Shown here piece after piece: positions 1-64,000 of a stretch of DNA of 64,000 nucleotides (the first letter of the stretch is position 1; the number at the start of each line of letters is the position of its first letter). Under the pieces are notes generated by a model. That model was given only the letters and a program-made list of their open reading frames with translations. It was not told the origin of the DNA and did not search any database. The translations under genes were made by a program, and so were the position numbers. This DNA comes from Octopus sinensis (lineage: Eukaryota), in NCBI RefSeq assembly GCF_006345805.1, contig NC_043026.1, positions 3,658,001 through 3,722,000 of the forward strand, in the 5' to 3' direction.

Positions 1-1606
1 GCGCTGGCATCGGCCACATTTGGATGGTGCTCTTTACGTGCCACCGGCACAGGTGCCAGGTGAGGCTGGCAACGGCCACAATCGGATTGGTGCTTTTTAC
101 GTGCCACTGACGCAGAAGCCAGTCAAGGCGGCGCTGGCATCGGCCACATTTGGATGGTGCTCTTTACGTTGCACCGGCACAGGTGCCAGGTGAGGCTGGC
201 AACGGCCACAATCGGATTGGTGCTTTTTACGTTCCACTGGCACAGAAGCCAGTCAAGGCGCCGCTGGCATCGGCCACATTTGGATGGTGCTCTTTACGTG
301 CCACCGGCACAGGTGCCAGGTGAGGCTGGCAACGGCCACAATCGGATTGGTTGCTTTTTACGTGCCACTGACACAGAAGCCAGTCAAGGCGGCGCTGGCA
401 TCGTCCACATTTGGTGGGCTCTTTTACGTGCCACCGGCACAGGTGCAGATGAGGCTGGCAACGGCCACAATCGGATTGGTGCTTTTTATGTGCCAATGAC
501 ACAGAAGCCAGTCAAGCGGGCGGCATCGTCCACATTTGGATGGTGCTCTTTACGTGCCACCGGCACAGGTGCCAGTGAGGCTGGCAACGGCCACAATCGG
601 ATTGGTGCTTTTTACGTGCCACCGACACAGAAGCCAGTCAAGGCGGCGCTGGCATCGGCCACATTTGGATGGTGCTCTTTACGTGCCACCGGCACAGGTG
701 CCAGGTGAGGCTGGCAACGGCCACAATCGGATTGGTGCTTTTTACGTGCCACTGACACAGAAGCCAGTCAAGGCGGCGCTGGCATCGTCCACATTTGGAT
801 GGTGCTCTTTACGTGCCACCGGCACAGGTGCCAGGTGAGGCTGGCAACAGCCACAATCGGATTGGTGCTTTTTATGTGCCACTGACGCAGAAGCCAGTCA
901 AGGCGGCGCTGGCATCGGCCACATTTGGATGGTGCTCTTTACGTGCCACCGGCACAGGTGCCAGGTGAGGCTGGCAACGGCCACAATCGGATTGGTGCTT
1001 TTTACGTGCCACCGGCACAGAAGCCAGTCAAGGCGGTGCTGGCATCGGCCACATTTGGATGGTGCTCTTTACGTGCCACCGGCACAGGTGCCAGGTGAGG
1101 CTGGCAACGGCCACAATCGGATTGGTGCTTTTTACGTGCCACCGGCACAGAAGCCAGTCAAGGCGGTGCTGGCATCGGCCACATTTGGATGGTGCTCTTT
1201 ACGTGCCACCGGCACAGGTGCCAGATGAGGCTGGCAACGACCACAATCGGATTGGTGCTTTTTACATGCCACCGGCACAGAAGCCAGTCAAGGCGGCGCT
1301 GGCATCGGCCACATTTGGATGGTGCTCTTTACGTGCCACCGGCACAGGTGCCAGGTGAGGCTGGCAACGGCCACAATCGGATTGGTGCTTTTTACATGCC
1401 ACCGGCACAGAAGCCAGTCAAGGCGCCGCTGGCATCGGCCACATTTGGATGGTGCTCTTTACGTGCCACCGGCACAGGTGCCAGGTGAGGCTGGCAACGG
1501 CCACAATCGGATTGGTGCTTTTTACGTGCCACTGACACAGAAACCAGTCAAGGCGGCGCTGGCATCGGCCACGTTCGGAGGGTGGTTTTTACGTGCCACC
1601 GGCACA
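1..1606 (-). repeat. 130-bp tandem array (dimer of two ~65-bp subunits), ~12 copies, runs off the left edge
   Basis: gcgctggcat recurs at 1, 131, ...; both halves carry ggtgctNtttacgtgccac; related to the reverse complement of the 62-bp array at 12437. Confidence 0.95.
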
Positions 1607-1960
1607 AGGATCACAATAATTATTTAATTATTTCTAACATAGGCACAAGGCCTGAAATGATTTGTGGTTGGAGGGAACTGTTGATTATTGATTGAAACGA
1701 GAAGCTTGATTGCTGTTTTATCCTATTGACCCCAGAATGAAAGGCAAAGTTGACCTCAATGGAATTTGAACTCAGAACGTAAAGAACCGGAAGAAATATC
1801 ACAAAGCATTTTTATCAACACTCGAATGATTCTGGCAATATGTCGTGCTTGAGAAGACCTGTCAAGCCAAGTGAAATTGTAGTCATGGTTGATGATGGTG
1901 TCACGTAAATGGCACGCATGCCAGTGTCACATAAAGAGCACCATTTGAGCATTGGACCTC

Positions 1961-2776
1961 ACTGAGTTCCTTTTGAGTGTGGGGCCTCCTGGAAGCAAAG
2001 TGGCTGAGTTCCTTTTGAGCGTTGGGCCTCACGGAGGTAAAGTGGCTGAGTTCCTTTTGAGCGTTGGGCTTCCTGGAAGCAAAGTGACTGAGTTCCTTTT
2101 GAGCGTTGAGCCTCACAGAAGCAAAGTAGCTGAGTTCCTTTTGAGCGTTGGACTCACGGAGGCAAAGTGACTGAGTTCCTTTTATGCATTGAGCCTCACG
2201 GAGGCAAAGTAGCTGAGTTCCTTTTGAGCGTTGGGCCTCACGGAGGCAAAGTGACTGACTTCCTTTTGAGCGTTGGGCCTCACGGAGGCAAAGTGGCCGA
2301 GTTCCTTTTATGCATTGAGCCTCCCGGTGGGAAAGTAGCTGAGTTCCTTTTGAGCGTTGGGCCTCACGGAGGCAAAGTGACTGAGTTCCTTTTATGCATT
2401 GAGCCTCACGGAGGCAAAGTAGCTGAGTTCCTTTTGAGCGTTGGGCCTCACGGAGGCAAAGAGACTGACTTCCTTTTGAGCGTTGGGCCTCACGGAGGCA
2501 AAGTGGCCGAGTTCCTTTTATGCATTGAGCCTCCCGGTGGGAAAGTAGCTGAGTTCCTTTTGAGCGTTGGGCCTCACGGAGGCAAAGTGACTGACTTCCT
2601 TTTGAGCGTTGGGCTTCACGGAGGCAAAGTAGCCGAGTTCCTTTTGAGCGTTGGACCTCCCAGTGGCAGAGTGGCTGAGTTCCTTTTATGCATTGAGCCT
2701 CATGGAAGCAAAGTAGCCGAGTTCCTTTTGAGCGTTGTGCCTCCCGGAGGCAAAGTGGCCGAGTTCCTTTGAGCAT
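1961..2776. repeat. 42-bp minisatellite, ~19 copies
   Basis: Unit gagttccttttgagcgttgggcctcacggaggcaaagtRRct; produces the 14-aa pseudo-repeat ORFs. Confidence 0.95.
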
Positions 2777-3002
2777 TGTAGACTAGTCGAACTCTTTATA
2801 AAGAATAGAGGTTGGTAGTAGTCGGGAGCGTTTGGCAGTAGTTCATCGTTGGGCCCCCTTGTATTCTGTAAGCGTCGTAGACACCGTCATACTCAGGTTC
2901 CGAGTTCGCGCAAGTCGTTCGTTCACTCGTTTCATGTAATTGTAACGTTATTCTGTTGTTGTGTGTTTTTCCAACACTGCTTTTGCTGCCTTGCGGCGGT
3001 AA

Positions 3003-3337
3003 AAGGGTTAAGACCACCTTCGGTCATGAATGACCATGGGATTGCACCTAGAAAGTTACCCTCCCAGACACAAGTCCGGGCAAGGTTGTTTATGGAAGAC
3101 CAGCAGTCGCCCATGCATACCGGCCTCCCCTCTCCACGCTACCAGTGTTATCCAAGGGAAAGGCAAAGGGGGCCGATGCAGCTTGGCACCAGTGACGTCG
3201 CAACTCATTTATACAGCTGAGTGAACTGAAGCAACGTGAAATAAAGTGCCTTGCTCAAGAACACAACATGCAGCCAGGTCCGGGATTTGAGCTCACAACC
3301 TCACGATCGTAAGTTCGACGCTCTAACCACTGAGCCA
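3003..3337 (-). mobile_element. tRNA-derived SINE
   Basis: Minus strand starts tggctcagtggttagagcg (A box), then a tRNA-like T arm and cttgagcaaggcactttatttcac central domain; 3' limit approximate. Confidence 0.75.
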
Positions 3338-3579
3338 TACTGCTAACATTTTTCCCTCGGTTGAAGGGGAAAGCGGTGTGAATGCTGAGATGGACTATGA
3401 GAGGTCTTAGTTCGTCCCCTTATTGACCTCATCCGAGAAGGACCTGAGAAGTCTGGAGGGGACTGACAAAGTAATAGAAGAAAGGAAGAAAACGATCTTC
3501 GCAGCTGAGGCTGGTGATAAGAAAGAAGAAATCTGTGTGTCGCTATGCGCGTATATTAGACGTGTGTGTGGGGTAGCAT

Positions 3580-3668
3580 GAGAGTATGTGCGTGTATAGA
3601 CATGTGCATGAAGCTTTTTTGTGCGAGCGTGTGTATGCGGGTATATATATATATGTTATATATATATA

Positions 3669-3745
<77 letters not shown>

Positions 3746-3891
3746 GTGTGTGTGTGTATATAGTATTTTTGTATATTCTATATATATAATATAATATATA
3801 TATGTAATATATATTATTATATATATATATGTATATGTATCTATATATATATATTATATATATGTATATATATAATATATTATATATATAT

Positions 3892-3924
<33 letters not shown>

Positions 3925-4090
3925 GTATATTATATATATATAATTTTTGGCGAATGTGTGGGCATGTGTGTGTTTCAAGTGAGGGTGGATGAGTATATAC
4001 ATAAGACACATGTTACGTGATATATATTACATATATATATATGTATGCATGTATGTATGTATGTATGTATGTATGTATATGTATGTGTGT

Positions 4091-4163
<73 letters not shown>

Positions 4164-4437
4164 AATAATATTTTTATATGTATATATATATATATATAAT
4201 ATGTATATATATATGTATGAAAAGTTTGCAAGCACGGTAGTAAACGAAATAATAACATGTATATATATATTGTATATATATATGTGTGTATATATATATG
4301 TATATATTTATTATGTATATTATATATGTATATATATGTATGTATGTATATATATATATATTATATATATATATATTATATATATATATATAATGTAATA
4401 TATATATATGGTGTGATATATATATGTGTATATTATA

Positions 4438-4489
<52 letters not shown>

Positions 4490-4757
4490 CATATATCCAT
4501 CCACTGAAAGTTGAGAGCACGGTAGTAAACGAATAATAAGATGCTACAGGTTAAGGTGGAAGACAAATCCGAGTTCGCCATTCAAACACAGCAACAATAG
4601 AAACACACACATTATTATTTTTCTAGAGAAATATATAAACATACTTAGAGTAGGACTTCGCCTCAGCTAACGCCACACACAGCAAAATTAAGAGGGCTTT
4701 CATAATGCACACTTGTCCTCTATGATGAAAAAGAAACTAGCGTTACACTTAACAAAC

Positions 4758-4807
<50 letters not shown>

Positions 4808-5260
4808 ATATATTATATGTATGTATATATATAATATATATATATATATGTGTATATATATATATTATGTATATATATATATATATATGATGTATGTATA
4901 TATATATAGAATATATATATTATGTAAATATATATATATATATATATATGTGGTGTGTATATATATATATGTATTGTATATATATATATATATGTATGTA
5001 TGTATATATATATATGTATATATATATATTATATATATATATATATATATGATGTATGTATGTATGTATGTATATAAACCATATGTGTGCGTACGTCTTT
5101 TGTTTATTTTCTCACACCTGTTGTCTCTCAATGCATTATCTTACCCAAAAGGATTAGAAATTTCCCAAAACATACACATATATACATATGTGCACATACA
5201 CACTCACTCACATGCACACACATACACCCACGTATATAAATGTGGCACTATATAAAAATT
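3580..5260. repeat. (TA)n/(TG)n/(CA)n microsatellite field; similar fields occur throughout the introns
   Basis: Direct reading; source of the YIYIYI ORFs. Confidence 0.95.
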
Positions 5261-5641
5261 TTCCTAATCAGAGAAACAATATTGAGCACCCACCAAACAA
5301 AAATCTATAATATAAATCTCGTTGTTTGTGTGTGTGGTGTGAGGATAAAATTCTTTTCGAAAAAAAATATTTTCTCGAAAAAAATGTTATCAATGGCCAG
5401 CATATTATAAGGGCCATAGTTTTCAACTGATTTTCTCCAAACTGGGAACATACATAATTTATGTTCCGTGGATGGTTTTAGACTCTTAGAATTATTCACG
5501 TAATGAGTAACAGCCACACGGGAGCAGAAAACGCCCATTCCTGGATTACGTTGACAAGGGAGGCAACTCTTTACGAAGTAACTTTAAGAAATCGTCTCTT
5601 TTACATCCATTGGTCATAAATATATTGCTCTTTCTATTAGA

Positions 5642-6025
5642 CTAGCAGTATCGCCCGGCGTTGCTCAGGTTTGTAAGGGAAATAACTATAAAGCATTTTT
5701 AGTGAGTTATAGCCAAAAAATAGCAAAAAAATGGAAAAAAAATGATGGTAAATTTTTTTGAGAGTTAAAAAAGGTGGAGTTGCGTCCCCTAGACGGTCTG
5801 TGTTTTGGGTTTCTGATTCTCGACCCCATGTCGAATTTATCGATTTTTTTCAGAACTGGGGAACTTTCAAAATTTTCGCTGCGTTAGTTTTTTGAATTAT
5901 GACATTGGGCTATGTGTGTGTCAAGTTTCATCAGAATCGGTTGAAAGCCGTGGTCAGGATAAGGGTACAACCTAACAGACACACAGAAACACACACAGAC
6001 AAACTGCCGTTTATATAGAGAGAGA
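5642..6025 (-). mobile_element. Non-autonomous Helitron-like element
   Basis: Minus strand 5' TC(TCTC)TATATAAACGGCAG, 3' GC-rich hairpin + CTAG, between A and T. Confidence 0.75.
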
Positions 6026-6384
6026 TTACAGAGATGCCCAGCCTTTCTTAGTATTTTACTTGTTTCAGTCATGTGACTGCGGCCATGCTGGAGCACCGTC
6101 GTTGGTCAAACAAATCGACCACAGGATTTATTCTTTGTAAGCCTAGTACTTATTCTATCAGTGATTTTTATCGAACCGCTAAGTTATGGGAATGCAAGTA
6201 CAACAACATCGATTGTCAAGCAATGGCGGGGGTACAAACATAGACATAACACACAAATATACACATATATACGACAGTCTTCATTCAGCTTTCGTATACG
6301 AAATCCATTCGTCAAGACTTTGTTCAGCTTGAGACAATAATATATATTTATGGATATATATATATATATATGGATATATATATA

Positions 6385-6763
6385 GGCGCAGGAGTGGCTG
6401 TGTGGTAAGTAGCTTGCTAACCAACCACATGGTTCCGGGTTCAGTCCCACTGCGTGGCATCTTGGGCAAGTGTCTTCTGCTGCAGCCCCGGGCCGACCAT
6501 GCCTTGTGAGTGGATTTGGTAGACGGAACTGAAAGAAGCCGTCGTATATATGTATGTGTGTGTGTGTTTGTGTGTCTGTGTTTGTCCTCCTAGCATTGCT
6601 TGACAACCGATGCTGGTGTGTGTTACGCGTCCGTCACTTAGCGGTTCGGCAAAAAGAGACCGATAGAATAGTACTGGGCTTACAAAAGAATAAGTCCTGG
6701 GGTCGATTTGCTTGATTAAAGCGGTGCTCCAGCATGGCCGCAGTCAAGTAAAAGAGTAAAAGA

Positions 6764-6765
<2 letters not shown>
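6385..6765 (+). mobile_element. Full-length tRNA-derived SINE, family A (partial inverted copy at ~6050-6332)
   Basis: ggcgcaggagtggctgtgtggtaag head, ggttcagtccc B box, internal microsatellite, gtaaaaga tail; many copies in the window. Confidence 0.85.
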
Positions 6766-6808
<43 letters not shown>

Positions 6809-7091
6809 ATTACAGAAACGTTTTGTTTGCTTCATAGATTATCTCAAGGTATTTGACTGACCGCATACACCACGGAGCTCATCACCTCCTAAAAAAACTG
6901 GCTTGAAAGGAAGGGACACCTGAATCATCTGTGTGTTATATTGGAGCTTATAATTGCCAATGGTGTCTTCTCAGGAAACTGTATGTATTGAAACACGTTT
7001 ACGGTGTTCATCAATGGTTAAAACCTACCCTTCTGTTGTTTGTTCCTTCTCGAGCTACGCTGGCTCATAAGGGCCGGTTCCCCGTCTGGTT

Positions 7092-7191
7092 NNNNNNNNN
7101 NNNNNNNNNNNNNNNNNNNNNNNNNNNNNNNNNNNNNNNNNNNNNNNNNNNNNNNNNNNNNNNNNNNNNNNNNNNNNNNNNNNNNNNNNNN
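7092..7191. other. Assembly gap (100 N, probably a placeholder of unknown size)
   Basis: Exactly 100 N. Confidence 0.98.
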
Positions 7192-7473
7192 CTCTTTTGC
7201 CGAACCGCTAAGTAACGGGACATAAACACACCAGCATTGGTTGTCAAGCAATGCTAGGGGGACAAATCCCAGCAATGCCATCACGCTTCAGGACCAGTTA
7301 CTGCAACAACCTGGTTTCAAGGGCCCACAGCTTTTTAATATTCTCCCAAAGAGTCTGAAAGAAACTTGCACAAAGTCAGTCCTCTAAATTTTGTATATAT
7401 ATATATATATATATATATCATCATCATATCATCATCGTTTAACGTCCGCTTTCATGCTAGCATGGGTTGGACT

Positions 7474-7525
<52 letters not shown>

Positions 7526-7859
7526 AATAATAACATTAGGGAGTAAATCCAAACTTACAGGGAAAAATTAGATTTAGGATTAAATCAAATTTTACAGTAT
7601 AAATATAAATTAAATTAGAGATAAAAACCACTATTAGGCAAACCAAACAGTGAAAAACATGAACTAAAACATAAAAATAAAAATAATTAATATAATTTAT
7701 ATATTTTGTATATTATATTAATAATTTTTATTTTTATGTTTTGGTTCATGTTTTTCACTGTTTGATTTGCCTAATAGTGGTTTTATCTCTAATTTAATTT
7801 ATATGTATATACAATATATATATATATATACACACAATATATATGGGGTCTTTCAAAAT

Positions 7860-8060
7860 GTGACCTCGTGTGTACTGTTGGTGATTTTTTTCCCTCTGTC
7901 TTCCCTTCTCGGGATCTTTCCTTCTCCTATGTTTCTGACGAAGAGCTCCGCTCAAAACGTTAAACCCTCCTTCTTTCCTTAGCGTCCAATAATACTATAT
8001 TTGTTCCACGTCCTCGCGTTGTGTGTGTTCTTTTGTGCTTTCTTGTTGGATTAACTTACA
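7860..8060 (+). mobile_element. Penelope-like element terminal fragment with hammerhead-like motif (second copy ~32225-32430)
   Basis: ctgacgaagagctccgctcaaaacgtt; near-identical copy at 32298-32332. Penelope link inferred from the known PLE-hammerhead association. Confidence 0.55.
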
Positions 8061-8078
8061 AATATATGTATATATATA

Positions 8079-8110
<32 letters not shown>

Positions 8111-8130
8111 TAATATATATATATATATTA

Positions 8131-8174
<44 letters not shown>

Positions 8175-8206
8175 TAAATATATATATCTATTTTTCTATC
8201 TATATA

Positions 8207-8241
<35 letters not shown>

Positions 8242-8297
8242 CTCACACACCTATCTATCTCATCTAATCACCCACCATCATTTTGTTTATTACACAG

Positions 8298-42124
<33,827 letters not shown>

Positions 42125-42165
42125 AAAAAACGCACACCCCTATATTAGAATTTTTGAGGAAATGG

Positions 42166-42199
42166 AATAAATTAATTATTTGAACAAATTGAAAATAAA
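42166..42199 (+). promoter_or_regulatory. Candidate polyadenylation signals (AATAAA at 42166-42171 and 42194-42199)
   Basis: Two hexamers 40-75 nt after the stop codon, followed by T-rich sequence. Confidence 0.5.
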
Positions 42200-42302
42200 A
42201 TGTAAAACTTGAAACTTTTTTTGTCATGTTATCTTTTACTTGTCTCTGAATTTATCACCTATACATACATATACATCATCACCGTCATCATCATCATCAT
42301 AA

Positions 42303-45284
42303 CCCTTTTGTTACCATACCTCTGTTGAGATGCTCTGTGTTTCTTTCAATTAATTGTAAATATAACAACGAATTTAGTAAAATAACTTAGTTATCATTAA
42401 GCTAGTGTTAGGAACATAAATTGTGACTAAGGTTTGGTGGAAGATTTTAATTCAGAACTTAAGAAAACAAGACATTTGTACTACAGAGCCAGATGTGGTT
42501 TCAGCCAGGTTGGTAACGAAAGGGTTAAGAATTGCTTCTCTATTATATATTTTAACCCTCTTGTTACCGTATTTATTTTGAGATGCTCTGTGTTTCTTCC
42601 AATTACTTTAAATATAACAAAGAATTTAGTAAAATAACTTTGTTATCATTAAGCTAGTGTTAGGAATATAAATTGTGACTAAGGAATGGTGGAAGATTAT
42701 AATTCAAAACTTATGAAAACAAGACATTTGTACTACAGAGCCAGATGTGGTTTCAGCCAGGTTGGTAACGAAAGGGTTAAGAATTGCTTCTCTATTATAT
42801 TTTACCCTCTTGTTACCATACCTCTGTTGAGATGCTCTGAGTTTCTTTCAATATTTCTAAATATAACAAAGAATTTAGTAAAATAACTTAGTTATCATTT
42901 AGCTGGTGTTAGGAACATAAATTGTGACTAAGGTTTGGTGGAAGATTTTAATTCAAAACTTATGAAAACAAGACAATGTAGTCAGAGCCAGAGCCGGTTT
43001 CAACCAGGTTGGTAACAAAAGGGTTAAGAATTGTTTCTCTATTATATATTTTAACCCTTTTGTTACCATACCTCTGTTGAGATGCTCTGTGTTTCTTTCA
43101 ATTACTTTAAATATAACAACGAATTTAGTTAAATAACTCAGTTATCATTCAGCTAGTGTTAGGAACATAAATTGTGACTAAGGTTTGGTGGAAGATTTTA
43201 ATTCAGAACTTAAGAAAACAAGACATTTGTACTACAGAGCCAGATGTGGTTTCAGCCAGGTTGGTAACGAAAGGGTTAAGAATGCTTCTCTATTATATTT
43301 TAACCCTCTTGTTACCATACCTCTGTTGAGATGCTCTGTGTTTCTTCCAATTACTTTAATATAACAAAGAATTTAGTAAAATAACTTTGTTATCATTAAG
43401 CTAGTGTTAGGAATATAAATTGTGACTAAGGAATGGTGGAAGATTTATAATTCAAAATTATGAAAACAAGACATTTGTACTACAGAGCCAGATGTGGTTT
43501 CAGCCAGGTTGGTAACGAAAGGGTTAAGAATTGCTTCTCTATTATATTTTAACCCTCTTGTTACCATACCTCTGTTGAGATGCTCTGAGTTTCTTTCAAT
43601 ATTTCTAAATATAACAAAGAATTTAGTAAAATAACTTAGTTATCATTTAGCTGGTGTTAGGAACATAAATTGTGACTAAGGTTTGGTGGAAGATTTTAAT
43701 TCAAAACTTATGAAAACAAGACAATTGTAGTCAGAGCCAGAGCCGGTTTCAACCAGGTTGGTAACAAAAGGGTTAAGAATTGTTTCTCTATTATATATTT
43801 TAACCCTTTTGTTACCATACCTCTGTTGAGATGCTCTGTGTTTCTTTCAATTACTTTAAATATAACAACGAATTTAGTTAAATAACTCAGTTATCATTCA
43901 GCTAGTGTTAGGAACATAAATTGTGACTAAGGTTTGGTGGAAGATTTTAATTCAGAACTTAAGAAAACAAGACATTTGTACTACAGAGCCAGATGTGGTT
44001 TCAGCCAGGTTGGTAACGAAAGGGTTAAGAATTGCTTCTCTATTATATTTTAACCCTCTTGTTACCATACCTCTGTTGAGATGCTCTGTGTTTCTTCCAA
44101 TTACTTTAAATATAACAAAGAATTTAGTAAAATAACTTTGTTATCATTAAGCTAGTGTTAGGAATATAAATTGTGACTAAGGAATGGTGGAAGATTTATA
44201 ATTCAAAACTTATGAAAGCAAGACATTTGTACTACAGAGCCAGAGATGGTTTCAACCAGGCTGGTATCAAAAGGGTTAAGAATTGTTTCTCTATTATATA
44301 TTTTAACCCTCTTGTTACTATATTTCTGTTGAGATGCTCTGTATTTCTTTCAATTAATTTTAAATATAACAAAGAATTTAGTAAAATAATATCGTTATCA
44401 TTGAGCTAGTGTTAGGAACATAAATTGTGACTAAGGTTTGGTGGAAGATTTTAATTCAGAACTTAAGAAAACAAGACATTTGTACTACAGAGCCAGATGT
44501 GGTTTCAGCCAGGTTGGTAACGAAAGGGTTAAGAATTGCTTCTCTATTATATATTTTAACCCTCTTGTTACCGTATTTATTTTGAGATGCTCTGTGTTTC
44601 TTCCAATTACTTTAAATATAACAAAGAATTTAGTAAAATAACTTTGTTATCATTAAGCTAGTGTTAGGAATATAAATTGTGACTAAGGAATGGTGGAAGA
44701 TTTATAATTCAAAACTTATGAAAACAAGACATTTGTACTACAGAGCCAGATGTGGTTTCAGCCAGGTTGGTAACGAAAGGGTTAAGAATTGCTTCTCTAT
44801 TATATATTTTAACCCTTTTGTTACCGTATTTATTTTGAGATGCTCTGTGTTTCTTCCAATTACTTTAAATATAACAAAGAATTTAGTAAAATAACTTTGT
44901 TATCATTAAGCTAGTGTTAGGAATATAAATTGTGACTAAGGAATGGTGGAAGATTTATAATTCAAAACTTATGAAAACAAGACATTTGTACTACAGAGCC
45001 AGATGTGGTTTCAGCCAGGTTGGTAACGAAAGGGTTAAGAATTGCTTCTCTATTATATTTTAACCCTCTTGTTACCATACCTCTGTTGAGATGCTCTGAG
45101 TTTCTTTCAATATTTCTAAATATAACAAAGAATTTAGTAAAATAACTTAGTTATCATTCAGCTGGTGTTAGGAACATAAATTGTGACTAAGGTTTGGTGG
45201 AAGATTTTAATTCAGAACTTACGAAAACAAGACATTTGTACAACAGAATCAGAGGTGGTTTCAGCCAGGTTGGTAACAAAAGGG
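42303..45284. mobile_element. Array of 12 head-to-tail piggyBac-type MITE copies (~250-bp period), inverted relative to 28864-29412
   Basis: Each unit ccctYttgttacc...ggtaacRaaaggg; spacer ttaa-gaattgYttctctattatatatt-ttaa. Confidence 0.9.
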
Positions 45285-45330
45285 TTATCTTGCAGTGTGC
45301 AAGATAACTGAGTGACTCAAGGTCTGAGAG

Positions 45331-45606
45331 TTACTCTGTTACATCTGCTAAATATTGGGTCATCCCATAAATTCCGTTTTCAGCTAAAATATACTCTCCT
45401 TCATTTCCTACAATGCATCTATCTGGTAGACTTGCAACGGGCTTTATCCAAAACTCACTTGTCCGAGACGAAAAATGTTCCTCCAATACTGTTCCGACCT
45501 CGTCTACAGAATTCATATTTTTTTCATCCAAATGATTTTGAAGACTGCAAAATAAATAATAATCCGATGAGGCAATGTCTAACGAATTTTGTGGGTGAGG
45601 CATCAT
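45331..45606 (-). mobile_element. Degenerate mariner transposase C-terminal fragment
   Basis: PHPQNSLDIASSDYYLFCSLQNHL resembles the PYSPDLAPSDYHLF motif. Confidence 0.75.
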
Positions 45607-45874
45607 TTCCCATTCAAACTTGTTATACTCTTACGACTTCAATACCAAAGTATGGCTGATATTGTCGACGATAAACAATACACTGTAACAGTGTTATAAC
45701 GATACAAAATAGAAACAGCAGCAGTAACAAACACATGGAGGCACAATGGCTCAGTGGTTAGGGCAGCGGACTTGCAGTTGGAGAATCGTGGTTTCAATTC
45801 TCAGACCGGGCGTTGTGTGTGTTTATTGAGCGATGGTGGTGTGTTTACATCCCCATAACTTAATGGTTCAGCAA

Positions 45875-47010
45875 AAGACACTGACAGAATAAGTAATAGG
45901 CTTACAAGGAATAAGTCCTGGGGTCGATTTGCTCGACTAAAAGGCGGTGCTCCAGCATGGCCACAGTCAAAAAACTGAAACAAGTAAAAGAGGCCGATAG
46001 AATAAGTACTAGGCTTACAAAGAATAAGTCCTGGGTTCGATTTCCTTGACTAAAAGGCGGTGCTCCAGCATGGCCGCAGTCAAATGACTGAAACAAGTAA
46101 AAGAGGCCGATAGAATAAGTACTAGGCTAACAAAGAATAAGTCCTGGGGTCGATTTGCTCGACTAAAGGTGGTGCTCCAGCATGGCCACAGTTAAATGAC
46201 TGAAACAAGTAAAAGAGACCGATAGAATAAGTACTAGGCTTACAAAGAATAAGTCCTGGGGTTGATTTTCTTGACTAAAAGGCGGTGCTCCAGCATGGCC
46301 GCAATCAAATGACTGAAACAAGTAAAAGAGACCGATAGAATAAGTACTAGGCTTACAAAGAATAAGTCCTGGGGTCGATTTGCTCGACTAAAGGTGGTGC
46401 TCCAGCATGGCCACAGTTAAATGACTGAAACAAGTAAAAGAGACCGATAGAATAAGTACTAGGCTTACAAAGAATAAGTCCTGGGGTCGATTTGCTTGAC
46501 TAAAAGGCGGTGCTCCAGCATGGCCGCAGTCAAATGACTGAAACAAGTAAAAGAGGCCGATAGAATAAGTACTAGGCTTACAAAGAATAAGTCCTGGGGT
46601 CGATTTGCTCGACTAAAGGTGGTGCTCCAGCATGGCCACAGTTAAATGACTGAAACAAGTAAAAGAGACCGATAGAATAAGTACTAGGCTTACAAAGAAT
46701 AAGTCCTGGGGTTGATTTTCTTGACTAAAAGGCGGTGCTCCAGCATGGCCGCAATCAAATGACTGAAACAAGTAAAAGAGACCGATAGAATAAGTACTAG
46801 GCTTACAAAGAATAAGTCCTGGGGTCGATTTGCTCGACTAAAGGTGGTGCTCCAGCATGGCCACAGTTAAATGACTGAAACAAGTAAAAGAGACCGATAG
46901 AATAAGTACTAGGCTTACAAAGAATAAGTCCTGGGGTCGATTTGCTTGACTAAAAGGCGGTGCTCCAGCATGGCCACAGTCAAATGACTGAAACAAGTAA
47001 AAGAGTGAAA
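45875..47010 (+). repeat. ~10 tandem copies of the ~112-bp SINE family A 3' unit, largely alternating variants
   Basis: gatagaataagtactaggc about every 112-113 bp; ggcggtg/ggtggtg variants mostly alternate. Confidence 0.9.
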
Positions 47011-47124
47011 GAGATACATAAAGAATAAACTTTAACAATACGAAATAGAAACAGCAGCTATAGCAAACACATAACGAACCAACAGTCAATATTTCCAAAA
47101 CACTAACTTGAACTGTGAACTGTA

Positions 47125-47537
47125 CCTGGACTTCATCACCATCATTGTTCGACCGTGGTTGAGACAATGGAATTTACCATGCTACGCCAGACTTCACGGT
47201 CCATCATGGCATTACGGAGGTCCTGTTGCTGAATGCCTGTATCCCTGGAGATTACATCAGGGTAGGAGAGTGTGCGCCCTCTGGTATCGCAAGTAGATGG
47301 TTACCAGAGGAGAAGAGTAGAAATTACCTCGTTTTCAGCTCTACAACAATGTCCAGCAAACTGGACTCTTCTACCTTTCACAAGAGATGACACAGGTGGT
47401 AGTTTCCCATATATTTGCATTTTGGTTGGATGACGCTTCCACGAGAGATTTTGAGCTCTCATAAGGAGGCGAGTGTAGTTTCCATCCAACCACCTCTCAA
47501 GCTTCTTTGATAACGTCCAGGTTTCTGAGCCATATAC
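47125..47537 (-). mobile_element. 5'-truncated RTE-like LINE 3' end (one in-frame stop)
   Basis: YGSETWTL...RRVQFAGH...LLW*PSTCDTRGR...AMMDREVWRSMVNSIVSTTVEQ*, then a short tga/gat tail. Confidence 0.8.
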
Positions 47538-47739
47538 TCTCTTTACTCTTTTACATGTTTCAGTCATTTGACTGCGGCCATGCTGGAGCACCGCCTTTAG
47601 TCGAGCAAATCGATCCCGGGACTTATTCTTTTGTAAGCCCAGTACTTATTCTATCGGTCTCTTTTGCCGAACCACTAAGTGACGGGGACGTAAACACACC
47701 AGCATCGGTTGTCAAGCAAAGCTAGGGAGACAAACGCAG

Positions 47740-47794
<55 letters not shown>

Positions 47795-48462
47795 CAATAT
47801 AGGATGAAGTCCCTTACTCTACAGCAAAGGAATTCATCAGGAAGCGTGGGCAGTATATTTAAAAAAACCGTTACGGTTGCAATATACATCATATAATTAA
47901 GGGCTAAAGAGGGTTATTCTAAAGCCAAATACACTGTTTTATCCACTTATAATCCGCTTGTTACAGGAAAATTGAAACTGAAAACGGGCAACTAACCTTT
48001 AGAAAATTTAAATTTCGTTATCTCTATATTGAATCAATTTCGGACTTAATCTTATAAAAAAAGATATATTCCTTCTTCAGTAGAACTTTCGATGGGATAT
48101 AAATAAAATACTCACGTATGATCATGGAAAAAGCACAAGCTAAAAACATAACTACACTTGAGTACATCACTTATATCTAAAAATAAAAATTCTTTGGTCA
48201 GCCTCAGAAAACAACGTTCAGACCTTTCGCCGCTACAAATTGTAATGGTTACCAGTCCTCCTGTAGCAAGCATCGAGTTTACTACTAAGCAATATAGGAT
48301 GAAGTCCCTTACTCTACAGCAAAGGAATTCATCAGGAATTCATTAAATTTTCTAAAGGTTAGTTGCCCGTTTTCAGTTTCAATTTTCCTGTAACAAGCGG
48401 ATTATAAGTGGATAAAACAGTGTATTTGGCTTTAGAATAACCCTCTTTAGCCCTTAATTATA

Positions 48463-48499
<37 letters not shown>

Positions 48500-48839
48500 T
48501 ACGACGGGCTTCTTTCAGTTTCCGTCTACCAAATCCACTCACAAGGCATTGGTCGGCCCGGGGCTATAGCAGAAGACACTTGCCCAAGATGCCTCGCAGT
48601 GGGACTGAACCCAGAACCATGTCGTTGGTTAGCAAGCTACTTACCACACAGCCACTCCTGCGCCTATATGGTTTCGGGTTCAGTCCCACTGCGTGGCACT
48701 TTGGGCTGGTGGCTTCTACTATAGCCCCGAGCCGACCGAAACTTTGTGATTGAATTCGGTAGGTGGAAGTTACTGCCATGTGTGTATATGTGCGTGTAGG
48801 TGCTTGTGCCTCTCCGAAAGAGAGAGAGAGTCACTATAC

Positions 48840-49237
48840 AGTTTACTTTTTACTCTCTTTTACTTGTTTCAGTCATTTGACTGCGGCCATGCTGGAGCAC
48901 CACCTTTAATCGAGCAAATCGACCCTGGGACTTATTCTTTTGTAAGCCCAGTACTTATTCTATCGGTCTCTTTCACCGAACCGCTAAGTAACGGGGACAT
49001 AAACACACCAGCAATGGTTGTCAAGCAATACTAGGGGGACAAACACAGACACACAAACATACACGCACATATATATACATATATACGATGGGCTTCTTTC
49101 AGTTTCCGTCTACCAAATCCACTCACAAGGCTTTGGTCGGCCCGAGGCTATAGTAGAAGACACTTGCCCAAGGTGCCACGCAGTGGGACTGAACCCGGAA
49201 CCTTGTGGTTGGTAAACAAGCTACTTACCACACAGCC
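48840..49237 (-). mobile_element. SINE family A, full length (further heads at ~48500-48790 in both orientations)
   Basis: Reverse complement of the family A sequence. Confidence 0.85.
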
Positions 49238-50324
49238 AAGGTTCTTAAATACCTGATTTTATTTATTTGCTCAAGTTTCTATCCACTTCCTCTTTGTACC
49301 AGCTTCCTTATCTACCGTCTTATTAAAGCATTAACCACAACATGGACCACTGAGGGCTCATCACAAACCTCACACAACGGCCATAAGCAGCACCAGTGGT
49401 ACATTTTTCAATATTTGAGAAAATATATTATTCCGTATCATTGAGATAGTCACCTTGTGCAGCAGAAATATTTTTATTTATCTATGCGCCCTTTCAAGCC
49501 TAGACAGGCTCATGGGCCAGTTTTCCCGGTTTCTATCATGCATCTGTTCCCACCCAGGTAGAAGGGACGCCAGTCCATCGCAGCGTTACTCAAGGAACAG
49601 GAAGAGAGAGTGAGAGAAAGTTGGGGGCGAAAGAGTACAACAGGGGTCGCCACCACCCCCTGCCAGAGCCTCGTGGAGCTTTAGGTGTTTTCGCTCAATA
49701 AACACACACAGCGCCTGGTCTAGGAATTGAAACTGCGTTCCTCTGACCGCAAGTCCACTGCCCTAACCACTGGGCCATTGCGCCTTCACAAAAATAAATG
49801 CACCCCTTTAAAGCCTAGCGAGGCTCATGGGCCCGGTTTCCTGGTTTCTGTTTCATATGTGTTCCCCCCAGCTGGACCGGATGCAAGTCCATCGCAGCTT
49901 TACTCAGGAAACAGGAAGAAAGAGTGAGAGAAAGTTGGGGGTGAAAGAGTACAACAGGGGTCGCCAACACCCCCTGCTGGAGCCTCATGGTGATTCTAGG
50001 CGTTTTCGCTCAATAAACAAACACAACACCCGGTCTAGGAATTGAAACTGCGATCCTCCGACCGCAAGTCCGTGCAGCAGCATTATACCAGTTCTTTTAC
50101 TGCCCCTCCTGAAATCTGGCTTGCAAGTTGTTTTCTTTGAGGACCTTCTGCAATTTTCTCTGGATCTTATAAATTTTGTTAGAATGGCGACCGTTGAGTA
50201 GCATGCCCCGGGAGATGAACTCTTGCTGTACAAGACCATGTTTTCAGGGGTGAGGCTTGTGGCAGGTCTTCCACTTTTGAAGAACCCATGTCACTCAAAA
50301 CATTACATACAATCTTATTTCTTT

Positions 50325-51060
50325 ATTGCCCACAAGGGGCTAAACATAGAAGGAACAAACAAGGACAGACAAATGGATTAAGTCGATTACATCGACCCCA
50401 GTGCGTAACTGGTACTTAATTTATCGACCCTGAAAGGATGAAAGGCAAAGTCGACCTCGGCGGAATTTGAACTCAGAACTTAACGGCAGTCGAAATACCT
50501 ATTTTTTTATTGCCCACAAGGGGCTAAACACAGAGAGGACACACGGATTAAGTCGATTACATCGACCCCAGTGCGTAACTGGTACTTAATTTATCGACCC
50601 GAAAGGATGAAAGACAAAGTCGGCCTCGGCGAAATTTGAACTCAGAATGTAGCGGCAGATGAAATACCTATTTCTTTACTACCCATAAGGGGCTAAACGC
50701 AGAGAGGACAAACGGATTAAGTCGATTACATCAACCCCAGTGCGTAACTGGCACTTAATTTATTGACCCTGAAAGGATGAAAGACAATGTCGCCCTCGGC
50801 AGAATTTGAACTCAGAATGTAGCAGCAGACGAAATACTTATTTCTTTACTACTCACAAGGGGCTAAACACAGAGGGACAAACAAGGACAGACAAACGGAT
50901 TAAGTCGATTACATCGACCCCAGTGCGTAATTGGTACTTAATTTATCGACCCTGAAAGGATGAAAGGCAAAGTCAACCTCGGCAGAATTTGAACTCAGAA
51001 CGTAATGGCAGACGAAATACTGCTAAGCACTTCACCCGGCGTGCTAACGTTTCTGCCAGC
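50325..51060 (-). repeat. SINE family B with 4 tandem copies of the ~180-bp 3' unit
   Basis: Same unit and junction as 34055-34630. Confidence 0.85.
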
Positions 51061-51122
51061 TCACCGCCTAAACCAGCTTTTTCTGAAGACATGTTGAGCT
51101 CCGTGGTGTATACAGTCAAATG

Positions 51123-52039
51123 TGGAGGCACAATGGCCCAGTGGTTAGGGCAGCGGACTCGCGGTTTTGATTCCCAGACCGGGCGTTGTGAGTGTTTATT
51201 GAGCGAAAACACCTAAAAAGCTCCACGAGGCTCCGGCAGGGGATGGTGGCGATCCCTGCTGTACTCTTTCACCACAACTTTCTCTCACTCTTACTTCCTG
51301 TTTCTGTTGTACCTGTATTTCAAAGGGCCGGCCTTGTCACTCTCTGTGTCATGCTGAATATCCCCGAGAACTACGTTAAGGGTACACGTGTCTGTGGAGT
51401 GCTCAGCCACTTACACGTTAATTTCACGAGCAGGCTGTTCCGTTGATTCGGATCAACCGGAACCCTCGTCGTCGTAACCAACTGAGTGCTTCCATCCGAG
51501 GCTCTGGCAGGGGATGGTGGTGATCCCTGCTGTACTCTTTCACCACAACTTTCTCTCACTCTTACTTCCTGTTTCTGTTGTACCTGTATTTCAAAGGGCC
51601 GGCCTTGTCACTCTCTGTGTCATGCTGAATATCCCCGAGAACTACGTTAAGGGTACACGTGTCTGTGGAGTGCTCAGCCACTTACACGTTAATTTCACGA
51701 GCAGGCTGTTCCGTTGATTCGGATCAACCGGAACCCTCGTCGTCGTAACCAACTGAGTGCTTCCATCCGAGGCTCTGGCAGGGGATGGTGGTGATCCCTG
51801 CTGTACTCTTTCACCACAACTTTCTCTCACTCTTACTTCCTGTTTCTGTTGTACCTGTATTTCAAAGGGCCGGCCTTGTCACTCTCTGTGTCACGCTAAA
51901 TATCGCCGAGAACGACGTTAAGGGTACACGTGTCTATGGAGTACTCAGCCACTTACACGTTAATTTCACGAGCAGGCTGTTCCGTTGATTCGGATCAACC
52001 GGAACCCTCGTCGTCGTAACCAACGGAATGCTTCCATCC
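51123..52039 (+). mobile_element. SINE family C with a triplicated 271-bp 3' part, inside a 13-bp TSD
   Basis: atacagtcaaatg at 51110-51122 and 52040-52052; ORF-track repeats at 51514 and 51785 are 271 apart. Confidence 0.85.
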
Positions 52040-52321
52040 ATACAGTCAAATGCCTTGGCTGAATATATGAAGCAAGCCAATGAATCTTCGTAACTGCAGT
52101 TGCCTCCGTACCAGAATGCTGATCGCCTTAAATGCCTCGTTTATTGTCTTAAATACTGGTAAAAAATTTTTTTTACTTGTTCTAGCTTCTGTTCATCTCA
52201 CTTCGTACTTACCTTTTTTGTAGTCTTATTAACACAATGGCCACCTTCAGTGATTTATCGCAAACATCTCATAACCATCATATGCACCACCAGTGGTACT
52301 TTTTCATAATTTGAGAAAGTA

Positions 52322-55300
52322 TTGGGTTGTCTGGAAAGTTTGTGCCGATTTATAGTAGCTTACCTTTCGACTTCTTTTAGAACACGGTTGAGTTCATAAC
52401 ATAGGATTTAACTACACCTCCATTCAGAGCACAGTTTAAGCTAGCTCTGCTTTTCTCTCAAGATATTGGGTTGTCTGGAAAGTTTGTGCCGATTTATAGT
52501 AGCTTACCTTTCGACTTATTTTAGAACATGGTTGAGTCCATAAAATAGGATTTGACTACACCTCCATTCAGAGCACAGTTTAAGCTAGCTCTGCTTTTCT
52601 CTCAAGATATTGGGTTGTCTGGAAAGTTCGCGCCGATTTATAGTAGCTTACCTTTCGACTTATTTTAGAACACGGTTGAGTTCATAACATAGGATTTAAC
52701 TACACCTCCATTTAGAGCCCAGTTTAAGCTAGCTCTGCTTTTCTCTCAAGATATTGGGTTGTCTGGAAAGTTCGCGCCGATTTATAGTAGCTTACCTTTC
52801 GACTTCTTTTAGAACACGGTTGAGTTCATAACATAGGATTTAACTACACCTCCATTTAGAGCACAGTTTAAGCTAGCTCTGCTTTTCTCTCAAGATATTG
52901 GGTTGTCTGGAAAGTTCGCGCCGATTTATAGTAGCTTACCTTTCGACTTATTTTAACACGGTTGAGTTCATAACATAGGATTTAACTACACCTCCATTTA
53001 GAGCCCAGTTTAAGCTAACTCTGCTTTTCTCTCAAGATATTGGGTTGTCTGGAAAGTTTGTGCCGATTTATAGTAGCTTACCTTTCGACTTATTTTAGAA
53101 CACGGTTGAGTTCATAACATAGGATTTAACTACACCTCCATTTAGAGCCAGTTTAAGCTAGCTCTGCTTTTCTCTCAAGATATTGGGTTGTCTGGAAAGT
53201 TCGCGCCGATTTATAGTAGCTTACCTTTCGACTTATTTTAGAACACGGTTGAGTTCATAAAATAGGATTTAACTACACCTCCATTTAGAGCCCAGTTTAA
53301 GCTAGCTCTGCTTTTCTCTCAAGATATTGGTTGTCTGGAAAGTTTGTGCCGATTTATAGTAGCTTACCTTTCGACTTATTTTAGAACACGGTTGAGTTCA
53401 TAAAATAGGATTTAACTACACCTCCATTTAGAGCCCAGTTTAAGCTAGCTCTGCTTTTCTCTCAAGATATTGGGTTGTCTGGAAAGTTTGTGCCGATTTA
53501 TAGTAGCTTACCTTTCGACTTATTTTAGAACACGGTTGAGTTCATAAAATAGGATTTAACTACACCTCCATTTAGAGCCCAGTTTAAGCTAGCTCTGCTT
53601 TTCTCTCAAGATATTGGGTTGTCTGGAAAGTTCGTGCCGATTTATAGTAGCTTACCTTTCGACTTATTTTAGAACATAGTTGAGTCCATAAAATAGGATT
53701 TGACTACACCTCCATTTAGAGCACAGTTTAAGCTAGCTCTGCTTTTCTCTCAAGATATTGGGTTGTCTGGAAAGTTTGTGCCGATTTATAGTAGCTTACC
53801 TTTCGACTTATTTTAGAACATGGTTGAGTCCATAAAATAGGATTTGACTACACCTCCATTTGGAATCCAGTTTAAGCTAGCTCTGCTTTTCTCTCAAGAT
53901 ATTGGGTTGTCTGGAAAGTTCTTGCCGATTTATAGTAGCTTACCTTTCGACTTATTTTAGAACATGGTTGAGTCCATAAAATAGGATTTGACTACACCTC
54001 CATTTGGAGTCCAGTTTAAGCTAGCTCTGCTTTTCTCTTAAGATATTGGGTTGTCTGGAAAGTTTGTGCCGATTTATAGTAGCTTACCTTTCGACTTATT
54101 TTAGAACATGGTTGAGTCGATAAAATAGGATTTGACTACACCTCCATTTGGAGTCCAGTTTAAGCTAGCTCTGCTTTTCTCTCAAGATATTGGGTTGTCT
54201 GGAAAGTTCGTGCCGATTTATAGTAGCTTACCTTTCAACTTATTTTAGAACATGGTTGAGTCCATAAAATAGGATTTGACTACATCTCCATTTAGAGCAC
54301 AGTTTAAGCTAGCTCTGCTTTTCTCTTAAGATATTGGGTTGTTTGGAAGGTTTTTGCCGATTTATAGTAGCTTACCTTTCGACTTATTTTAGAACATGGT
54401 TGAGTCCATAAAATAGGATTTGACTACACCTCCATTTGGAGTCCAGTTTAAGCTAGCTCTGCTTTTCTCTCAAGATATTGGGTTGTCTGGAAAGTTCGTG
54501 CCGATTTATAGTAGCTTACCTTTCAACTTATTTTAGAACATGGTTGAGTCCATAAAATAGGATTTGACTACATCTCCATTTAGAGCACAGTTTAAGCTAG
54601 CTCAGCTTTTCTCTTAAGATATTGGGTTGTTTGGAAGGTTTGGGCCGATTTATAGTAGCTTACCTTTCGACTTATTTTAGAACATGTTTGAGTCCATAAA
54701 ATAGGATTTGACTACACCTCCATTTAGAGTCCAGTTTAAGCTAGCTCTGCTTTTCTCTTAAGATATTGGGTTGTCTGGAAAGTTCGTGCCGATTTATAGT
54801 AGCTTACCTTTCGACTTATTTTAGAACATGGTTGAGTCCATAAAATAGGATTTGACTACATCTCCATTTAGAGCACAGTTTAAGCTAGCTCTGCTTTTCT
54901 TTCAAGATATTGGGTTGTCTGGAAAGTTCATGCCGATTTATAGTAGCTTACCTTTCGACTTATTTTAGAACACAGTTGAGTCCATAAAATAGGATTTGAC
55001 TACACCTCCATTTAGAGCACAGTTTAAGCTAGCTCAGCTTTTCTCTCAAGATATTGGGTTGTCCGGAAAGTTCATGCCAATTTATAGTAGCTTACCTTTC
55101 GACTTATTTTAGAACATGGTTGAGTCCATAAAATAGGATTTGACTACACCTCCATTTAGAGCACAGTTTAAGCTAGCTCTGCTTTTCTCTAAAGATATTG
55201 GGTTGTCTGGAAAGTTCTTGCCGATATATAGTAGCTTACCTTTCGACTTATTTTAGAACATGTTTGAGTCCATAAAATAGGATTTGACTACACTTCCATT

Positions 55301-58300
55301 TAGAGCCCAGTTTAAGCTAGCTCTGCTTTTCTCTCAAGATATTGGGTTGTCTGGAAAGTTCTTGCCGATATATAGTAGCTTACCTTTCGACTTATTTTAG
55401 AACATGGTTGAGTTCATAAAATAGGATTTGACTACACCTCCATTTAGAGCCCAGTTTAAGCTAGCTCTGCTTTCCTCTCAAGATATTGGGTTGTCTGGAA
55501 AGTTTGTGCCGATTTATAGTAGCTTACCTTTCGACTTATTTTAGAACATGGTTGAGTCCATAAAATAGGATTTGACTACACCTCCATTTAGAGCCCAGTT
55601 TAAGCTAGCTCTGCTTTTCTCTCAAGATATTGGGTTGTCTGGAAAGTTCGTGCCGATTTATAGTAGCTTACCTTTCGACTTATTTTAGAACATGGTTGAG
55701 TCCATAAAATAGGATTTGACTACACCTCCATTTAGAGCACAGTTTAAGCTAGCTCAGCTTTTCTCTCAAGATATTGGGTTGTCTGGAAAGTTTGTGCCGA
55801 TTTATAGTAGCTTACCTTTCGACTTATTTTAGAAAATGGTTGAGTACATAAAATAGGATTTGACTACACCTCCATTTAGAGCACAGTTTAAGCTAGCTCA
55901 GCTTTTCTCTCAAGATATTGGGTTGTCTGGAAAGTTTGTGCCGATTTATAGTAGCTTACCTTTCGACTTATTTTAGAACATGGTTGAGTCCATAAAATAG
56001 GATTTGACTACACCTCCATTTAGAGCACAGTTTAAGCTAGCTCAGCTTTTCTCTCAAGATATTGGGTTGTCTGGAAAGTTTGTGCCGATTTATAGTAGCT
56101 TACCTTTCGACTTATTTTAGAACATGGTTGAGTCCATAAAATAGGATTTGACTACACCTCCATTTAGAGCACAGTTTAAGCTAGCTCTGCTTTTCTCTCA
56201 AGATACTGGGTTGTCTGGAAAGTTTGTGCCGATTTATAGTAGCTTACCTTTCGACTTATTTTAGAACATGGTTGAGTCCATGAAATAGGATTTGACTACA
56301 CCTCCATTTAGAGCACAGTTTAAGCTAGCTCTGCTTTTCTCTCAAGATACTGGGTTGTCTGGAAAGTTTGTGCCGATTTATAGTAGCTTACCTTTCGACT
56401 TATTTTAGAACATGGTTGAGTCCATAAAATAGGATTTGACTACACCTCCATTTAGAGCACAGTTTAAGCTAGCTCAGCTTTTCTCTCAAGATATTGGGTT
56501 GTCTGGAAAGTTTGTGCCGATTTATAGTAGCTTACCTTTCGACTTATTTTAGAACATGGTTGAGTCCATAAAATAGGATTTGACTACACCTCCATTTAGA
56601 GCCCAGTTTAAGCTAGCTCTGCTTTTCTCTCAAGATATTGGGTTGTCTGGAAAGTTCTTGCCGATTTATAGTAGCTTACCTTTCGACTTATTTTAGAACA
56701 TGGTTGAGTCCATAAAATAGGATTTGACTACACCTCCATTTAGAGCACAGTTTAAGCTAGCTCTGCTTTTCTCTCAAGATATTGGGTTGTCTGGAAAGTT
56801 CATGCCGATTTATAGTAGCTTACCTTTCGACTTATTTTAGAACATGGTTGAGCCCATAAAATAGGATTTGACTACACCTCCATTTATAGCACAGTTTAAG
56901 CAAGCTCTGCTTTTCTCTCAAGATATTGGGTTGTCTGGAAAGTTTGTGCCGATTTATAGTAGCTTACCTTTCGACTTATTTTAGAACATGGTTGAGTCCA
57001 TAAAATAGGATTTGACTACACCTCCATTTAGAGCACAGTTTAAGCAAGCTCTGCTTTTCTCTCAAGATATTGGGTTGTCTGGAAAGTTTGTGCCGATTTA
57101 TAGTAGCTTACCTTTCGACTTATTTTAGAACATGGTTGAGTCCATAAAATAGGATTTGACTACACCTCCATTTGGAGTCCAGTTTAAGCTAGCTCTGCTT
57201 TTCTCTCAAGATATTGGGTTGTCTGGAAAGTTCGTGCCGATTTATAGTAGCTTACCTTTCGACTTATTTTAGAACATGGTTGAGTCCATAAAATAGGATT
57301 TGACTACATCTCCATTTAGAGCACAGTTTAAGCTAGCTCTGCTTTTCTCTTAAGATATTGGGTTGTTTGGAAAGTTTGTGCCGATTTATAGTAGCTTACC
57401 TTTCGACTTATTTTAGAACATGGTTGAGTCCATAAAATAGGATTTGACTACACCTCCATTTGGAGTCCAGTTTAAGCTAGCTCTGCTTTTCTCTCAAGAT
57501 ATTGGGTTGTCTGGAAAGTTCGTGCCGATTTATAGTAGCTTACCTTTCAACTTATTTTAGAACATGGTTGAGTCCATAAAATAGGATTTGACTACATCTC
57601 CATTTAGAGCACAGTTTAAGCTAGCTCTGCTTTTCTCTCAAGATATTGGGTTGTCTGGAAAGTTCATGCCGATTTATAGTAGCTTACCTTTCGACTTATT
57701 TTAGAACAGAGTTGAGTCCATAAAATAGGATTTGACTACACCTCCATTTAGAGCACAGTTTAAGCTAGCTCAGCTTTTCTCTCAAGATATTGGGTTGTCC
57801 GGAAAGTTCATGCCGATTTATAGTAGCTTACCTTTCGACTTATTTTAGAACATGGTTGAGTCCATAAAATAGGATTTGACTATACCTCCATTTAGAGCAC
57901 AGTTTAAGCTAGCTCTGCTTTTCTCTCAAGATATTGGGTTGTCCGGAAAGTCCTTGCCGATTTATAGTAGCTTACCTTTCGACTTATTTTAGACACAGAG
58001 TTGAGTCCATAAAATAGGATTTGACTACCCCATTTAGAGCACAGTTTAAGCTAGCTCAGCTTTTCTCTCAAGATATTGGGTTGTCCGGAAAGTTCATGCC
58101 GATTTATAGTAGCTTACCTTTCGACTTATTTTAGAACATGGTTGAGTCCATAAAATAGGATTTGACTACACCTCCATTTAGAGCACAGTTTAAGCTAGCT
58201 CTGCTTTTCTCTCAAGATATTGGGTTGTCTGGAAAGTTCGTGCCGATTTATAGTAGCTTACTTTCGACTTATTTTAGAACATGGTTGAGTCCATAAAATA

Positions 58301-61300
58301 GGATTTGACTACACCTCCATTTAGAGCACAGTTTAAGCTAGCTCTGCTTTTCTCTCAAGATATTGGGTTGTCTGGAAAGTTCGTGCCGATTTATAGTAGC
58401 TTACCTTTCGACTTATTTTAGAACATGGTTGAGTCCATAAAATAGGATTTGACTACACCTCCATTTAGAGCACAGTTTAAGCTAGCTCTGTTTTTCTCTC
58501 AAGATATTTGGTTGTCCGGAAAGTTTGTGCCGATTTATAGTAGCTTACCTTTCGACTTATTTTAGAACATGGTTGAGTCCATAAAATAGGATTTGACTAC
58601 AACTCCATTTAGAGCACAGTTTAAGCTAGCTCTGCTTTTCTCTCAAGATATTGGGTTGTCTGGAAAGTTTGTGCCGATTTTTAGTAGCTTACCTTTCGAC
58701 TTATTTTAGAACATGGTTGAGTCCATAAAATAGGATTTGACTATACCTCCATTTAGAGCACAGTTTAAGCTAGCTCTGCTTTTCTCTCAAGATATTGGGT
58801 TGTCTGGAAAGTTCTTGCCGATTTATAGTAGCTTACCTTTCGACTTATTTTAGAACATGGTTGAGTCCATAAAATAGGATTTGACTATACCTCCATTTAG
58901 AGCACAGTTTAAGCTAGCTCTGCTTTTCTCTCAAGATATTGGGTTGTCTGGAAAGTTCTTGCCGATTTATAGTAGCTTACCTTTCGACTTATTTTAGAAC
59001 ATGGTTGAGTCCATAAAATAGGATTTGACTATACCTCCATTTAGAGCACAGTTTAAGCTAGCTCTGCTTTTCTCTCAAGATATTGGGTTGTCCGGAAAGT
59101 TTGTGCCGATTTATAGTAGCTTACCTTTCGACTTATTTTAGAACATGGTTGAGTCCATAAAATAGGATTTGATACACCTCCATTTAGAGCACAGTTTAAG
59201 CTAGCTCTGCTTTTCTCTCAAGATATTGGGTTGTCCGGAAAGTCCTTGCCGATTTATAGTAGCTTACCTTTCGAATTATTTTAGAACATGGTTGAGTCCA
59301 TAAAATAGGATTTGATACACCTCCATTTAGAGCACAGTTTAAGCTAGCTCTGCTTTTCTCTCAAGATATTGGATTGTCTGGAAAGTTTGTGCCGATTTAT
59401 AGTAGCTTACCTTTCGACTTATTTTAGAACATGGTTGAGTCCATAAAATAGGATTTTACTACACCTCCATTTAGAGCACAGTTTAAGCTAGCTCTGCTTT
59501 TCTCTCAAGATATTGGGTTGTTTGGAAAGTTCTTGCCGATTTATAGTAGCTTACCTTTCGACTTATTTTGGAACATGGTTGAGTCCATAAAATAGGATTT
59601 CACTACACCTCCATTTAGAGCCCAGTTTAAGCTAGCTCTGCTTTTCTCTCAAGATATTGGGTTGTCTGGAAAGTTCTTGCCGATTTATAGTAGCTTACCT
59701 TTCGACTTATTTTGGAACATGGTTGAGTCCATAAAATAGGATTTCACTACCCTCCATTTAGAGCCCAGTTTAAGCTAGCTCTGCTTTTCTCTCAAGATTT
59801 GGGTTGTCTGGAAAGTTCTTGCCGATTATAGTAGCTTACCTTTCGACTTATTTTAGAACATGGTTGAGTCCATAAAGTAGGATTTGACTACACCTCCATT
59901 TAGAGCACAGTTTAATCTAGCTCTGTTTTTCTCTCAAGATATTTGGTTGTCCGGAAAGTTTGTGCCGATTTATAGTAGCTTACCTTTCGACTTATTTTAG
60001 AACATGGTTGAGTCCATAAAATAGGATTTGACTACAACTCCATTTAGAGCACAGTTTAAGCTAGCTCTGCTTTTCTCTCAAGATATTGGGTCGTCTGGAA
60101 AGTTTGTGCCAATTTTTAGTAGCTTACCTTTTGACTTATTTTAGAACATGGTTGAGTCCATAAAATAGGATGTTACTACAACTCCATTTAGAGCACAGTT
60201 TAAGCTAGCTCTGCTTTTCTCTCAAGATATTGGGTTGTCTGGAAAGTTTGTGCCGATTTTTAGTAGCTTACCTTTCGACTTATTTTAGAACATGGTTGAG
60301 TCCATAAAATAGGATTTGACTATACCTCCATTTAGAGCACAGTTTAAGCTAGCTCTGCTTTTCTCTCAAGATATTGGGTTGTCCGGAAAGTCCTTGCCGA
60401 TTTATAGTAGCTTACCTTTCGACTTATTTTAGAACATGGTTGAGTCCATAAAATAGGATTGACTATACCTCCATTTAGAGCACAGTTTAAGCTAGCTCTG
60501 CTTTTCTCTCAAGATATTGGGTTGTCCGGAAAGTCCTTGCCGATTTATAGTAGCTTACTTTCGACTTATTTTAGAACATGGTTGAGTCCATAAAATAGGA
60601 TTTGATACACCTCCATTTAGAGCACAGTTTAAGCTAGCTCTGCTTTTCTCTCAAGATATTGGATTGTCTGGAAAGTTTGTGCCGATTTATAGTAGCTTAC
60701 CTTTCGACTTATTTTAGAACATGGTTGAGTCCATAAAATAGGATTTTACTACACCTCCATTAGAGCACAGTTTAAGATAGCTCTGCTTTTCTCTCAAGAT
60801 ATTGGGTTGTTGGAAAGTTCTTGCCGATTTATAGTAGCTTACCTTTCGACTTATTTTGGAACATGGTTGAGTCCATAAAATAGGATTTCACTACACCTCC
60901 ATTTAGAGCCCAGTTTAAGCTAGCTCTGCTTTTCTCTCAAGATATTGGGTTGTCTGGAAAGTTCTTGCCGATTTATAGTAGCTTACCTTTCGACTTATTT
61001 TAGAACATGGTTGAGTCCATAAAGTAGGATTTGACTACACCTCCATTTAGAGCACAGTTTAATCTAGCTCTGTTTTTCTCTCAAGATATTTGGTTGTCCG
61101 GAACGTTTGTGCCGATTTATAGTAGCTTACCTTTCGACTTATTTTAGAACATGGTTGAGTCCATAAAATAGGATTTGACTACAACTCCATTTAGAGCACA
61201 GTTTAAGCTAGCTCTGCTTTTCTCTCAAGATATTGGGTTGTCTGGAAAGTTCTTGCCGATTTTTAGTAGCTTACCTTTCGACTTATTTTAGAACATGGTT

Positions 61301-62504
61301 GAGTCCATAAAATAGGATTTGACTATACCTCCATTTAGAGCACAGTTTAAGCTAGCTCTGCTTTTGTCTCAAGATATTGGGTTGTCCGGAAAGTCCTTGC
61401 CGATTTATAGTAGCTTACCTTTCGACTTATTTTAGAACATGGTTGAGTCCATAAAAATAGATTTGACTATACCTCCATTTAGAGCACAGTTTAAGCTAGC
61501 TCTGCTTTTGTCTCAAGATATGGGTTGTCCGGAAAGTCCTTGCCGATTTATAGTAGCTTACCTTTCGACTTATTTTAGAACATGGTTGAGTCCATAAAAT
61601 AGGATTTGACTATACCTCCATTTAGAGCACAGTTTAAGCTAGCTCTGCTTTTCTCTCAAGATATTGGGTTGTCCGGAAAGTCCTTGCCGATTTATAGTAG
61701 CTTACCTTTCGACTTATTTTAGAACATGGTTGAGTCCATAAAATAGGATTTGATACACCTCCATTTAGAGCACAGTTTAAGCTAGCTCTGCTTTTCTCTC
61801 AAGATATTGGGTTGTCCGGAAAGTTTGTGCCGATTTATAGTAGCTTACCTTTCGACTTATTTTAGAACATGGTTGAGTCCATAAAATAGGATTTGATACA
61901 CCTCCATTTAGAGCACAGTTTAAGCTAGCTCTGCTTTTCTCTCAAGATATTGGATTGTCTGGAAAGTTTGTGCCGATTTATAGTAGCTTACCTTTCGACT
62001 TATTTTAGAACATGGTTGAGTCCATAAAATAGGATTTGACTACACCTCCATTTGGAGTCCAGTTTAAGCTAGCTCTGCTTTTCTCTCAAGATATTGGGTT
62101 GTTTGGAAAGTTCTTGCCGATTTATAGTAGCTTACCTTTCGACTTATTTTAGAACATGGTTGAGTCCATAAAATAGGATTTCACTACACCTCCATTTGGA
62201 GTCCAAGTTTAAGCTAGCTCTGCTTTTCTCTCAGATATTGGTTGTTTGGAAAGTTCTTGTGCCGATTTACAGTAGCTTACCTTTCGACTTATTTTAGAAC
62301 ATGGTTGAGTCCATAAAATAGGATTTCACTACACCTCCATTTAGAGCCCAGTTTAAGCTAGCTCTGCTTTTCTCTCAAGATATTGGGTTGTTTGGAAAGT
62401 TCTTGCCGATTTATAGTAGCTTACCTTTCGACTTATTTTAGAACATGGTTGAGTCAATAAAATAGGATTTGACTACACCTCCATTTAGAGCACAGTTTAA
62501 GCTA
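52322..62504 (+). repeat. 144-bp satellite, ~71 copies, each beginning with a mariner left TIR
   Basis: attgggttgt at 52321, 52465, 52609...; the unit start is the reverse complement of the right TIR at 62927-62956. Confidence 0.95.
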
Positions 62505-62956
62505 TCTTTTTGTGGAAGAAGGTTTATGTTCCTATAACCTGTGTTAATTCTGTAACCCTTTAAAATGGAAAATAAGAAAGTTCATTTTCAGCACTTGATG
62601 CTTTGGGAACCAGACAAAAATTGCTGCAGCTTGGCTGGGATGTGTTACCCCACCGTCCATATTCACCAGATATTGCTCCTTCAGATTTCTACTTATTCAG
62701 ATCTCTGCAGAATTGTCTTAATGGTAAAAATTTCAATTCCTTGGATAACATAAAAAGATACCTTGATGAATTCTTTGCCATGAAACCACCTCAATTCTCG
62801 GAAGAGGATATTTTCAAGTTAAAGGAAAGATGGAGACGCATTGTGCAACAAAATGAACAAAATGGTTCATATTTGGTTGATTAAAAATGTAATGACAAGT
62901 ATTTATTGACCTTTTGTTTCCTTTAAAAATCAGCACAAACTTTCTGGACAACCCAA
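62383..62956 (+). mobile_element. Internally deleted mariner element (last satellite unit + 5' UTR + fused transposase N- and C-termini + right TIR)
   Basis: MENKKVHFQHLMLWE from 62565 is joined out of frame to LGWDVLPHRPYSPDIAPSDFYLFRSL...GSYLVD* (ends 62884); TIR aaatcagcacaaactttctggacaacccaa|TA. Confidence 0.9.
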
Positions 62957-62966
62957 TATATATATA

Positions 62967-63191
62967 TTGGGTTGTCCGGAAAGTTTGTGCCGATCTATAG
63001 TAGCTTACCTTTCGACTTACCCTCCCAGGCACCTCAATTCTGGGAAGATGGTATTTCCAAGCTAAAGGAAAGATGGAGACGCATTGTGCAACAAAATGGT
63101 TCATATTTGGTTAATTAAAAATGTAATGGCAAATATCTATTGACCTTTTTCTTTCCTTTAAAAATCGGCATGAACCTGCCGGAAAACCCAA
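62967..63191 (+). mobile_element. 225-bp mariner MITE of the same family, adjacent via (TA)5
   Basis: TA|ttgggttgtccggaaagt...ccggaaaacccaa|TA with a remnant of the transposase 3' end. Confidence 0.88.
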
Positions 63192-63328
63192 TATTTTATT
63201 CTGTATCTCTGATATGGTTTCGAGAATGTTTGAATAACACGAGGACTAAACATTGATATTTAATAATGAAATACTGTAAAAATACTGGAAGAAATATTTG
63301 AATTGCATCAGACGTGAGACCAATTTTT

Positions 63329-63700
63329 GGAAGCACTCCGTCGGTTACGACGACAAGGGTTCCGGTTGATCCGATCAACGGAACAGCCTGCTCGTGAAAT
63401 TAACGTGTGAGTGGCTGAGCACTCCACAGACACGTGTACCCTTAACGTAGTTCTCGGGGATATTCAGCGTGACAAGGCCGGCCCTTTGAAATACAGGTAC
63501 AACAGAAACAGGAAGAAAGAGTGAGAGAAAGTTGTGGTGAAAGAGTACAGCAGGGATCACCACCATCCACTGCCGGAGCCTCGTGGAGCTTTTTAGGTGT
63601 TTTCGCTCAATAAACACTCACAACGCCCGGTCTGCGAATCGAAACCGCGATCCTATGACTGCGAGTCCGCTGCCCTAACCACTGGGCCATTGCGCCTCCA
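63329..63700 (-). mobile_element. SINE family C, full length
   Basis: Reverse complement of the 18141 and 51123 copies; tgagaccaat at 63315-63324 and 63707-63716 is a likely TSD. Confidence 0.85.
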
Positions 63701-64000
63701 CAAACATGAGACCAATATTCCTGAAGTCACAATACTACAAATGGCCTGAGGTTTTTTTTTTTTTTTTGGGCACAATGGTAAATGCCACTCTTATGAAATC
63801 TTCAGCGCGGTAACTGGGGTTATTGAAAAGGTTTTGTACTTAAGGAACAGAAAAATATGGAGCAGTTTCTTTGGTGGTCATTATCAGATAGACAGACAGA
63901 GCCGAGATCTGATGCAGCTCCCACGTCCACAAAGCCCTAAACAGTACAAGAAAACAAGAACTAAAACTGGTTCATTCACGGACCCTTTTTTTTTTTGTTG

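What the first reader, a model, noticed from the sequence alone, without database searches (positions are those of the whole stretch)
52320..63193. 10-kb satellite built from ~71 copies of a mariner left end, still inside its parent element
Seen: each 144-bp unit is TA + 30-bp TIR + subterminal sequence + a 20-nt linker (gctctgcttttctctcaaga). The last unit leaves the repeat after ...gtttaagcta and continues into the element's 5' UTR, transposase start, an internal deletion, the YSPDIAPSD C-terminus and the right TIR. The linker is absent from that continuation, so it is foreign to the element. Known: mariner transposases bind TIRs and insert at TA. Inference: this is a satellite caught at birth from a transposon end. 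It offers about 70 transposase-binding sites against one right end, so it could act as a transposase sink or a set of alternative excision ends. The near-nucleosome unit length may be coincidence.
Basis: partly seen in the sequence, partly recalled or inferred. Interest (0 to 1): 0.8.

Follow-up and report, generated by a model that had tools for sequence, protein, structure and literature searches.

The report
Tandem array of mariner left ends
A 10-kb stretch made of 71 head-to-tail copies of the left end of a broken mariner transposon is still joined to that transposon; it is a clean but ordinary example of repeat DNA growing out of a transposon, with no sign of a function.

Summary
TRF finds a 144-bp array at 52320-62504 with 70.9 copies and 96% matches. 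Each unit is TA, a ~30-bp TIR, subterminal sequence to position 124, and the 20-nt linker. There are 71 left ends and 70 linkers. The last left end runs on into a 5' UTR, 14 transposase codons, an internal deletion, a 91-aa mariner C-terminus and the right TIR, which ends at 62958.

The array is not newborn: monomers differ by about 5%, CpG sites have decayed, and neighbours and multi-monomer blocks show repeated unequal exchange. The TIR is the most variable part of the unit, so nothing points to upkeep as a transposase-binding platform.

The linker matches neither flank nor the element's continuation, but the parent lacks about 700 bp, so "foreign" is unproven.

One third of the window is TE-derived arrays. 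One of them, a piggyBac-like MITE plus a constant linker, has the same architecture and sits at two loci.

Best reading: a neutral, transposon-derived array that grew by unequal exchange from a precursor with two left ends and a spacer. It is a new variant of a known kind, of moderate interest.

The parts
52320..52321 (+). TA at the left boundary: the target-site dinucleotide of the whole composite and the first two bases of unit 1
   Evidence: unique flank ...TTTGAGAAAG | TA | TTGGGTTG
52320..62504 (+). 144-bp tandem array with 71 mariner left ends (TA + ~30-bp TIR + subterminal sequence to position 124) separated by 70 copies of a 20-nt linker
52444..52463 (+). First copy of the 20-nt linker GCTCTGCTTTTCTCTCAAGA. 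The last copy is at 62361-62380. Each copy is flanked by TA on both sides
   Evidence: 70 copies, none outside the array; no significant match to the flanks or to the rest of the window
62381..62504 (+). Last left end (monomer 71, 124 bp, no linker), which is the true left end of the parent element
   Evidence: 3 differences from the array consensus
62505..62564 (+). Rest of the 5' UTR of the parent element
   Evidence: no similarity to the linker (p 0.44-0.94)
62565..62606 (+). Transposase start, 14 codons reading MENKKVHFQHLMLW
   Evidence: A sister element reads EENKVHFRHLMLFFYRKG at the same place
62601..62604 (+). Internal deletion junction. CTTT microhomology is inferred because the sister element has CTTT on both sides of the deleted stretch. 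About 700 bp are lost, including the DNA-binding domain and the first two catalytic aspartates
   Evidence: alignment to L010; inference
62609..62884 (+). C-terminal 91 codons of a mariner transposase plus stop, containing the YSPDIAPSD motif with the third catalytic D
   Evidence: 7103 relatives at E<=1e-3; best 67-70% identity, named SETMAR-like or Ammar1 transposase, many carrying PF01359
62927..62958 (-). Right TIR plus TA of the parent element
   Evidence: over the 32-nt TA+TIR the reverse complement differs from the array's consensus left end at 4 positions (5 across the first 35 aligned bases)
62959..62964 (.). TATATA spacer between the two elements. With the two TSDs it forms a (TA)5 run
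62965..63193 (+). Second, independent mariner deletion derivative (MITE-like). It has 56 bp of left end (TA included), about 10 nt of filler (CCCTCCCAGG) and about 165 bp of right end, is TA-flanked, and lies head-to-tail with the parent
   Evidence: 89% identity to the parent over the shared right part

Best explanation
This is a neutral, transposon-derived tandem array (a young satellite or large minisatellite). It grew from the 5' end of a non-autonomous mariner element.

The precursor held two left ends in direct orientation, separated by a 20-nt spacer: L124 - spacer - L124 - rest of element.

My preferred route to that precursor has two steps. First, two insertions of the same family land in the same orientation at TA sites 20 bp apart. 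Second, the upstream copy loses everything from position 125 to its right end, with TA microhomology at the join.

Unequal sister-chromatid exchange or replication slippage between the two 124-bp repeats then amplified the unit [L124 + spacer]. Later events duplicated single units and blocks of about 9 and about 21 units. The array has since decayed, mainly at CpG sites.

Shown: the anatomy, the N ends with N-1 spacers, the spatial structure and the decay. Inferred: the double insertion, the deletion and the neutrality.

The array carries no working gene, and nothing indicates a selected function.
For: 1. There are 71 left ends but 70 linkers. The array begins with a left end next to unique DNA and ends with a left end that runs into the element. 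A simple in-situ duplication of one contiguous segment would leave a linker at one boundary. Neither the upstream flank nor the continuation resembles the linker (p 0.34-0.94). The ancestor therefore already had two left ends around one spacer.
2. Close same-orientation insertions of this family happen at this very site. The parent and a second derivative sit head-to-tail, 6 bp apart, in a (TA)5 run. Double insertion followed by unequal exchange is the documented route for hobo and R1 arrays (PMC5932611).
3. The linker is bounded by TA on both sides, as expected for host DNA between two TA targets.
4. Growth by unequal exchange fits the monomer pattern. Adjacent monomers differ by 5.9 positions against 7.5+-0.2 when the order is permuted (0 of 5000 permutations reach the observed value). 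Block matches are m13-16 to m34-37 and m49-51 to m58-60, whereas permuted orders give at most runs of 3.
5. Neutral decay. Pi is highest in the TIR (0.083) and lower in the subterminal part (0.043) and the linker (0.038). The main variants sit at CpG sites. No TIR equals the ancestral form.
6. The genome does this routinely. 34.6% of the window is arrays of period >=60. One is a piggyBac-like MITE plus constant-linker array that also starts and ends with the TE.
Against: No full-length copy of the same family and no empty site could be obtained, so the spacer's host origin is untested.

The model needs an extra deletion that ends exactly at the upstream element's right end.

The linker shares an 11-mer with the antisense strand of a conserved coding motif of a sister mariner (p about 0.012 before correction for the several hypotheses tried). 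This favours a repair-filler origin.

The MITE+linker unit occurs at two loci in this window. Such arrays can therefore arrive ready-made, so this one need not have been born here.
Confidence: 0.5

Rival explanations
1. The array formed elsewhere and arrived by transposition. A transposase paired one left TIR of an already duplicated structure with the single right TIR and moved the whole piece into this TA. Copy number then changed locally. The array-bearing element would be a member of a dispersed family.
For: The composite 52320-62958 is bounded exactly by TA + left TIR and right TIR + TA. This explains without any extra deletion why no linker precedes the first unit. In the same window a piggyBac-like MITE plus 23-nt linker unit occurs at two loci in opposite orientation with the same linker. 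Its larger array begins and ends exactly at MITE termini.
Against: No second copy of the 144-bp unit or the linker exists in the 64-kb window. A 10.6-kb mariner would be a poor substrate if it moved at its present size (general knowledge of length dependence in mariner transposition, not tested here). TA on both sides is uninformative, because every mariner insertion has it.
Confidence: 0.2
2. The spacer is repair filler, not host DNA. After an excision or a one-ended cut, abortive gap repair with template switching produced a rearranged left end: L124, 20 nt copied from the element's interior in reverse orientation, then a second left end. That structure was then amplified.
For: The linker shares the 11-mer TTTTCTCTCAA with the antisense strand of the conserved ...IERKRSW coding stretch of a sister mariner. 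Only 1.2% of random 20-mers from the window do as well. The similarity continues across the junction: TATT then TTGT. Members of this family do carry junction filler and microhomology: about 10 nt of filler in the second derivative and CTTT at the parent's deletion.
Against: The p-value is uncorrected for about five other origins I tested. At protein level the match is not significant: shuffles reach the observed 7-mer score 57% of the time. The sister family is only 67% identical in coding DNA, so an exact 11-mer is not strongly expected. The inverted orientation needs a more complex event.
Confidence: 0.15
3. One reading: the array acts as a transposase sink, or as a set of about 70 alternative left ends that modulate the activity of the family.
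For: Each unit has TA plus a TIR within 1-3 changes of the ancestral form in 63 of 71 units. Titration of transposase by defective copies is an established idea for mariner (Hartl et al. 1997, cited in PMC9659126). McGurk and Barbash note that intact TIRs in tandems are cut sites (PMC5932611).
Against: The TIR is the least conserved part of the unit. No intact transposase is in the window, and the family looks old (89% identity between the two local copies). Seventy sites would be small against the copy numbers that a sister family reaches: 206 TIRs in 120 contigs. Persistence of 71 intact-looking ends argues that no transposase has been cutting here.
Confidence: 0.07
4. Amplification in one step by rolling-circle replication of a 144-bp circle (eccDNA), followed by reintegration through homology with the left end.
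For: This was proposed for the Bari1 arrays (PMC9659126; PMC5932611). A circle junction would create a constant novel joint.
Against: A circle must come from a contiguous 144-bp segment, so the linker would have to adjoin the left end in the source. It adjoins it on neither side here. The positional structure and block duplications indicate many successive events, although they could have followed an initial burst.
Confidence: 0.05
5. Assembly artefact: a short array of a few units expanded by the assembler.
For: Tandem arrays are error-prone in assemblies, and no reads are available here.
Against: Most of the 71 monomers are distinct. Five pairs among the full-length monomers are identical in the alignment. 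Subfamilies lie in contiguous zones, and there are ordered multi-monomer blocks and few indels. That is the pattern of a real, evolved array.
Confidence: 0.03

Closest known systems
Tetris / TIR-220 of Drosophila virilis (PMC4079207)
   Same: A DNA-transposon terminus supplies the monomer. Arrays are found inside the element and grow to kb size.
   Different: In Tetris the ~220-bp repeats are internal to long foldback TIRs and occur in both arms. Here the unit contains the very tip of the element (TA + complete TIR) plus a non-element spacer, and only the left end is amplified.
Xstir arrays from the Xmix MITE, and miDNA4 (a Tc1/mariner MITE with an internal satellite), in Xenopus (reviewed in PMC12628747 and PMC9659126)
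   Same: A Tc1/mariner-type or MITE element is linked to a tandem array, and composite 'MITE + array' forms exist.
   Different: In those cases the repeats are internal sequences between intact ends, or derive from whole MITEs. None is described as tandem copies of one complete end attached to a single opposite end.
hobo, P, R1 and Bari1 tandem arrays of Drosophila (PMC5932611)
   Same: The route is TE dimer to array by unequal exchange, with an identical junction in every unit. Bari1 belongs to the Tc1-mariner superfamily. The hobo array lies in euchromatin about 19.5 kb from a gene.
   Different: Their units are whole elements, with both termini or symmetric terminal deletions at the junction. 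The fixed arrays there (Bari1, the D. guanche P-related array) have incomplete TIRs. Here the unit is 124 bp of one end with a complete TIR.
Truncated Helitron arrays with many 5' ends and a single 3' end (Xiong et al., as described in PMC12628747)
   Same: Same gross picture: many copies of one terminus, one copy of the other.
   Different: Helitrons replicate by rolling circle, which explains their arrays. Mariner is a cut-and-paste DDD element with no such step.
The piggyBac-like MITE + linker array in this same window (42300-45287 and 28860-29408)
   Same: A TIR element plus a constant short linker. The larger array begins and ends with the TE, giving N elements and N-1 linkers.
   Different: The unit is a complete MITE with both TIRs, and the same unit is seen at two loci.

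Membership tests
mariner family (Tc1/mariner superfamily) | TA target-site duplication at both ends | tested here: met
   TA at 52320-21 and 62957-58. The second element has TA at 62965-66 and 63192-93.
mariner family (Tc1/mariner superfamily) | Terminal inverted repeats of about 28-32 bp | tested here: met
   Over the 32-nt TA+TIR, the consensus left end and the reverse complement of the right end differ at 4 positions (5 across the first 35 aligned bases). The same TIR is found in >=120 metagenome contigs, on 1.25-1.3-kb elements and on MITEs.
mariner family (Tc1/mariner superfamily) | Transposase with a DD34D catalytic domain | tested here: inconclusive
   Only 14 N-terminal and 91 C-terminal codons remain. 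The C-terminal piece has the YSPDxAPSD motif (third D) and 7103 homologues, many annotated mariner/SETMAR/PF01359. Pfam gives no hit for the fragment alone. The first two D residues are deleted.
satellite DNA | Long head-to-tail array of one monomer with high similarity between monomers | tested here: met
   70.9 copies, 96% matches, 10.2 kb.
satellite DNA | Local homogenisation or higher-order blocks from unequal exchange | tested here: met
   Lag-1 difference is 5.9 against 7.5+-0.2 when permuted. Block matches occur at lags 9 and 21.
satellite DNA | Genome-wide abundance, multiple arrays, heterochromatic location | not testable with these tools
   Only one locus in 64 kb. The source genome is not in the searchable collections.
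TE-dimer-seeded array (double insertion, McGurk & Barbash) | The tandem junction holds both TE termini with the target site between them | tested here: not met
   The unit junction has position 124 of the left end, the linker, then TA + left TIR, and no right terminus. The criterion is met only by the unexpanded pair of parent and second derivative.
TE-dimer-seeded array (double insertion, McGurk & Barbash) | One identical junction in all units, showing descent from a single dimer | tested here: met
   70 linkers: 47 identical, 21 with one change, one with two and one with three.
Foldback / Tetris-type TIR repeats | Tandem repeats present inside both terminal inverted repeats | tested here: not met
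   The right end carries a single TIR and no repeats.
Helitron-type multi-5'-end arrays | Rolling-circle (Rep/Hel) element | tested here: not met
   The termini and the coding remnant are mariner.

The most novel reading that the evidence does not exclude
The 10.6-kb composite is, or was, a mobilisable satellite carrier. Any of the 71 left ends can pair with the single right end. Excision from an inner left end would leave behind a parent-less array, that is a free satellite. It would also carry a shorter array to a new TA site. That would give a transposase-driven route for releasing satellite arrays from their parent element and seeding them across a genome. The presence of a MITE+linker array family at two loci in this window would be the same process with another transposon.
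Probability: 0.12. Interest if true: 0.7.

Novelty: new variant of a known kind. Interest (0 to 1): 0.38.

Why it matters
How dispersed transposons turn into tandem satellites is still argued case by case: double insertion, rolling circle, repair errors, or expansion of internal repeats. This locus keeps the array, its parent element, both boundaries and a neighbouring same-orientation insertion in one readable piece.

The count of N ends with N-1 spacers constrains the founding event. If the source genome is searched, three simple look-ups would decide between the models. They are the linker in the full-length consensus, other loci with the same junction, and the empty site.

The locus also shows that an array of complete, TA-flanked TIRs can persist. 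McGurk and Barbash argued that intact TIRs, being transposase cut sites, should hasten the loss of tandems; the fixed arrays they cite (Bari1, the D. guanche P-related array) have incomplete TIRs. It does not by itself change what is known about satellites or mariners.

Tried and rejected
1. Linker as a diverged copy of the upstream flank, of the element's continuation or of the downstream flanks. Global alignments are no better than shuffles (p 0.34-0.96).
2. Linker copied from elsewhere in the window. Best local score is 21 against 20.1+-1.8 for shuffles.
3. Linker as a sense fragment of the transposase ORF (ALLFSQD compared with GVVFHQD). A 7-mer BLOSUM scan against 20 mariner transposases is matched by 57% of shuffles.
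4. Similarity between the mariner linker and the MITE-array linker (TGCTT..CTCT) is not significant (p 0.095).
5. Fetching full-length copies of the same family:
   - The protein search with the C-terminal piece gave nothing above 70% identity.
   - The representative search gave only distant mariners.
   - An exact subterminal 22-mer has 0 hits in JGI metagenomes.
   - The TIR pattern has 0 hits in 185,579 prokaryote genomes.
   - The TIR pattern hit >=120 metagenome contigs, but these share only the TIR and 67%-identical coding DNA. They are a sister family and cannot answer the linker question.
6. Tandem ends in that sister family: none in 120 loci. There is one pair of direct TIRs, 1659 bp apart, which is not an array.
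7. Identifying the host. The 1741-aa ORF at 23735-28960 has no Pfam family (only two sub-threshold matches) and no homologue at E<=1e-10. From memory the SINEs look like those of octopus, but this is untested. The octopus repeat paper (PMC13282606) is therefore context only.
8. Pfam on the 91-aa fragment gave no hit. ARAGORN on 48-64 kb found no tRNA.
Full report
OBSERVATION. Tandem Repeats Finder reports one array at 52320..62504 with period 144, 70.9 copies, 96% matches, no indels and score 18281. I cut it into 71 monomers. Seventy are 142-145 bp long. The last is 124 bp and lacks the linker.

Each unit reads TA, then the TIR TTGGGTTGTCTGGAAAGTTCGTGCCGATTT, then subterminal sequence up to ...CACAGTTTAAGCTA at position 124, then GCTCTGCTTTTCTCTCAAGA. 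The TIR core is found 65 times in the array within 3 mismatches, against 0 expected by chance. The linker is found 70 times and nowhere else in the window.

The array begins directly at TA+TIR after the unique flank ...TTTGAGAAAG. After 62504 the sequence continues as follows:
- TCTTTTTGTGGAAG... (5' UTR).
- ATG at 62565, reading MENKKVHFQHLMLW.
- A frame change.
- TRQKLLQLGWDVLPHRPYSPDIAPSDFYLFRSLQNCLNGKNFNSL...SYLVD* at 62609-62884.
- A right TIR ending ...GGACAACCCAATA at 62958.

One thing was missed. After a (TA)5 run there is a second, separate deletion derivative of the same family at 62965-63193. It has 56 bp of left end (TA included), about 10 nt of filler, the last 32 codons and the right TIR.

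WHAT THE ELEMENT IS. The 91-aa C-terminal piece has 7103 relatives at E<=1e-3 among 1.84 billion cluster representatives. The closest named ones, at 63-67% identity, are hymenopteran "SETMAR-like" proteins and Ammar1 transposases. Many hits carry PF01359. Pfam itself does not score the short fragment.

A scan of JGI metagenomes for the TIR found at least 120 contigs from samples Ga0157362-67. They carry 7 elements of 1.25-1.3 kb and 74 MITEs of 100-150 bp with the same TIR.

One full-length copy is L010:1255-2494. Its N-terminus reads EENKVHFRHLMLFFYRKG, and the C-terminal part of its ORF reads ...FHQDNARPHVSLITRQKLL.... This confirms that the window's element keeps about 14 N-terminal codons and resumes at TRQKLL. 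About 700 bp are lost, including the DNA-binding domain and two of the three catalytic aspartates. In the sister element both sides of the deleted stretch end in CTTT, so the deletion junction at 62601-62604 looks microhomology-mediated. That is an inference.

These contigs share only the TIR (about 90% identity) and 67%-identical coding DNA with the window. They are a sister family. They cannot tell us what the full-length 5' region of the window's own family looks like.

AGE AND MODE OF GROWTH.
- Monomers differ on average at 7.5 of 144 aligned positions, about 5%.
- Variation is highest in the TIR (pi 0.083). It is lower in the subterminal part (0.043) and the linker (0.038).
- The common variants sit at CpG sites: TCCGG/TCTGG, TTCGTG/TTTGTG/TTCATG and ACACGG/ACATGG.
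- No monomer keeps the TIR inferred as ancestral from the second element, the right ends and the sister family. 13 differ by one base, 38 by two and 20 by three to six.
- The two local family members are 89% identical. The first and last left ends of the array differ at 10 of 124 positions.
- The order of monomers is far from random. Neighbours differ by 5.9 positions against 7.5+-0.2 for permuted orders (0 of 5000 permutations). There are ordered block matches, m13-16 with m34-37 and m49-51 with m58-60, which permuted orders do not produce.
- A distinct subfamily occupies the left edge, m01 and m03-m09.

This is the signature of many rounds of unequal exchange or slippage over a long time. 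It is not a newborn array, not a single burst and not an assembler's copy-paste.

THE FOUNDING EVENT. The telling fact is the count: 71 left ends and 70 linkers. A tandem duplication of one contiguous ancestral segment leaves the novel joint inside and the ancestral sequence at both borders. A linker would then sit either before the first unit or after the last.

Neither the 20-26 nt upstream of the array nor the element's continuation resembles the linker (p 0.34-0.94). The downstream flanks do not either, and nothing else in the window does. The ancestor must already have been left end - spacer - left end. I see three ways to get there.

(a) Two same-orientation insertions at TA sites 20 bp apart, followed by loss of the upstream copy from position 125 to its right end. 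Supporting points:
- The linker is bounded by TA on both sides.
- Position 123-124 of the element is itself TA, giving microhomology with the target TA.
- This very site shows two further family members inserted head-to-tail 6 bp apart in a (TA)5 run.
- Double insertion followed by unequal exchange is the documented origin of hobo and R1 arrays (PMC5932611).

(b) Repair filler. The linker shares TTTTCTCTCAA with the antisense strand of the conserved ...NNIERKRSW coding stretch of the sister mariner. Only 1.2% of random 20-mers from the window match that element so well. The second derivative carries about 10 nt of junction filler. However, the p-value is uncorrected for the other origins I tried. 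The protein-level test is negative.

(c) The array arose elsewhere and came in as a composite, bounded by a left TIR and the right TIR. This explains the clean left border without an extra deletion.

In-window support for (c) is indirect but real. A 253-bp array at 42300-45287 consists of a complete piggyBac-like MITE (CCCT...AGGG, TTAA-flanked) plus a constant linker of about 23 nt. It begins and ends exactly with the MITE. The same MITE-linker-MITE junction recurs in inverted orientation at 29082-29118 and 29334-29370. TE+linker arrays therefore do get dispersed in this genome.

I rank (a) first, but the three cannot be separated without the rest of the genome.

FUNCTION. I find no evidence for one.
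- The sink idea rests on established mariner biology (titration by defective copies; cited in PMC9659126).
- The TIRs here evolve faster than the rest of the unit.
- No intact transposase is nearby, and the family looks old.
- Seventy sites are few beside the hundreds of MITE ends that a sister family reaches in less than 1 Mb.
- McGurk and Barbash point out that intact TIRs in tandems are cut sites that should destabilise arrays, and the fixed arrays they cite (Bari1, the D. guanche P-related array) have incomplete TIRs. The survival of 71 complete ends suggests that transposase has not been acting on this locus, rather than that the locus manages transposase.

CONTEXT. 22.1 kb of the 64-kb window (34.6%) lies in arrays with periods of 62-285 bp. 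Most are built from SINE or MITE pieces. The mariner array is the largest of them but not different in kind. It lies about 23 kb downstream of a 1741-codon open reading frame at 23735-28960. That ORF has no Pfam family and no detectable homologue. The region therefore looks genic rather than classically heterochromatic.

COMPARISON WITH WHAT IS KNOWN. Reviews list TIRs and UTRs of DNA transposons among the known sources of satellites (PMC12628747; PMC9659126). The nearest cases are:
- Tetris/TIR-220 (PMC4079207).
- Xstir/Xmix and the Tc1/mariner MITE miDNA4 in Xenopus.
- The Bari1, hobo and P arrays of Drosophila.
- Truncated Helitron arrays with many 5' ends and one 3' end.

None of those described in the papers I read has this unit: the complete tip of a mariner (TA + TIR + 92 bp) plus a short spacer, amplified on one side only, with the array still inside its parent. 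My searches for a description of such an array, or of this one, found none.

I therefore file it as a new variant of a known kind. It is a neat specimen, not a new principle.

LIMITS. The source genome is not in the searchable collections. Copy number, genome-wide distribution, the family consensus and the empty site are all untested. The host identification (octopus-like SINEs) rests on my memory only.

Noticed in passing
window 62965-63193: A second mariner deletion derivative (229 bp with its TAs) lies head-to-tail with the parent element, separated only by a (TA)5 run. Its deletion junction carries about 10 nt of filler (CCCTCCCAGG). This shows repeated same-orientation insertion at this spot.
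   Followed up: yes
window 42300-45287 and 28860-29408: 253-bp array (11.9 copies) whose unit is a complete piggyBac-like MITE (TTAA-flanked, CCCT...AGGG ends) plus a constant linker of about 23 nt. It starts and ends exactly with the MITE. The same MITE-linker-MITE junction recurs 13 kb away in inverted orientation (2.2 copies), just after the big ORF.
   Followed up: partly
window, whole: 34.6% of the window lies in tandem arrays of period >=60, mostly SINE-derived. Examples: 1-1606 (130 bp x12), 12437-13151 (62 x11.5), 36313-36768 (112 x4), 40784-41619 (142 x6), 45873-47005 (113 x10), 50368-51020 (170 x3.8), 51226-52039 (271 x3). There are also many (TA)n runs.
   Followed up: partly
window 51159-51989 and 63374-63650: Copies of one SINE-like repeat flank the mariner locus in inverted orientation, 94-98% complementary and 11.4-12.1 kb apart. 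The left one has its 3' part triplicated (271-bp period). ARAGORN finds no tRNA there. This may be coincidence in a SINE-rich genome.
   Followed up: partly
window 23735-28960 (+): Open reading frame of 1741 codons, rich in K/N/S. It has no Pfam family and no homologue at E<=1e-10 among proteins of 0.55-1.75 times its length. It is probably one giant exon of an unidentified gene.
   Followed up: partly
loci L001-L120 (JGI metagenome contigs Ga0157362-Ga0157367); e.g. L010:1255-2494: A sister mariner family has a TIR about 90% identical to the window's (the degenerate 28-nt TIR pattern matches exactly) but only 67%-identical coding DNA and unrelated subterminal sequence. In 853 kb there are 7 copies of 1.25-1.3 kb and 74 MITEs of 100-150 bp. 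The eukaryotic host of these contigs was not identified.
   Followed up: partly
window linker copies (e.g. 52444-52463) compared with L010:1862-1872: The linker shares the exact 11-mer TTTTCTCTCAA with the antisense strand of the ...IERKRSW coding stretch of the sister mariner. The empirical chance for a random window 20-mer is 1.2%, uncorrected. It is unexplained and could mark the linker as inverted internal filler.
   Followed up: partly
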